From positions 930,001 to 994,000 of the forward strand of contig AP026125.1 in the NCBI GenBank assembly GCA_030295235.1: 64,000 nt of DNA. The letters run 5' to 3'. Positions within the stretch are counted from its first letter, which is position 1, and each line of letters begins with the position of its first letter. The translations under genes and the position numbers were made by a program. Origin of the DNA: Fistulifera solaris. Its lineage: Eukaryota. Positions 1 through 64,000 of this stretch are shown piece after piece. Below the pieces are notes generated by a model, which saw nothing but the letters and a program-made list of their open reading frames with translations, was not told where the DNA came from and made no database searches.

Positions 1-960
1 ACTACAGCCGAAGCAATCATTGGAATAGAAGTCCGTTTAGGCGCCCCACTTGATGTATCTCCGCCCATGAGTTCGCCCAGAACCAGCAATACGTTCGCGT
101 TGGCAAAACTGAATAGCAAGTGAGTAAAATTCCGACTGACCTTTGTTCGGGGTAACATCCACACTTACTGAAAGAAGAAACCAGATAGACTAAGAAGCAC
201 GGTACGCTTGTCCGAGAGCACATCCCGGTATTTTGCTGCCTCGTTAGTCCCATCGCTGCTTCTCGCCTTTTTGACTTCTTGCCATTCTTCTGGGTTCATA
301 GTGTTCTCCAGATGATTGTCTGTGTCTAGCGCCACCTTTCCAGCGAACCCACGACCTAGCTCGTGATCGCCCTCGGGCAGAAATTGAATAAAGAAAAACG
401 AAGCCAGGGCAGCGAAACATAACACCAAGAAGCAGTATTTGACATGAGGATAGACAAAGTAGGCTACAAAGCCCGCCACGATGGCCACAACAACAGCGCC
501 AAGATGGGCAAAAAGTAAATTGGAAGCCATGATGCTATCGAAATGGTTGGGTCCGAAACAAGCCAGTGTCAAAGCCGCTAAACATGGTTCAAAGAAAGCG
601 GCCGATATCCCATCGATCATCTTGGAAATGAAAACAAGCCAATGGTCCTTGTTTCCTGGAGGGACAAGCAAGACGGAGCACGCCGTCACTGCAGTGACAA
701 GTGAAACGGCCACCAGAATAAGACGTCGATCAATTGTAGTCCGATCGAGCCAATCCCCCTGCCCATGGCTGTATTATCAAGCAGGTAAAGCTCATGAAAC
801 CTAGCGCCACACCGACGCTCGATTCATGCCAGCCAAGGCCGACTAAATAAATTCCCTGGAATATACTGAGACCATCGCCTAGCTCACCCAAGCAGAAAGA
901 TGTCAGGAAAAATGCGACCGTTACAGGGAGAACGCTGAGAGACTGATTCTGAAATGTCAT
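1..960 (-). CDS. MFS transporter (5' part; runs off the left edge)
   Basis: ORFs 730-960 and 165-713 join across a probable indel at the CCCCC run near 755-760. GT-AG intron 109-168 is followed by FANANVLLVLGELMGG. Multiple TM helices and MFS-like motifs (LGELGDGLSIFQGIYL, GLGWHESSVG). Confidence 0.8.
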
Positions 961-1778
961 TCTTCTCTATTGGCAATTTTTATAGCCTCTGCTGTGCTGA
1001 ACGCCCTGAAGCTTCTGAAGGACAATTCAAGGTGCTGATCCTTTATTCTTGTGTTGTGTTTAACTCTTGGTAAGCCGCAAAGGCCAGGAATAATGGCGAT
1101 ATGAGAGAAGCGATAGATTATGCAGAAACTTATGGTGAAAATGATGTGTGAAGAGATGCACGTGGGGACTTGGGAGTAGGCCAGCGATGGGCGGGCTTAA
1201 CCGTCATGCTATAAACGGACAAAATACAGTAGCACGAGCCAAAAGTCACATTACAAGAGTACACCAAAGCATTGTCCTTAGGTCTTCGTTGAAGCCCGCG
1301 AAAATGATCTGCAGTATCACAAGTTTCGAAGGCAATAGAATACATAATGATTCAAGTACCGGGTAAGGATCGTTATGATTCCAACGAACATCAACGACCA
1401 AAAACATAAGAAAGTCTCGGATGTAGCTAAGGTTACCAAGGTTAAATGCTATAAAGTTCTCTCGCTTTGCACGGAAGGCCAAGCCTATAACAAGTAGTCA
1501 TGAGACTATCACCAACGCAGCCGGCCAAGGATTCGAGCGCTTATGGTTTCATCAATGGACTTTCAAACGACAACTGACAAGTTCAAACACGGATTACAGC
1601 TCACCTATAAACAATGTAGTTTCTACGTCACGCTAGCTCCCACGCGTATATAATGTCTTTTGTGCAGATTAGATGTGATTGGAAAGGAACCGTAGACCTT
1701 GCGTTCAATCATGAAAGTAAAGTCTGAGATTTTCCAATGCCATGGACTATGCTAAGCCACGAGCCGAGATAAGATCGT

Positions 1779-2459
1779 TTACTTCTTTTTATCGGCTTTG
1801 CTTCGTTTCAGTACTTCCAAGAAGTCAATAAACTCACTGAAAATTGGATACCCGCAGAAGAAAACGAGCAACGACCACTGGATTGTTGCCGAAGTCGAGA
1901 GCTTAACATGTTTGCGTCCAAAGTAAGCAAGAAATGCGACCTCAAATAGGTGAGCGAGAGCGGTGAAATACAGGACATATCTCAGAGCCATACACAGCTG
2001 AAAGGGAGGTGAACTCCCGATGATATTGTTGGTGAAGACATCGAAATTTTTCTCGAGCTGCTCTTGATCGGATAGAAACGCTCCCCAGAATGCGAACGCA
2101 AGTCCCGAGACAATCAAAAGCAAGAGTGGCTTCGACCAAAGCCACGAAAGCTTGGGACCGGTTTCTTTGTGATGAATCGCAATCAAAAGAGGTCGGAGTT
2201 TCGTCTGCGTCACAGGTGCTTCGTCGAAATTGTAGACAACATTTTGTGACTGACACATGTCTCCACTACATGTAATGACTTGAATATGGCAGCCAGCGGA
2301 AGTCACTTTCTTCATGTTGACGCTGGATATCTTCCACTTTGGTTGCAGTTGCACGAGCGACTTGGCCATGGCGTAGACCGACACGTAATGATCGTCATTC
2401 ATGTGAGCGCAGATGCGCTTGGACGTTTCGTCAGAAATTTCATCCTTATCCATACTCAT
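1779..2459 (-). CDS. DUF2470-like domain plus C-terminal TM region (TMEM254-like)
   Basis: RICAHMNDDH is typical of DUF2470/HugZ-associated domains; the C-terminus has AHLFE..A and W...FFCGYP hydrophobic helices. Confidence 0.65.
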   Translation of the reverse strand: MSMDKDEISDETSKRICAHMNDDHYVSVYAMAKSLVQLQPKWKISSVNMKKVTSAGCHIQVITCSGDMCQSQNVVYNFDEAPVTQTKLRPLLIAIHHKETGPKLSWLWSKPLLLLIVSGLAFAFWGAFLSDQEQLEKNFDVFTNNIIGSSPPFQLCMALRYVLYFTALAHLFEVAFLAYFGRKHVKLSTSATIQWSLLVFFCGYPIFSEFIDFLEVLKRSKADKKK

Positions 2460-2856
2460 CTGAGCCAGTGAATGATCCGAGCAGCTTTTGATGAAGGTGA
2501 TCTAACTATTGGCGCCTTCCAGAGCGAAACCTGTGTCATTTCTTGACTTCGCATCAATTTATTTTTTTGCTTTCTCCCTCCATAAACTCCAACGCAATTG
2601 CGAGTCTCGTGCCTCGCGCGGTCAAGTACTGGTAAAACAATACAAAATTCAGAGCGGTACTTGACTATATTGTATTATGTAGATTACTTTTTTTGGTGAG
2701 TACCGATTACTGTACCGATGTACACGCGGCGCCGAACGCTTTCATCATCATTCTGCATCAAAAAATGTTGCGTTGAAGACAATAAAAACCGCCAACCCAT
2801 CACCGTCACCAGCATGTTTTACAATAATCTATTCATTCTATCAAATTGAACCAGAT

Positions 2857-3567
2857 GAACAAAACAATTTACCTTCTTCACTTCCTTCTTATATTTCTCT
2901 TGCGAGAGACTCGTGCCTTCCGTCAACCTCTGCGCACTAGACAATTTCCTCGCGGAACAGTTGTGTTGCGATCATGGCAACCCAAAGAAGACAGCATCTA
3001 TCAAATTGAAAAAGATGTGTTTTCTTCGGTGCAAGAAAGACTCGACTATCAGCGTCTCATGACGGCTTTGGAAGAACCGAGCGCGTCGGATTACACACCC
3101 CCGTGGAAGATTGCCGTCGCCGCGGCCACCACCTTTTCTGTGCTGGTTTTCTTTTCAGTTCGAGCAACGTCTTTTTGTCCACTATAGTATGGATTGCGAC
3201 TTACGCAGCAGCGAATCGAGATCCTTTGGAAGAAGAAGGTCTAGCTGGCCCTTTGACCCGCCTGGTGGGTCGGCGAACTCTAGAATCCTACAAGGCGAAT
3301 GAACCGAAAATAAAGGCTTTGGCGCGAGTAGTTGTTACGGGGCGCGAAGAAATTACGCAACTGCAACACCGCGTAGCGCAACTGGAAGAAGAAAACAAAC
3401 ATTTACGAGAATGGAAAGAGCAACGCATCAAAGTCGATAGGGAGCTTTCGCGATTCTCTCTTGACGAGCTGAGGTTCATTGCCCGGCATCATAACCTGCC
3501 TTCTGGAGGCAACAAAACGGATCTTCTCATGTTGCTAGTTGAAAAGAAAGTCATCCACTTGGGATGA
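2857..3567 (+). CDS. Probable plastid-targeted membrane/coiled-coil protein with C-terminal SAP domain
   Basis: Signal peptide ending TRA-F; ORFs 2846-3187 and 3103-3567 joined by an indel near 3150 (T runs); SAP-like motif FSLDELRFIARHHNLPSGGNKTDLLMLL. Confidence 0.65.
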
Positions 3568-3614
3568 CACTGCTACTATATTTAGGTTAACATTTATAAC
3601 ATCAATTTAGTCTA

Positions 3615-6600
3615 TCACCTTGTTGGTTCTTTCACGTCGCCGTTTCGAAACTCAAGACCCGCAACCAGGCGCGGACCTCCGTGAGAGGCCCATAGATCGA
3701 GCCGCGCCCCTCGCAATAAATCGTCGACCAGGTGTATTACTAATCTAGCGATCAAATTAGCAATTTGCGACCGAAGCATGTCGCTTCCCAACGCGCGTTC
3801 ATGCCACCTGTCGAGGAACTTGAGTTCGTTGCTCAGGTCATCGGCTGTCGCACGTATAGCAGCTTCGTATTGCTCCGGATCAGGTCGCTTTCTATTAAAT
3901 CCGTCACTTGTAATCCCCCGAAGCATATCTTCCTCTGTGATCGGCGTGAAAGAAAACGAAAGTCTGTGCCCAAGTATGTGGAATTCAAGTCCCTCACAAA
4001 AATCGGAAATAATTGTTGTAGCCATTGTGATAATGTTGCTCAAGAGTTCACGCTGCCACGCCAATGGGAACAGCTGCAGAAGTGGTGCTGATATTTGTGC
4101 GTGAGATAGCAGCGTTTCTACGATAGCTCCACGCTGAAGAAAATCAAGGTCCCGCTTTCGGCGATGAAATCGTCGCTTGTGTTTATTTTTCTTTGCCCCG
4201 CGGAACATAACACCTTCCAGCGCTCTTGTAGCATAGTCTGCCGAAGAATCACTCCCTGGGATCATGCCTGCTAAAAGAGGTGGCAGCCCAGGTGTGTGTT
4301 CCATGGATAATCGAATGTCAGAATATTTCATCACATTGAGACCATGAATGGATGATATGCTTCGCGCTAAAACGGACATTAAGGCTTTGCACACTGATTT
4401 GTAGGCAGCCATTTCTGCAGCTTCTCCAATCTTTTGTCCAAGTCCGTTGCGCAGTAACCAATTTCCACTGTTGCGCCCGCCAGCGTTATTCTTTCGTTGC
4501 CGTTTAATTGAAGCAAAATCTTCTGACAAATCTTCGTCGTCATCGTCGTCGTCACTATCACGCCACAAATCTGTATGATTCAATTTGACAAGTCTCTCAC
4601 TAAGAAAAAGGACTTCGAGATAGTTGTCGACGAGATCCTGCGGAGGAAAATTGAACCTTCTTGATGCGATCAGACTAATTGGAGAGCTATCAGTAACGTT
4701 CTCATCCAATGTTAGATTTTCTTCTTCGGAGGTATAATTCCATAAAGGATTCGGTCGACGCTGAAGCATGTCCTTCTCACACACAAGGTCCATAATACGC
4801 TGCTGATACTCGGCAAAAAGCTTATCGATCTCCTTGACTCTTTCCATCTTTTTCCGTTGCAGCAATGCCTCCTTAGCACTTCGCTTACTTTGAGAGTCAA
4901 ACGCATTTGAATTTCGACGCCCAAAAATTCCAAAGCTGCCGTCGGGAATCCTTTTCCTTGCGCGCTCTATAGCTGCCAGTCGGCGTCTGACCATGCCGAG
5001 TTGCTCGTTTTCAGGCTCCGATGTGCTTGAAGCACAAGTCTCATCTACAGAGTGATTTTTCCCGCTCAAAAATCCGTGAAGGCCAGTGTACTTTGCCGCT
5101 ACCTTTCGTACACCACGTAAATAGTGTGACGTTCGGAGAGCAGGATGACTGTTGGCGAGCCCCAGACTGAGGAAAGCATCGATTGCACCCCACTGAAATC
5201 AGTTTTGTGAGATTCGTCCACATGACAAGTAGACGGGAAAAACAACCATTAACTTACCATTCCAGATGACTCAAATTGACTTCGTTGCCGAGCGGATCGT
5301 TTCTCAATTTGACCATTTGCATCATCCGAAGGCACTCTCAATTCAGGTTCATCGTCCTGAAAAACTGATTTGCCCTCGGAATTGCTCTCAGATAATTGAG
5401 TTGGTTCTGGATCAGTCACGGCCGCATCTACTTGACTTTCTTCAACTCGAGAGGTAGCTTCGATCAGCTCTTTCTCGTCTTCGCCATCAATTGGTTCATT
5501 GTCCATAATCATTTCGTCGCTTTCAGTTTCATCAAAAGCAAGCATTTGCTTTGAAGCGAGGTCATTCACTTCAGTCACTTCCTCACTATCGTTTTCGTCT
5601 TCCGTTCCCACCGTCTCTTGCTGGATAGAATTGCTTATTGGAGTATCCGAAAGGGATTGATTGGAATATTTCCGGCTGAAAAATCCATGCAAATGTGTGA
5701 CTTTGGCGGTGCCTTTGCGAATACCTCGAAACTAAGAAGCAAGCATGTTAGTCTTCGCATTTTGTTTTCTAAGAAGAGATTTCGATTACTTACAACCGAA
5801 TACGCTTTCCGATCATCTTCCGTTGCGCTGCTAGTCATATTTGAGGTCAGGTTCGTGCTCTTTATGCCTTTAGTCTGACTGTCTGAAGCTTTTAGTCCAT
5901 CATTTCCCACGTCTAGTTCGACATCGATAAACGTGTCATTGTTAATCGATTCGCTCGTTATAACAGTGGTCTCACTGTTATACATCACCTGCACCTGTTG
6001 ATCGACTTCTATGGATATTTCTTGCACTACGGTATCAGGATCGCCGTTTCCTTCACCAGCATTATCGTTTATTAACCGTGAAGCAGCACTGGCAACTTTT
6101 CCGGTTTCAAGAGGCTCTAAAAAAGGAAAGCGTCTCTTTGCTTCTTTGACGAGAGCACCGCCTCGCTGGCCGTTAGGAGGCGATTCGTCGTTCGTTTCTG
6201 CGGTGTTGTTGTCTTCGTCAATAGAGTCGTCGCCTATACCTTTTTGATTCTCTTCATCTCCAGCAACAGCATCGACCTCTGATTCTTCATCATCATATTC
6301 TACTTCGACAGCTTCGTCGTTCTCGCTTGTAGTTTTCTCTATTGAGGATAAATCAGTGGCTTCCGATTCGTCGTCATTGCCATCTTCGGTTATTTCTGAC
6401 ATGATTTGGTTATTGAGTTCATGTAAGCCACCAGAAAACCACGATAAACGATTTTTCTCTGTGATTGATTGATTAGTTTTTTTGGCGAGTTCATCTGACG
6501 AGTTAGAGTCCACCTCGACCTCCTTGACATCGTCTTTGGTAACGGTCAAGTTTGAGGCACCTCCACCTATCGAGGTTAAATTCATTCTATTAGCTCCCCA

Positions 6601-6729
6601 TGATATTGATAATTGATTGACGAAAAATAAGTGGGTGCCCTCCGTTTGTGTTACATGTATCGAGATGAGTAAGATGCCGATCATTGTTGTTCGCAAAATG
6701 CGAAGGAAAGGGAGGTGCGACGGCTTCAT
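3615..6729 (-). CDS. Uncharacterised protein: signal peptide, long acidic low-complexity region, coiled coil, globular C-terminus
   Basis: Collinear ORFs 5635-6729, 5249-5692 and 3615-5069 linked by probable introns (~5722-5800, ~5194-5258) and a probable indel. Confidence 0.6.
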
Positions 6730-7302
6730 TTTTTTGGTTGCGTGAGAGGAAATGAAAAGCTTTGACGGCCTCTGCCGGCACGATTTATTTCGCAGTTCAA
6801 ACAGATAGATTTATCCTTCCAGCCCGTCGTAACAAGAAGATAGGCTTCAGTTTGAGAACCTTGTTTGATTATGCAAGGTCAAGTCGTCCTTGATCATGTG
6901 TTGCAACATTTGCAATCACTGTTTTGGCGTTGCATGCGCGAAGTGGTACTTGTCAATCTAAAGAATAAGTAAATCTCTTTCCGGTATCAAAACACTATAA
7001 GTAAACGGTGAACAATGCCGACGACTCAAAAAAGTTCCAGTCCCGGAAAGGACCAGCCGCATGAATGAATCATCGCCGCACCCTCAGGATGGATAGGTAT
7101 AACTCGCAACAAGTTTTACGAGGGCACTGATTTAACTACTCACTCCGTCTGATTCTATTGATGTAACGTCATTGAAGACGGAATAAGCTGCGTCGATTAG
7201 AAGAAACAATATGGTGTAATGAACGTCGAGACTGTAAGTTGATACGAAAGCATACGAAAACTTCTGCTATCAAAGTTGAATAAATTCTTATCCCCTACAA
7301 CT

Positions 7303-9054
7303 TTACGAGCTCTTCGGTTGCACCCAATTATCCGGAATCAGCGCGTCATGGATAATTTCACGGTGACATGACCAGACGAGTTGAATGGCCTCAATGGTCC
7401 CGATTCCTGCCCCTCGTGGATCACCAGCAGGTCCGAACCAGTGGTTTTGTGGTGCTCCCGTTGTGCGAGCACGTCGACCCGTGTACGTTGTTCCATTTAC
7501 CGTGTTCGATAAGACTTTCGTCTGGAAGGCAACATCGTTGGAGACGACAGCTGCCGTAAGATGGTGAGACATGCGTTCGAGGGCATCAAGGACATCGGAA
7601 AGGGTCTCATCGTTGTAATAAGTAATGACCTGGAAAGGTGCAAAAATTTCTGTGGCACATGCTTCGAAATTATCTCCTTTAATCATCTCCGACAATGGTA
7701 CAAAAACTGCAGTCGGTTCACAGGCACCGTATTTGTCCGGAATGTTATGGTCAGCCAACTCGTTTCCACCCCACAATATCGACGCTCCGTCAATGGCCGC
7801 CAATTTGTTGGTGTGATCCAAAAATTGCTTTGTTGTCACAGTTAACGTCGGCCCCACCGTCAAATCCTGCAAGTTTCGTTTCATCGCCAGATCTTTCATC
7901 TTATCAACCAACCCCACGCTCTTCCAGTTTTCGTGCACAAAGCAAATGGATTGTGCGGAACACTTTTGACCGATAGATGCGTAGGCATCTTGATCGCACT
8001 GCCACGCCACATAATCCACATCACCGACGTCGGGCCCAATCACCTTCCAGTCAAAACCAGCGTCTTCGAGTCGCACTTTCCCGTGTGTCGCCGCGGAAAG
8101 TAGTTCGCCGACGCGAGAAGAACCCGTAAACTGCGTCAAGCGTACCGGTGTGCCGACAATGACCTTTTGTGCCACGGGTCCCCGACAATTGAGAAAATCA
8201 ACGTCCGCCATATCCATGCCACAATCATGCAACAGACGCAAGAATTGTTCCATGACCACCGAGACTTGTTCCGATGGTTTCAATACGGGCTTGTTGCCCA
8301 TAAAGAGCGCACCCATAAGCTGAAGGCAAGGAATTTCGAGAGGAAAATTAAAGGGACTGACAATGGCGACCGGCCCGAACGGCCAACGATGACCTACGGT
8401 CATCTGTCCGTAATGATCCCCCGGAACACCAAAGGAACGCGCCAGTTGACGAACATTGTCACCGCCAAAGTTGTTGAGAAATTGAGCCGACACTCTCACT
8501 TCTCCGAGCGCTTGTGCGTGCGATTTCGGGACACAGCTCATAATGGTCCGCGCAAAGTATTCGGCGATATCCGGATCCATCAAGGCATGACCAGCCTGCG
8601 TTAAAACAACAGTGTTGAGATAATTCGTCCTGACTTACTTTTTCAACAACAGAAACGAGTTGCGTTGTCGTACCTTTCGACTGATATCACCATACTGCAA
8701 GTAACGTTCCGGCTTCTTGAGAGGATTGTGCAATCCCGATTTGGGAACCTTCCGAAGTGAATCAATAAACGGTTGAATTTCGTCTTCTTGTGTATCACAG
8801 ATCGTAAAGATCGGACCTTTATCTTGATCGAGCGGATCAATAATGCTCATCGTCTGCTTTGCGTCGTGCGACCATTGACCGTCGACCAAATTCGGCACCG
8901 CGTACACTTCCTTCCCCTTGGTTCCGGCGGAATACGGATCATACGTTGCCCAGCTCGGTATCATCGTGGACAGAAGACGCGTCGTCGTGAAGTTGTGTAA
9001 ATTTTTGAAGTGTTTGCCGCACTGCTGTCGAACGGGTAATACAGCGGCTAGCAT
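7303..9054 (-). CDS. ALDH12: Delta-1-pyrroline-5-carboxylate dehydrogenase (ALDH12 family), probably mitochondrial
   Basis: Motifs SPFNFPLEIP, FTGSSRVG, LEDAGFDWK, GQKCSAQS, TTGAPQNHWFGPAGDPRGAGIGT; intron ~8598-8674; basic N-terminal presequence. Confidence 0.92.
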
Positions 9055-9481
9055 CGTTTTATGAAAAGGAAAGATATCTTTTCGCTTTTGGTTGGATTCG
9101 GAGGATGGAGATGTTGATGGATTTGATGTCAACAAAGGTGTAATTGCATTCGTCGCTTCCGACGAGAAAGTGAGCACAAAATGCGAAACGGACGCTGTTT
9201 CGCGTTTTTCGGAGGAGCCGATTTTCGAAGAGCTTTTGAGAAGGTGCGCGCGCAGACGCCGCGGTGCGCGACTTGATGGATCCCGGTATGACACATTCGA
9301 TGCCGGATAAACAAACACGAACCAGATTTCATTCTTGGATGCCTTCATTCTCGTCGTCGCCGACGACAGAAAATAAATGCTCCACCTGTCATTTTGATGG
9401 GCGATAAAAGGAAAGACAAGTTTTATAAAATATCTTCCTTTTATCTACTTGAAGATACATTTCTCCGCACTTCAAAAGACA

Positions 9482-10841
9482 ATGAGCAGCAGCTTAGACG
9501 AGGCAGTAACCTCGGAAGAAGAAGTAGCCATATTGTCGGTGCGGCAACACGATGAAAATCGTCCGAGAAAGATAACATCGCGCGTCTTGGGCGGTTTGTC
9601 CCTCTTTTCTGTATTCACTGCGTCAATATACATGGGACATGCCGTGGTTTGTGTTATGGTGGCACTCATTGAAGTTCTTCTCTTCCGAGAACTAGTGCGA
9701 GTCCGTTATTCGAAATTCTTTGCGCAGATTCAAGACACCATCCCTTTATTTCGCACCACACAATGGTTTCTGGTTTACCGTCGCCATCTTTTATACATAC
9801 GGCGACTTTTTATCGGATGTCATTCAGAGCAATTCTAAGATGCATTACTTGCTTCCTTACGTTCAATATTTGCCAACAATATCGTTATTCTTGTACAGTG
9901 GAACACTCATCTTGACGATATCGACGTTACAACGAGAGCAACTCAAATTTCAAATCAATCAACTGTGCTGGACCATTCTAGTGATCCTTGTCACAGTAGG
10001 GCAACTCAAAGGCATTATGCACAATATTTTCAATGGATTCATCTGGTATGTCTTGCCATGTTGTCTCGTCTTTGTCAACGATATCATGGCCTACGTGTCA
10101 GGCATGCTTTGGGGGAGAAAGTTCATACAGCGCCCTTTAATCAGCTTTTCGCCCAATAAAACGTGGGAAGGATTTATTGGAGCCATTGTCTTTACCATGA
10201 TCACGGCCTGGTATTTGAGTCGTTTCCTTGCTCAATTCTCGTGGATGACTTGTCCTACGAATCAATTCACTCTCTTTCCGAGTGAACTCCAATGTCGCAT
10301 GGATCCTATTTTCTTGCCGGCGCAAGTGAGAGTCCCGCCACAAATCTTTGATTTACTGCCCCGCTGGTTGGTCAAATTGATACCCAACGTTGTACACATT
10401 TGTAAAAACAGTGACAATCGACTCGATCCTTGTGTCTCCGGAAATGCGTCGCAAACACTGCATCACTTTGAATTGACGTTAACCAACTATTATCCCATTC
10501 AAATGCACGCACTGTGGTTGGGATTGTTTGCAAGTCTGGTAGCACCCTTTGGTGGCTTTCTGGCTTCGGCCTTCAAACGAGCGTACGGTCTCAAAGATTT
10601 CGCCAGCATTATACCCGGACACGGGGGTGTGATGGATCGCATGGATTGTCAGTTTCTCATGGCGCTGTGCACGTGGGTGCATTATAATACCTTTGTGAAG
10701 TTGGCATCGGTGAGTGTCCCGAAACTCGTGTACATGTACACCATGTTGACCGACCAGGACAAGCTCGAGTTTCTTGAAGCGATCACCCATTTACGACAAG
10801 ATGGATCCACTTCCGCGGCCGAATTTCCGTACGTTAGATGA
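9482..10841 (+). CDS. CDS1: Phosphatidate cytidylyltransferase (CDP-DAG synthase)
   Basis: Motifs SPNKTWEGFIG and FKRAYGLKDFASIIPGHGGVMDRMDCQ; indel near 9768 joins ORFs 9449-9838 and 9720-10841. Confidence 0.92.
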
Positions 10842-10906
10842 CCTTTAGAGATATGATTCAAATCTTGCTAGTATTAGTCTTAATGGCATTACTGCTTGGT
10901 AGAGAT

Positions 10907-12062
10907 TTAAATATTCTCGTCGAGAGCACTTTTCACCGCGTCCTCCACGGTGGGATGAGAAAACTGGAACCCGCTTTTTAGCAGCTTCGTAGGAATAGCC
11001 CGAACGCCTCCCAAAAGCGTCTCTTCTCCCATTTCTCCAAATAGCAGAGAAACAGCAAATCCAGGAAACGGAAGTATCGTCGGACGAGATAGGGCTTTTC
11101 CCAGTGCTTGGGTGAATTGAGCGTTGGTACAGGGTTGCGGAGCGCAAAAGTTCACGGGCCCCTTGAGGGACGGTGTTTCCATGCCGTGAACAATCGCTCG
11201 AGCAACATCACGGGCCGAAATAAACGAAAAGTACTGATCCCCCGATCCCACATTTCCACCTCCTCCTAACCAGAAGATGGGAGCCAGTTTGGCGAGAGCG
11301 CCTCCCTTGGTCGACAAGACTACACCGAAACGCATGTTGACCACACGGGCAGCTTTGTTGGTAGTTTGAGTCGCCGCCTCCGCTTGTCGCGATACTTCTG
11401 CCAAAAATCCTTCTGTCGAAGAAATATCGGCTTGTTCATCGACTGCCGGTTTCGATTCCCCAATAAAAGTATTGCCATAGGCGCCGACCCCCGATGCTGC
11501 CATGAAAACGACGGGTCTCTTTGTTGCTGTAAAGGCGGTCGAGAGTGCTTTTGAAGACTCGACACGTGAGTTGAGAATTTCCGCCTTCTTCGCGTCACTC
11601 CAGGGCCGTAACCCTATGAATCCGAGTGGTCCCAGTCCAGTGGCGATATTTTCGCCGGCCAAATGAATCACTGCATCAAACTCGGCAGCGACAGGTAAGA
11701 TCTCTTCCGGAGATGTACCCTTTGGGTTCCAAGCAACCGAGGTGTCTTCCTCGGATAATTCACTGGACGCTTGATTGCTGCGTCGCATATTGACGATACG
11801 GATGGGTTTTCCATTGATAGTGCCCTTCTTTCCCAGTTCATCACGAAGAGCAGTTCCCACCAAGCCACTTGCTCCAGTGATTCCTACAGTGTATGTTTTC
11901 GAGTCTGACATGGTAGAGGAGAAGGCTTTGGTGATGGTGTCCATAAAGGATGCAGCAGATAAGGTCGTCTTTCGCGTGATCGAAGGGGAAACGGTTCGTT
12001 GAAATGCCAAACAAGAACGTGAAGTCGAGCTCACGAGAAAAAAGCATCATAAGTCCTTTCAT
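10907..12062 (-). CDS. NAD-dependent epimerase, TIGR01777/YfcH/SDR39U1 family, probably plastid-targeted
   Basis: GITGASGLVG, VIHLAGENI, RFGVVLS..GGAL, GSGDQYFSFIS, P.KLL.SGFQF; signal peptide MKGLMML...CLA-F broken by an A-run indel near 12040. Confidence 0.88.
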
Positions 12063-12298
12063 TATCCTCTCAGTTCACCGTGACGGAGTTTCTTTTTCTT
12101 CTATTTGCTTGTTATGCCTCTAGTCTTGAGTTGAATAGACTAGGCAATGAAGAAACGATGGTGGTCGCAAAAAAAAGTGAGATGTGCTTCGTTTGCGACG
12201 GTGAGTCAGACCATCCGCGACTGACTTAATAAATCTCAGTCCCGGAAGATGACCATGATTTCGTTCTATCAACGTTTTGTTTTCAAATCGAGGCAGTT

Positions 12299-12331
12299 AG
12301 GCCAATGCTAACCGGGGGTTAGCATTGGCCT
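12299..12331. repeat. Perfect 15-bp inverted repeat with 3-nt loop
   Basis: AGGCCAATGCTAACC-GGG-GGTTAGCATTGGCCT read directly. Confidence 0.9.
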
Positions 12332-12725
12332 TATTGCTTCCCTGATACGAAACAAATACGTCGGACAAGGAAAACGTTGACATCGGTGCACTGTAAATTT
12401 GAGAATTGGATGATGCCGAAAATACTCATATCCGGGTACCCCTACAGAGATAAATTTCCTACGGCGGCTACGTAAAATACGCGTAGACACTGGAAGCGTT
12501 TCATCTTTTCACTATTTCATGTTTCAATGATAACTCAAAGTTGATTATTGTTTCATGGCATGCATTAGAGATGTTGGACAACGTACCGTTGGCATTGGTG
12601 TCCAAAAGACGCGAACAATGGTGTGATCGAAATTAGACAATATCCGGGTATCCATCTGTCGATAAATTTCCCTACGAGAGCTACGTGAAATTACGTAGAC
12701 ATTCGAAGCGCTGCATTTTTCATGC
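12330..12725. repeat. Degenerate direct repeat, two copies with ~211-bp period
   Basis: Shared blocks GGACAA..CGTTG.CAT.GGTG, ATATCCGGGTA, GATAAATTTCC, CTACG..GCTACGT.AAAT, CGTAGACA..GAAGCG..CAT.TTT.CA near 12360-12510 and 12573-12722. Confidence 0.8.
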
Positions 12726-13029
12726 GTTTGACGTATTGCAGTCGTTTTTCACAAGATGAAAGCGTTGATGGCCAAAAGAGACTCTGGATGTCGCATTTGA
12801 TCATCATCACGCCGGTACCAGGGTACAAATAATAAAACTTTTCCATCGAAAGTGTTAATGCGGGGCCGCGAGAACCTTAGCCTTATCCTTATCTGATATT
12901 GTTTACAAACACTCGCGGTTGGCAAATAATAATCATCGTCCGCGCTGACCGCAAATCACGCATCGGCACGGCGAAGCATAAACTTATGTCTTTGTAAAAA
13001 CCGATAACACAATTCAGAGCAGTATCAAA

Positions 13030-13562
13030 ATGGCAGACTTATTCGGTGAAGAAGATGATCAGCAAGACATGGAGGAGGAGGAAGAAGACGACGAAGAAGA
13101 AGATATTCTTGATATGGGAGAGGACGAGGGCGTACATCAACAAGATGTGCTTTTGATGCGCTTTTGTCCACATGATTCCTCTATGCTTTATCCAAAAGTA
13201 TGTTTTCTCGTGCTTCGGAACTCTGCAGTGTATTATAATTGCTAACAACTTTCGTGAAACTTTTCACAGGAAGACAAACGAAACAAATCGCTGCTTTACG
13301 CCTGTCGACTATGTCGGTACACAGAACCATCACCCAATCAACCCCTCGTTTATCGGAATGAAAAGAAAAAGGAGATCGGCAATATTTTACATACCGTACC
13401 CTCGGCGATTTCTGACGACCCCACGCTAGCACGATCGCAAAAAGCAAACTGTGCGAATTGTGGCCACAATGAAGCGGTCTTTTTCAGAGTGATGTCGCTC
13501 AACAGGATTCCCTGGCATTGATTTTTGTCTGCTGTAATTGTGATCACAAGTGGGTAAACTAG
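13030..13562 (+). CDS. RPB9: RNA polymerase II subunit RPB9
   Basis: MRFCPHDSSMLYPKED, intron 13198-13269, LLYACRLC, DDPTLARS, CANCGHNEAVFFQ...LIFVCCNCDHKW; one T missing in the run near 13480. Confidence 0.92.
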
Positions 13563-13624
13563 AATGGAGTTTTAATTTAGGTAGCGCTAGACTAGACCAT
13601 GTATCTTGAGATGGAAGAGTATTG

Positions 13625-14130
13625 ATTCATGACTGAAACCCGGTCGTATCCCGACCTTTTAGGTCATAGTAATTTCTGAAGAAAACTATATTTGCAAGAC
13701 TTTTCGAAGTAAAGAACCGGGGCGTGCAATGAAATTGTGTTCACGGTAACTGGACTTGCTGATAGAATGAAGGGTAATTGATGTAGCACTGTGGCTCGAA
13801 CATCATGCTTCTAGAGGTCTCTGGCCGTTTCTTCTTTTGGTATGCAGTCGTGGAAAAGGTCTCCTTCACTTTCGGACTATAGTAAGTTTAAATACGGAAC
13901 ACAAAGACCGCAAGTAGACAAGTTCTCGAGCTGACTGATGGTTCGCTCATAATTGGATCCGCACCAGATCATCGTCATGTTCCTCGAAAGCAGAGGCCCT
14001 GTAATTACAATGACCGGTGCTGCCGTAGAAGTAGAAGAACCACATTAGTGTGACTCATGACTGACTAAAGTGCAGTCTTGTTAAGTAGAGCCTACACTTA
14101 GATACTATAGTTAATTCCCCATGACAACGA
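13625..14130 (+). repeat. Three copies of a dispersed ~214-bp-period intergenic repeat head
   Basis: Heads at ~13625 (TCATGACTGAAACCCGGTCGT...GGTCATAGTAA), ~13839 (ATGCAGTCGTGG...CACTTTCGGACTATAGTAA) and ~14053 (GACTCATGACTGACTAAAGTGCAGTC...CACTTAGATACTATAGT). Confidence 0.7.
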
Positions 14131-14317
14131 TCCGCATTTTTTATTGCGCTGCACCTGCTCTGACACACATCAGCACATCAGCCGTATTTTTTCTAGCACA
14201 CATCATCGGATCTTCTTCACGAAAAGATCGTCTGCTGCTATCAATAACGATAGAACTTTTAGATCATACTTCAAGTCCCATCCGAACGTAGTTTGTTTTG
14301 AAAGAAGTTTCCCAAGA

Positions 14318-15118
14318 ATGCGCTTTGGATTATTGCTCGGAGTGGTATCTGTTTTACCACGTGCTCTCGGTTTTCGAACCACGCTGCCCGTTGACAGGGC
14401 AACAACACACATGCCTGGCATTAAAAGTGGAAACATGTTATCTCCCTTTCCTGCTCATCGTAGTTCAACGCAAGTAGGCGGTGGTCTTTTGAGTCCCAGA
14501 ATGTCGGCTGTAAGCTCGGAAGAGTGGACGAAACCACGTTTGCACAACACGGCAACGTTTCGCACCATTGCCCTTCTATCGGCACTCCTTGCCGCAGGTT
14601 TTTCGTCCAAATCACCTCTCAAGCTCCTTCCTGCTCAGGTTCTGGGATCGGTTCATACCATTTCCTTTGCCACGTGGTTTGGGACCGTCGCTTATACGAC
14701 CTTTGTCGCCGGTATCACCATGTTCAAGAACCTTCCTCGTCAGACATTCGGCAAGCTGCAGGCCAAGCTATTTCCAAAGTACTTTGCGCTTTCGTCGTTT
14801 ACTTTGGCGCTCCAGCTCATTACCCTCAAAAGTCTCAAAGCTATGACGGGGAAAGCCGCACATTCGTCGGCGAAGGCGTTGGGTGTCGCGTTGTTGATGA
14901 CGTTGATCAATCAGTTCTTTTTGGAGCCCAAATCGACTTCGAATATGATGGAACGTTACGAGTTAGAAGACAAAGGTGAACAAGAAAGTGACCGCTACAA
15001 GACTCTGAAGGCTAATTTTGGGAAGTTTCATGGCATGAGCTCGCTCACGAATCTTATTGGATTGTGCGCTGGCGTGGCCCACGCTGTGTACCTTTCGGCA
15101 ACTCTAGTTGCACCCTAA
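14318..15118 (+). CDS. TMEM205/DUF4149-family membrane protein, probably plastid-targeted
   Basis: WFGT..YTTFVAGITMFKNLPRQTFGKLQAKLFPKYF and FGKFHGMSSLTNL; signal peptide ending ALG-F. Confidence 0.85.
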   Translation: MRFGLLLGVVSVLPRALGFRTTLPVDRATTHMPGIKSGNMLSPFPAHRSSTQVGGGLLSPRMSAVSSEEWTKPRLHNTATFRTIALLSALLAAGFSSKSPLKLLPAQVLGSVHTISFATWFGTVAYTTFVAGITMFKNLPRQTFGKLQAKLFPKYFALSSFTLALQLITLKSLKAMTGKAAHSSAKALGVALLMTLINQFFLEPKSTSNMMERYELEDKGEQESDRYKTLKANFGKFHGMSSLTNLIGLCAGVAHAVYLSATLVAP

Positions 15119-15190
15119 TGAATTGAACAAGCAAATTAGCGACACATTTATAGTTGAAATTAGGCCCGTGAAAAAGTTTTTTGTTTTCAG

Positions 15191-16000
15191 CTAGTACATC
15201 CCGCCGTTTCCCATTCTCCACGGCGGCCAATAAACAAAGACAGCACGACCGATGACGTTCTTCGTAGGAAGAAAGCCCCAAATATGACCATCCAAGCTGT
15301 GATTTCTGTTGTCTCCGAGAACAAGAACGTTGTCCTTGGGCACAACGACGGGACCAAATTGATATTCCGCATCTTCAGCCGTGAATGGTTCGTCTTGCAT
15401 GACATCATTGACGTAGAGCTTTCCTTGCCGAACTTCGACTTTATCTCCTTCAATAGCGACGATTCGTTTAATGAGAGCCTCCCGACCCTTCTTTTTATCA
15501 CCATATTGTTCCACAATATCTTTGAAAGTTTGCGGTGGATTGAAAACGACCACTTCGTTTCGGTAGAGTGGCTTGATACGTTTTGTTACTTTCTCCACCG
15601 CCAGCTGATCTCCCACGTCAAATGTGGGATACATCGAAAGACTGGGAATGAATCGAGGTTCTATAATTGTGAATCGAAGCAATAAGGCGATGAAAAGACT
15701 GACGAAGTAAGTCTTGACGTCTTCTCTGCCTTCGTCAGACCGTATCCATCTTCTCAAGGACCCAATAATGCCCTCTTCATCGTTTCGATTTGGCTTTCGA
15801 TCAATTTCATCACTTCCGTCGTTTCTCTCAGAAAATAGAATAACAGATTTCCGTGTTTTTGTTTGATGATAAGGTTGCAAGAAACGAGATGCTTCTTTCA
15901 AGGATGTGATCCTGTGAGATACTGTCGGGTTGAAGCTAGCCGATGAACTAATCAGACCGAGAACGGATATGACTCGAACATACATGCCTAGCATTAGCAT
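15191..16000 (-). CDS. Signal peptidase I (thylakoidal processing peptidase type)
   Basis: EPRFIPSLSMYPT (catalytic Ser), ALIKRIVA (catalytic Lys), VLGDNRNHSLDGHIWG; bipartite presequence SAS-F. Confidence 0.92.
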   Translation of the reverse strand: MLMLGMYVRVISVLGLISSSASFNPTVSHRITSLKEASRFLQPYHQTKTRKSVILFSERNDGSDEIDRKPNRNDEEGIIGSLRRWIRSDEGREDVKTYFVSLFIALLLRFTIIEPRFIPSLSMYPTFDVGDQLAVEKVTKRIKPLYRNEVVVFNPPQTFKDIVEQYGDKKKGREALIKRIVAIEGDKVEVRQGKLYVNDVMQDEPFTAEDAEYQFGPVVVPKDNVLVLGDNRNHSLDGHIWGFLPTKNVIGRAVFVYWPPWRMGNGGMY

Positions 16001-16431
16001 TTTCCTTTCGAATACCCGAATCTCCGGTTTTTAGATGACTGTGATCGATGCCGCTATCGCTGTGTCTCGTCGCTATAGTCCTTTGTGGTTGTGGCGCTGG
16101 TATTGGCGTAAGATCCGTTTATTTTCATCGTCAATGAAATCCTGCGTCGTTTGCGCTCGTCGTGCTGCAGCAAATAAGTGCAGACGTCACAAACTGAAAG
16201 TAAGAGTACCGGTAAGATATACTACGTACTAGCTATCGAGTACGGAGTATGTGTCAAGCTTATTATCGTGGATGTAAATGCACGAAGCTAGTCGTCGCCG
16301 TAGATTTTTTTTTTAAAATTGAGGAAGTTAATTAGGTGAGCTCTAATAATATTTTTGAGAATTAAGGAAACTTTAGCTTACAAGTGACTCGATAAGAGTA
16401 CATGCTGAATACGACATTGCATAAGCTTCAT

Positions 16432-18033
16432 TTAATCTGAGTCACTTCCCGACTCTGAAGCGCTTTTCGACTCCGAAGCGTCGCTAGCTTCCGTGTGATC
16501 TTCGACGCTGGGATTTCCTTGAATGTTGTCCTTAGAGCCGTCCATCTCAGACTCGATCGCTTCAGAGCCAGAGAAAAGGTTGACGATAGCTACTCGGTTC
16601 TTCACACCTTTCATTCGATCCCATCTGCCGCACCGATGTTCTTGCCCCATAGCAGCGACAAGAAATCGTGCCTTAGGACCGAAACGAATAGCATTGATGT
16701 AACCTCTCACCGGAATCGCAACAAGGAGCTCCATTCCACGTTCCTCTAACGTCTTTCCAGTTCTTACTTTCCAAAGTCTAATAAAGCCGTCCTTAGAACC
16801 ACTGGCCGCCAAATCGCTTTCTTTTAAAGCGGACACGCTGACTATTGGGTTTCCCGTTCCGTGAGCATCGGCGATGGTAGACACGGCGCGTTTCTTATCT
16901 GTATTCCACAGACACAAATGTCCATCTTCGTGGCCTGTAAGGAACCAATCGTCTTTAATCAGAGAAATACAATCAGCGGACTGTATTTTGCTACCACCTC
17001 GGAAAATAAGATGCGAATCTTCAGCCAATTTCCAGGCTCGTGCAGTGCGGTCGCGACCGACCGAGATGGGCCGTTCTTTGCGATGACAATCGATGCCGCT
17101 GACAGCAAACTGGTGTCCGTACAAAGTCTCCATGTATAGCATATCGTCCAAGCTATAATGTCGAATACAACGGTCTTCAGATGACGAAAACAGGCGATGC
17201 GAATAGCTCTGAAAGGCCAAGCATGATATAGGACCTTTGTGTCCTTCGAACGTCTTTACGATCACAGTTGGAGTGTTCGATTTCAAATCAAATACAGTCA
17301 CTTTGCTATCCCTCTTTCCGACAACGGCATAACGACCATCATCTGACATTGATACAGCAAGTACTTCGCCACCGTTTCGAGATCCTTTATTCCCATCTTT
17401 TTTGTTCTGTTTCCAATGGCGGTAAAGATTGTAGAGACGGGAACCTGTTTCCACATCCCAAACAATGACCGAATTGTCTTTTGACCCTGACACTGCTAGC
17501 TTTCCAGACGCATCTACGGCTACACTGGTGGGACTGAGATCGTGCCCGTGCAATAATCTGATATTTCCTGACTGGATCCATAAATTTGCTGCTTCGTGGC
17601 TCGGTAGAATTGTTAATTGGTCCTGCAACATAGCCGTCTGTAGTGCTTCCACATGCTTTCCCACTTTATCCGCGAGTATTCTTTCTAATGTTCCTTCTCT
17701 TTTCAAGCGCTCACGCTGTAACTTGCGAGAAATGTGATCTTGATCATCCTCACTTTCTTCATCCGACGCGGCCGAAGAAGCGGAGTCGGAAGCCTCTTCC
17801 AACTTGTCAAGATATTCGCGAGCTAACCTCACGCGTTTAACATCAAGAGCTTCTTCCTCTTCGGCCTCTGATTCCTCTTCTTGTAGGCGAGGCTCTCTTC
17901 CTTCATTTTCACTTTCATCATCCGAAGAAGCGATGTGTTCGTCTGTGTTTTCTTTCCAAGCTAAATCGAGGGTGGTGCGTGCTTTCTTTTGTGACGCTTG
18001 CGGCGCTTTCTGTTTTCTCCTTTGTTTCACCAT
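16432..18033 (-). CDS. RRP9: U3 snoRNP WD40 protein (U3-55K/RRP9)
   Basis: RVRLAREYL, WD40 repeats, YMETLYGHQ, GQEHRCGRW; likely start MVKQRR. Confidence 0.9.
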   Translation of the reverse strand: MVKQRRKQKAPQASQKKARTTLDLAWKENTDEHIASSDDESENEGREPRLQEEESEAEEEEALDVKRVRLAREYLDKLEEASDSASSAASDEESEDDQDHISRKLQRERLKREGTLERILADKVGKHVEALQTAMLQDQLTILPSHEAANLWIQSGNIRLLHGHDLSPTSVAVDASGKLAVSGSKDNSVIVWDVETGSRLYNLYRHWKQNKKDGNKGSRNGGEVLAVSMSDDGRYAVVGKRDSKVTVFDLKSNTPTVIVKTFEGHKGPISCLAFQSYSHRLFSSSEDRCIRHYSLDDMLYMETLYGHQFAVSGIDCHRKERPISVGRDRTARAWKLAEDSHLIFRGGSKIQSADCISLIKDDWFLTGHEDGHLCLWNTDKKRAVSTIADAHGTGNPIVSVSALKESDLAASGSKDGFIRLWKVRTGKTLEERGMELLVAIPVRGYINAIRFGPKARFLVAAMGQEHRCGRWDRMKGVKNRVAIVNLFSGSEAIESEMDGSKDNIQGNPSVEDHTEASDASESKSASESGSDSD

Positions 18034-18564
18034 ACTCTGCTTGTGTATCCTAACGAAAAGAATGGGGCGCTCGACTTTTGTGCTAACGATTGACAGCAGA
18101 GCGAGATGGATGTAAACGAAATGCAAGAAAAATTTGATCTGCATCGTTCTTGGTCTTCGAATGTTCCGGTCTGTCCGTCTCCACTCGAAAGGACGGAGCC
18201 TGCTTCCGACTGACGAAGGACCGACGCACGTCTACAGAAGAAAGAATTATTGAAGTCTCGCTCATGTTTGTTTACACTTTGGTTGTACATAGTGCGGAAT
18301 AGTATAAGACTTTGAAGTAGTGTCCCATTTATTGGTTTTCGTTGAGATTGTACCGCTACGACGTTTCTTCGTTGCGGAAAATGCTTCATTGAAGTGAAAT
18401 CAGAAAACGGCGGACACGAGAATTGCACGAGACACACGGTTTCGAAGTGAGAAAGTGTGCATCGACAGCTTCTTCCGTCAACCTTGCAGAATATCCTTTC
18501 GTCTTTGGTCTTTTGCGCTTGATTGACAGATATAATCATTAGTAGAGTTAGATAGCTTCTAGAT

Positions 18565-21243
18565 ATGCACTGTCACATGACGAAGCGACCGAGGAGACGG
18601 CGACTGTGCTTAATGATCGGCTTTACAGCTTTCTCGGAAATATCTTCTTTCTCACTGCCACGGTCACGAGGCGTCATTATGTACGGATCGCCAAAGATCG
18701 CTACTTACGAAGCTTTTCAGCAGCGCAGAAGCTTAGGTTCGAATTTCGGCCGTTTGTGGTCACGCTATTCCGACGCGGAAGATCTCGAAGAGACTCTCAA
18801 GCAGGCGTACAAAGACACAAAACCCAAATTTACTACTATGCGAGAGTCGTCCACCCAACCCCATGCAGAACGGATTAAGTGGCTAAGACAGGCGACTCAC
18901 AATCTAATAGCTTCTGAGTGCGGTACGCTTGTGATGGGCAAATGGCACGAAGTTATCAGTATCTTGAAGGGATGGTCAGAGTTTGAAACGAAAATTGAGG
19001 CTCCTATTCAAATGGAAAAACTGCTCAGACGACTTGTCGAGGAACGATCTGTGAATAAAGAAGTCCATCTGGACATTCAATTATATAACTTGGTAATAGA
19101 TGCCTGGGCTTCTGCGGCATTAACCCATTCAAACGGATTGTCGGCGAGTCAGAGAGCTCGTGAACTTTTGGTGACGTTACAGGAAACTTACGAAGCATCG
19201 AACGATGAGGCCATGAAACCGAATTCTCGATCCTTTCAATCTGTCCTACACGCCGTATGTAAGACAGAAAGTATTGTTCATGTTTGTCGTTTACTATCAT
19301 GGATGGTCTATCTTGACAAGAGCAGGAAAAACGCTGCGGCGAGACCCCGACGAGTTGATTTTATCAAGATTCTTGAAGCGTGCGCTGATAGTGGAGAGAA
19401 AAACGCCGGTGCAATGGTAGAAGGATGTATGCGACAGATGAAATTCGCCGCGAATATCGAACCCGACACACTTTGCTACAATATTGCGATCAAAGCATAC
19501 GTAAAATCCAATCGCGGTCGTGAGGCAGCCGAACACGCGCATCGCATCCTTGACACTATGAGTGCACCCCCTGATTTGTTTACGTACTCTACTGTCATTG
19601 CTGCTTGGGCAGCTTCAGGAATGAAATCCCATGCAGTCTCAAGAGCGGAAGAGATACTGCGGATGATTGAAGATCACCCTGAGCTCGAAGCGAACACTGT
19701 GGCGTTAAATTCTTTGATGTCGGCTTGGGTCAAATCGCGAAATCCGGCCGCTATCCAACGCACACACGAGATTGTGAGACAAATGGAGCTTTCTGAATCG
19801 GCCCCTCCTGACTTGTTTTCATACAACACTTTAATACACGCGTTATCGATGCATTCGGCGAAGAACTCATCTTATGCGCATCGTGCTTATGATGTGCTTT
19901 TAAAAATGGAAAAATTACACGAAGCGGGTCGTCCTGATCTTGCTCCGAATTCTTTTACATACAATCTTGTGATTGAAGCATTTGCTCGTTCGAGATCGAG
20001 CAATGCGGCCGCACTAGCTGCCGAAGTTCTCCGTAAACTGGTCAAGAGCAAACACACCGAACCCGATACATATTCATTTAGCCAAGTTCTGCTGGCTCTT
20101 TCAAAAAGCTCTATGCCGGGAGCCGCGGATACTGCCGAAAAGCTTTTTATGTATATGCAAAAGTCATATTCGACAAGCGTGCACCCTTACGCCAAGCCCG
20201 ATGCTTTTTGTTTATCGGCGGTCATCGCCGCTCATGCACGAAGCGGAGAAAAGGGGGCAGCGTTTCGAGCAGAAATGTTAATGCAACAAGTGGAAAATGA
20301 GTATGAAAACGGATTGACAGACTTGAAGCCAACTCGCGTTTGCTACAATGCGTTGATCGATTGCTGGAGCAAAAGCAACGAGGGGACCCTAGCTGCGCGC
20401 AAGGCTGAAAATGTTCTACAACTCATGAGAAAGAAGTTTTTGGATGGCGATGAATCCGTTGCCCCAAACTTGATAACATACAATGCAGTTTTGAACGCAT
20501 GGGCTAGGTCAGGAACGCGGTGTTGTGCTCGGAAAGCGCAAGAGTATCTCGATCAAATGTGGGAACTTTACAATGCTGGAGATGGGACCGTCAAGCCCAA
20601 TGATCTGAGCTACAATACGGTGAGTTTTTTTCTCATAATGTATATGCATATGAACTTGTCCGAAAGGCTGATGCTTTTGCTTCGTAAACAGGTCATAAAT
20701 GCTATATCAAAGAGTAAAGACGAGCAAAAGGCTCAAAAGGCTTTAAGACTACTGAGACGAATGGACAAATTGTACCAGGCAGGCAACAAAGAGGCAAGAC
20801 CAAACGAAGTGACCTACACGGCTGTGTTGAATTCGTGTGCATTCCCGTCTGTTTTAGATCCGAAGGCAAGAAGAAGGGTGCTGGATGGCGCCATCTTCAC
20901 ATTGGAGGAACTACAACGTTCCAGGTACGGGCACCCGAATCAAATTACTTATGGCACTTTCATCAAAGCCTGTGCAAACTTGCTACCCGATGATGAAGAT
21001 CTACGTAGAGTAGTTTTAAAACAGGCTTTTGAGCAGTGCTGCAAAGACGGTCAAGTGGGGGAAATGGTTTTGACTCATCTTCGCAAGGCTGCTCCTCCTG
21101 ATCTCTATCGGGAACTTCTCGCCGTTGCTGGTGTGGAAGCCAAAGCAATTTCCGTACAAGATTTACCACATAAGTGGCGATGTAATCTTCCATCTGAAAA
21201 AAAGAGAAAGGCTTGGTCTCGGTCTTCTCGTCAAGACGTTTAG
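18565..21243 (+). CDS. Pentatricopeptide-repeat (PPR) protein, organelle-targeted
   Basis: Repeated P(D/N)..(T/S)YN.(V/L)I.AWA.SG units; in-frame intron 20620-20691; signal peptide ending ISS-F. Confidence 0.92.
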   Translation: MHCHMTKRPRRRRLCLMIGFTAFSEISSFSLPRSRGVIMYGSPKIATYEAFQQRRSLGSNFGRLWSRYSDAEDLEETLKQAYKDTKPKFTTMRESSTQPHAERIKWLRQATHNLIASECGTLVMGKWHEVISILKGWSEFETKIEAPIQMEKLLRRLVEERSVNKEVHLDIQLYNLVIDAWASAALTHSNGLSASQRARELLVTLQETYEASNDEAMKPNSRSFQSVLHAVCKTESIVHVCRLLSWMVYLDKSRKNAAARPRRVDFIKILEACADSGEKNAGAMVEGCMRQMKFAANIEPDTLCYNIAIKAYVKSNRGREAAEHAHRILDTMSAPPDLFTYSTVIAAWAASGMKSHAVSRAEEILRMIEDHPELEANTVALNSLMSAWVKSRNPAAIQRTHEIVRQMELSESAPPDLFSYNTLIHALSMHSAKNSSYAHRAYDVLLKMEKLHEAGRPDLAPNSFTYNLVIEAFARSRSSNAAALAAEVLRKLVKSKHTEPDTYSFSQVLLALSKSSMPGAADTAEKLFMYMQKSYSTSVHPYAKPDAFCLSAVIAAHARSGEKGAAFRAEMLMQQVENEYENGLTDLKPTRVCYNALIDCWSKSNEGTLAARKAENVLQLMRKKFLDGDESVAPNLITYNAVLNAWARSGTRCCARKAQEYLDQMWELYNAGDGTVKPNDLSYNTVSFFLIMYMHMNLSERLMLLLRKQVINAISKSKDEQKAQKALRLLRRMDKLYQAGNKEARPNEVTYTAVLNSCAFPSVLDPKARRRVLDGAIFTLEELQRSRYGHPNQITYGTFIKACANLLPDDEDLRRVVLKQAFEQCCKDGQVGEMVLTHLRKAAPPDLYRELLAVAGVEAKAISVQDLPHKWRCNLPSEKKRKAWSRSSRQDV

Positions 21244-21347
21244 CACATTTGATAAATCAAATTTTCCGTCGAAACCAGCACTTCATAACAACCGAATAAT
21301 AGTGATAGCTTATTAGCACTTTAAAGTTGCATTAATTTTAAATGTTT

Positions 21348-23181
21348 TTAGCCTCCAAACAAATCAAAATCAAGATCGTCGAACCCGTCCAGCGCGGGAA
21401 GGGCATCATCAAATGTCAAATCGTCAAGGTTTCCGAATGCGTCAGAATCCAACATGGCCGCTGCTGCAGACTGAACTACAGTGCTGTGAGGAGCATCATT
21501 ATGTCCTCCCTTCTTCTTGTTTGTGGCTGATGGTGGATTCGAAGCAGCAAACTCTCGTGGGATGATCGTAACAAAACGAGCCGGAATGTGACACTTGGGA
21601 ATCATCCCCGTTGAATCGGGTTCGTCTCCATCAAATTCCACAACAATTATATCATCGTCATCACGGCAGTAAGTAGAGTTATCAACAACTGTCGCTGGAT
21701 ACAAAGACGTGGTCTGTGGATACATAGCATAAACTCGAGATCCTTTTTTAACTCTTTGTCCCCAATCAGCTGCTTCTGAAAAATTCCTCGGTAAAGGTAA
21801 CACTAATTTCCTGTCTACCATAACGGAGCTCCCGTCATTCTTTTGTTCCACGTCTTTTATCAGAACCTTTTCTCGAAATAGATTGTCTTTCTTGGATTCT
21901 GATAACGAAAGAAAATCATCGGGGGACATTGGAAAGCCTGGGTAGTTCCTAAGAACCTTTGCTAAAATCCATAACTCTCTACTCGTAGGACGAGCAGCAA
22001 CCAAATCACCCTCACGTAGAGCGCGGTATCGTAGAATGTGCGAAACGCGATGCAGTAACTCTTTCTTTGGATATCGCTTCTTTCCCGTCTCATCAAACTC
22101 CGATAGCTTAGGCGCCGGTTCACTATTCGGAGGTAATTTCTTTTTCTGAGTTTTCTTAGAGATGAACCATGTGGGTATGATGGAGGGACCTCATTAGTGC
22201 GAGGAGCATTTGCTGCCTTTGACTGCATAGGCGATGAAGGAGGCAGCTGCTGGCCATTACTATGAATTGTCGATGCTGACATCTGCCCTGAGACCGCCAT
22301 GTTGTGAGACATGGACAAAGGCATTGTCGGGGCAACCCCGACAGCCAGCATCTTTCCATTTCTTAGATCAGGTAACTCCTTTCCAAGGGGAGGAGGAGGA
22401 ACAAAAGAGGGTTGATATCACTTATAATGTTGCGTATTGTCTCGTGCATAAACTCGCAAAATTCCAAGCCGCTTTCCAGTTCAGTTTTTAGCTTCTTGGC
22501 CGTTCTGGCGTTCATTATTTCCTTCTTCAAGTTCTCTTCGGCTGTGAGTGAAATAGCATCCGCGTCCCGTTTTCCGGACGCTTCATCTGTTGCCTGTTCG
22601 TCTGGTTGCTTTGCTCGTGTCGACGCAGTTTGACGGGCTCTTTGTTTCTTCACGCGCTGTACTGTGGCTGTAGAACGCAAAAACCCGTTCAGTGCTTGTC
22701 CACCAAATATCTGACGGGCTGCCCACATTGTTTTGTCCACCCAATCGCAATCGTTGAGCAGCTTTCGAACTTCTTCGATGGGTAAGGCCGGTGTTGGAGT
22801 AGACACTGTATGAGAAGTCGCTTTCGACGGGCCTACCGATTTACCCGGCAAAGCGGCTGTAGACCCTTTCACCGGTTTTGCTGCCTGTGAAGGAAGCGGT
22901 GCGGACATGTTGTTTGGGACCTGATTATTGTTTGTATTGATAGAATAATTGATTGCAGAATTGGGTAGAGACGTTGAAACATTTTGCATCTGAGGGGGTT
23001 GCATTTGATTCTGTATTCGCATCTGCTGCTGCATCTGCATCTGATTGTATCCTTGTTGCATTTGAAATTGTTGCTGCTGTTGAATATGACCAGATGCAGA
23101 AGGAAATGCCGTCATTTGTGAATGATTTGGAAGGCCGCCATTTGACGCGGAGCTACCTGTAGATCTTCCGCTGTAATCCAT
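21348..23181 (-). CDS. SGF29: SGF29-like SAGA subunit (C-terminal tandem Tudor) with Q/N-rich N-terminus
   Basis: VAAR...LWILAKV, GSRVYAMYPQTTSLYPATVV, VEFDGDE...IPARFV; ORFs 22363-23202, 21962-22351 and 21348-22004 joined by indels. Confidence 0.78.
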
Positions 23182-23626
23182 ATTTCCCTTTCCTCCTTTC
23201 ACCGATCCCAGGAATACTATCGGTTCGTTTTGAATAAGGAGCGCTTTTAGACAACTAGTTGTAATTAATAATAGATGTGATGAATGTTTCGACTTTGAAT
23301 AAAAACAAGGATCATCGGGCTATCATCGTTTCGCGAGCACTTTTTCAAGTGTCTCTCTCGTGTCTTTGCGGTGAAACAAACTACTTCTGGAGTATATACT
23401 GCATAATCTATTTAGGAACTCGTGACTCGTGACTCCCTGCCGGTTCGGTCACAGAAATAATGAAGCAGCCAAACTACTGCTCCCAAAATTTAATACCTAA
23501 CATAACAATACATTAGCATCTAATCCTTGCTTCGAACCACTAGCTACAAAACAACAGAAGGAGATAAAATAAGCAAATCTTAAGAAAAATTTTCGATTGT
23601 TTGAGAAAGAGCAAAAAATTGGTCTC

Positions 23627-24941
23627 TCAAGAATCCTCTTGCGTGTCCAAATTGGTTATACACCAGAGATCGGCCGTTTTTCGTTCTTCCACTCCACATC
23701 CTCCCAAACGAACGGACAAATTATGTGTATTCACTAGAAGGTATCCACCGGCTCCCCATCCTACTGACGTACATAGTAGGCGAGACTTGCCCCAATCCGA
23801 ATCTGCTTCCCACTCTTCTCTTCGACCAAAGTCGTAAGCCGAGCAACTAATTCCTCCGAGCATGCTCTGACCCAGCCATCTTCCCGATTCCTTGTTTTTG
23901 AGACCAAAAATTTCTCCCTGTCTTTTCCACAAAGAAAACACGCCGGTCGATTCATGAAAGGTGGTTTGCAACACCAAATTCCCTTCATGAACCGACAAAT
24001 AGCGCCCGACTCAAGGTGTCGAATAGAAACATGACAAGCGAAGGTTGGTTTGACGGGTGTCCACGATTTGTTTTGAATCAGCCGATCCGCGCGTCTCGTC
24101 ACCATTCTTGATTTCTCCGTAATGTGGTCCGCTTTCTCGTCCAGCGAATCGATCGTTTGCGCTTGCTGACCAATCGCCGATGCTAGTGTATGAGAAATCA
24201 TGCCGATTTCACCGAGACTCTTTGATATCATATCCAGATGATTCTCTTGTAATTGTAAGTGCGCATCGGTGGCAGAGGATGTCGAACTGTTGCTGTGCCC
24301 TTTCAAAAGTTCTGCTCGATTCTTTTCGAAAGATATCTTTTGTTGCCGCATAGATTGATTCAATGACTGCTCTTTTCATGAAGAATTGTCAAGTGAGAAC
24401 GGAACTCTGTCACGTATGCTTCAACGGATGCACGATTCTTTTCTAACTCATCCAATTGCGTCATCGCCGAACTGTACATACTCTGGCAAATCAAAAGCAA
24501 GGTTTCCCGCTGTTCGTCTGTTTCGCATGCTTCTAGAACTTTCACATTGGCGTGATAATTCTGAATCGCTTGAGCTGCTGCTCGACAACTGTCAGGGACG
24601 TTCTCGTACACCAGAGGAGGAGCGATCGGTGTCGAACGCGTGACAGCTGGGGGCGGCCCAATATCTTTGGTAAATTTATTCGCCAGCCATCCACTCCAGG
24701 TCATGCCACGCAGTATCCGTCCCGCCTTATCTAATCTGTATTGCGTTTCATCAGCGATGGACTCGGCTCGGTCGAGTTGCTCCCCCTGCTGATGCACCTG
24801 TTCCAAAGTCGCTCGACCAATGTGCAATGTTTCGACGGCGGCTCTTTGCGCATTCTGGCAGTCTTCTTCGAAACTGAGATCGTGTGAAAATTGTTGACCA
24901 GGACGCTCCTGTTGAGGAGTATTCGACATGATAATGTGCAT
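23627..24941 (-). CDS. SNAP-25-like Qbc-SNARE with C-terminal beta-trefoil-like domain
   Basis: SNARE motif 1 (IGRATLEQVHQQGEQLDRAE..LRGMT), SNARE motif 2 (HLDMISKSLGEI..IGQQAQTIDSLDEK), then repeats IRHLESG and LKNKESGRWL; two indels (~24360, ~24003). Confidence 0.72.
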
Positions 24942-25346
24942 CAGAACGACTTTTACTATTGCTGCTGAAAGAAAACAGAACGAATGAAATATTGTCGTGT
25001 CGTAGTCGTAATAAAATGGAGGGAGAAAATCACCAAGAGAATCGTCAGTACATTTTCTACGTGTGTCCTATCACGACTCACTTTCTATGTTCGCGGTCCA
25101 GTCGTGTTTACAGCCCGTCTCCCAAGACTGGATAACTAGGGCTAAATAGCAATGAGTATAGCTTATAAGTCATTGCTGTGCGAAAACTTTCCAAGACCAC
25201 GTATTTGTGCGGCTCGTAAAGTTCATGATGTTTGGTGTGTGATGCGTCCCGAATCCTCGATTCAATAGTTAACGTTGTAGGCCGGATTGCTATCGAATCA
25301 TGAAGTAACTTTATGATCAATGAATTGAGTTAGTTAGCCTATAAAC

Positions 25347-26062
25347 TTACAGTGGAATACTATCCGCCGAACCCCGAGCGTCGCCGTAAACAAGTTTCAA
25401 CGCCACTTGCAAAGGGCAAAGGTCAAGCCCAAAGCATTGGTCACCCAGACATTCGGATCATTCATCTTGAACAATCCAGTCACTGTCCACGCAAAGCAAT
25501 TGACACAAGAAGCAATCGTAAACGGCAGAGCAATGGATTTTGCCGATTTCGTTCGGATGACCGCCGCGGCGGTGGCCAACGGGCTGCCAAATAGGGCTAG
25601 ACACAAGACAACGCAAGCGTAGCCAATGATTTCTGTCGATTTTTTCAAGCCAGAAAAAGCGAGCGCTAAAGTAGCGCAAACGATGGTGGAAACGACTTGT
25701 GCGTGTCCTTTCAAACTACCGGGGAGACTGGGGGCGCTCTTGGGCGAGTACTTGGCGAATTGTAGTGAGTAGTACAAGGAAGCAAAGACACCAAACAGAT
25801 TGGGTCCCCATACAGAAGGTTCAGCCTTCAAAAAACCGTACACGCTCCAAAGGAAACAAGAAGCCAGCATACTGGAATACGGCAGCAGTGGCATTTGACC
25901 GACCGTCCGATCTCGGATGATTTTTTGCACCGTCGGAAACGGCGAAGCGATCACAAAAATGGAAGCCATGGGCGCTATTTGAGCACAGAGGCTCACAGGG
26001 TTGGCGAGAGCGGACATGATCATAGGTGCTTGGACTGTTGCAGAGCTCATGCTGACAATCAT
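25347..26062 (-). CDS. SWEET: SWEET/MtN3 sugar transporter
   Basis: SPFPTVQKII..TVG..PLLPY, FGSPLA..VIRTKS..IALPF, W...G....D..VWVTNALG; indel just before the C-terminus. Confidence 0.9.
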
Positions 26063-26456
26063 GGTGATGTTGATCGATTCAACGGCGTCGGAAGAAAAAC
26101 CGAAAGGTAAAAATTTGTGCAGAGGGGGGGGAGAAAAAATCGAGTGCCGATCGAAAAATTTATACTCCGGTAACTGTTTCGAACTCCATTGTGACTTGCA
26201 TCCGGTACAGGATAGTGTAAGGTTTAATGTAGACGACTTTTCTTCGAACGTCGGTCAAGTAAGTGTCCGTCCGTCACTCGTCATGTCACTACTTTTGCTC
26301 TGCTTGCGCTTCTCGACAAGTGGCACCATTTGTTTTGTCTTTCTCTCACAATGCAGACATATCATCATTCACAACAAAACTTAGAAAGAGGGAGAAAACA
26401 GTGATTCTTCCACTAATACTCACTCTCTGTTCGCAAGCAACAAAGGTTACACCTCG

Positions 26457-28364
26457 ATGGGTTCTTTTGGTTTACTAATACACTTTTTATGCGTCACCAT
26501 CCCATGCATCACCTTGGTGGGAGCTTTCGTGGTGAGTCCGGAACGACAAGACGCCCCTTACTGGTATCGACAGAGAAGTCAACAACGCTACAGTTCGAGA
26601 AGGCAAGATCTATACTCGGACTATGATGATTATTATCCTCCTCCGCCCGCTGGCTTTAAGGAAATAGAGGAATCGCTGGAGCAGCAATATCGTTCGACGA
26701 GTCGGTCGAGAGACTCAGGAATACCCTTCTTCCAACCCCCGCAAGACGCAACAATAACTAGATTTGATTACTTTGACGACGAAGAAGATTATTATCAAGA
26801 CGAAGAAGACGATGACAGAGCAAGAGGCAACTTCTGGGTGAATCCGGACGGCGTAGACGAGGTCGAAGCTCGTGACAGTCGTCGGCCACGGCGGCGGCCT
26901 TCCCAACCTCCGAAACGTCGAAAGTCAACAACATTTCGTTCCGGGTATCCATCCGTGCCTCCGCCAGTCAATGAATTGTACCATCGTCTATTTTGGTACG
27001 GTTTAGACCCCGATGCATCTTCGTCACCGGCGGACCGTACCATGTTCGGTGGGACCAAAGGGAAATTCAACGGATTGTCTTATTTGCAAGAAACTGATGG
27101 ACTTCCTCGCCCTCCTAGGAGAAGAAGGCGTCGTCTGCCTCCTCAAGCAACATCAGAGGACGTCGATGACGACGATTACATCTCTGAAAATTGGGGACCC
27201 GGGCCGTCCTATGAAGATGACTACGACGAATCCGATGATTACACCTTTTACAGTCGAGATAGAAAGCAGTTTTCAGCCTCCAATGACAAAAAGGATCAGT
27301 AACTCCTCCTTTCGACGCGCCTCAACAACGTCGAGACGTTAGTAGATCATCTTCCCGGCAAAAACGTCAACGTCCGCCGAAGCCGGCTCAAGAAAGTTGG
27401 GATAGTCCTGTGGCGAGATGGTTCAGCGACGAAGACGACCAAGATAAGGATGTAAGCGAAACACGGAGGCGAAAACGACAGAGGAAAAAGGATGGATGGT
27501 CCGCCTTCAATTTTGTTGATGCTTTCCTTGGTATTGATAGAGACGAACTTCAGAATCAAGCGAAGGACTATGAAAGAGGATGGGCATCGACAGGAATTCT
27601 CCTTCACGTCGACGTCGTCGTGACCGCCCAATGCCAGAGGCACCAAAGCAGCCAGCAAGATACAATCCTCCTGATCAGGATGAAGCTTCCTTTTCGATGA
27701 TGATGATGTTATTGACACTACAGCAAATAGAGTGGATACCCCTAAAGCAAGTGAAGAAGAGGAAGTACCAGTGAAAGAGCTTTCCTGGGAGGAGCGAGCG
27801 CTAGCTATTGAACGAGTACCTCCTGCTGGGATACCAGCTTGGGGGCCTACAGGTGAACTTGAGTTTGATGCGAGAACCAAAGCTGTCATCGACGCGTTTG
27901 AGGATATTGCCACGGCTAAAGATAGAGTAGAAAAACGAAAGAAGCGCGTTGAAGAGTGTAGAGAGGAGCTATCGATTTTACGGATTGACTTGGAGCTACA
28001 GAAAAAGCGCCTGAGACAAAGTCGGTTGAAATCACAAGCTGCCGCAGAGAAGTTGAGACGTATGGATTTGAACATGGACAACACCGCTCGAAAGTTACGT
28101 CGCGAGCTGATGAAGCTGAAGAACGCTAAGCAGGATCTTGTTGAGCTTGAAGCCCGGCACTGGGCAGTACTAGGCTTTTACGATCCTGAGCAAGCACGCG
28201 CTAACGTCGACGATGCTCTTCGCGAGTTCAAGGAAAATGAACCTGCCGTACGCTTTCTTTATGAAAAGAAGAGGACCCAGCTACGCATGATGAAGATCCT
28301 GCGTCGAGCTCTACTAGTGATGAATCGAATAAATGATAAAACTACGCCCCATTGTAAAATATAA
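26457..28364 (+). CDS. Uncharacterised probable plastid protein (D/R/P-rich N-terminus, C-terminal coiled coil)
   Basis: Presequence VGA-FVVSP; collinear ORFs 26457-27302, 27410-27700, 27580-27774 and 27732-28364 separated by several indels; SWEERALAIERVPPAGIPAWGPTG. Confidence 0.6.
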
Positions 28365-28409
28365 TGCATGATAGTAAGCTATTAATAACAGTGTTCTACT
28401 TTTCATTTA

Positions 28410-30128
28410 TTAGCATGACCACCATATCTGCAGGGCTGCGCGAATACCTGCTCGAACCGGCAAACGACACCGCCTGTTTTCTATTCCACCAGTAGATACG
28501 AGCACTCGACCTCGCGCGCCTTCAATTGAAATACCGCGCTGAATTTTACGGCGTGGGCGATAGTTGTCGGGGTGATTGTCAACGTAAAGAGCGGCGCCAC
28601 CGTGAAAATCCTCGCCACTCCCTTCTGATAGAAAGACAGTTGTTTGTATCGAAAACGAGGGATCTGCTTCCAAGTCGGCCAACAGATTGCAAACATCCCT
28701 CACCGGCTCTATGTTGAATGGCCAAGGAAGCGAATAGAGGGCCATGTCGTTCCGTCTTTCTGCCTTGTCCATCCAAAGCAGATAATTTGTACGATTCAGC
28801 AACTTTTCGAGTCGACTCGGAATTCGTCGGTCGAAAAGGCGAACTCCATTTCCGTCCATCGGTCCGACAGCGTTGACACGAAAAGCAACAGGTTGAATCT
28901 CTTGTGATACATTGTAGTGCGTCGACAGTAAATCGCGTAACTTGGTTACAACGGAGGGAACCATTGCTTGTAATAAGTCCACGTCGCGATGAATATCAAA
29001 ATGGTCGCCACCATGAGATATCAAATTTGCTCCCAACACACGAGCATCGAGCACTTCTTGATCTAAAATAAGATTGTCGTGAACTCCTCGAAAGCACAGT
29101 TTAGTAGCGGCTTTTGATGTCCTTCGTCCGGGTAGTACTGAACTGATACAGGATTGCGGAGCAATGCAAGAGGATGACGATGAAAGGGATTGTGTTGGCG
29201 CAGCGCACTCCATAAACCAAGAAGCTTGCACTCCACGCTCAATGAATGGTGCCAGAACGTTGATTTCTTCCGTCGACTTTGACTTCAAAAAGATATCGAC
29301 AATACTCTTCATCGACGGTATATGAAGAACGCCTCGGCTACAATCGACTTTGCTAGAAATTCTTAAAACCTCTTTGATAAAATCAATGAGATGAAACGGT
29401 CGTGAGTCTCTGTGCAAGATCGGGCACTCTTTTGCATGTACAAGCAGCAATTTTACATTCAGTATCTCCGACATGAGAGGATCTAATACGGGTCTTTCAA
29501 CGGCACTGTAATGAAAAATGGGTATCGTTTGGAGCATGATGCATATAAATGCGGTCACCACCATTAGAACGGCAAAACAGATGCGTCGGAAAGTCAAACT
29601 AGGTTGATGTCGTTCATTCGGATTCACCGGAATAAGCATTAAGTCGTCCTCGGGTACACCTTGTTCAAGATAGCGTCGCACTGCCCTCGCTATAGCATCG
29701 GCAGCAGCTTGTTCCTGTCGGCGCAACCAGAGATGCTCATCTTCATCACCGTGCCTATCGTTATTATTATTTGGTCGAGGTGGTGGTGGCAGGTCTCCAG
29801 CAGGAGGCTGCGGTGGATGTGATGTAGGTACGAGTCGTCCGAATTCATCGACGCGGGCATCGCCAATCTTGTGTTTCTGCATCAAATCATGGAGCTCGAG
29901 TCGACGTTTTCGATAGGCCCGCACCTGTTGCTGGTATCCGTCATTGGTGTTATCGGCTGGCAGATCCTTGCCCATGCAAAAGTCGGAAATGTCTTCATTG
30001 GTCAGGTTCTTTCGTTCCAAAAGGAGATGGGCGTCCAGTGAGTAATATTTGTAGCGATACAATTGCGAGGGCTCTTTCTTGCCGTCATGCGACCCCCCTT
30101 TTCTCCGCCGGGCAGAAGATGTTCTCAT
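28410..30128 (-). CDS. Type II membrane protein with OGFOD3-like 2OG-Fe(II) oxygenase fold, probably catalytically degenerate
   Basis: Single TM (ICFAVLMVVTAFICIML); C-terminal TTVFLS..EDFHGG..GRVLVSTGGIEN..V..GIR.ALQIWW resembles the P4H/OGFOD3 jelly-roll. Confidence 0.65.
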   Translation of the reverse strand: MRTSSARRRKGGSHDGKKEPSQLYRYKYYSLDAHLLLERKNLTNEDISDFCMGKDLPADNTNDGYQQQVRAYRKRRLELHDLMQKHKIGDARVDEFGRLVPTSHPPQPPAGDLPPPPRPNNNNDRHGDEDEHLWLRRQEQAAADAIARAVRRYLEQGVPEDDLMLIPVNPNERHQPSLTFRRICFAVLMVVTAFICIMLQTIPIFHYSAVERPVLDPLMSEILNVKLLLVHAKECPILHRDSRPFHLIDFIKEVLRISSKVDCSRGVLHIPSMKSIVDIFLKSKSTEEINVLAPFIERGVQASWFMECAAPTQSLSSSSSCIAPQSCISSVLPGRRTSKAATKLCFRGVHDNLILDQEVLDARVLGANLISHGGDHFDIHRDVDLLQAMVPSVVTKLRDLLSTHYNVSQEIQPVAFRVNAVGPMDGNGVRLFDRRIPSRLEKLLNRTNYLLWMDKAERRNDMALYSLPWPFNIEPVRDVCNLLADLEADPSFSIQTTVFLSEGSGEDFHGGAALYVDNHPDNYRPRRKIQRGISIEGARGRVLVSTGGIENRRCRLPVRAGIRAALQIWWSC

Positions 30129-30360
30129 TATTCGTTTACGGGCTACAGCAGGCTCAGAAACCGAAAGAAAACATGCTGTGTCCTCTATAATATGAATTTA
30201 AGGAGCAAACAGCACGTTATGATTGATCTGAAGTGGTACGAATATGTAAGATTACAAACTTAACACCTGGTATCAGGATTTATGATGAACGGCGTACCTG
30301 GTAGCCGTATTTTTTCTATAGCGGAGTACCAGGTATACCAGTATAATGCATGCAAACCCA

Positions 30361-32515
30361 CTCCAGATTTTCTGGAAGACACAAAGACCTTCTCCAGAAT
30401 TTCTGGACTATCCACAGAATTTCTGTATGACGATATCGCGAATTCCAGAATTTCTGGAATTTGCACAGAAACACTGTTTGATGAAAATTACCACGTCCAG
30501 ACTAATGTGAAACCACACAGAATTTCGGTATGATCCAAAACAACGAGGTCCAAAGTTATTTTGACGTGCACATGTTTTCTGTGAGATGGAAACATGGAAA
30601 CACCTGGTCCAGAATTTCTGGACCATCCACAGAATTTCTGTATGTCCATATCACAATTTCCAGAATTTCTGTATGACGAGATCGCGAATTCCAGAATTTC
30701 TGGAATTACCACGTCCAGACTAATGTGAAACCACACAGAATTTCGGTATGATCCAAAACAACGAGGTCCAATGTTATTTTGACGTGCACATGTTTTCTGT
30801 GAGATGGAAACATGGAAACACCTGGTCCAGAATTTCTGGACCATCCACAGAATTTCTGTATGACGATATCGCACTTTCCAGAATTTCTGTATGACGAGAT
30901 CGCGAATTCCAGAATTTCTGGAATTTGCACAGAAATGCTGTTTGATGAAAATTACCACGTCCAGACTAATGTGAAACGACACCGAATTTCGGTATGATCC
31001 AAAGCAACGAGGTCCAATGTTATTTTGACGCGCACATGTTTTCTGTGAGATGGAAACATGGAAACACCTGGTCCAGAATTTCTGGACCATCCACAGAATT
31101 TCTGTATGACGATATCGCGAATTCCAGAATTTCTGGAATTAGCACAGAAACGCTGTTTTATAAAATTTACCACGTCCAGACTAATGTGAAACGACACCGA
31201 ATATCGGGTTGATCCAAAACAACGAGGTCCTATGTTATTTTGACGCGCACATGTTTTCTGTGAGATGGAAACATGGAAACACCTGGTCCAGAATTTCTTG
31301 ACCATCCACAGAATTTCTGTATGACGATATCGCATTTTCCAGAATTTCTGGAATTTGCACAGAAATGCTGTTTGATGAAAATTACCACGTCCAGACTAAT
31401 GTGAAACGACACCGAATTTCGGTATGATCCAAAGCAACGAGGTCCAATGTTATTTTGACGCGCACATGTTTTCTGTGAGATGGAAACATGGAAACACCTG
31501 GTCCAGAATTTCTGGACCATCCACAGAATTTCTGTATGACGATATCGCGAATTCCAGAATTTCTGGAATTAGCACAGAAACGCTGTTTTATAAAATTTAC
31601 CACGTCCAGACTAATATGAAACGACGCCGAATATCGGGTTGATCCAAAACAACGAGGTCCAATGTTATTTTGACGCGCACATTTTTTCTGTGAGATGGAA
31701 ACATGGAAACACCTGGTCCAGAATTTCTTGACCATCCACAGAATTTCTGTATGACGATATCGCATTTTCCAGAATTTCTGGAATTAGCACAGAAACGCTG
31801 TTTTATAAAATTTACCACGTCCAGACTAATGTGAAACGACGCCGAATATCGGGTTGATCCAAAACAACGAGGCCCAAAGTTATTTTGACGCGCACATTTT
31901 TTCTGTGAGATGGAAACATGGAAACACCTGGTCCAGAATTTCTTGACCATCCACAGAATTTCTGTATGACGATATCGCATTTTCCAGAATTTCTGGAATT
32001 TGCACAGAAATGCTGTTTGATGAAAATTACCACGTCCAGACTAATGTGAAACGACACCGAATTTCGGTATGATCCAAAGCAACGAGGTCCAATGTTATTT
32101 TGACGCGCACATGTTTTCTGTGAGATGGAAACATGGAAACACCTGGTCCAGAATTTCTTGACCATCCACAGAATTTCTGAATGACGATATCGCATTTTCC
32201 AGAATTTCTGGAATTTGCACAGAAACGCTGTTTTATAAAAATTACCACGTCCAGACTAATGTGAAACGACACCGAATATCGGGTTGATCCAAAACAACGA
32301 GGTCCTATGTTATTTTGACGTCCACATGTTTTCTGTGAGATGGAAACACCTGGTCCAGAATTTCTTGACCATCCACAGAATTTCTGTATGACGATATCGC
32401 ACTTTCCAGAATTTCAGTTCTGTACACCTTACCAGTACGTATGATTAACCTCTACCAGAATCTCTGAATCGTTCCTGATAACTTACAAAGATTTTTTCCA
32501 GAATTTCTGGAATTT
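30361..32515. repeat. Higher-order tandem array, 215-bp unit x ~9.5, built from ~52-bp palindromic monomers
   Basis: ACCACGTCCAGACTAAT at ~30490, 30708, 30954, 31169, 31384, 31599, 31814, 32029, 32244; many CCAGAATTTCTGG palindromes. Confidence 0.97.
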
Positions 32516-32702
32516 GTTGACACCGTTACGAGGTACAATGAGTGATGAAAGCGACCATGATGAGTGATGAGTGGGGCCTTTGCACAGTATCCGTCCGCTT
32601 CAATCATATTCCTCGAGACTATGAAGGGCTATCTTCCAACTTATCCTCAATAATCAATATTAAAAACGATTGTACCATTGATGAAACGGTTGGTTCGAGT
32701 TT

Positions 32703-33670
32703 ATGAACGCTTCGAGCTACACAAAGACAATTATGAGGTTACGCAGAGCGTTGGACCGAGTCCGCTTCATGGTACTTGCATTACCGCTCCTCCCTTTGCT
32801 CTTTGAAGCAGACTCCTCGCAGTATTATGGCAATCGGAGATTACAGGTCGCGTCAGAAACATTCCAACAGGTTCCGGTTGCATACAAAGATCAGTTCCCT
32901 TTGGATTCAACTGTTCATTGCATCGGTGGAACTTTTGGATTGTTCCATGAAAACGACTGGCTGTACCGTTCCTGTGAATTTCGCAACATTTGCTTCGACC
33001 TGAGCGCTCAAGAATTTGTCTTGTTTCCGTCGAAAGAAGAGCAGGAACTTGCAGAACTTCTCAAAACGAATCCAATAGTTTCTGTGTCGACAGTCAGTTC
33101 GCCGTCGTTTCAAGTTGCGCTTAGTGCAGTAGATCCTCCCGATCCGAGTCAGCTTGATGACCGAGCGAGAATGGAAGTGCACAAAAGAACTTATCGTGGT
33201 TTCCTCTGGTCAGAAACACGAAGGCCACCAAAGGATATTACGAACTCCCTGAATCGCATATTTTTGTCCCTTTCCAAGAAAGCCATCCGATGTCACCGGA
33301 TTCCCTCGTCAACAAAGATTTCCTTTCCTTGTTTACCCTACTTTACGAATTCGGACTGGAAGAAAAGAAGCCGATTTTCATCCGACATGGGACTCATCTT
33401 CCTCTTTGCGACAAAAAGTGTGAAATATTGCTAAAGACTCATTTGCAAATCGACGCTTCCAAACCGATCCTTTCCGGAATTGACCATCGATCTAGCGACT
33501 TAGTGTGCGCCAAGTATGGAGTCGCAGGACTAGGTATGCGTATGACAGGAACGCGTCCTGTTCGTGACAAGGATGGCTCGTGGTTATATACACATACCGT
33601 TGGACGCCATGCTACGAAACGGGCATTTCAGAAATACATGGAAACTTGGGAAAAGACAGCGCGGGATTGA
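32703..33670 (+). CDS. Secreted/membrane protein resembling the N-terminal part of GT61-like glycosyltransferases
   Basis: Hydrophobic anchor, RRLQ, VHCIG, YRSCEFRNICFD, VCAKYGVAGLG..HTVGR; indel between ORFs 32703-33434 and 33290-33670. Confidence 0.5.
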
Positions 33671-33878
33671 AGAATACGCTGGGAAACTTGCACAACAAAG
33701 AAATCGTACTTCGACTCAGAACGATAACATTGACCGAAGAATCCTTAGGATTAGTTTATCGTTTGTGTGCACCAATTCTGTGAATGAATGTCGAAAAATT
33801 TGAAAGCCTTTCGTAATCTACAAGGAAACAAAAGCTACTAAAATTATTCACAAAGAACATGAAGCGAGAAGCGGCACC

Positions 33879-35416
33879 TCATAGATCGACCGTATCTTTG
33901 GAATTGTATGGCCTAATCATTCTTGTTCGTGGAGTGCTAGGTGTCGAAGTTGACCCCGTCGATATAAATGCAGGATAAAAGAACGTTTTTTCGCTGCGTG
34001 AGTATTTGTTACTGTATTCCCGCAAAATGGCAGAACCTGCAGCGGTCGAAGCGTCGTCAGGAATAATGTAAGCTCGGTGCATCGAGTTCTCACTGTAAGA
34101 ATTATCGTCCTTGTTTATGTAACTGTCGTCGTCCATAGTGTCCACTGCTTGTGCAAGCGACTCCTCTGGTCGAATCGTCCCTCGTTCTTGGAGTTTCTCG
34201 ACATCCAGAGTCTCTTTTCGTCGCTTGCGATACGCGACTGCGACAACAATGACAAGAATCACAGCCGCTGCTGCTACGGCCGCGACACCCGCAAAAAGTG
34301 GAACTCTGTTGATGTTGCTGTCTGAAGTGACTTCCCCTTCAACAGCTGGCGTGCCTTGTTCCCCTTCGTCTATTTCAGGATTACCACCGAATGTCGGAAC
34401 CCCTGAATCATCAGCGTTGGTAAAGCCCTCAAATTTTATCCCAACAATCTCATTTTGCGGACCTCTTAACACTCCGCTACTGAAAAAGCCGTCGAGGAAA
34501 GTTCCAAATGCCTGAGTGACCTGCAAATCTACGGTCTGTTGCAGTCGACGAGCATTGATAAAATAAAAGATTTCGACAGTAAAGGCTGCGTCGACGAAAA
34601 AGCACGAAGCAGTATCCCCATTATCCTCCTCCTCGCAAGATCTCAGGACATCATCTTTGGGAAGGGAATCGACGGAACGGATCTGAAAAGGCATTGTGGT
34701 CGAATTTCTATACGGACAAACAAGCAGTTCTGCAGTGACATTGTTATGTAGCTCGCGTTCGACATAATTCAGGACGGTATTTCGGTTCGCTCCGTCCCGC
34801 AAGGAAAGCTTGTATTGAAACTGGACTAGTTGCTCCGTCACATCGGAGGTGTTTCCGGGCATCTCTGCCACACAATCGGTGAAGAGTTCCAAAGTTCCGT
34901 CTTGTCGTTCCGTCACAACTGTCTCAACAACGAATGTAGGGGTTGATGAAGGGGCATACGAATCAGTCGGAACAAGAGAAGGCTGAACGGATGGTTCTGC
35001 AGCAAATTGTGAGACTGAAGGAATCGACAGAAACAAAGAGCACGTTGAAACGTCGAGAGGCTGTTACCTTGACTGGGCATATTTGTCGGAATGGTCGAAG
35101 GCAAAATGGACGGTATTTGCGTTGGTGTCATGGTAGGAACTACCGAGGGTACAAGGGAAGGATATTCCGATGGAGAAGCGGACGCCATGGCGCTGGGAAA
35201 AGAACTAGGTGCCGGTGAAGATGAAGGACGAAGACTATTCGAAGGTGCGCTCGATGGCACATCGGTTTTGTGACCCAGTTTTCGACTATTCCAATTATCC
35301 CCTTCATCGAATACATTGCGCAATCCCAGTGTAACACCACGAATCCCGTGAACTCTGTACTGTAGCAGGCTAAAACAGATCAGGACTATCCATACTGATC
35401 GTCGATGGTAATACAT
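33879..35416 (-). CDS. Type I cell-surface membrane protein with Pro/Ser/Thr-rich repeats
   Basis: Signal peptide, PSxxPSxxP repeats, intron 34997-35067, RRLQ motif, single TM followed by YRKRRK. Confidence 0.75.
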
Positions 35417-35924
35417 TTTGAATGAAAATAATACGTTTGGTGAGTTGTATATTTCCGATACTGACGAAAGATCCACTACAAGTGCGTTAGCTTTTAATTA
35501 AGAAGAACGACTAACGCTGTTCGTTTCTGCAGCTGCGAGGTTGCTTATCAAACAAAGAAAGAATCTGCCCCTTACAAGAAGGATACAGTCGATAAAACAA
35601 ATGCGGAAGAAAAGGACTTCCGACTTTTTCAAAACGAGAGTGGAAAAATGGCGGGGTTCAATCGCACGAAAGAGCGTCCGCGCGTACAACGGAAAAATAA
35701 GACGTTTAGTATTTAAATACTTAGAGAAACTGGGTGTCGGATGCGGATGGAAGGTTTGAATTGCAACACGACACACGACTAGACTAGTGTTTCTCTATAG
35801 AGAGACTACAAGCTACAAGTATCGCATTGCAGCAAAGACAATCGGAGATCGGAGCTCAAAAATTGAAAGAACGAACGAACGAACGAACGAAGTGTAGCTA
35901 ACAATGTCGCTAAAAGCATTGTTC

Positions 35925-36200
35925 ATGCTGAAAGAATATAGACTCATGACTGAAGGGCAGTCGTGGCGAAATGCGACAACACTTTGGTCTATAGTAAAAT
36001 ATGGCGACAACGTTTTGCAGGCATTTTGATGGAATAGTATCAAGGCGTGCAATGAAAATGCTGCTGAGACTTTTGGACTGCAATAACGACAAGTGGAGGT
36101 CAAAAATTTGGGTGAACGAATGCATCTTAGGTGGCACTATGCTCAAAGATGATTGGCTCATGACTGAAATGCAGTCGTGGATAGGTTGACACTGCAATCA
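35925..36200 (+). repeat. Two copies of the dispersed ~214-bp-period repeat
   Basis: CTCATGACTGAAGGGCAGTCGTGG (~35943) and CTCATGACTGAAATGCAGTCGTGG (~36157); the first unit shares GGCGTGCAATGAAA with the 13625 unit. Confidence 0.8.
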
Positions 36201-36391
36201 GACGGAAATTCTGAAGTGCTGTTGTTTTTCACGCACGACTTTAGCACACAAATAAAATGGCTGAAGAGAAAAAGAAAGCTCCAAGCGACGATGTGCTTCA
36301 ATAAAAGACAAGATTTTACACTACCAGGTACATTACAAGAGTCAATAAATCAACGATTAATAGAGAACGCATCGTAAAAACACACAAGGCA

Positions 36392-39300
36392 ATGACATCC
36401 ATGACGTATGAATTCCCTTTATCGGTAGAAGAGGCTGGAGCGTTGTTAGGGGCGACCATCACGCGGTGCGGCAAGGAGACATTTCCGTTAATTACTCCCC
36501 CAAAGGGGATGCACAGTTCCTTTGCAACAACACTGCCAGTTCCTTCTTCGGAGATCTTGAATCGTCTGTATGATTTAAGAGCACTGCTGCGTTCGTCGCC
36601 CTCCAACGAACCAATGACTGCCGCGCCGTCGCTGTTGGCTGTTCTCATGAAAGTCATCGGTGTTTCGACGTCTTTGGCCGCCGCCGCGGCTCCTTCGAAT
36701 CCAGCCGTTCGGCGACTGGAAACTCCTCCATTATTTTCAACCCCTCTTCGGAAATTATGGGTCGACTGTGTGGTTCTCTGTCACGTGCGAGGGATCGAAT
36801 TGACGGGGACGGCCAAAATTGACACCACCCAATTCACTCGACGCATGCTGGCCTTGGCGACGACCAATCCACGTTCCGCCAAAGCGGCGGGCGGTGTCCG
36901 GATCGCGGCTTTGGAAGTAGTTGAGGCGCTGCTGTGTGATGAAACCAGCCCCAAAATTGCGTCGCAGTTGGCTCCGTGGACCTTGGAAATATTTCAGGTA
37001 TCGCTGAAAGCGTTGCGATCGGCCGGGAACGGCGAACCGACCTATCGAATCGCTGCGGTGCGTATGGCGTGTGCTGCCACGATGGCGTGTCGGCACGCTT
37101 CATTGAAAACGAGAGGATTGCAAGGCAATGAGCGCTTAGTAATACAAGGTGGGATGGAAGACAAAGCCATCCATGAGGCAATAAAGATTTTGAAGCTAGC
37201 AGTGACCGACAAATTTCCCGAAGTACGAAGTGCGGCAACCACATTTGCGGCAGCTCTACCGCCATTCCTATTCCTGGCGAGTGGAGGTGCGGATTTGGCG
37301 TTGACGACCAGTTGCCTGGATGAAGTGATGCATCTTGCCGTGAAGAATATCGATGACGAAGCACCACTGGTATCAGATGGCTGGGCCGACGTACTAGCTC
37401 GATGTATATGCACGGCCCTTCAGTATCACCAACAAAACAAAACGACGACGAGCTCCGATAATCGCGACGAAGCTCCCGAAGGTGACGGACGTTCTAACGC
37501 CACACCGGATGCTGGCAATCGATATGCTTCTCGTAAAACTGTGGGTCTTTCTGCGTCGTTTACCAACATAAAAACCTGTGTCGGATACCTTGTTGATCAG
37601 TTTATCAAAGTGGGTGGAGAGTTAGCCGCGGTTCGCGCTGGTGGTACATTTTCCATTGGGGGTAGAGCTGTTCGAATGGGGTATACACTGGCCATCACAA
37701 AGTTTGTTGGATTACAGTACGAGATGGGTTCTATCGGAGATGGGCGTTTGCTTAGTATCAGAGATCTCATGATTGCTGTTCTTGAGATGGTTGGACCAGA
37801 GGTAGAAAAGCAAGTGCAAGACCCATCCATCACCGAAGGCAGTAGTGGATCTGTTACGCCCCTCTTTGGTGGCTCGCGTACTTGGTCAAGGAGTGATTCA
37901 ATGCTGGTGCGTGTATTTTCTAGCAGAGTTTTGCGACGCGGCCTTGTGGAGCTTGCTCCGGAGCCGGTTCAGATCTCAATCTTGCAAACCATAGTCGACA
38001 TCTTGGGCACATCAGCTTCGGCTGAGAACGGAATTGCCCCCATCCAACTCAACAGCTGTCAAACACAGGTTGTCGTCATTGAAATCAGTCATATTTTAAC
38101 AGCTCTCAAAGATGCTGCTCAGTCCAAAGTCGGAGAAATCACGGAATGCCTGAAGTCGCGCTTGTCTCATGAAGACCTTGCTGTTCGACACGAGGCAGCC
38201 GTTGCGTTGGCATCCCTGACGAATGTTTTCCCCTCGGAAGGTAGAAAGCTTACTTGGGATCTGTTAGATGAGTTTCAGAAACAACATGCGCAGCTTGTGA
38301 CTGTCGCGTCGACGCGCGAGAATGGACCTGAAGGTACTCCTGGTGGGCGCTTTTTCCGACGATCAACGAAGGCTGCAGCGGTGGATCCGACTATTCCTCA
38401 CCAGAGCGCTATCCATGGGATAGCATTGACAACGTCACTGATTATTAAGATGCTCCCTAGTCTTCCTGGAGGTTTACCGGCTACACTATTATCAGCAGCT
38501 CTCGCTGCGGCTGAAGTTCTGATGTCGTGTCGACAGAATGAGGTTCTTTGCTCTTCGTCTCCCGCATCTGTTTGTTTTTGTGTCCGTGCTGGATGTAATA
38601 TCATATCCGGGATTCTCGCGGCTGGGACAGAAGGCATAGATGCGCATATTCCTCTGGTTTTCAAAGCCTGTCAGACTGTTTGCAATCTGGCCAAAGCGGG
38701 CAACAAAGGAGTGGCTCCAGTGCATGACTTGTTTTGCATTGATTCTGTTCTGAGCGCTATTGTTGTTTTTCTTAAGTATAATTCGGAGCTTCTACTTTCG
38801 GTACCCGAGGCTCTCACACAAATTACAATGATGTTAGAAGGCGCATTGACATTGTTCGCTGCCGACGGCCGCTTTGTTACAATTGAGCAATCTCCTCGCG
38901 TGACGATTGCTCTCGACAGCTCGAAAGCGTCCTTACTCGAGGCTTTCGCATGGCTTCCCTCTGGGACATTCCCCATAGCAGCTGACGAGGTTTTTCGCCT
39001 GGCGGCAAGCCAGATAAGAGAAGCTATTGATTGCGACATCACGTGTTCTATCTTACCATCAATGGTCAACCGAGAGGATCAGATTTTGGACGCTAAAACT
39101 TTTTCGAGAGCCAGGCTTGGTGGTCAAGTCGGGGGTCTCTTGATCTGGAGGAAACCTTGATCACGCTTTACGCCGACGTAGCTCTCCACACTGATCGGGA
39201 ATCCATATCCTTACTTTTTGAGCACGATCTCGGAGGTGATCAAGACAATCATAAAAGTACCTTTAGAGGAAGTCAAATTCTTGGAAGAACACTTAGAGCG

Positions 39301-42300
39301 GCACACTCACACAAACCACCGACACCACTTCATGAAGTAGGGACATGGCGCCGACCACTAGATCCTTCCTGTGCGGGAAAAGTTCGCCTGATTGATGCCG
39401 CAATACAGGCCTTTGCAGCCACCTTCGGTCTTAAAAGTGGGTATGAGCAACAGGAAGCAATGGATATGCTCGAATCGTTAGTTCCACCTCTTCTTATGCA
39501 ATTAGCTCGAAGTTTGGGAATGACGGCTGCCTTGACTGATCAGAATTTTCGGTCAAAGGTAAGTTTATTTCGATGATGCAATGAAGACGATGAATCTAAC
39601 TTTATTGCAACTAGGCAAAAGAGGATAGTTCTGCAGTTGAAAACATTACGGCTGTGTTACTTTCCTGTCTGCAGGCACTTCCTCTTCATGACTCCACCCA
39701 TAATATTTCAATTAGGTTGTGTCCTCCGTGGATGAACAAAGCCAAGGATCTTCTTTTGGCTCTGCTCCCTTCACCGTCTACTGTCGTTCGTCGAGCAGCG
39801 GCGGAGGGTCTCGCATTGTTGGCGACTGTTGGCGTTTCAGAAGATGGACATTTTTTGCAGAGTGCCGTTCTCCATTCACTTGACGAGGTAATGCAGGGGA
39901 ATAAACCTGATGGGAAACCTCGTTCGCTTTCATTAGATTCTGTTTCAGCAGCGAGAGCCGGGTCTTTGTTAACCCTAGCCTTCATTCAGCGCACCAACTA
40001 TACCGTGATAAATCGGAAACAACAGCGAGCGATATCTAGAGCAACGAATGAAAGCAGTGAGGTATCCAAGATGGAAAGCAATTTACCAGTGCTTCAAATG
40101 ATGACAAGAATATTGCCATCGGTAGCATGTCATGGAAGACGGGATTACTTTACTGTGAGAACGTGTGCCTTGCACGCCTTCGCCATTCTCGTTACGTATT
40201 CTGGTCGCCTGGACAAGCTCACAGTCGACTCCATGCAATTACTTCGAAAAGGAGTAGAACTCATCGAGGAAAACTTTGCATCCTCTTGGACAGCCTCCTC
40301 AGCAGATTACGACAGAGGACAGGAAGGGGAAAAAATGACTTCTGAGGTGTCTTTCCTCGTTGTGCTTCTTCGCTTTATGACATGTTACCTTCCGTACATC
40401 GAAATTCTCAAAGCCGAAGATCCGAACATAGCTCGTCGCTTCTGCGTTATTGCAACACTGGTGCTTGAACTCCAAGGCTCCCATCCAGCAGTTTTTGCAG
40501 AGGCTATGGCTTTCTTTGAGGTAATGGCTTCCAACTCTCATCTCTTACCACCCCCTGCGATGCAAGTTCTGTATTCTGAGAATCCACTCTATTCTTGCAT
40601 CCCGCGCATCTTGGAGACATTGGTACCACATCGTTCTGGTGTTTTAGCCCCGCACGGTGGTTATTCGACTTCTTCGTGTGCAATGTCACGCGCCGCCATC
40701 TACGCTGCAACGGCCCTCTCAGTCCGACATATTTCCCTTGTTAGATGGACAGATATGAACATTGTTTCGCTATTATTCGCCGCAATGGATTTTGCTTGTT
40801 CCTCGTACCGTTTTCCCCTCGCCGACGCCACCCGCTCCCTTGCGACATGCCGAGAGGTGGAAGAATACTTTTCATGGAAGGATAGCTTCGAGTTAGAGAT
40901 TTCGTCCACGGTCAAGGCCATGTTTTCATCGGAACAGGTGCTGACGAATCAGCCTGTTTTCCATATGCGATGGATACTCTTGTGCCGCGCTATATTAGCT
41001 GGCGGTTCCTCCAAATCAATGCCTGATAATAATGCTGGATACACTCGTCTGTCAGTTGTCAACTCGGCAAACAAACAGGCTTCCGATGATTTTGCGGTGG
41101 TATCGAATTGCGTATCGGCTGTCCGTTGGCAAGTAAAACTCTTGGCGTCAACTTTACTACTTGAAGTGACCAGAGATTTCATCCAAGTATGCACAAAGAT
41201 CGAACCCAACTATCAACAGAATGATCATTTCGACTTTCGAGCAGCAGAGGATCAGTGCCGTCTTGAATGCCAAGACGCGAAGAAAGCAGAACGCTCCGTT
41301 CCTAGCTCCAAGCTGGTCTTTCACTTGGAGGAGCTTATAGCATGTGCATGGATGAACTGTGTAGCGACTGCAGATCATGCTGAACTTTTCCCCATACAAG
41401 AAGTATCTATCCGCTGGCTAAACGAATTGACAAAACCTTTTCATACAGTTCGCGATCCGGACGAGCCGGACTCTAGAATTTTGGAGCAATACTTGACGCA
41501 AATTTTCTCAGCAGTTAAACATGCACTCAGTGCGCACGAAGAAAGCCAGACATCTGGCGCGCGTCGCTTGTTCATCGCTGGTTGCGAATTCTTGGAGACA
41601 ATGTTGTCGAGACAAGTGACTACCGACCCTCTTGTCATAAAGCGTTTACTCAGACCAACTATGATGTTGAATGTTCCTCGTTTTGGATACTTTGATCCGT
41701 ACCCAAAAGACGTAATTAATGCCGTGGTCGAAAAGGAGCACTCTGAGACGCAATCCGCTTTGTTGCCGATTATCGGAAAGCTCTGGATGTCTGGAATGAT
41801 TCTCACAAAACATACAGACCCATTATTTAAAAAGGTGTCGGCCGAGCTTATCAAAGACAATTTCGGCCTCGCTATCCACTCAGCTGCAGCGGCTATCGAT
41901 GGAGCCCGTCTTTTAACCGAAGCGAAAGTTTCCCTTGTTGGATTACCGGTTGCTCTTTCCAATGACATTGGTGAGGTTCCTGGATTTGGTTTCTTTTTAT
42001 TCAAACGCGCCGATAGCATCGACGACTCCGTAAAGAAGAGCCTCGTGCAGCATTGGCCCTCTCTTGCTAGAAGCTCTCTTACAGCGCTCTTGGCAGAATT
42101 AGAATCAAGCGAAAGCAATAAAGAGACAGAGGATATCTGTCTCTCTTGGTTACGTGTACTGATTCCGTTGATCATGCAAGGAAGCTTTGACACCATGACC
42201 GCACTAGAGCCTAATGTTCAAGGCGATGGTCTCGACACGCCAGAATTGTCAACTACTTCACTTAACTTCCGCGACACGCTTGCAAACTGTCTTGGCAGCC

Positions 42301-43523
42301 TGTCACTGATCGCTGGTGCCAATAGTATTACCACGGATTGCTGTGAGACTGTACGGCTAGATGACATCGTAGACCGATTGCGTGCAACGATCATCACGCC
42401 CTTTCTTGAAACTGTTGCCCAAAAGAACAATAAAGATCAGAAACAGGTGTTGGATGAAGAAGTACTGGCTGAAACTAGCAAGCTACTTTTGATCCTGTGT
42501 TCCTCGGAGTCCGAAATTATGACAACAGATGCTCCCCTGGTTGCATCTATTCTCGCACCACTAAAATACGTCCAGGACGGACTTTTGTCTTGGGATCAGA
42601 GTTTAATCGGGGATCTTGTGATTTCAAGTTTCAGATGTGCAACTGCTTTGATTAAAACTGGAAGAGTAAATGACATTTTTGTCAAGACACTGCTCCACTT
42701 TGTTTCGAACGAAATATCACAATTGAGAAGTAACTCTGAATCCGTGGCAAACTCAGCATCTGATCTTGTCCGAGCATGTATGGAGTGCCAACTTATTTCG
42801 CTTCCTCAAAAAAGCGCTTTAGCGGAAAGCTTTGCTGCGAGCGAAAACTGGGAACCATGGGAAGTGTGTGCATCAGTAGAGAATGGTAGCGTTGTTGCGG
42901 GAAGCCTGAAGATTGTCAAGGAAAAGTTAAAAGACTTCACAAATCCCCCGTCGCAGTTAGCAGCGGTAACTGCGTTGAGAAATGCATTCCTTGACCCCTT
43001 GGTCAAAAATGATTTAAAAGGGTTGTTGTTTCATGAGCTCGGAGGTTGTGTAGCCAGTATTTTCAATGAGTTTGGTTCTCACAGTGGTTTGGATATGGAC
43101 GACACGGTTCGATCTGGTCTCTTCGCTGCTTCCATGAAGATTTTACTGATTGCTTACCAGCAGCTGTCGGATGATGGTGATGAATCGATGTCAACGTTTC
43201 TAGCCCTGTTCTTCAAAGCTCAACTTGGTGCTTTGCGGTGCAATGGACTTCCAAATCATCCTACTGCGACACCAGGTGGAAATCCTATTCTAGGACGCAT
43301 GTGCGCGCAGTCTATTTTGCATATTGCTAAAACAACACCGCTTCCATTCAAAGAGACAATTTCCAGGTTCGCTGAACACGATCGCGCCTTGCTCGAATTT
43401 TCCGTGCGAGCGGAGATGAATGGATATGCAACAGCTAGCTCTCACGTGCAACCAGAAGAAAAGAAGAAAAAGCTAAGTATCCAAGGCTTCCAAAAAATAA
43501 GTCGAATGAATCGGAATTTTTAA
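36392..43523 (+). CDS. HEATR5: Large HEAT-repeat protein, HEATR5/Laa1/SWEETIE-like AP-1 accessory factor
   Basis: About 2300 aa of alpha-solenoid; DKFPEVRSAA, VRHEAAVALASL, VRRAAAEGLALLA, VRWQVK, LEQYLTQIFSAVKHA; indel ~39135; intron 39559-39614. Confidence 0.75.
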
Positions 43524-43916
43524 CTAGCTAGCAATAACGTTATAAAGAGATAGATGTTGTTTCGAATTTTGTATGCATGGGACAAATGTCGCTACCAGAT
43601 AGTCCGAGTTTTCGGTTATTATCAAACCAGTCAATGGTCAAGGATCGCCTTAGATCGCGTTAACGTGTAGTCGACATCACCTTAAGCGGACCAAGGACGC
43701 ACCGGAGAACAATGAATCTACATTTTACTGGACAGTCACAAGAACGCAAAAAGATACGCAATCCGAAGAACAAAGAAAAAGAAAAGCCATTGATGCTGAA
43801 TAACCGAGGGTCGAAAGATATTGCTATCAAACCTAATTACGGAGTACTCCGTATAACCATATACTTTGCATTAACGCCTCATTCGATCAACGGTAACGAT
43901 CTGTCAGTATCTACCC

Positions 43917-44632
43917 ATGAAGATCTTTTTAGTTTTCCTCGCTGCTAGCCTCGGATCGGCATCCGCCTTTCAAGCGACCACCAAAGCGAACAAACAGGTA
44001 TCCGAGTTGAAGGCGTTCGAAGATGAAATTGGCGCTCAAGCTCCCCTTGGCTTCTTCGATCCGTTGGGCTTGGTTGCTGATGGAGAAGAGTCCAAGTTTA
44101 ACCGCTTACGCTTCGTCGAGCTGAAACACGGCCGCATTTCGATGTTGGCCATTGTGGGCCATCTCGTGACGACCGGAAACGTGCGGTTGCCGGGAGATAT
44201 TGATTTTCATGGCACTTCATTCGCTGATATTCCCTCTGGATTAGCGGCTCTTGAAAAGATTCCGCCTGCTGGAATCGCCCAGATTGTCGCCTTTATTGGA
44301 TTTCTTGAGCTGTTCGTCATGAAAGATGTTCTAGGAAGCGGTGAATTTGTTGGTGCGTTGAATCTGTTTGATTCTTCTTTTCAAAGTCTGTAATTTTCCC
44401 ATCGCGCGCGCCTCACATTTTCTTTATTTTGACAGGTGATTTTCGCAATGATTTCTTTGACCTGGGATGGGATAAATTTTCTCCCGAGGAGCAAGAACGT
44501 AAACGGGCGATTGAATTGAACAACGGTCGTGCTGCGCAAATGGGAATTCTTGCCTTGATGGTTCACGAAAAACTAGACGGAAATCCTTACGTGATCAACT
44601 CACTGCTTGGCTATCCGGTCGACTTTAACTAG
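43917..44632 (+). CDS. Lhcf: Fucoxanthin-chlorophyll a/c light-harvesting protein (Lhcf)
   Basis: ASA-F presequence, GAQAPLGFFDPLGL, RLRFVELKHGRISMLA, ELNNGRAAQMGILALMVHE; intron 44353-44435. Confidence 0.97.
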
Positions 44633-44855
44633 GTTCTCGGCTTAAATAATGAAGATGATGTGAACAGCATTAGTAATTAAATACAGTAGCGGCCTAATCA
44701 CAATACAGACACATCTTTCCGTCTCTCGAAGCTAATATTTTATGTCTGTCGTTAGTTCCAATAGAGGCTTTGGAGATGGTTGACTGATAATGAACGTCAA
44801 CTCATAGCTCCGAGCTCTCACTAGTCTAAGAAGTCAACGCAAAGCATCGTTCTTT

Positions 44856-44915
44856 TCTCATGACTGAAATCCAGTCAGGGTGGTGACGTAAGACAACACT
44901 TTGGGCCTATACTCA
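44856..44915 (+). repeat. Copy of the dispersed intergenic repeat head
   Basis: CTCATGACTGAAATCCAGTCAGGG...GACAACACTTTGGGCCTATA matches the 35941 copy. Confidence 0.75.
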
Positions 44916-45278
44916 CGGCTCGCGGCCTTGAATGACGATGGATTTGGACAACAAAACTGCCGAACAGGCACGACGACTCGCTCGCACTGAAGGCCGTTCG
45001 CATTCTGTTTGAGTAAAGAGAAATATCTGTTTGGTCGTCTATTGTGAGGAGACATACGACTTTGGTTTACTGTTAATCCAGCAAACGTGGAGTGTTCTTC
45101 ATTGACTATATTCCCTGCGAACATTTTGTGAGACGTGGCCACTTTGGGGCATACCAGTGGTCGACACTCTTCCGCAATTCTTCGTTCGTCCACCATTGTT
45201 GTCGCTTGTTAACTCGAAAACATCAGCGTGGTGAAGGGGATTGCCTTTACATTTGCTTCAGATTGGTAAAAGAAAAAT

Positions 45279-46643
45279 ATGAGAGCCATGATTTGCTCCA
45301 ACGTAATGCTTCGAGTGGCACAGAAAAACTCTTGCAGATGGCTATCGTCGTCATCGGCTGCTGCCATTGAGGATCTACCTCTGCAGTTTCTGCGTGCTTC
45401 GGACCCAGCCAATTTCGATAAAGACACATTTCAACGCAAGGATGTTGTCTTTGACAAATCGAGCGGAAAGCCGCTCATTACGTCGACATTAAAAACTCCT
45501 TTCATGCGAGAGTATTCTTTGCACGGCGAGTCGTACAAAGTGGTTTGGGATGACGGCGTCGTTTCGGAGTACCAAAGATCCTGGGTCAAGAAACAGCTTG
45601 ATCTGTGGGGAAAAAGTGACATCCAAAGAGTTATGTGGAATGATTTAACCGAAGACAGAGTCCGAACTTCTAAGGATTTATCGATGGGCTTTGAAGAGGT
45701 TTTGACTAGCAATGGACAAGCAAAGGCTCTAAAAGCTCTCTACCAATATGGGATTTTGTTAGTGACTAATACTCCGATCGACGATCGTTGCTCTGGAAGC
45801 GTGGCAACAGTCGCGTCGGCGCTAGGGGGCGGTGCCAAGAAGGATGATACGTCGGTTTTGAACAACTATCTAAAAGGCCAAAATTATGATCGATTGGAAG
45901 GCGTAGTGGACGGACCACTCCGAACTTTGTATGGTACGGTTTGGTCGACGTCGACATCCGATCAATCCGCGGGTGCAAGTACAGCTGATTCTGCTTACGG
46001 CAATGAATCGCTGCCCCTTCATACCGATATGACGTACATACGAGATCCTCCAGGCTTACAAATCTTCACCATGGTCCGACCTGCAACTACTGGAGGAGAA
46101 AGTCTGTTTGGCGATGGTTTTGCCGCAGCAGAAAAGCTTCGATCCGTCGATCCCACGTCGTTCCGCGTACTCTCCGAGTTGCCTCGTAGATACCGATGTG
46201 TTGATCGTGTGTCTGGTTGGCATTTGGAAGCGTCGGGGCCTGTGATCGCTTTGAATTATGGCAGAGTGGTTGGTATTCGCCATAACGACCTCGATCGACT
46301 CCCTGATCTTCCACCCGAAGGTGTTGAAGACGTCGACGAATTTTATAAGACGGTTAATAGAGCTCATCAAGCGTGGGACAAAATCCTGGCGTCGGATGAT
46401 ATCCGTCTGATTTTACGTCTCCAGGCTGGGGAGACTGCCATAGTGGCGAATCAGGTATGAGAGACTTTGTCACGAAGGAAAAATTTCTATTATCTTTTCT
46501 CACTCTCTTCTTCTTTACAGCGGTGCTTCCATGGCAGGCTTGGTTTCAGTCTTGATGGGTATTCGAGTCGAGTTATTAAGGGCTGCTATGTCAGCCAAGA
46601 TGAATTTGAATCCAGGCTTCGATGGGAGGGATATCATGTTTAA
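45279..46643 (+). CDS. Gamma-butyrobetaine/trimethyllysine dioxygenase (TauD/TfdA family)
   Basis: AYGNESLPLHTD (HxD), PPGLQIF, GGESLFGDGF, NQRCFHGR after intron 46456-46520. Confidence 0.88.
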
Positions 46644-47269
46644 GTTGGTAGGAAAAGAAACACAGTTTGCGTAAACGACAAAGAATCGTCGAACGCTGCC
46701 GAGGCTCTCAGGTCTGAGGTCACAAAAATCCCTTGGTGATGATGATTATTTGGAATGAATTTTCATGTCCTGAGCTCTGAAAGGTGAAAGAAAGGTGAAA
46801 TAAATTGTGCACAGCTCGCAGAGAAGGAAGTGTCACACGAACGCGGAATTTGGCTGCTGGCTGCACAGTGCACAGTGTCTACTTATCCTTGTATTGTCCT
46901 TTATGTTTATGAGTACTTACAGTAGGAAACAGGGAATACAGAACAGAGAAAAAGTGCACAGACAGTAATGATAAAAACACTTAACTAAATGACTATGGCT
47001 TGTTTAGAGGGATTTCGGAATAGTACCTTTAAGTGACGTTTTCATCTCCTAACTACTCATGTATTGGCCACTAACAAAATGTCCGCGCCTTCAGCTTCCG
47101 CACGCCGGGCTCGTCATCTGTCGCCTTCAATCATTTTGATCTTTGACGTTCCTGTCTATTTCTGAGATCTACCGCGAAACAAGAAACAAAAAGCCTCGTC
47201 TCCTTTTTCGCAACATCTTTCACGAACCAAACTCCTTCATCTCACTTTTGTCACCAAGAAGAAGGAAAC

Positions 47270-47900
47270 ATGATTCATTTCAGAAAATGTTCGACCCGTT
47301 CGCTTATAACGAGCACTATTAAGTCGAAAGAGAATGAGGACAACGGAGTCGACAAAATGGCAGGAAAGACTTCCGATAGTCATCAACCCTTCCCAAACCA
47401 TCGCTGTAAGCCAAATGGGAGCAAGCGCCACGGTAAAGACGACGAGAAATGGAAGAAGAATAAGAAGATTATCGATAGCTTCATGAAGAAACTCACACCT
47501 TTAGTACGCAAGGACTTATCGTTGAATGTAGACGGCCTGGCCTTTTTTGCATTTAAAAAGTTCATCGTTGTCGTTGAAGTGGCAGCCGACAACCCCGAAA
47601 CTTGTTTCATCTACACAATGGTATGCAGACTCGGAGCAAATGATAATCAAACAGAAGTTTTGAAGTTTGCCATGAGGCTTAATTACATGCAAGGGGGGGA
47701 CGAGAGGCGCTACGATCGGCTTGGATGGCGAGGAAGTCAATCTTTGTTACTCCTGCCACATTTCTGGTCTCTCATTCTGCGACTTTAAGGCCTCTCTCGA
47801 CGACTTCTTGCAGACTGCCTTAGAAGTCAACGGGCAACTTGACGCTATGAAAGGCCGCGATCAGATGGACGTGACTGATAAGTCTTATTCTTCAATATGA
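47270..47900 (+). CDS. CesT/Tir-chaperone (type III secretion chaperone-like) domain protein
   Basis: LSLNVDGLAFF, AMRLNYMQG + TRGATIGLDGEEVNLCYS..F..SLDDFLQTA after correcting an indel in the G run at ~47695. Confidence 0.65.
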
Positions 47901-48002
47901 CGATTCACTTTACATTGATTCATAGATTAATTGATATGGCTATATATCTTATATTGGTACACCAGTGGTTCGTGCTTTAAGTTTAGCTATTCGCAATTAG
48001 TT

Positions 48003-51000
48003 CTAAGGAGAAGGCGGAGACTTGCTTCGTCCTCGGCTTCTCCTGCTTTTCTTTTTCTTGCTCCGTTCTCTTTCACGACTGCGACTTCTGCTACGACTTC
48101 GCTTCCGATCTCTATCCCACTCATCATCCGCCCGTCGGCCACGACCGCGAGTGTCTTCATACTCCCAGCGATGACTTCCACTTCGTCCTTGCAAGGATCG
48201 TTCACGAGAATCTTCCATGTCTCGGCGCGATCGTCGTTCTTCACCCTCTCGTAGCTTCTGGAAGACCGATGGCCGCGGTCGCGATCGTAGTCCCCATAGC
48301 GATCGTAGCCATCCCGATCGTATCCGTCCCGATAACGATCGTCGCGATGCCAATCATGGGGTGCTCCGTAGTGATCATACCCTCTCGGCGGGCGATCATA
48401 ATCAGGAGGGGGTCTATGATAGTCCGGTGGTGGCCGATCTGCAGAATGACCCGGGCGAGAAGCGTGGCGATCTGAGCCGCTTGAGTTAGGTGCGCATGTG
48501 CAATAGCGTGGCCGATACCCACACTTCACGCAACGGTCATTGTTGGATGTCACCTGTTGCGTCGGTGGCTGCGACGTGGGCAGACGACCCGTAATGTTCG
48601 TTGCACCAACAGAGTTGCTCATAGCAATCTTGACTGCTCGGCCACACACTTCGTGATTCACGTTTGACTCTAGCACCTGTTTTGCGATACGTTCCGGCAT
48701 GGCAACAAAACCAAAACCGCGAGATCGGCCCGAGTCTCTCTCAGTCGGTATATGGCACTCCAGAACGTTGCCCTCGCCGTATAGTCCGGAAAAATAATCA
48801 TAGAGATCAGACGGAGTAGTCGTGTAGGAAAGATTTCCAATGTGCAATTTTAAAGCCGGTGGTCTATCTTTTCCTGCATTTGTGTCTTTGTCTTTTCCTC
48901 TTTTGCGATTGCGTTTTTTTGTTTCGAGGCGATTTGCTTACCGCCTCGCCATTTCCACTTTCCTTCGCATCTTTCGGCACTGTAGATTCCATATCGCGAT
49001 CATCATCTTCCCCCATAATTACGTCGAAATTGAGATCAGCCAGCTGCTTCTCTAGATCGGGCGAAAGTATATTGTCAGCTGACAGCCCCTTAGCTGATGT
49101 TTTGAGTGCCCTAACATGTCCGTCGTATAACGAGAGAACACAACTATCCGCACCCATCGAGTAAAATCGCTGTTCGATTTCAACAGCGGTCGTGTATGCA
49201 TGGGAGTCAAAGAACGTTTGCCAGCCCACTCCCTTTGATTGTGGAACATCGCTGTCGCTTTTGGAAGACGATTCTTCTTGACTTTCCGTCATTTCATTAC
49301 TTGGTGCCTTCGTCGACAGGTTAATACCCGCATAATGCCCTTTGAGACCGTTTTCTAAATTACTCAATAGCTTTTCTAGCTTTCTTGAAAAGATAAACTC
49401 AAGATATCGTAATAGAATCATTTGATGGCGCGGTGAAATCGGAATCCTCGCCCCAGATGGAATTGAAAGCGTCTTCTCAACTTGACTAGCCGGCATCGTA
49501 GTTACGACTGCAGCCGTTAGGAAAACCGGATCGTAAGATCCATCATTGTATACGGTAGTTGTCAACTTCTTTCCGCTTTTAAGAAGCTCAACAAACGATT
49601 CTCCGGCGGCGGCCAAAGCTTCTCTCTGGAGCAGCTTTAATCTACTACTTTTCCACCATGCATTTACCTTTTCTTCATCGCTGGATTCAAACACAAAGTC
49701 GGCGTCGATGCCAGGTTCTAGCGGGAGATCAGGTGGAGGAGGCACATCTCCTACACCATCCTGTAATCCCCATCCCATCCGCAAGGTATCACTCGGGTTG
49801 TTCATCATTGTGAAGCCGTATTGCAGAAGAAGATCAGTGTTTCCCGAAAGTCCGTAGCACGTGAATATCTCGGAGCCTTTCCGTACTTTTGTGTGTACTA
49901 TGGCGCGAGGAACGCGTGCTTCCTCCGCCGTAGAGCCCTCTGAATCATCAATCAATGCTCCAGAGGATACTGGCGGTTTCCAGGTTACTTGATTGCCTTC
50001 TACCTCGTGGTTCAGCATATCCAGCAGTGGAACCATTACACCCAGTTCACTCCAGAGCTCTGCAGGACTTTGAAATTCTTTTGGATTCACAGGAGCAAAC
50101 GAAGAAATGTCACAATGATCATCAATGTACAAAGATGCCGGAAGTGATCGAGACGAAATGACGGCAGCAGCCCAAACCCATCTCTCAAACGTGAGCAGTC
50201 CCTTCGGAAAAACGTTGGGAAAGCGATCGAGTATGCCCGCGTTAACGAGCGCCAAAAACTCGTTCGCTAATTGAACTGTGTTTGTCGCAACGTCCTGTAA
50301 AACAGGCAGTCCAGGAAGACACCCTGTGAGAAGTGCCAATTCGTTCCTCTTCCAACAGAGCGGAATCGCGACAGATGATGGAAGTGTCCGCGCATAAGGA
50401 GCAAACGTTTCTGCACATCCAGGGGGCGAATCAATTATTATTGAATTTTTCAATGCGTTGTCTGTGTCATCCATAATTGCCGAGAAATCATGTTGAGAAA
50501 CGAATGGTCGTTCTTGATCGGAAAATCGCTGGTGGATGAGGAAAGCCATAAGTGGAGCACGCGTCGATATTACTCCAGGTTCAGCCAACGTGAAACCCTC
50601 TGAATTTTCCTCTGAAGCTTTTTTGAAACATAGTCTCAGCTTTCTTTCTCTCTTGCAAAATTTTGACCAGAATTTGCGGGGCGTTGTTTCGAGGTATTTT
50701 GCTGCTAACTCGGTTAATACACTCGCGTGTGTTTTCAAAAACATCCCAGAAGCCATTTTTCTCTGGGATGGGCTTACAGCAGGCTAGAATAGCCTTCCCC
50801 GCATCACTCGAAGCAACTAAATCCGGAGTTATCATGGCTCCTCTGGGTATCCTCATAATAGTTTCATCTTGCTTAATCTCCCGCACTGCACGTATTTGAC
50901 ACCCTAGCGTCCTATCATAGAGCGCTTGATCTCCTTCTCTATCAATAACACCTAAACGTCCCTTAGCAGTGACTTCTTTCGACGCATCCGGTGCCGCTTC

Positions 51001-51267
51001 AAAGACGAGAACAGGTGCGTTTTTCGTGCCGTCCGTAGCTTCGCCGTTCACTATGCAGATTCCCGGATGAACTGACGCTTTCGCCTCGTCAATCAACCAC
51101 TTTCGGAATGTTGTCAGACGTTCCGATAGCATCTTTGTTGCGTCCGTACTTGAACCTTTGACATCTGACTCTTTTAAGCCCATGATCTCCTCGTACGTGA
51201 TCTTGCCATCACTCTTGTTGTCGCTTTCGACAGTGCTCCGCCCCCGTCTTGTTGATCGCGACGCCAT
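48003..51267 (-). CDS. SET-domain (SETD3/Rubisco-LSMT-like) methyltransferase apparently fused to RRM and RS/RD-rich tail
   Basis: IRAVREIK..TIMRIP, WAAAVISSR, PLLDMLNH, IFTCYG..LLLQYGF; RRM LHIGNLSY...SRGFGFV; RS tail; indels near 50700, 48870 and 48270. Confidence 0.72.
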
Positions 51268-51817
51268 GACAGCTTCCCCCTTGCTTGCTCTTTTAAAATG
51301 TTCTTCTCAATCGCGTTTCGTCACAAACGTATGATTATATCCTTTTACTAACAGTTGGCAGTCAGTTTACTAAACTCACTCGAATGGCATCTCGCTCCGC
51401 CTCGGATTTTTGGTTGATGAGAAAATTGACGTACGAAGTCTACCAGACATTGTTTGCGACCGACAGTACATTTTTATACTCTGGAAAGATCCAACGGCAC
51501 TCATACTATACGAAGTTATGTAGGCTCGTCGAATTTTGGTGCCGTTTGTCTTGTCGATGACTGTATTGCAACCGGTAATCGATCGTACATTCCACTGTAT
51601 ACAAAATGTACCCCAGACATGGAACGGTCGGACAGACAACGGTGTACTGAAAACGCCATGGGACACGTCACCCTGTTGAACATGAGAAAAACGAAACTGC
51701 CGATGAAAACGAAAAAGAGACAACGATGGGACTCTTGAACTTTGAGAAAAAATAATGATACCATTTTTCTTCTTGTGAGCTGAACTGTCCTTACTGATCC
51801 TATTTCGTAACGCTATA

Positions 51818-52687
51818 ATGAGACATATCGGAGCCTTGTTGACGATTGTACCTGTAGTACATGCATTTGTCCCTCTCATCGATGGCGGAACAGATATCCC
51901 AACATTCTACAAATCATGGTTTGACGACCAAATCGTGAAGCAAGCATCGACAGCTGTAGAAAAAGCCATTGCGGCGGGCAATAAGAAAATCGAAGTAAAC
52001 TTTCCAGCTGTTCCCAACGTGGAAGAAGCCAAGTTCGGAACCTCTTTGAACCAAAAATTCGGAACGACGGTCGTTGCCAGAGAACTCAAAATTGCGGGAG
52101 GATACACACCCGGTTCGGACATTGCCCGAAATCTGATTGCTTACAGCAATGTTTACTGGGCAAAGAAAATAGCACCCGCCGTCGGAGGAGGCTTACTGGG
52201 TGGGCGCCCAGTGACGGTCGTGACACCCGAGCAAGTGAACATAAAACAGATCCAGTCTCGTGGGGCTATGTCTCAGATTTTGTCATTGAAGATGAGTAAA
52301 GGCGTCGAAGTGAAACAAGGAGGGGCTCTAATAGCTATCAACCCTGGCGGTGAAGAAACTTGGGATCGCATTCAATCGGCGTTTGGCAATGGGTCGCCCA
52401 TGGTCGTACTCAACAACGCTTACTCGACAACCTACGGCTTGGGCAACAAACGAGGATACGAAGAAGCTTACTTTGTCAAACGGATATCCAAGGGCTGGAT
52501 CTTCCGTTGTTTCCCTGGCCCTTGGAAGGCGTATCTGGAGAAACCCGATGGAAGTTGTGAACTCTTGGAGACGTACTCTACGAAGCCGGAACTCAACGTC
52601 GTAGCAACACGTGTTCGCGATGAGTCATTTAAACGATATGCGATCAACAATGATCGATGGTTTCCGGGACAGGGTCAAAGACTCTAA
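51818..52687 (+). CDS. DUF1995-family plastid protein
   Basis: VHA-FVP presequence; IEVNFP, VVLN, YFVKRISKGWIFRCFPGPW. Confidence 0.75.
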   Translation: MRHIGALLTIVPVVHAFVPLIDGGTDIPTFYKSWFDDQIVKQASTAVEKAIAAGNKKIEVNFPAVPNVEEAKFGTSLNQKFGTTVVARELKIAGGYTPGSDIARNLIAYSNVYWAKKIAPAVGGGLLGGRPVTVVTPEQVNIKQIQSRGAMSQILSLKMSKGVEVKQGGALIAINPGGEETWDRIQSAFGNGSPMVVLNNAYSTTYGLGNKRGYEEAYFVKRISKGWIFRCFPGPWKAYLEKPDGSCELLETYSTKPELNVVATRVRDESFKRYAINNDRWFPGQGQRL

Positions 52688-52879
52688 ATCAATGCATCAA
52701 AATATTAGTGATGTCCCCTGTTGACGTTGTCGAGCTTGCCTAGATTACGTTTGAATGACTTTGTAGTCGTTCAATACCGTCGATTTCTCTAATTAAATTT
52801 GTTGTGTTATCTAGATTTTCATCTCTTTAATGATAAGACAAGTAACGAATAACGAGCACTATCAAGCCTAACCGCAATT

Positions 52880-53321
<442 letters not shown>

Positions 53322-53477
53322 TTCGAATTTTTAATGAATAAACAGCGGTAACAAGAGAAGGATGGATTACAAAAATCAATCAACGCTACCAATGAAATGC
53401 TGAACTTTTGTTACAGTATTTACCAGTATGTGTTGCATTGTTGCATTGGACCGAACGGACTACAATGTCTCTTCGTC

Positions 53478-53710
53478 TCCAGAAAAACTGGGCAAGTGCT
53501 ATCATGACACTCCCAGAAAATCTGGGAATGAGGTATTTTCACATATCCAGAAAACCTGGGTAAGTGGTATTATGGCGTTCCCAGAAAACCAGAGCATGTG
53601 GTACTTGCACGTATCCAGAAAACCTGGAGAAGTGACATCATTAGGTGATCAGAAAACCTGGGGGAGTGGTACAGTATTTGCTATTTGCACGTGTCCAGAA
53701 AACCGGGGCA
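53478..53710. repeat. 34-bp-period ladder of CCAGAAAA(C/T)CTGGG motifs
   Basis: Motif at 53479, 53513, 53547, 53581, 53615, 53649 and ~53695 with diverged 20-nt linkers. Confidence 0.9.
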
Positions 53711-53724
53711 GGAAATTTACCAGA

Positions 53725-54700
53725 TTCCAGAATTTCTGGAAAATGCACAAAATCATTGTGTGACGGAAAGCCCCGATCCCGAAATATCTGAAACGTGCAC
53801 CGAATCTCTGTGCCCACCCAATCACCTAATCCAAAATATTTGGAAGTCTCGCCGAGCGTCTGTACGACCCAATACCAGGGTACACCGAGTCCAGAATATC
53901 TGGACCTGCCACAGAATTTCTGTGTGACCGAAATACCGATCCCAGAATTTCTGGAATTAGAAAAAATGTTACTTTGAATCCGAAACACGGATCCCAAAAT
54001 TCCTGGAAAGTGCACAAAAGCTTTGTGCGACGCAGAGCACCTAATCCAAAATATCGGGAATTCTCAAAGAATGTCTGCACGACCTAAAACAGCGATTCCA
54101 GAACTTCTGGAAAATGCACAAAATCATTGTGTGACGGAAAGCCCCGATCCCGAAATATCTGAAACGTGCACCGAATCTCTGTGCCCACCCAATCACCTAA
54201 TCCAAAATATTTGGAAGTCTCGCCGAGCGTCTGTACGACCCAATACCAGGGTACACCGAGTCCAGAATATCTGGACCTGCCACAGAATTTCTGTGTGACC
54301 GAAATACCGATCCCAGAATTTCTGGAATTAGAAAAAATGTTACTTTGAATCCGAAACACGGATCCCAAAATTCCTGGAAAGTGCACAAAAGCTTTGTGCG
54401 ACGCAGAGCACCTAATCCAAAATATCGGGAATTCTCAAAGAATGTCTGCACGACCTAAAACAGCGATTCCAGAACTTCTGGAAAATACACAAAATCATTG
54501 TCTGACGAAAAGCCCCGATCCCGAAACATCTGAAACGTGCACCGAATCTCTGTGCCCACCCAATCACCTAATCCAAAATATCTGGAAGTCTCGCCGAGCG
54601 TCTGTACGACCCAATAGACCGAGTCCAGAATATCTGGACCTGTCACGGAATTTCTGTGTTTACGAGATGCCGATTCCAGAATTTCTGGAATTAGAAAAAA
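53725..54700. repeat. Higher-order tandem array, 371-bp unit x ~2.6 (seven ~52-bp palindromic monomers per unit)
   Basis: Unit starts at ~53725, 54096 and 54467; monomer starts at 53727, 53779, 53831, 53891, 53942, 53994, 54046. Confidence 0.97.
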
Positions 54701-54734
54701 TTATATTTTATACGTCCTTGGGACTACTACCGCA

Positions 54735-54860
54735 CCAGACAACCAGGGCATGTGCTATTTGCACTTGTCCAGAAAATCTGGGCATTTAGTACTTGTCCAG
54801 AAAATCTGGGGATGTGGCATTTTCACTTGCCCAGAATTTGGGCAGGTCACGCCCAGATTC
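54735..54860. repeat. Right-hand ladder of CCAGAAAATCTGGG motifs
   Basis: Motif at ~54735, 54769, 54797 and 54831, in the same orientation as the left ladder. Confidence 0.85.
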
Positions 54861-54945
54861 TTTCAAACGCAGTACGTATAACAATATTATCTTTTGTCTA
54901 TAAGTCTACAATAGCTAATAATTTCGGCAAGGAAAATAAAATCCC

Positions 54946-57900
54946 TCATTGGAAGAAGTACTTAGCAGATCGTACCTCACTGAGATCAAGGTCACCGCGC
55001 TCTGGAAGAGGTGGAAATTCTAGATCCGGATATCGCATTTTCCAGTCAGCTAAAAGGATAGAGTAAGCTACATGCAAGGCGTCGAATTCTGCAACATCAC
55101 AACGGGACATGACGTACCAAGTTGCTCTTCCAAGAGCGGCCTTTCATACAGTTCAACAAATGTATCTCGTAGCGCCATATTCATTTCATCTATGTCACAA
55201 GGGTGAGTCCAGAATGAGTCGTGGACAGCAGAAAAGCTAAGTCCACGTCGATCCATCTCGAGAGCAGTAAACAGCATATGAGAAGCGTCCAGTGAATGTA
55301 CAAAATTTGGTGGAAATGCTGACACTTGTCGACTTGAGTGCAAAGGCAAATCGTCATTGCTTTCGATCAGAGAAACAACTTGCATCAGCGTTACAACTTT
55401 GGATGACTTCTTTCGTCTGTATGGTTGAATTGCCGGTAACCCGATGGGTGAAATCCACGCCACAGGATAACCTAGTTGAGTGATCATCCGGGCACAAGTT
55501 GTAAGCCAATTCATCGTTTCTTTTGCTCCCGTAAATACTTGACCCATTACCTCCATCGTTACTCGTGCCAGATATCCACAAGCACGAAAAACTTCAAGAT
55601 TCATCTCATCGATATCACACCCGAGACTCTCCAGCTGAGGGCACGAAATAACAATAAGAACAAAATCGACATATGTAAATCAATCGCTTCGCGTTTATTA
55701 CCAACCTTCTCTTCAATTTTTTCCTGAATTTGTTGTCTAGCACCAATGTACGTTACCCCATACACACTGGTCATCACAGTTCTTTTGACAACTCCACGAT
55801 CAATCAAACCATCGACAAGCTTAGCAGCTCTGTTGTTCGCAAGAATTTTCTTTTGTTTCCTGGTAAGCGCCTCAACATCGCTAGTATCGAAATCAATCGT
55901 TTGCGAAGCTTCCTCAGCTACGCGCCGAATGACTTCAGTCATTACACCCGAGTACACATCCTGTGGCTTGTCGGTATTGCGAAGATTCACCGCCTTTCCT
56001 CCAACCGCATCTCGTCCTAGTGCTGCGTAATGCTGCAAGCCATTACAAGAGCCATCCATATGTACAGGCAAGTTACACATGTAGGATTCAGGATCTCCTG
56101 AATCTATCGCAGCAATAATTTCAGCACACGCAGCAAGTCCCTGGAAAGGATCGTCTAATGTCATCCACCATCGATCACCAGCAAACGGATCCTCGACAGA
56201 AGCTCGTACTTTATCAATATTTTCATCAATGTAGGCAGCTCGTTCTTCTAAAGTCACTTTGTCTTTACCCGCAAAATTGGCGAGATGTACTTTCAACCAA
56301 AAAAGACCCCTCGGCCCGAGCGGCTTAGCCTCTGCAAACTTTAGTAGACCACGACACAGATCCGACCCAACAATCGAAAGATGCGGCGTGATGGGGTAAA
56401 CACGACCACGGAAATCCATGTTGTAAGGGAAGTATATCTCTTTAAAATCTTTGAATTTGTCAGCCTGATCAAGCTTGAGAACAACTGAACATCTTAGAGA
56501 GACCAGGTCCTGCAAATATTGTTTGTGGTCAGCTCGCTATTCCATGGGATCAACAAGACTCATGAAGCACTTACCGAGTTTCTTTGGCGCATTCTATCGT
56601 ATCTGGCACGAGCTTCGCGGTAGGCTCGCATCTCAGAAATGTAGCTATCATACTCAGGATGCCCCTTTTCAAGCTTCTGAGTTGGCCGCTCTGGTCTAAT
56701 AGGCTCCGGAGGTACTTCAAAGTCTGTCTTAGACGGAATATCCCCAATAGCTATGTTCCGTGCCCAGCACTCCTCCGCCACCGACAAAATTCTCTTGTTG
56801 ATTACCCAAGGAATCTTTGAAAGCGAATTTAACCCATCGTACACAGTATTCAAATTTGCGTGATTAAGTGCCTCCTAAAGCATTGTTAGATCGACTCTCA
56901 GACAGAACGAGTCCCAACAGCGTGCTACATCACGTACCAGTTGAAGATCGCATCCATGATACCTTACGATATCACTTTTTAGCCACAGATAACCACCCTC
57001 TTTTGGTTTCGTCCACGGTTTTGGAGGTAAAATCATAGGCTTTTGCCTTGTCGTTGTTTGAGAGAAGCTTTGTAATCTATCGCTGATGACCATATTCCGA
57101 AGTTTCTCGTTGAGAGTTACATATGCTCGCGACTTGTCTTTCCTTGTCCATCTTTTCTCGAAAACAAAAGCTGGCTCACCTTTTCTACCACCGTCTTTAA
57201 CCGTTGCACAGTCAAGAAGAACTTTGAAAAGTGCCGCACCGAGTTGTATTTTATCGCGTTCCGTCCACTGCTCATCGTTTTCAAGAACTTGTCTGGCTCG
57301 CCAAATTGCGAACGACGCCAGTCTTTGGCTCTTAGGCTTGAACTCCTTTAATTCGTCTAGATAATTCTGAAGATGAGAAGTGGAATAAGTCCATCTTTTC
57401 GTAGGATCTTCCTCGGCTGCCTTTATCTTGCCTTCCCCTAAAAATCCACCGTCGCGCGCATTCGAACTATTTACATCGTCGTTTTCAGGCTCATCGTCAG
57501 TGGCTTCATCGTCTAGTATGTTTGACACATTCAGTACGGAAGCTCTGGCTTGTGACTCTTTATATCTCTGATGAAGAACTCTTTGAATAATGACTTCGTC
57601 TTCAACAGCTTGCCCTAACTGCCTCGCAATCACCGAGAAAGGAGTACCGTGTAGACTATTATTGCTGTTGGTCAACGTTTCCATGATTGCCGTGTGAGCA
57701 GCGATAACAGCCAGCTTTGCCGGTGGTAGCGTACAAAGAAATGGACCAAACCGTTGAGCTGATTTCGAAACATCGCCCTCCGACTTTTCCCGAAAAATGT
57801 AATCTTTTGTCTCTTTTCGATAGCATCTACCAGCGGTTGAAACCACCATAACACCTGGCGCTGAACCAAAGATAGACTAGAATAATCTTTCCTTTTTCTC

Positions 57901-58424
57901 GCGCTTTCAATGACTTTCTGGTATTTGAGTACAGCTTCTTGTTGCGCCTCACACTCTAGCCACAATTGCAACTCTTCGAGATTGTCCATGGACGGAGGTT
58001 TTTGAGGGTCGAATCGATTCAGCATTTCGGCGGGAGACAGCCCCAAATCAAGTGCACGACCATCATCCGCTGACTCTAACACGTCACTAACGTCACTATT
58101 CTCTGCTTCATAAGATACATCTTCGCCCAATTCTAAATCCAAAGTACGACCGCCCCACGAAATCGAATCCCGCTTCTGAAATTCTTTCCGATGCGGAAAC
58201 ATTTCCGCTATCGACTGGGCAGTAATATATTCCACACGTTCATCGACTTCATCATCCATATTATCTGTCGACGCCCAATGCGCCAAGACAGGCCGTGAAC
58301 TGAAATCGGTTTGCCGAAACGGCAAGGCCCGTTCGTTGACGGCGCGGCGCCTCCGCGAAGCTCCCAGCCGCCACAAGCGCACATGTTGCGCGGTCCGCCG
58401 CGATATCACAATGGCTGCTTGCAT
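54946..58424 (-). CDS. RPOT: Nuclear-encoded mitochondrial T7-type single-subunit RNA polymerase
   Basis: DFRGRVYP, PVHMDGSCNGLQHYAALGRD, RGVVKRTVMTSVYGVT, FPPNFVHSLDASH, VHDSFWTH, terminal KYFFQ; several introns and an indel near 57790. Confidence 0.96.
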
Positions 58425-58805
58425 ATCTTGTAGTGTATTTTATGCATAGACACGTCGTACGACTTAATTTGTTTCTTTTATGAACTTTTGGTTTGACACG
58501 GAACAATATTTTTTTGGTTTTGAGAGAATGGCCGCGCGCTTTTTTCTGCGAGAGCTGAGCCATTCGAAACGAAAGCGGATGCACTGACAGACGAGCGCAG
58601 TACTCAAACACACGTACAAAAAAACACTGTAGGATGGAGTGTTGGTTTACGTGGACACAACTGCCAATGGCGGACAGACGCCTGATCGAAGCCGCGCACC
58701 TCGCGTTTGCTGCACGTGTTGCATCTTGCATTTCAGACCGGCGGAGCTTTCTTGCCGTAGTTTATTCATAGCAAGTCATTGTTACAACCGTCTAAGCGTG
58801 GTAGA

Positions 58806-60356
58806 ATGGGTCTGTCTACTGCAGAAAAGAATCGACGAAAGCGAGAGCGCAAAAAACAAGAGCGCGAGGCCCAGAAGAAAGTAGAAGATGACGCCCGTGA
58901 CGACGCCGACCGTCCGAACGAGGAGGAAGTAGAAATTGAATACATCGCGGAACCAACCCCGGAAATTAAAGAATTTGAAACATATCAGCGCTTTCAGGAA
59001 TTAGTGAACCTGACTCTGGCCGAAAAAGGCAACGAAGACGTCAACAATAGGACAAATAATGGCGACGATTTCGAGGACGACCTGGACGGCAAAAACAAAC
59101 TCATTAGCAAACGCAAATTACGCGAATCACTGAGACCTTCCATCGCCGCACTGAAACAGCAAGTCAAAAGACCAGATCTCGTCGAGGCACATGACGTAAC
59201 TGCTGCAGATCCCTTCTTTTTGATTGAGCTAAAGGCGGCCCCAGGGACGGTACCTGTTTCGCGACATTGGGGTCGCAAGCGAAAGTATCTGCAAGGCAAA
59301 AGAGGCTTCGAAAAACCACCATTTCAGCTTCCTGATTTCATTGTGAGGACCGGTATCACGGATATTCGCGATTCCGTAGCAGCGGATGAGGCCAAGATGT
59401 CAGCGAAACAGAAGAATCGCGCACGAGTAGCACCCAAGATGGGTGCCATCGACGTCGATTATCGGACACTTCACGACGCGTTCTTCAAATATCAAACAAA
59501 GCCAAAGTCGCTTACAAAATTTGGCGACACGTATTACGAAGGAAAAGAACTGGAAGTGAACATCAAGATAAAACCTGGAGGCCCGCTGAGTAGCAAATTG
59601 CGAGAAGCTCTAGGAATGACTTCCGAAACGTCACCCCCGCCGTGGTTAATCAACATGCAGCGATATGGTCCTCCGCCCACGTACCCAATGCTCGTCATTC
59701 CAGGGCTCAATGCCCCACTACCAACTCCTGATTGTGTGTACGGCTATCATCCAGGTGGATGGGGCAAACCACCTGTAGACAATTACGGTCGTCCATTATA
59801 CGGTGGCAACCCATTTGACCCTCCTGGATCCAGCGCCGCGAAAGAAACCGAGCTGACAACACTAGTCACGAGCGACGGGAAAACAATTCAAAAGGCACTA
59901 TGGGGTGCATTGCCTGTTGGTGCGATTGTTGTAGAAGAGTCAGAGGAAGAATCGAGCGATGAAGAAATGGACGAATCTTCCGAAGAAGAAGGCGAGGAAA
60001 ATGAAGCAGTTGAAGATATGGAGAACGGCATTGAGTCAGTCTTGCCGCCCCCTTCAAGTATTATGCCTACTCCCACAGCGGTCGATCTACGCAAACAGCC
60101 AGGCGACGAAACACCAGTCCCGTCCGCGCCCAAGCAACTTTATCAAGTTGTCGAACAGAGCCGTGCCGGCGCAAATCAGAACAAAGGTGCAGTCTTTGCG
60201 TCCGAGATGGCGTACGTTCTGCCTGGGGCCCAAGCAACCACTGCTCAAATTCCAGACGGCGTTGAAAGTGTATTAGCCAAAGGTGCTCCATCGGGAGCGA
60301 AACGCAAACGTAAGGACGACGACGAAGATGAACTGGACAAGAATTTCAAATTTTAG
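58806..60356 (+). CDS. SF3B2: Splicing factor 3B subunit 2 (SAP145/Cus1)
   Basis: LKQQVKRPDLVEAHDVTAADP, RHWGRKRKYLQGKRG, PPPWLINMQRYGPPP.YP, GYHPGGWGKPP, terminal FKF. Confidence 0.96.
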   Translation: MGLSTAEKNRRKRERKKQEREAQKKVEDDARDDADRPNEEEVEIEYIAEPTPEIKEFETYQRFQELVNLTLAEKGNEDVNNRTNNGDDFEDDLDGKNKLISKRKLRESLRPSIAALKQQVKRPDLVEAHDVTAADPFFLIELKAAPGTVPVSRHWGRKRKYLQGKRGFEKPPFQLPDFIVRTGITDIRDSVAADEAKMSAKQKNRARVAPKMGAIDVDYRTLHDAFFKYQTKPKSLTKFGDTYYEGKELEVNIKIKPGGPLSSKLREALGMTSETSPPPWLINMQRYGPPPTYPMLVIPGLNAPLPTPDCVYGYHPGGWGKPPVDNYGRPLYGGNPFDPPGSSAAKETELTTLVTSDGKTIQKALWGALPVGAIVVEESEEESSDEEMDESSEEEGEENEAVEDMENGIESVLPPPSSIMPTPTAVDLRKQPGDETPVPSAPKQLYQVVEQSRAGANQNKGAVFASEMAYVLPGAQATTAQIPDGVESVLAKGAPSGAKRKRKDDDEDELDKNFKF

Positions 60357-60414
60357 TTAGTCGAAAGCGATAATGCTATTTAGAAAATCGTATTGGTTTC
60401 ACTTTCACCAGGGT

Positions 60415-61884
<1,470 letters not shown>

Positions 61885-62263
61885 AATATCAGGCTTTTAA
61901 CAATATGCTAATGCGACGATGAAGTGTAAAGTAAGAGGAGTGGAGAAGTGAGAAAACGATAAACCGCAAACCGCTATAATCAATAATCAACATCGCCGCA
62001 AGGGATGATGATGATGGATGGCAGCAATATTTTACTATACTATGAAAAGTAGAGCTACGGGGTTTATAAAGGTGCGGATTGGAGGGAGGAATTTTTGAGA
62101 GAAAATAAAAAGAGAACCGATCTCATTATTTATTCGTGCGTCTTGCGTCATCATCACAGCAGTCTCTTTTGAACGCGACGACATCGCATCATCCTCGCTT
62201 CTCAATCACCTTCGTCATCATTGTAAGGTGTAAAGGTACATCCTGCAACCTTCCTCTTTTTAG

Positions 62264-63293
62264 ATGATGCGTTCAGTCTTTAGCATACAGAAGAAACAAC
62301 GACTTTTTACCCAAACCGCCGCACTACTCAGTCTTGTTTCTCTTCAGGCACCAACACACACTTCCGCCTTTGCACCCGCTTCCTTTCTTCTTCCATCCGT
62401 TGTTACCCCGCTCTTCCTTTCGACGGCCGCTACCATGCCCGAGACACTCCAAGTCGTACAATTGCCTTGCCTCAATGACAATTACGGATATCTCCTGCAC
62501 GATGCGACCACGGGTGCGACGGCCGCCGTCGATACACCCGAAGCCGGTCCATACCAAGCCGAATTGCGGGCCCGCGGTTGGACCTTGACGCATATTTTCA
62601 ATACACATCATCATTGGGATCATACGGGAGGGAACTTGGAGCTAAAATCGTCCGAAGTATCAATTTATGGGCCTGCGACGGAAACGATTCCAGGGATCGA
62701 TCGGCCGTTGCGGGGGGACGATGAATTTGAGTTTGGGGGATCCAAGGTGCAAGTCATTGATGTGGGAGGTCACACGAAAGGGCATATTGCGTACTACTTC
62801 CCTGACGAAAGAAAAGTGTTTGTAGGAGATTCTCTTTTGCATTGGGTTGTGGGAAAATGTTCGAAGGAACTCCCGAGCAATTTTGGGGCAGTTTGAAGCG
62901 TTTGCGCAGTCTTCCCGATGACACGATGGTGTATTGGTAAGTCCTTTGTTTCACAGAAACGCACATCTTGTCACGCGACATGAACTAATTTGATGTTCAC
63001 GCAAAACGATCCAAAACAGTGCCCACGAGTACACGCAATCGAACGCCAAGTTTGCGCAAAGGGTCGAACCGGGTAACGCCGAGCTCTTGGAACGTGTGAA
63101 AGAAATTGCCGCTCAACGTGCCCGGGGAGAACCCACTGTTCCTAGTTTGTTGGGATTGGAAAAAGAACCAATCCCTTTTTGCGATGTGACGTTAGCGACG
63201 AACTTCGCGCCAATGTTGGCGTTCGAGAAGGAGATTCCGATGCCGAAGCTTTTGCCAAAGTACGTCGAGCGAAAGATACCTTTAGGGGCTAAT
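62264..63293 (+). CDS. gloB: Hydroxyacylglutathione hydrolase (glyoxalase II), probably organelle-targeted
   Basis: [36 protein letters not shown] after intron 62937-63019; presequence TSA-FAP; indels near 62838 and 63170. Confidence 0.93.
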
Positions 63294-63917
63294 TGATTGA
63301 ACAGAATAAGTACACGTATCAACGCCGATGGCATATCTACAAAATAAGTACCGATCCATCGTGATTAGCAAGGATGATAACGTTTTCTTGCACTCAGCTT
63401 CATGAAATGGCAAATGGACAGGATTGAGTTTACATAGGCCTTTAGTTAATTGATGTCTTTGTAAGGCTGATTCAGACTAACATATTGACATGCTGTGACT
63501 CAACTCGACTATAATCCCGGCACTAGACTAACGACGATAATTGTTACGAATGAAATAAAATGACAATTGCCCACCAGCTCCAACCAGTCTTTGTGCGAGA
63601 TTAGATCAATGGAGTCGCTCTTTCACTGATGATGTTCTTGGATAGAGTAGGACAGGATTCTCTTTGTTGCTTTCTATTTACTAGTCTTTTATTGGCGCAA
63701 TACCTGGTAAGGATACATCATCGTCAAATAAATGACTTTTTGTGACTCAACTGAGATGCAGTCCCGGTATTCACTCTTCATTATTTTCTGTCGGTGTGTG
63801 ATATATTAACCATCGCAATCAAAAGAGTTGTAATCTTGGTGTAATATCGGCTGATAAATTCGTTGTCACTGTTTTAATAGCTGTTTTCTAGCGTTTAAAC
63901 AACAAACTGATCAGAGT

Positions 63918-64000
63918 ATGTCGTTGGGTGAAGCCGAACAAGCGCTTGTCGAATTCTTGCAAACATGCGCCGACTTTGAATCGGCTCCTCCCCGTGTCGT
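63918..64000 (+). CDS. Possible start of a gene truncated by the window edge
   Basis: ATG followed by the open frame MSLGEAEQALVEFLQTCADFESAPPRV to the window end. Confidence 0.35.
   Translation, partial: MSLGEAEQALVEFLQTCADFESAPPRV

Follow-up and report, generated by a model that had tools for sequence, protein, structure and literature searches.

Alpha satellite with its CENP-B box is the familiar case of higher-order repeats in which a short box is conserved. Human satellite III is a target of HSF1 and provides a precedent for satellite repeats that act as landing pads for a sequence-specific protein. Satellite DNA of diatoms, to our knowledge, is almost undescribed.

Other systems offer parallels too. 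In Crassostrea gigas, Cg_HINE (Helentron) elements carry many short related arrays in gene-rich DNA (PMC7492417). For Fistulifera solaris, the preprint of Maeda et al. (10.1101/2021.11.10.468027) proposes clusters of centromere/ARS motifs in regions of 36-42% G+C. Heat-shock factors (HSFs) of the stramenopile Phytophthora infestans bind GAATTC, TTCTAGAA and TTCNGAA, i.e. half-sites with gaps of 0, 2 and 1 nt (PMC11267843). CUT&Tag of PtHSF2 gives a telomere-like repeat as the top motif, which is unhelpful for the palindromes considered here (PMC11986044).

The locus described below, array 1, lies in a 64-kb stretch of DNA, the window. It is a tandem array of dyad-bearing repeats between two genes. 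A reading made earlier from the letters only (the sequence-only reading) had drawn attention to it and proposed several roles for its palindromes; what became of these proposals is stated where the evidence is given.

Architecture of array 1

Array 1 (30361..32515, plus strand) consists of ~9.5 head-to-tail higher-order units of 215 bp. TRF finds the 215-bp period over 30879-32415 (7.2 copies, 93% matches, 0 indels) and, starting at 30393, a 430-bp super-period, which arises because unit variants A and B alternate along the array. When positions 30361-32515 are cut at the recurring junction word ACCTGGTCCAGAATTTCT, the pieces measure 241, 218, 246, 215 (five times), 207 and 168 bp. The extra length of unit 2 comes from a 31-bp sub-repeat of 2.4 copies (30630..30702, plus strand), and that of unit 3 from a second 31-bp sub-repeat (30848-30920, plus strand), both detected by TRF.

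Inside the array, the frame TCC-N17-CAC repeats at 51, 52, 53 and 59 bp; thus the 215-bp unit is made of four diverged monomers, M1 to M4. The four-monomer unit had been proposed from the letters, and the frame bears it out. M1 to M4 align gap-free across their first 35 columns, and their identity to one another is 52-65%, as against 93% between whole 215-bp units.

Both edges are decayed. The left edge (30260..30360, plus strand) contains ACCTGGTA/ACCAGGTA words and one degenerate monomer head, and similarity to the other array of the window, array 2, begins at 30327. On the right (32416..32515, plus strand), the last intact CCAGAATTTCTGG is found at 32498-32510. The G+C content of array 1 is 40%. 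The array is non-coding: its 215-bp period is not divisible by 3, and the internal ORFs stop within two units. CpG depletion was considered as a mark of long-term methylation and gave no signal, the observed/expected ratio being 1.05 in array 1 and 1.12 across the window.

Two independent read sets contain the stretch, X1 (organism A) and X2 (wetland metagenome). Contigs with 0-2 differences cross both junctions between array 1 and its flanks in each set, at 29991-30439 and 32386-32813 in X1 and at 29694-30442 and 32386-33071 in X2. With both junctions confirmed twice, the concern that the array is an artefact of assembly can be set aside. Its interior is bridged by 0 contigs in X1 and X2, and the number of units is thus the assembly's own. 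The summed contig depth in array 1 is 10-30 times that of the flanks; because units collapsed within the array raise the depth too, the number of non-identical contigs was taken as the evidence for further copies. In a further run, X4 (guessed to be RNA), depth is zero over 29638-33615, and the entire right-hand gene is likewise uncovered.

Array 1 therefore shows what is expected of a satellite: head-to-tail copies, units more alike than their monomers, absence of coding capacity and, as described below, occurrence at several loci. It is a real, non-coding higher-order satellite in the nuclear DNA of a raphid diatom. Taken as a whole, it is an ordinary lineage-specific satellite.

Monomers and their palindromes

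In a canonical unit, M1 (51 bp; 31072..31122, plus strand) has a first dyad GGTCCAGAATTTCTGGACC of 9-nt arms and a second dyad ACAGAATTTCTGT, their centres 20 bp apart. M2 (52 bp; 31123..31174, plus strand) carries a first dyad AATTCCAGAATTTCTGGAATT with 10-nt arms and a second dyad ACAG-N5-CTGT. In M3 (53 bp; 31175..31227, plus strand) and M4 (59 bp; 31228..31286, plus strand) the first dyad is decayed, reading CCAGACTAATGTG and CCWATGTTATTTT. The second dyad of M3, CCGAAT(A/T)TCGG, is a symmetric double change relative to CAGAATTTCTG, and that of M4 is CACA-N7-TGTG. The sequence-only reading had given both palindromes to every monomer: M1 and M2 bear this out, but M3 and M4, with their decayed first palindromes, do not. 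It had also singled out CCGAAT(A/T)TCGG and CAGAATTTCTG as variants that keep their symmetry, and both are indeed found in array 1; the one-sided intermediate CAGAATTTCGG of the M3 second dyad persists in units 1-2 (30496, 30714).

These words are nearly confined to the two arrays. Every one of the 31 CCAG-N5-CTGG sites of the 64-kb window lies in an array (16 in array 1, 15 in array 2), as do 55 of the 58 sites of the shorter word CAG-N5-CTG. The strict word CACAG-N5-CTGTG, which had been put forward as the second palindrome, is absent from array 1 (0 sites), and both of its matches in the window (n=2) are in array 2; in its place array 1 has the related second dyads ACAG-N5-CTGT, CCGA-N3-TCGG and CACA-N7-TGTG.

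An alternation of ~20 and ~31 bp between palindrome centres had been claimed as well. The CAG-N5-CTG centres do lie 20 and 31 bp apart by turns in the M1-M2 half of each unit, but over the whole unit the steps between dyad centres are 20, 31, 20, 52, 53 and 39 bp. Five of these six are near whole helical turns; the 39-bp step is not, and it breaks the phase as a result of the 59-bp length of M4. Nor is helical phase kept in the related 34-, 31- and 28-bp repeats. Nucleosome positioning, as proposed earlier, or an intrinsically curved repeat is unsupported: the A/T dinucleotide signal at ~10-10.5 bp is absent, and 12 tests on both arrays gave no A/T or G/C dinucleotide periodicity between 9.8 and 10.8 bp (p 0.09-0.72 vs shuffles). 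The strongest period in both arrays, 8.6 bp, is a harmonic of the monomer.

A cruciform-forming element had been suggested too, and its extrusion in vivo would be hypothetical. What the folding of single-stranded DNA gives is a 9-bp hairpin for each of the 19-21-bp first dyads, with arms of 9-10 nt and energies of -8.8 and -9.2 kcal/mol (z -4.5, -6.2), and weak folds of -2.6 and -2.9 kcal/mol for the second dyads. The array might conceivably be transcribed and its hairpins processed, making it a source of structured or small RNA, and a 430-nt double unit does fold better than shuffles on both strands (z -5.5, -3.8). That excess, however, follows trivially from the palindromes; the 9-bp stems with 3-nt loops are unlike known small-RNA precursors, and such an RNA source is very improbable. 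Rfam covariance models run on array 1 gave no match at E<=1.

A second array and further family copies

The only other sizeable tandem array in the window is array 2 (53478-54836). Its core (53723..54701, plus strand) is a 371-bp higher-order repeat present 2.7 times and built of seven monomers of 50-60 bp. To the left (53478..53700, plus strand) are 34-bp repeats with one CCAGAAAAYCTGG dyad apiece, and to the right (54735..54850, plus strand) 34/28-bp repeats carrying CCAGAAAATCTGG dyads.

The two arrays descend from a common ancestor. They align in register and on the same strand with 57-66% identity over up to 1134 nt, and 40 of 42 BLAST pieces between them are plus/plus; the similarity extends over 30327-32472 in array 1 and 53721-54712 in array 2. 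Their monomers pair as M1 with N4 (81% identity, which makes M1 the best-kept monomer across the arrays), M2 with N5, M3 with N2 and M4 with N3, array 2 having three extra monomers. Since the pairing is in register, both arrays come from an ancestral unit that was already multi-monomer. Units inside each array are 93-96% alike, and the arrays differ by ~40%. Such likeness within arrays is the usual signature of local homogenisation.

Within the window the family is restricted to these places. An nhmmer profile of the monomer placed 85 of its 92 matches in the two arrays, and no solitary monomer copy was found elsewhere in the window, the seven matches outside the arrays all having E>=3. The picture is different in the read sets, where 416 contigs of X1 and 392 of X2 were placed on 7 kb. 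Among the contigs, 308 (X1) and 293 (X2) are only 90-99% alike, and 177 (X1) and 174 (X2) fit in part only. The loose ends of the contigs, like the stretches that separate joined parts, resemble other family monomers in which the dyad core is common and the tails differ. The family is thus present at many further loci in the genome. This evidence for copies comes from short-read contigs and the two arrays, and the gene context from the two arrays.

In other collections the pattern was met as single sites. Searching JGI metagenome contigs with CCAGAANNTCTGGNNNNNNCACAGAA turned up 20 loci; none has more than one site or forms an array, and these are therefore regarded as chance matches. IMG/VR viral contigs, scanned with a similar pattern, gave 16 single-site loci and 0 arrays. 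BLAST of array 1 against a phage collection returned no match; that collection is uninformative for a diatom. No description of the family was found in the literature, among the matches listed, by searches with the exact palindrome or for diatom satellites, tandem repeats and palindromes. Compared with Rfam, the Maeda motifs and the literature, array 1 matches no element already described; a match of that kind had been named at the outset as a refutation.

Dispersal between genes could also come about if the repeats were the centre of a non-autonomous DNA transposon, Helentron-like or a repeat-bearing MITE, much as the earlier reading had imagined the array as the body of a mobile element. In favour of this, copies of the family are scattered among genes, the two arrays agree in orientation and in their decayed edges, and in the oyster such elements are the carriers of short euchromatic arrays (PMC7492417). 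Against this, the flanks of the arrays share nothing over 430-1020 bp per side, a comparison of two copies that are ~40% diverged. The 25 longest of 61 inverted-repeat pairs include no terminal pair, all 25 being dyads, and no transposase-like ORF is present in or beside array 1. With no terminal pair among those 25 and no flank common to the two copies, the arrays are quite unlikely to have been carried by a transposon.

Conservation and symmetry of the dyads

The monomer is unevenly conserved along its length. Mean information, taken over 11 old monomer types, is 1.24 bits in the 26 columns of the arms and 0.76 bits in the remaining 22 (Mann-Whitney p=0.0016). When each monomer is set against its counterpart in the other array, 69/104 arm positions are identical, compared with 43/88 others (p=0.019), with the proviso that tails were compared ungapped across arrays and tail identity may be understated. 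Repeats of three different designs, with periods of 52, 34 and 31 bp, carry the dyads. Across the family, it is the outer CC(A)...(T)GG and CAC(A)...(T)GTG that are best kept, ahead of the inner GAA/TTC.

Covariation between monomers, recommended earlier as a check on the symmetry, revealed a modest excess of symmetric changes. Complementary bases occupy 122 of 187 arm-pair cells; shuffling the columns gives 109.7 (p about 0.001) and sliding the partners 30-66. Nine extra complementary pair types were seen where 5.2 were expected (p about 0.03); the column-shuffle test ignores the relatedness of the monomers, and several covarying pairs may go back to one old event common to M1/N4 and M2/N5/N1. 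Two compensations can be followed stepwise. In the second dyad of M3, A/T became A/G (units 1-2) and then C/G (units 3-9); in the first dyad of N3, G/C became A/C (copy 3) and then A/T (copies 1-2). Asymmetric states also persist. N2 has C/T in 3 of 3 copies, and the symmetry-breaking change CTGG>CTTG (G>T) is present in 5 of 10 M1 copies. Within arrays, variable sites number 12/214 in arms and 35/364 in non-arms, a difference that is not significant (p=0.11).

In our reading, the dyads have been weakly preserved over the long term, without strong present-day selection on each site. Neutral dyads would not be expected to be better conserved, nor to show the stepwise compensations of the M3 second and N3 first dyads; under strong selection, one would expect neither that CTGG>CTTG had spread nor that polymorphism in arms and non-arms did not differ significantly (p=0.11).

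One way to obtain symmetric changes without binding or selection is through DNA structure. Hairpins in single-stranded DNA would favour slippage and array expansion, and template switching would copy one arm onto the other. Template switching at quasi-palindromes is established in bacteria, yeast and human. The first dyads, as hairpins of about -9 kcal/mol that are stable in single-stranded DNA, make slippage and arm-to-arm template switching possible non-selective causes of the symmetry, and both compensations occur alongside one-sided intermediates. The second dyads, however, are weak folders yet conserved too, and the asymmetric states of N2 and M1 have been stable in all three and in half of the copies, respectively. 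There is accordingly only a slim chance that the repeat as a whole is driven by structure.

A protein is the other candidate. The dyads may be functional landing pads for a dimeric or oligomeric sequence-specific protein; wherever they lie, the arrays would then serve, for example, to bound chromatin, to start replication or as a stress-body-type satellite. Conservation is highest in the columns of the dyad arms, the palindrome-bearing M1 is the monomer best kept across arrays, and other loci share the dyad core while their tails differ; the presence of dyads in 52-, 34- and 31-bp architectures, the modest excess of symmetry and the two stepwise compensations point the same way. A candidate binder would be a member of the expanded heat-shock-factor family, as the first dyad reads TTCcaGAAtTTCtgGAA, at times preceded by GAATTC, and HSFs of P. 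infestans bind sites with gaps of 0, 2 and 1 nt (PMC11267843). Yet it is the outer bases, instead of the inner GAA/TTC, that are kept best, many family variants (CCAGAAAACCTGG, CACAAAATCATTGTG) are without GAA/TTC pairs, the canonical triplet of nGAAn units separated by 2-nt gaps is missing, and symmetry-breaking variants last and spread. A heat-shock element in the strict sense, at least three contiguous alternating nGAAn units, was considered and rejected: TTCcaGAAtTTCtgGAA has a 1-nt central gap and occurs in M2 and N1-type dyads only. An HSF as the dyad binder is thus a lead only. As to the landing pad for a dimeric protein suggested at the outset, the well-conserved arms and the slight excess of symmetry would be in keeping with it, but the variation in the arms is not significantly lower than elsewhere and half of the M1 copies have the G>T change. 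That a protein binds the dyads is thus a plausible hypothesis; arrays that function as landing pads in the full sense form a possibility that we hold to be clearly less likely than not. The extended version, a genome-wide system of intergenic dyad pads bound by a lineage-expanded dimeric, perhaps HSF-like factor and acting as boundaries, origins or stress-responsive satellite bodies, in which the dyads would be selected and the rest would drift, appears unlikely.

Genomic setting

Gene content places the window in the nuclear genome of a raphid pennate diatom. Its ORFs are long and intron-poor and include PPR, WD40, HEATR5 and SF3b2 proteins; relatives of the SF3b2 protein come from Amphora, Mayamaea, Seminavis, Nitzschia and others. 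No tRNA gene was found in the 64-kb window.

As stated in the sequence-only reading, array 1 lies between divergent genes, filling the gap between ORF starts at 30128 (minus strand) and 32703 (plus strand). The left neighbour is a 572-aa ORF (28410..30128, minus strand), its start codon separated from the array by 233 bp. It is probably a 2OG-Fe(II) oxygenase-like protein (Oxygenase-NA, E 0.088, below the cut-off; Protein Atlas score 0.88), to be taken as a lead only. The right neighbour is a 243-aa orphan ORF (32703..33434, plus strand) with its start codon 188 bp from the array; no family was recognised, and the ORF is possibly continued in 33290-33670. For both neighbours, Protein Atlas gave leads below 0.9 only. 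Array 2 sits where two genes converge: the 3' end of a DUF1995 gene lies on one side of it and that of a T7-like RNA polymerase gene on the other. Because array 1 is flanked by divergent starts and array 2 by convergent ends, the family has no consistent association with promoters, and there is no indication of a gene-specific role of the arrays.

Origin and significance of the family

The account that fits best, and to which we give somewhat better than an even chance, is that array 1 is a satellite derived from an old dyad-bearing monomer, seeded between genes and homogenised locally, with the dyads as its slowest-changing part. An ancestral monomer of ~52 bp would have carried two short dyads (core YCAGAAnTTCTGR) 20 bp apart. 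By divergence it would have given rise to a higher-order unit of several monomers, and copies of this unit were presumably seeded at several intergenic sites. Expansion and homogenisation would then have gone on within each array, through unequal crossing-over or slippage during replication; such local turnover would explain why units are 93-96% alike within an array and the arrays ~40% different. The palindromes, inherited from the ancestral monomer, would be the part that changes most slowly. Most probably they would be retained through weak constraint, as when a dimeric protein binds them, or because template switching corrects one arm against the other.

A family of this kind, its short arrays lying among genes and keeping their dyads, provides a marker for array turnover and should be useful for comparing the two subgenomes of an allopolyploid diatom. 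Should a protein bind the dyads, the arrays would become candidates for boundary or origin elements, useful for the construction of diatom artificial chromosomes.

Comparison with known systems

The motif clusters proposed by Maeda et al. resemble array 1 in that they come from what is probably the same species and are non-coding intergenic clusters reported to recur at intervals along chromosomes (10.1101/2021.11.10.468027). The G+C content of array 1 falls toward the upper end of the range given there. Sequence similarity is absent: pieces of motifs 1 and 3 have 0 matches in the window at <=3 mismatches, and 12 local alignments of the three published consensus motifs with the arrays gave a smallest p of 0.03, counted as no match (10.1101/2021.11.10.468027). 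Array 1 was for this reason rejected as one of these motif clusters.

The resemblance to stramenopile HSF sites is confined to the first dyad, which is made of TTC/GAA half-sites; the gaps of 2, 1 and 0 nt are all bound by some P. infestans HSFs (PMC11267843). With Cg_HINE, the family shares short related tandem arrays dispersed in euchromatin. The oyster arrays lie between conserved left and right modules, whereas arrays 1 and 2 share no flank (PMC7492417).

Compared with alpha satellite, the scale is different: the monomer is ~52 bp, and arrays of 1-2 kb sit between genes of a compact genome instead of forming megabase centromeric blocks. The counterpart of the box is a pair of dyads with a hypothetical binding partner. 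The organisation is the same, with old, diverged monomers arranged head to tail, units homogenised array by array, and a short motif that is kept while the remainder drifts.

Periodicity and organization of the two arrays

In both arrays, the 215-bp higher-order satellite (array 1; 31066-31495) and its sister array (array 2; 53726-54096), A/T dinucleotides show a strong period of 8.6 bp. The ~52-bp monomer has its sixth harmonic at this spacing. The power at 8.6 bp in array 2 is 1934; the shuffle mean of ~225 refers to the 9.8-10.8-bp band.

Array 2 is an array within an array: its 371-bp higher-order repeats are nested on both sides in 34/28-bp repeats (53478-53700 and 54735-54850) of the same family and orientation. 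It adjoins the 3' end of a gene for a T7-like (phage-type, organellar) RNA polymerase with RPOL_N and RNA_pol domains (55068-58424, minus strand). The gene is spread across four ORFs, which suggests introns or frame changes.

Neighbors of array 1 and recovery of the locus

The ORF to the left of array 1 (28410-30128, minus strand) looks like a 2OG-Fe(II) oxygenase, a putative assignment drawn from Atlas (0.88) and Pfam Oxygenase-NA (E 0.088). On the other side, 188 bp separate array 1 from the right-hand gene. Within them lies a plus-strand stretch (32539-32591) in which TGATGA words recur and which weakly matches the sR17 C/D-box snoRNA model, at 19 bits (E 0.27) versus a gathering score of 36, hence below threshold.

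The 28000-35000 locus is also contained in a metagenome run from a wetland (X2), where it shows 0-2 differences per 700 bp. By this sequence identity, that data set includes this diatom or one almost identical to it.

Follow-up and report, generated by a model that had tools for sequence, protein, structure and literature searches.

The repeat block at positions 53478-54866 of the window, the 64,000-nt stretch of Fistulifera solaris DNA analysed here, is best explained, with a probability that we place at about 0.6, as a composite satellite in which an old, dispersed ladder has been split by a young array of a second, dyad-sharing repeat family. The older family would be a diverged 34-bp minisatellite, made up of a 14-15-nt dyad and a 19-20-nt linker and also present at other loci. 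The younger would consist of 52-bp monomers organised in a 371-bp higher-order unit, and would likewise occur elsewhere, for example at 30363-32510. The parts of the block, the two neighbouring genes and the related array are as follows, in window coordinates.

53478..53693, + strand: left ladder, units L1-L6, five 34-bp monomers and the 46-bp L6 (nhmmer E 1.5e-8 to 9e-4)
L6, 46 bp, + strand: the last of these units, with a 12-nt internal duplication
53694..53725, + strand: junction unit L7, 32 nt, with the ladder-type dyad CCAGAAAACCGGGG (nhmmer E=0.092)
53726..54701, + strand: core array, about 2.6 higher-order units of 371 bp, each made of seven types of 52-bp monomer
54702..54733, + strand: 32-nt non-repeat junction that links the core, its last monomer truncated, to the right ladder
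54734..54829, + strand: right ladder, units R1-R3 of 34, 28 and 34 bp, B-type (nhmmer E 3.2e-9 to 1.1e-3)
54830..54866, + strand: terminal degenerate unit R4, its dyad with a deletion, CCAGAATTTGGG; unique sequence beyond
52836..53321, - strand: dynein light chain LC8 gene (Pfam Dynein_light E 8.8e-7, exon 1)
54893..58424, - strand: phage-type single-subunit (organellar) RNA polymerase gene (Pfam RNA_pol 2.8e-81, RPOL_N 4.1e-38)
30363..32510, + strand: other core-family (52-mer) array, with 215/430-bp units, between two diverging ORFs

The ladder motif, CCAGAAAAYCTGG(G), recurs with a 34-bp period in seven copies on the left (53478-53725), the last two units being irregular, and in three to four copies on the right (54734-54866). 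Left-hand motifs start at 53479, 53513, 53547, 53581, 53615 and 53649, in exact 34-bp steps, confirming both the positions and the spacing of the six copies reported between 53479 and 53649 in the initial annotation; a seventh starts at 53695, after a 46-bp step. The right-hand starts are 54735 (degenerate), 54769, 54797 (a 28-bp step) and 54831 (truncated), in agreement with the roughly four same-orientation copies that had been described there, and every copy in both ladders lies on the + strand. The consensus originally given for the motif, CCAGAAAA(C/T)CTGGG, proved exact in two of the six cited copies (53513 and 53547) and carries one to three mismatches in the other four, whilst the four linkers quoted alongside it were all found letter for letter.

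To set these counts against chance, CCAGAAAAYCTGG was searched in the 64-kb window with up to two mismatches, giving 70 matches against 3.62 expected, a number equalled in none of 100 shuffles. The general dyad CCAGAAWWTCTGG, with at most one mismatch, gave 74 matches against 0.36 expected, all 74 of which fall within the two arrays (30363-32510 and 53479-54809). Tandem Repeats Finder reported two periods on the left, 34 (53479-53634, 4.6 copies, 70% matches) and 68 (53478-53641, 2.4 copies, 79% matches), and on the right a period of 34 (54735-54836, 3.2 copies, 71% matches) together with a 28-bp local duplication (54757-54810, 92%). A hidden Markov model of the 34-mer, run with nhmmer, recovered nine units at E<0.01, every one of them within the two ladders. 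The repetition of the ladder is far above chance, and chance is excluded.

Alignment of 11 units shows that the dyad motif occupies positions 2-15 of the 34-nt unit and that the linker measures 19-20 nt. The seven full-length units give 21 pairwise comparisons, in which the motif averages 0.857 identity, the linker 0.583 and the unit as a whole 0.696; the dyad motif is the best conserved of the 34 possible 14-column blocks, and four linker columns are invariant. The ladders are a head-to-tail 34-bp minisatellite, homologous along the whole length of the unit. The linkers are homologous to one another (mean pairwise identity 0.58) and therefore not spacers, which upholds the earlier view that this is no spacer-acquiring CRISPR.

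The left ladder is a 68-bp A/B dimer, with A-type units L1, L3 and L5 alternating with B-type units L2 and L4: A-A and B-B pairs share 24-27 of 34 positions and adjacent A-B pairs 19-24 of 34, and the 68-bp period from Tandem Repeats Finder agrees with this alternation. Units on the right are B-type (R1-L4, 27/34; R3-L2, 28/34); the dyad of R1 is degenerate, and R2 is a short, 28-nt unit. L7, which abuts the first 52-mer, has an aberrant tail ending in GAT, like the core monomers. A candidate end segment common to L7 and R4, GGGCAGG-N6/7-CCAGATTC, scored 16, inside the top range of 1000 shuffles (maximum 26), and was set aside as unproven.

Within the ladder dyad, conservation extends to the asymmetric A-rich centre, and just four paired positions are constant; it is the sequence that is kept here, not merely the symmetry. 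All 11 inverted-repeat pairs detected in 53300-55000 consist of the dyad motif pairing with itself. Single-strand folding is weakly better than shuffled sequence for the left ladder (z = -1.88, 8 of 200 shuffles as good) and moderately better for the right (z = -3.79, 0 of 200).

Between the ladders, Tandem Repeats Finder detected a period of 371 (53723-54701, 2.7 copies, 96%), corresponding to a higher-order unit of seven monomers of 51-60 nt each. The first unit matches the second at 370 of 371 positions and the third matches the second at 221 of 242 (91%). Copies of the core are thus far more alike (370/371) than are the monomers within a unit, whose seven types have a mean match of 0.64; the ladder units stand at 0.70. 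Because its copies match at 370/371 and 221/242, against 0.70 among the ladder units, the core is younger than the ladder.

The two families have in common the dyad CCAGAA-NNN-CTGG, of 13-15 nt. Ladder and core dyads match at 11 of 13 positions, in agreement with the kinship between motif and core palindrome that had been noted at the outset, and differ in their centres (AAY in the ladder versus TTT in the core). In core monomers, changes come in pairs that preserve the symmetry, as in CCAAA...TTTGG beside CCAGA...TCTGG. We then compared the linkers of seven ladder units with what remains of 11 core monomers, drawn from both arrays, once the dyad is removed: each linker was equalled or beaten by 123-300 of 300 shuffled versions, and none stood above this control. 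Judged by these sequence comparisons, the core is a different repeat family from the ladder, sharing only the dyad. A derivation of the 34-mer from the 52-mer via deletion was also considered and is not supported, the linkers having no similarity to the rest of the 52-mer. The core dyad resembles heat-shock-factor half-sites, a resemblance that does not extend to the ladder units.

From their common orientation and the B-type kinship of the right-hand units, we infer that the two ladders probably represent one ladder split in two. Further support comes from the units that adjoin the core, which are each other's closest relatives: 53676-53710 and 54750-54784 are 89% identical (31/35), the other nine ladder copies reaching 60-80% against the same reference (at most 28/35), and L6-L7 is colinear with R1-R2. 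This evidence amounts to a few extra matches (31/35 versus at most 28/35) at a single locus.

To establish how far the assembly is reproduced and how widely the two families are dispersed, contigs of four public runs were compared with 52300-56300 at 80% likeness. The passage from left flank through ladder to the start of the core is present with no differences in record 2 of run X1 (53208-53752) and record 11 of run X2 (53286-53752), and the right junctions in X1 record 5 (54618-55254; two other letters and one gap) and X2 record 13 (54587-54922); one of these two DNA runs may be the assembly's own source. In X2, which derives from a single organism, summed contig depth reaches 336 and 324 in the ladder bins versus about 31-48 in the unique flanks, values (7-10x flank) that are sums over contigs and not copy numbers.

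Contigs of X2 run on at three places, numbering at least 13 before 53513, at least 13 behind 53560 and at least 16 behind 54836; the first and third of these sets continue as ladder-like sequence. The ladder family is multi-locus, with at least 13-16 further X2 contigs carrying ladder-like 34-mers, and is not unique to this locus; uniqueness here was one part of what the initial annotation had named as counting against its reading. Among the loose ends listed, the ladder-sharing contigs part inside the ladder (53513, 53560, 54836), not at a common outer end. A low-coverage run from a second organism, X8, contains a ladder-like match of 43 nt (8 differences), with further sequence of the ladder type around it. 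X1 record 6, a candidate homeologous contig (814 nt, about 90% like the end of the RNA polymerase gene), has 449 nt of unlike sequence at the place of the right ladder, where the 80% threshold would miss a diverged ladder.

Core-type arrays exist without ladders, both in the array at 30363-32510 and in contigs left of 53724, at least 10-12 of which continue there in other, core-like sequence. At the 30363-32510 array, the 34-mer model run over the window found no 34-bp ladder, apart from a single minus-strand dyad of the ladder type, isolated at its left edge (30362-30376, nhmmer E 0.044).

The block is non-coding DNA and fills a euchromatic intergenic gap, in gene-dense surroundings, from the poly(A) site of the RNA polymerase gene to the 5' region of LC8. 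The genome is that of a Fistulifera-type diatom: one neighbouring ORF has an F. solaris protein as its best match, at 90% identity, and its further hits are diatom proteins. The LC8 start codon (ATG) is at 53321, with the near end of the ladder 157 bp upstream of it. Contigs of run X3 skip the two LC8 introns (52988-53088 and 53142-53206) and join 55049 to 55118 across the single intron of the RNA polymerase gene (55050-55117); the skipped segments end CT..AC on the + strand, that is, GT..AG on the gene strand. A poly-T loose end in one X3 contig places the RNA polymerase poly(A) site at about 54893; the right ladder ends 27 bp away. Run X3 is presumed to be RNA, its contigs behaving like cDNA; none of them crosses 53372-54845, which is not evidence of a silent block. 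No plausible gene was found inside the block, where the ORFs are repeat read-through. The 34 ORFs of at least 200 aa in the window bear only ordinary cellular domains, and a transposase, integrase, reverse-transcriptase or Cas domain was found in none of them. The first array, at 30363-32510, is flanked by ORF starts at 30128 (about 235 bp away) and 32703 (about 190 bp away).

On the composite-satellite reading, a single ancestral ladder would have been split when a 52-mer array arose or inserted within it, and this array would then have grown by unequal exchange or replication slippage. The dyad, which is better kept than any other part in either family, would be a likely microhomology or hairpin-prone start site for such slippage or exchange, and a dimeric protein binding to it may have added to its conservation. 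The many periods present in these repeats (28, 31, 34, 52, 68, 215, 371 and 430 bp) fit frequent unequal exchange or slippage anchored at the common dyad. The layout of ladder, array and ladder would accordingly be a by-product of satellite turnover and not the two ends of a machine. Strict layered expansion does not describe the locus, because ladder and core monomers have only the dyad in common.

Speaking against an entirely neutral satellite, the better-kept dyad in two otherwise unrelated repeats hints at a sequence-specific role. In the fullest form of this idea, the dyad would be the site of a sequence-specific, probably dimeric protein, with ladders and core together acting for LC8 as a promoter-proximal enhancer, an insulator, a chromatin boundary or a protein sink, an alternative that we regard as unlikely. 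It would account for a dyad conserved above its linker (0.857 versus 0.583) and common to two otherwise dissimilar families, as well as for the paired changes that preserve its symmetry in the core monomers; dyad arms of 4-7 bp are also short for a stable cruciform, so that a protein site would fit better. Each of the two window arrays is found a short way upstream of gene starts (157 bp for one; about 235 and 190 bp for the other), but in so compact a genome nearly all intergenic sites are near gene starts. The dyad has no copies in about 35 other gene-flanking regions, which would be unusual for a promoter motif, and the ladder dyads are only weakly palindromic, with four paired positions around a conserved asymmetric A-tract centre. 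Such an array could be called iteron-like only in the loose sense of repeated binding sites. If the dyad does bind a protein, it would offer a handle on the function of promoter-proximal repeats.

The initial annotation had proposed an organised element, like subterminal transposase-binding repeats or iterons. The layout of ladder, higher-order array and ladder is real and has one orientation throughout; the likeness to transposase-binding repeats or iterons is unsupported, since the ladders are direct and neither terminal inverted repeats, nor a target-site duplication, nor a relevant domain accompanies them. A non-autonomous mobile element, in which the block, perhaps with the TACCAGTAY motifs as its limits (about 53421-54879), was moved by a transposase or site-specific recombinase with the ladders as subterminal binding arrays, is in our estimate quite improbable. 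It would suit the bracketed, organised layout and the dispersal of both families over several loci. The ladders are direct and not inverted, however, with no terminal inverted repeats beyond the dyad. No target-site duplication was found at 53478/54866 (flank alignment score 14, below the shuffle range), the second array has no ladders, the ladder-sharing contigs diverge inside the ladder among the loose ends listed, and none of the 34 window ORFs encodes a domain of a transposase, integrase or reverse transcriptase. The flanks of the two window arrays, aligned with each other, score no better than shuffles.

The array borders provide the remaining argument for mobility. Integration of the recombinase type leaves a short core directly repeated at either side. 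The motif TACCAGTAY occurs four times in the window against 0.36 expected; three copies, at 30336, 32430 and 53421, are all on the + strand and no more than 60 nt outside an array border, and a related 10-mer, CAGTACGTAT, is common to the two right array borders. As direct repeats these copies are imperfect, matching at 8/8 for array 1 and 6/8 for array 2. An 8-mer common to three of four zones arose in 68 of 2000 random zone sets, and the border motif, identified post hoc, is no more than suggestive. TACCAGTAY is left unexplained by the composite-satellite model.

A further, more speculative proposal, which we hold to be very unlikely, treats the dyad as the site of a dimeric protein, either a Crypton-type tyrosine recombinase or a host factor, with arrays that would be seeded and moved by site-specific recombination of circles and ladders that would serve as an older landing pad or binding platform. 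If true, it would explain why two otherwise unrelated families carry and keep the dyad, and why array cassettes sit in intergenic gaps bounded by TACCAGTAY. Lastly, a CRISPR-like repeat-spacer array or an assembly artefact can be dismissed as extremely improbable: the pattern of a repeat plus a 20-nt variable segment is superficial, the locus is eukaryotic and nuclear with spliced and polyadenylated neighbours, the "spacers" show homology both among themselves and with ladder copies at further loci, the repeats themselves are variable, and ladders and junctions are reproduced by contigs of two DNA runs.

We also searched other sequence collections. A double-dyad pattern was found at two loci in viral contigs, both unrelated coding repeats, and at 46 loci in metagenome contigs. 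BLAST detected no similarity to either ladder among these 46 metagenome loci, and against the cores they gave only dyad-centred matches of 20-46 nt. A few are unrelated satellites that bear the dyad, namely L012 (19 bp), L034 (20 bp), L038/L043 (56 bp) and L020 (56 bp), and three others (L028, L036 and L048) look like coding repeats. The metagenome loci are no evidence of homology, because they were selected by the dyad pattern itself. The block has no matches in Rfam, and no similarity to it was found in the phage collection.

Literature searches on tandem repeats in Fistulifera, on satellites and minisatellites of diatoms and on the motif itself, which took in passages of the F. solaris assembly preprint (10.1101/2021.11.10.468027), returned no description of these repeats; the supplements of that preprint show "small-scale repeated elements". 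In the part of that preprint covered here, three F. solaris centromere/ARS motifs are given, all with sequences different from the present repeats, and the putative centromeres are short, low-GC regions without highly repeated elements. The locus is an undescribed dispersed satellite with a higher-order core and, as it stands, an ordinary product of satellite turnover. Diatom satellite DNA has hardly been described so far, and the locus offers a small, fully readable case of two dyad-sharing repeat families becoming nested. A catalogue of such arrays would help repeat masking and promoter annotation in this oil-producing diatom, which is used in engineering.

Several known systems bear comparison with this arrangement. 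Class II transposons such as CACTA/En-Spm and hAT carry subterminal transposase-binding repeats, and the block shares with these its evenly spaced short motifs, in a stretch of 100-250 bp on each side of a centre; unlike them, it has no terminal inverted repeats, target-site duplication or autonomous partner in the window, and its two ladders are direct and not mirrored. Iterons are elements of plasmid or viral origins accompanied by a Rep gene, in contrast to this chromosomal locus between LC8 and RNA polymerase genes, where no Rep gene is present. With CRISPR, the ladders share a repeat of about 14 nt alternating at a fixed period with a segment of about 20 nt, but here the host is eukaryotic, the repeats vary, the "spacers" are related by homology (0.58 identity) and no cas domains occur in the window ORFs.

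The closer parallels are with satellites. Short dyad symmetries and sites of the CENP-B-box type have been described as a conserved module of fast-evolving satellites (Kasinathan and Henikoff 2018, PMC5889037, in the part covered here). The present dyad likewise has fewer than 10 bp per arm and is the most conserved part of otherwise unrelated monomers; unlike in those satellites, no link to a centromere was seen here, and the folding scores (z = -1.9 and -3.8) are not evidence for non-B DNA. In the "layered expansion" of primate alpha satellite, as set out in the part of the source covered here (PMC11062924), a homogeneous higher-order core is flanked by diverged monomers. Our locus differs in scale and setting, at about 1.4 kb in a euchromatic intergenic gap versus a megabase centromere, and in that the 34-bp flanking units are not older copies of the 52-bp core monomer. 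As in alpha satellite, the repeats run head-to-tail, a near-identical core lies between diverged repeats of the same orientation (0.70), and the newest copies are central, with an older copy at the edge (copy 3, 91%).

Of the four array borders, three have a short direct motif, TACCAGTAY, immediately on their outer side; the motif is matched four times in the 64-kb window against 0.36 matches expected. As a control for this motif, random zone sets were searched, and an 8-mer common to three zones occurred in 68 of 2000 sets. The border motif could represent a recombination core, could be part of a promoter, or could be there by chance. The sites at the four borders are the following:

30336-30344, border-motif site
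32430-32442, border-motif site
53421-53429, border-motif site
54870-54879, site of a related 10-mer

Both right array borders also have the 10-mer CAGTACGTAT in common, and GATTACAAA is found in both left array flanks (30250 and 53365), with its order kept.

The gene neighbouring the second array encodes an RNA polymerase, whose poly(A) site was placed at about 54893 from the poly-T loose end of a cDNA-like contig:

54893-58424, minus strand, gene for a phage-type single-subunit (organellar) RNA polymerase, containing at least one 68-nt intron

In X8, a low-coverage public sequencing run from a second organism, a 218-nt contig matches a segment of the core array (53751-53968) without a difference, and the copy of the adjoining RNA polymerase gene displays 31-33 differences in about 200-234 positions. 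Either diverged genomes or subgenomes have the core repeat in common, or the assembly recovered the other RNA polymerase homeolog alone. Three ORFs, 75-115 aa in length, extend across ladder and core sequence:

53428-53763, plus strand, ORF
54071-54298, plus strand, ORF
54442-54789, plus strand, ORF

These ORFs are repeat read-through, and could lead to false gene calls in automatic annotation.

The CCAGAA-NNN-CTGG dyad of the ladder and core monomers was also observed in metagenome contigs, within unrelated environmental satellites of differing unit length:

L034, 20-bp unit
L012, 19-bp unit
L038/L043, 56-bp unit
L020, 56-58-bp unit

As these loci were picked by the search pattern itself, the presence of the dyad in them may be due to chance.

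We observed one ladder-type dyad, CCAGAAAATCTGG, at the left border of the first array, the rest of which is devoid of a ladder. Two stretches within this array display a 31-bp sub-period, the unit of which consists of a dyad variant followed by an 18-nt tail:

30363-30375, minus strand, lone ladder-type dyad in inverted orientation (nhmmer E 0.044)
30630-30702, 31-bp sub-period, 2.4 copies, 85-90%
30848-30920, 31-bp sub-period, 2.4 copies, 85-90%

The 31-bp sub-period and the 34-bp ladder are alike in their plan of a dyad plus a short linker, but differ in linker sequence.

Follow-up and report, generated by a model that had tools for sequence, protein, structure and literature searches.

Satellites are known to contain short dyad symmetries (PMC5889037, a survey). 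Satellite and minisatellite DNA with higher-order repeats has head-to-tail monomers organized in higher-order units, a homogeneous interior with diverged edge copies, dyads of less than 10 bp per arm within the monomers, and a 'library' of monomer variants amplified differently by locus. The repeats analyzed here resemble that system in each of these respects. Unlike satellite blocks, they form arrays of 1-2 kb of ordinary G+C in gene-dense euchromatin between housekeeping genes and are not centromeric, and their 52-bp monomer, unlike that of typical satellites, is far below nucleosome length.

A second comparison is offered by the satellite-like repeats of Helentrons and MITEs documented in bivalves (Cg_HINE, PMC7492417; DTC84, PMC3879986). 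In these elements, the Helentrons being from oyster, short arrays are scattered in gene-rich DNA and clusters of related monomers are found at many loci, as in the present case. The flanking modules and termini that define Helentrons and MITEs, in contrast, were not found at the two loci inspected here.

A third is quasi-palindrome template switching, which PMC8794818 describes as giving rise to perfect stems and to changes that look compensatory, and which PMC3820800 describes for yeast. Being a mutation mechanism and not a sequence family, it explains mirrored changes and the restoration of arms without selection. Intermediate and restored states inside both arrays fit such switching, which may play a role here.

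Among the papers listed by literature searches, none describes a family of this kind in diatoms. In full-text searches, the 13-nt dyad was not found, and the 8-nt half of the first dyad (P1) combined with 'diatom' gave nothing relevant among the matches listed. Canonical heat-shock elements consist of alternating inverted 5-nt units in which inverted GAA/TTC triplets lie two bases apart, and diatoms have a very large HSF family. The P1 dyad likewise contains inverted GAA/TTC triplets, but in its core GAA and TTC are one base apart, not two; the resemblance was judged superficial and a heat-shock element was rejected.

Layout of the two arrays

The window, meaning the whole 64-kb stretch of DNA that was analyzed, is diatom nuclear DNA. 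Its open reading frames (ORFs) code for PPR repeats, a phage-type RNA polymerase, SF3b2-type domains, a DUF1995 protein, a light-harvesting protein and other housekeeping functions. The named homologues of the DUF1995 protein are all from diatoms (about 57-62% identity), and one further match reaches 98%. The features used below are listed by their position in the window.

28410..30128, minus strand: ORF of 572 aa without Pfam match, with array 1 from 234 bp upstream of its start and transcription directed away from the array
30362..32415, no strand: array 1, same monomer family as array 2, 215-bp unit repeated about 9 times with a 430-bp double-unit pattern
32497..32511, no strand: solitary perfect P1 dyad just beyond array 1; the ORF starting at 32703 lies 192 bp downstream
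32703..33434, plus strand: ORF of 243 aa without Pfam match, divergent from the 572-aa ORF
52880..53321, minus strand: dynein light chain (LC8) gene, two exons, start codon at 53321
53478..53722, no strand: 34-bp (68-bp) tandem repeat, left flank of array 2, about 7 units, from Tandem Repeats Finder (TRF)
53723..54701, no strand: array 2 of the family of about 52-bp monomers, from TRF, monomer cutting and alignment
54735..54850, no strand: same 34-bp repeat, right flank of array 2, about 3-4 units
54946..55110, minus strand: last coding piece of the phage-type RNA polymerase gene, the 3' end of which bounds the repeat region on the right

For array 2, TRF returned a period of 371 bp with 2.7 copies, 96% matches and a score of 1804. 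The 371-bp unit comprises seven monomers (M1 to M7), and cutting at 52, 52, 60, 51, 52, 52 and 52 bp brought all monomers of the array into register, confirming the spacing given in the earlier note. Copy 1 extends from 53723 to 54093, copy 2 from 54094 to 54464 and a partial copy 3 from 54465 to 54701. One of 371 positions distinguishes copy 1 from copy 2, whereas the monomer types share 17-38 of 47 alignment columns; the structure is a tandem higher-order one and its duplication is very recent. Compared with copy 2, the partial copy at the edge has changes at 13 of 237 aligned positions as well as an 8-bp indel. Homogeneous interior copies next to a diverged edge copy are the usual satellite pattern and speak for the satellite reading preferred below.

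The indel lies in M3, which measures 52 bp in the third copy and 60 bp in the others. As the last M4 of array 1 is likewise 52 bp instead of 60 bp, the final copy lacks the extra 8 bp in both arrays, as had been proposed from the letters. The closest monomer pairs within array 2 are M1/M6 (38 of 47 columns) and M3/M7 (36 of 47; both ungapped counts). These pairs do not suit a simple 4+3 scheme, and an origin of the seven-monomer unit by 4+3 was ruled out.

In array 1, TRF found a period of 215 bp (7.2 copies, 93% matches), the unit being made up of monomers of 51, 52, 52 and 60 bp; this 215-bp array, at 30393-32415, is homologous to array 2. The early units of array 1 carry a 31-bp duplication that gave rise to hybrid dyads, their left arm being that of P1 and their right arm that of P2. 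The array is a patchwork in which identical monomers turn up in non-adjacent units, which indicates continuing exchange. By TRF, both arrays consist of head-to-tail tandem copies, as satellite and minisatellite DNA do.

The 29 distinct monomers of both arrays could be aligned without gaps over columns 1-47. Between 53883-53928 in array 2 and 31065-31110 in array 1, 40 of 46 positions are identical, so that the 60-51-52 block can indeed be aligned between the arrays; the closest monomers across the two arrays have 37 of 47 columns in common. Taken with array 2 copies that differ at a single position and with units of 215/430 bp versus 371 bp, this comparison of sequences supports the proposal that arrays 1 and 2 are separate amplifications of one monomer family.

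The arrays are non-coding, because their periods of 371, 215 and 52 are not multiples of 3 and the frame shifts from copy to copy. ORFs across array 2 are read-through of the repeats, and a coding repeat was ruled out. A centromere was also rejected, on account of the location between housekeeping genes and an ordinary G+C (0.40-0.45 in the arrays vs 0.46).

Array 2 is embedded in a separate 34-bp repeat family that is present on both sides. The left and right flank repeats are in direct orientation (85% over 47 nt), and their dyad is related to the array dyads and shorter, with 4-bp arms and a 5-nt centre. Since the LC8 start codon at 53321 faces the repeats, the repeat region is upstream of LC8; the 34-bp repeats begin 157 bp and array 2 begins 402 bp upstream of this codon. 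Array 1 fills the spacer between the divergent 572-aa and 243-aa ORFs, ending 234 and 192 bp before their starts.

Conservation, decay and mirrored changes of the dyads

Each monomer contains two short dyads, first P1 (alignment columns 3-19) and then P2 (columns 23-39), both centred on one 11-nt palindromic core. The dyads are odd-length palindromes with one central base, spaced 20 and 31-32 bp from centre to centre (40 bp in the long monomer). In the 64-kb window, the 11-nt core pattern has 78 matches, against 0.87 expected, and the 15-nt P1 consensus with at most 2 mismatches has 36 matches, against 0.31 expected. All core and P1 matches fall inside the two intergenic repeat regions (36 of 36 for the near-matches to P1), and no solitary P1 site was found elsewhere in the 64 kb.

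Many dyads are partly decayed. In the 371-bp unit, an uninterrupted stem of at least 5 bp is present in 7 of the 14 dyads (both of M1, P1 of M3, both of M4, P1 of M5 and P2 of M6); the other 7 are degraded. The edge copy of array 2 has two more arm-breaking changes, in P2 of M1 and of M4, and its M3 holds an uncompensated dyad with A opposite C. A G>T change that breaks P1 is carried by 5 of 10 copies of M1 in array 1. At two sites (P1 of M3 in array 2 and P2 of M3 in array 1), the edge copies hold an uncompensated intermediate and the interior copies a restored pair. Polymorphism inside the arrays thus cuts both ways, with restored pairs at two sites versus spread of a P1-breaking variant.

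Averaged over pairs of the 11 monomer types, column identity is 0.48 in the linkers, 0.56 in P2 and 0.68 in P1. Free divergence of the linkers, as the earlier note had it, overstates this difference; they are less conserved than the dyads.

The mirrored changes on which that note had built its case are real. Columns 8/14 of P1 are G-C in 14 rows and A-T in 6, and columns 28/34 of P2 are G-C in 18 rows and A-T in 4. The double changes cited represent the same transition on both strands, at one hot arm position. In array 2 the left arm is altered at this position in 4 of 7 P1 and 3 of 7 P2 dyads; for the right arm the counts are 1 of 7 and 2 of 7, respectively. With the position altered so often, chance coincidence of both arms is not rare. 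The double changes of M1 and M6 are probably one event, as judged from their being the most similar monomers.

Covariation of the arms was assessed in three ways. Among the 29 distinct monomers, 69.6% of cells pair, compared with 64.7% in shuffles, and 29 cells are changed on both sides, compared with 16.1; both values exceed those of 500 out of 500 shuffles, and both are cell-based measures, which inflate with relatedness. The measures that are robust to relatedness gave 9 pairs changed on both sides versus 8.3 (223 of 500 shuffles as high) and 18 further pair types versus 20.1 (463 of 500 as high).

Column shuffles were then applied to a set of 11 monomer types, with one representative per type and Watson-Crick pairs only. 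Compensated cells numbered 11 versus 5.1 in shuffles (p about 0.003), 9 versus 4.4 when the two nearest duplicates were left out (p 0.01), and 6 versus 2.7 for the array 2 types alone (p 0.014). Nominal p values of the tests on monomer types ranged from 0.003 to 0.05.

Finally, unconstrained evolution from the consensus was simulated on a neighbour-joining tree of the 11 types under six settings. At a transition bias (kappa) of 1, 3.7 and 8, the simulations contained 5.2, 6.6 and 8.4 compensated cells, and the probability of 11 or more was 0.023, 0.085 and 0.22, respectively; with branch lengths multiplied by 1.3 it was 0.14-0.54. In run X1 (see below), 65 of 100 changed places are transitions, which puts the transition bias near 3.7. 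As the compensated cells lie within the tree simulations at a realistic transition bias, covariation of the dyad arms ceases to be secure when relatedness and mutation bias enter the model. Covariation beyond phylogeny had been named beforehand as the test on which the proposal could fail, and it did not hold securely. The number of paired cells behaved differently, at 114 of 176 versus 88-96 simulated (P about 0.002; 0.0000 to 0.0093 over the six settings). The idea that symmetry itself is maintained finds weak support: pairing is retained above the neutral level, and the excess of covariation falls within the tree simulations at a realistic transition bias. The dyads are conserved, whatever the cause, rather than covarying.

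Occurrence outside the two arrays

When 52700-55200 was looked up in public runs, it was partly present in seven rows and mostly present in two, and no row is recorded as RNA. Dispersal was measured from contigs of four public runs over 52600-55300, X1 and X2 being from a wetland metagenome. Summed contig depth on the consensus-like monomers was 758 in X1 and 842 in X2, versus about 13-54 in the unique flanks, so that contigs pile up on these monomers to 10-25 times the baseline in two runs. Aligned contig pieces numbered 188 (X1) and 204 (X2); many are only partial, and their loose ends agree with each other at 0.49-0.67. High depth together with disagreeing loose ends indicates that the monomer family is at many other places in that genome, and the other genomic copies are mostly within further arrays of diverged monomers. 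With two loci in the window and raised depth in two runs, the family occupies multiple loci, as satellite DNA does.

X1 and X2 also contain a second version of the genes flanking array 2, about 10% diverged. One contig of X1 passes over the repeat region, linking 53384 to 54893.

A scan of metagenomes for two P1-type dyads 32-47 nt apart yielded 80 loci. Following comparison with the monomer profile (nhmmer), none of the 80 belonged to the 52-bp family; the best score was 16.6 bits, and chance single hits in prokaryote loci reach 20.8 bits with the same profile. These metagenome loci are unrelated coding repeats and unrelated arrays that share the 13-nt dyad, and the ORFs in them are read-through of the repeats. 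When prokaryotes were scanned with the 15-nt P1 consensus, the outcome was single matches due to chance, at no fewer than 120 loci. The combined P1 and P2 pattern had 0 matches in prokaryote contigs and 0 in viral contigs.

Origin of the arrays and meaning of the dyads

The explanation we prefer, to which we give about an even chance of being correct, is that of a non-coding, dispersed satellite-type (minisatellite) family of a diatom with dyad symmetries. The basic monomer of about 52 bp would be a diverged dimer, both of its dyads carrying the same 11-nt core. Arrays would grow locally as higher-order units (371 bp; 215/430 bp) via unequal exchange or replication slippage, and concerted evolution would homogenize them. 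The shared core, occurring twice per monomer, may be the best substrate for conversion, so that the dyads would outlast the linkers, and hairpin-templated repair (quasi-palindrome template switching) could make the arms symmetrical again. We propose that recurrence of the core and such repair together keep the dyads better than the linkers; occasional mirrored double changes would then arise without selection on any product. Decay of half of the dyads in the 371-bp unit and the P1-breaking variant in half of the M1 copies of array 1 argue for this satellite reading. We infer the mechanism by conversion and template switching, as well as the absence of a dedicated RNA or protein partner.

Against a neutral origin stand the pairing above simulation, the nominally significant shuffles, the restored interior pairs, the near-integral helical spacing and the positions upstream of genes. 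The higher conservation of dyads than of linkers could equally reflect selection.

One selective explanation, which we regard as rather unlikely, is a putative protein-binding array in which the 11-17-nt palindromes would be sites for a dimeric DNA-binding protein. This might be a transcription factor or, in the manner of the CENP-B box, an architectural satellite-binding protein, with a role in regulation or chromatin organization. Perfect palindromes with a single central base are typical of dimer sites, and one core recurs in P1, P2 and, in reduced form, the 34-bp family. The spacings of 20 and 31-32 bp and the period of 52 bp correspond to about 2, 3 and 5 helical turns; all sites would hence share one face of the DNA, like cooperative protein-binding arrays. 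Conservation of the dyads above the linkers and pairing in excess of neutral simulations are as expected for such sites, and so is the placement of the repeats, 157-402 bp ahead of the LC8 start codon in one case and in the spacer of two divergent ORFs in the other. However, decay affects half the sites of the unit, a variant that destroys the site has reached 5 of 10 copies, and no solitary site was found near any other of the roughly 35 genes of the window. The near-identical 371-bp copies show growth by block duplication and not selection at the level of sites. Moreover, when one half-site of a homodimer changes, nothing calls for the other half to change likewise, so that the mirrored changes count against protein binding and not for it.

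It is less probable still, and in our view unlikely, that the arrays are central or subterminal repeats of a non-autonomous DNA transposon, Helitron/Helentron-like or MITE, the palindromes serving as recognition or hairpin signals of the mobilizing enzyme. Transposition would explain the dispersal of the family in many copies, array 2 splits another repeat (34 bp) in the way expected of an insertion, and the bivalve elements cited above provide a precedent. Yet blastn of the flanks of array 1 against those of array 2 found only dyads and chance matches of 10-17 nt, that is, no flanking module common to the two loci inspected, and no terminal inverted repeats were detected at these loci beyond the internal dyads. 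A linked Rep/helicase, transposase or recombinase had been suggested as a check; in this window, a Pfam scan of 41 ORFs found no transposase, Rep/helicase, integrase or reverse transcriptase. The disagreement among loose ends of the other genomic copies also speaks against a mobile unit.

Slightly less probable again, and improbable, is that selection acts on the dyads as DNA-level signals, such as cruciform or hairpin sites for a putative diatom protein that reads shape and not the identity of the bases. If true, this would explain why pairing is retained above the neutral level and why a change in one arm is at times matched in the other. As regulatory or boundary modules upstream of genes, the arrays would then form a lineage-specific class of cis-elements spread by tandem amplification.

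Folding was evaluated on single strands. Four of the 11 monomer types take a two-hairpin shape with z-scores of -3.9 to -6.0, a fifth scores -2.2, and the remaining six resemble shuffles; structure is not kept in all monomer types. Folded as RNA, the whole 371-bp unit reaches z = -3.77 (plus strand) and -2.47 (minus strand), low values that result from the palindromes themselves. No Rfam match at gathering score and no tRNA genes were found in the 64-kb window. RNA hairpins need a loop of at least 3 bases; in dyads with a single unpaired central base the inner pairs would have to open, and the geometry fits duplex DNA (dimer sites, cruciforms) better than an RNA hairpin. A structured RNA or small-RNA precursor, whose predicted monomer hairpins would be transcribed and processed to about 52 nt or smaller, is thus very improbable despite the folding of the unit and of four types and the nominal excess of mirrored double changes, an excess that is not significant in the tree-aware simulation at a realistic transition bias or in the relatedness-robust measures.

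On the present evidence, the arrays are a descriptive addition: a dispersed minisatellite family with dyads in a diatom. The repeat content of diatoms is little described. They also provide a small and clean case in which palindromic repeats seem to covary if relatedness, a transition hot spot and hairpin-templated mutation are left unmodelled. If the retained pairing is selected, the arrays would represent a new class of cis-element beside ordinary genes.

Surroundings of array 2

Array 2 of the 52-bp tandem repeat family (window positions 53723-54701, with a 371-bp unit of seven monomers of about 52 bp) lies between two blocks of a shorter tandem repeat, with a gene on either side, as follows.

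Features flanking array 2 (window positions)
52880-53321, minus strand: dynein light chain (LC8) gene, two exons with a short intron between them; Pfam Dynein_light is matched by each of the two ORF pieces
53478-53722: 34-bp (68-bp) tandem repeat left of array 2, in direct orientation relative to the right block
54735-54850: 34-bp (68-bp) tandem repeat right of array 2, in direct orientation relative to the left block
54946-58424, minus strand: phage-type (organellar) RNA polymerase gene, in at least five ORF pieces, presumably split by introns

The left and right 34-bp blocks match at 85% over 47 nt and form a family separate from array 2. A reduced dyad is present in every 34-bp unit, its arms 4 bp long and its centre 5 nt; inspection by eye shows an additional short dyad in the linker. 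The 34-bp array looks to be the older one, and to be either the site into which array 2 was inserted or the source from which it grew.

Second version of the locus

Contigs from two public wetland metagenome runs (X1 and X2) were placed on window positions 52600-55300. Both runs contain a second version of the genes flanking array 2, diverged by about 10%; at 54899-55300, for instance, 46 of 400 nt differ. In a single X1 contig, position 53384 is joined to 54893 and the whole repeat region is left out. The locus may thus exist in a second haplotype, or as a homeologue, that lacks array 2.

Dyads in metagenome contigs and in array 1

Each monomer of the family carries two short dyads, P1 and P2, with a common 11-nt core and centres 20 bp apart. 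Metagenome contigs were scanned for two P1-type dyads 32-47 nt apart. Seven of the contigs recovered (L145, L193, L147, L128, L157, L158 and L192) hold irregular non-coding arrays of 0.6-0.9 kb, crowded with 13-nt dyads in which two half-site types occur in all four combinations, and among which the P1 half-site is found with another central base; these arrays were rejected as members of the 52-bp family. Contig L176 (1255 nt) carries a 20-bp satellite, its unit consisting of the 13-nt dyad of P1 and a 7-nt linker; in the window's family, P1 and P2 are spaced by the same 20 bp.

The longest dyad of the family within the window belongs to array 1 (30362-32415, 215-bp unit), where P1 of the second monomer extends over 27 nt as a near-perfect palindrome with 89% complementarity (30438-30464 and its copies in the array).

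Hybrid dyads in early units of array 1 (left arm P1, right arm P2)
30659-30673: hybrid dyad
30877-30891: hybrid dyad

Both originated from a 31-bp duplication in these early units. The hybrids show that the two dyad types exchange through their common core.
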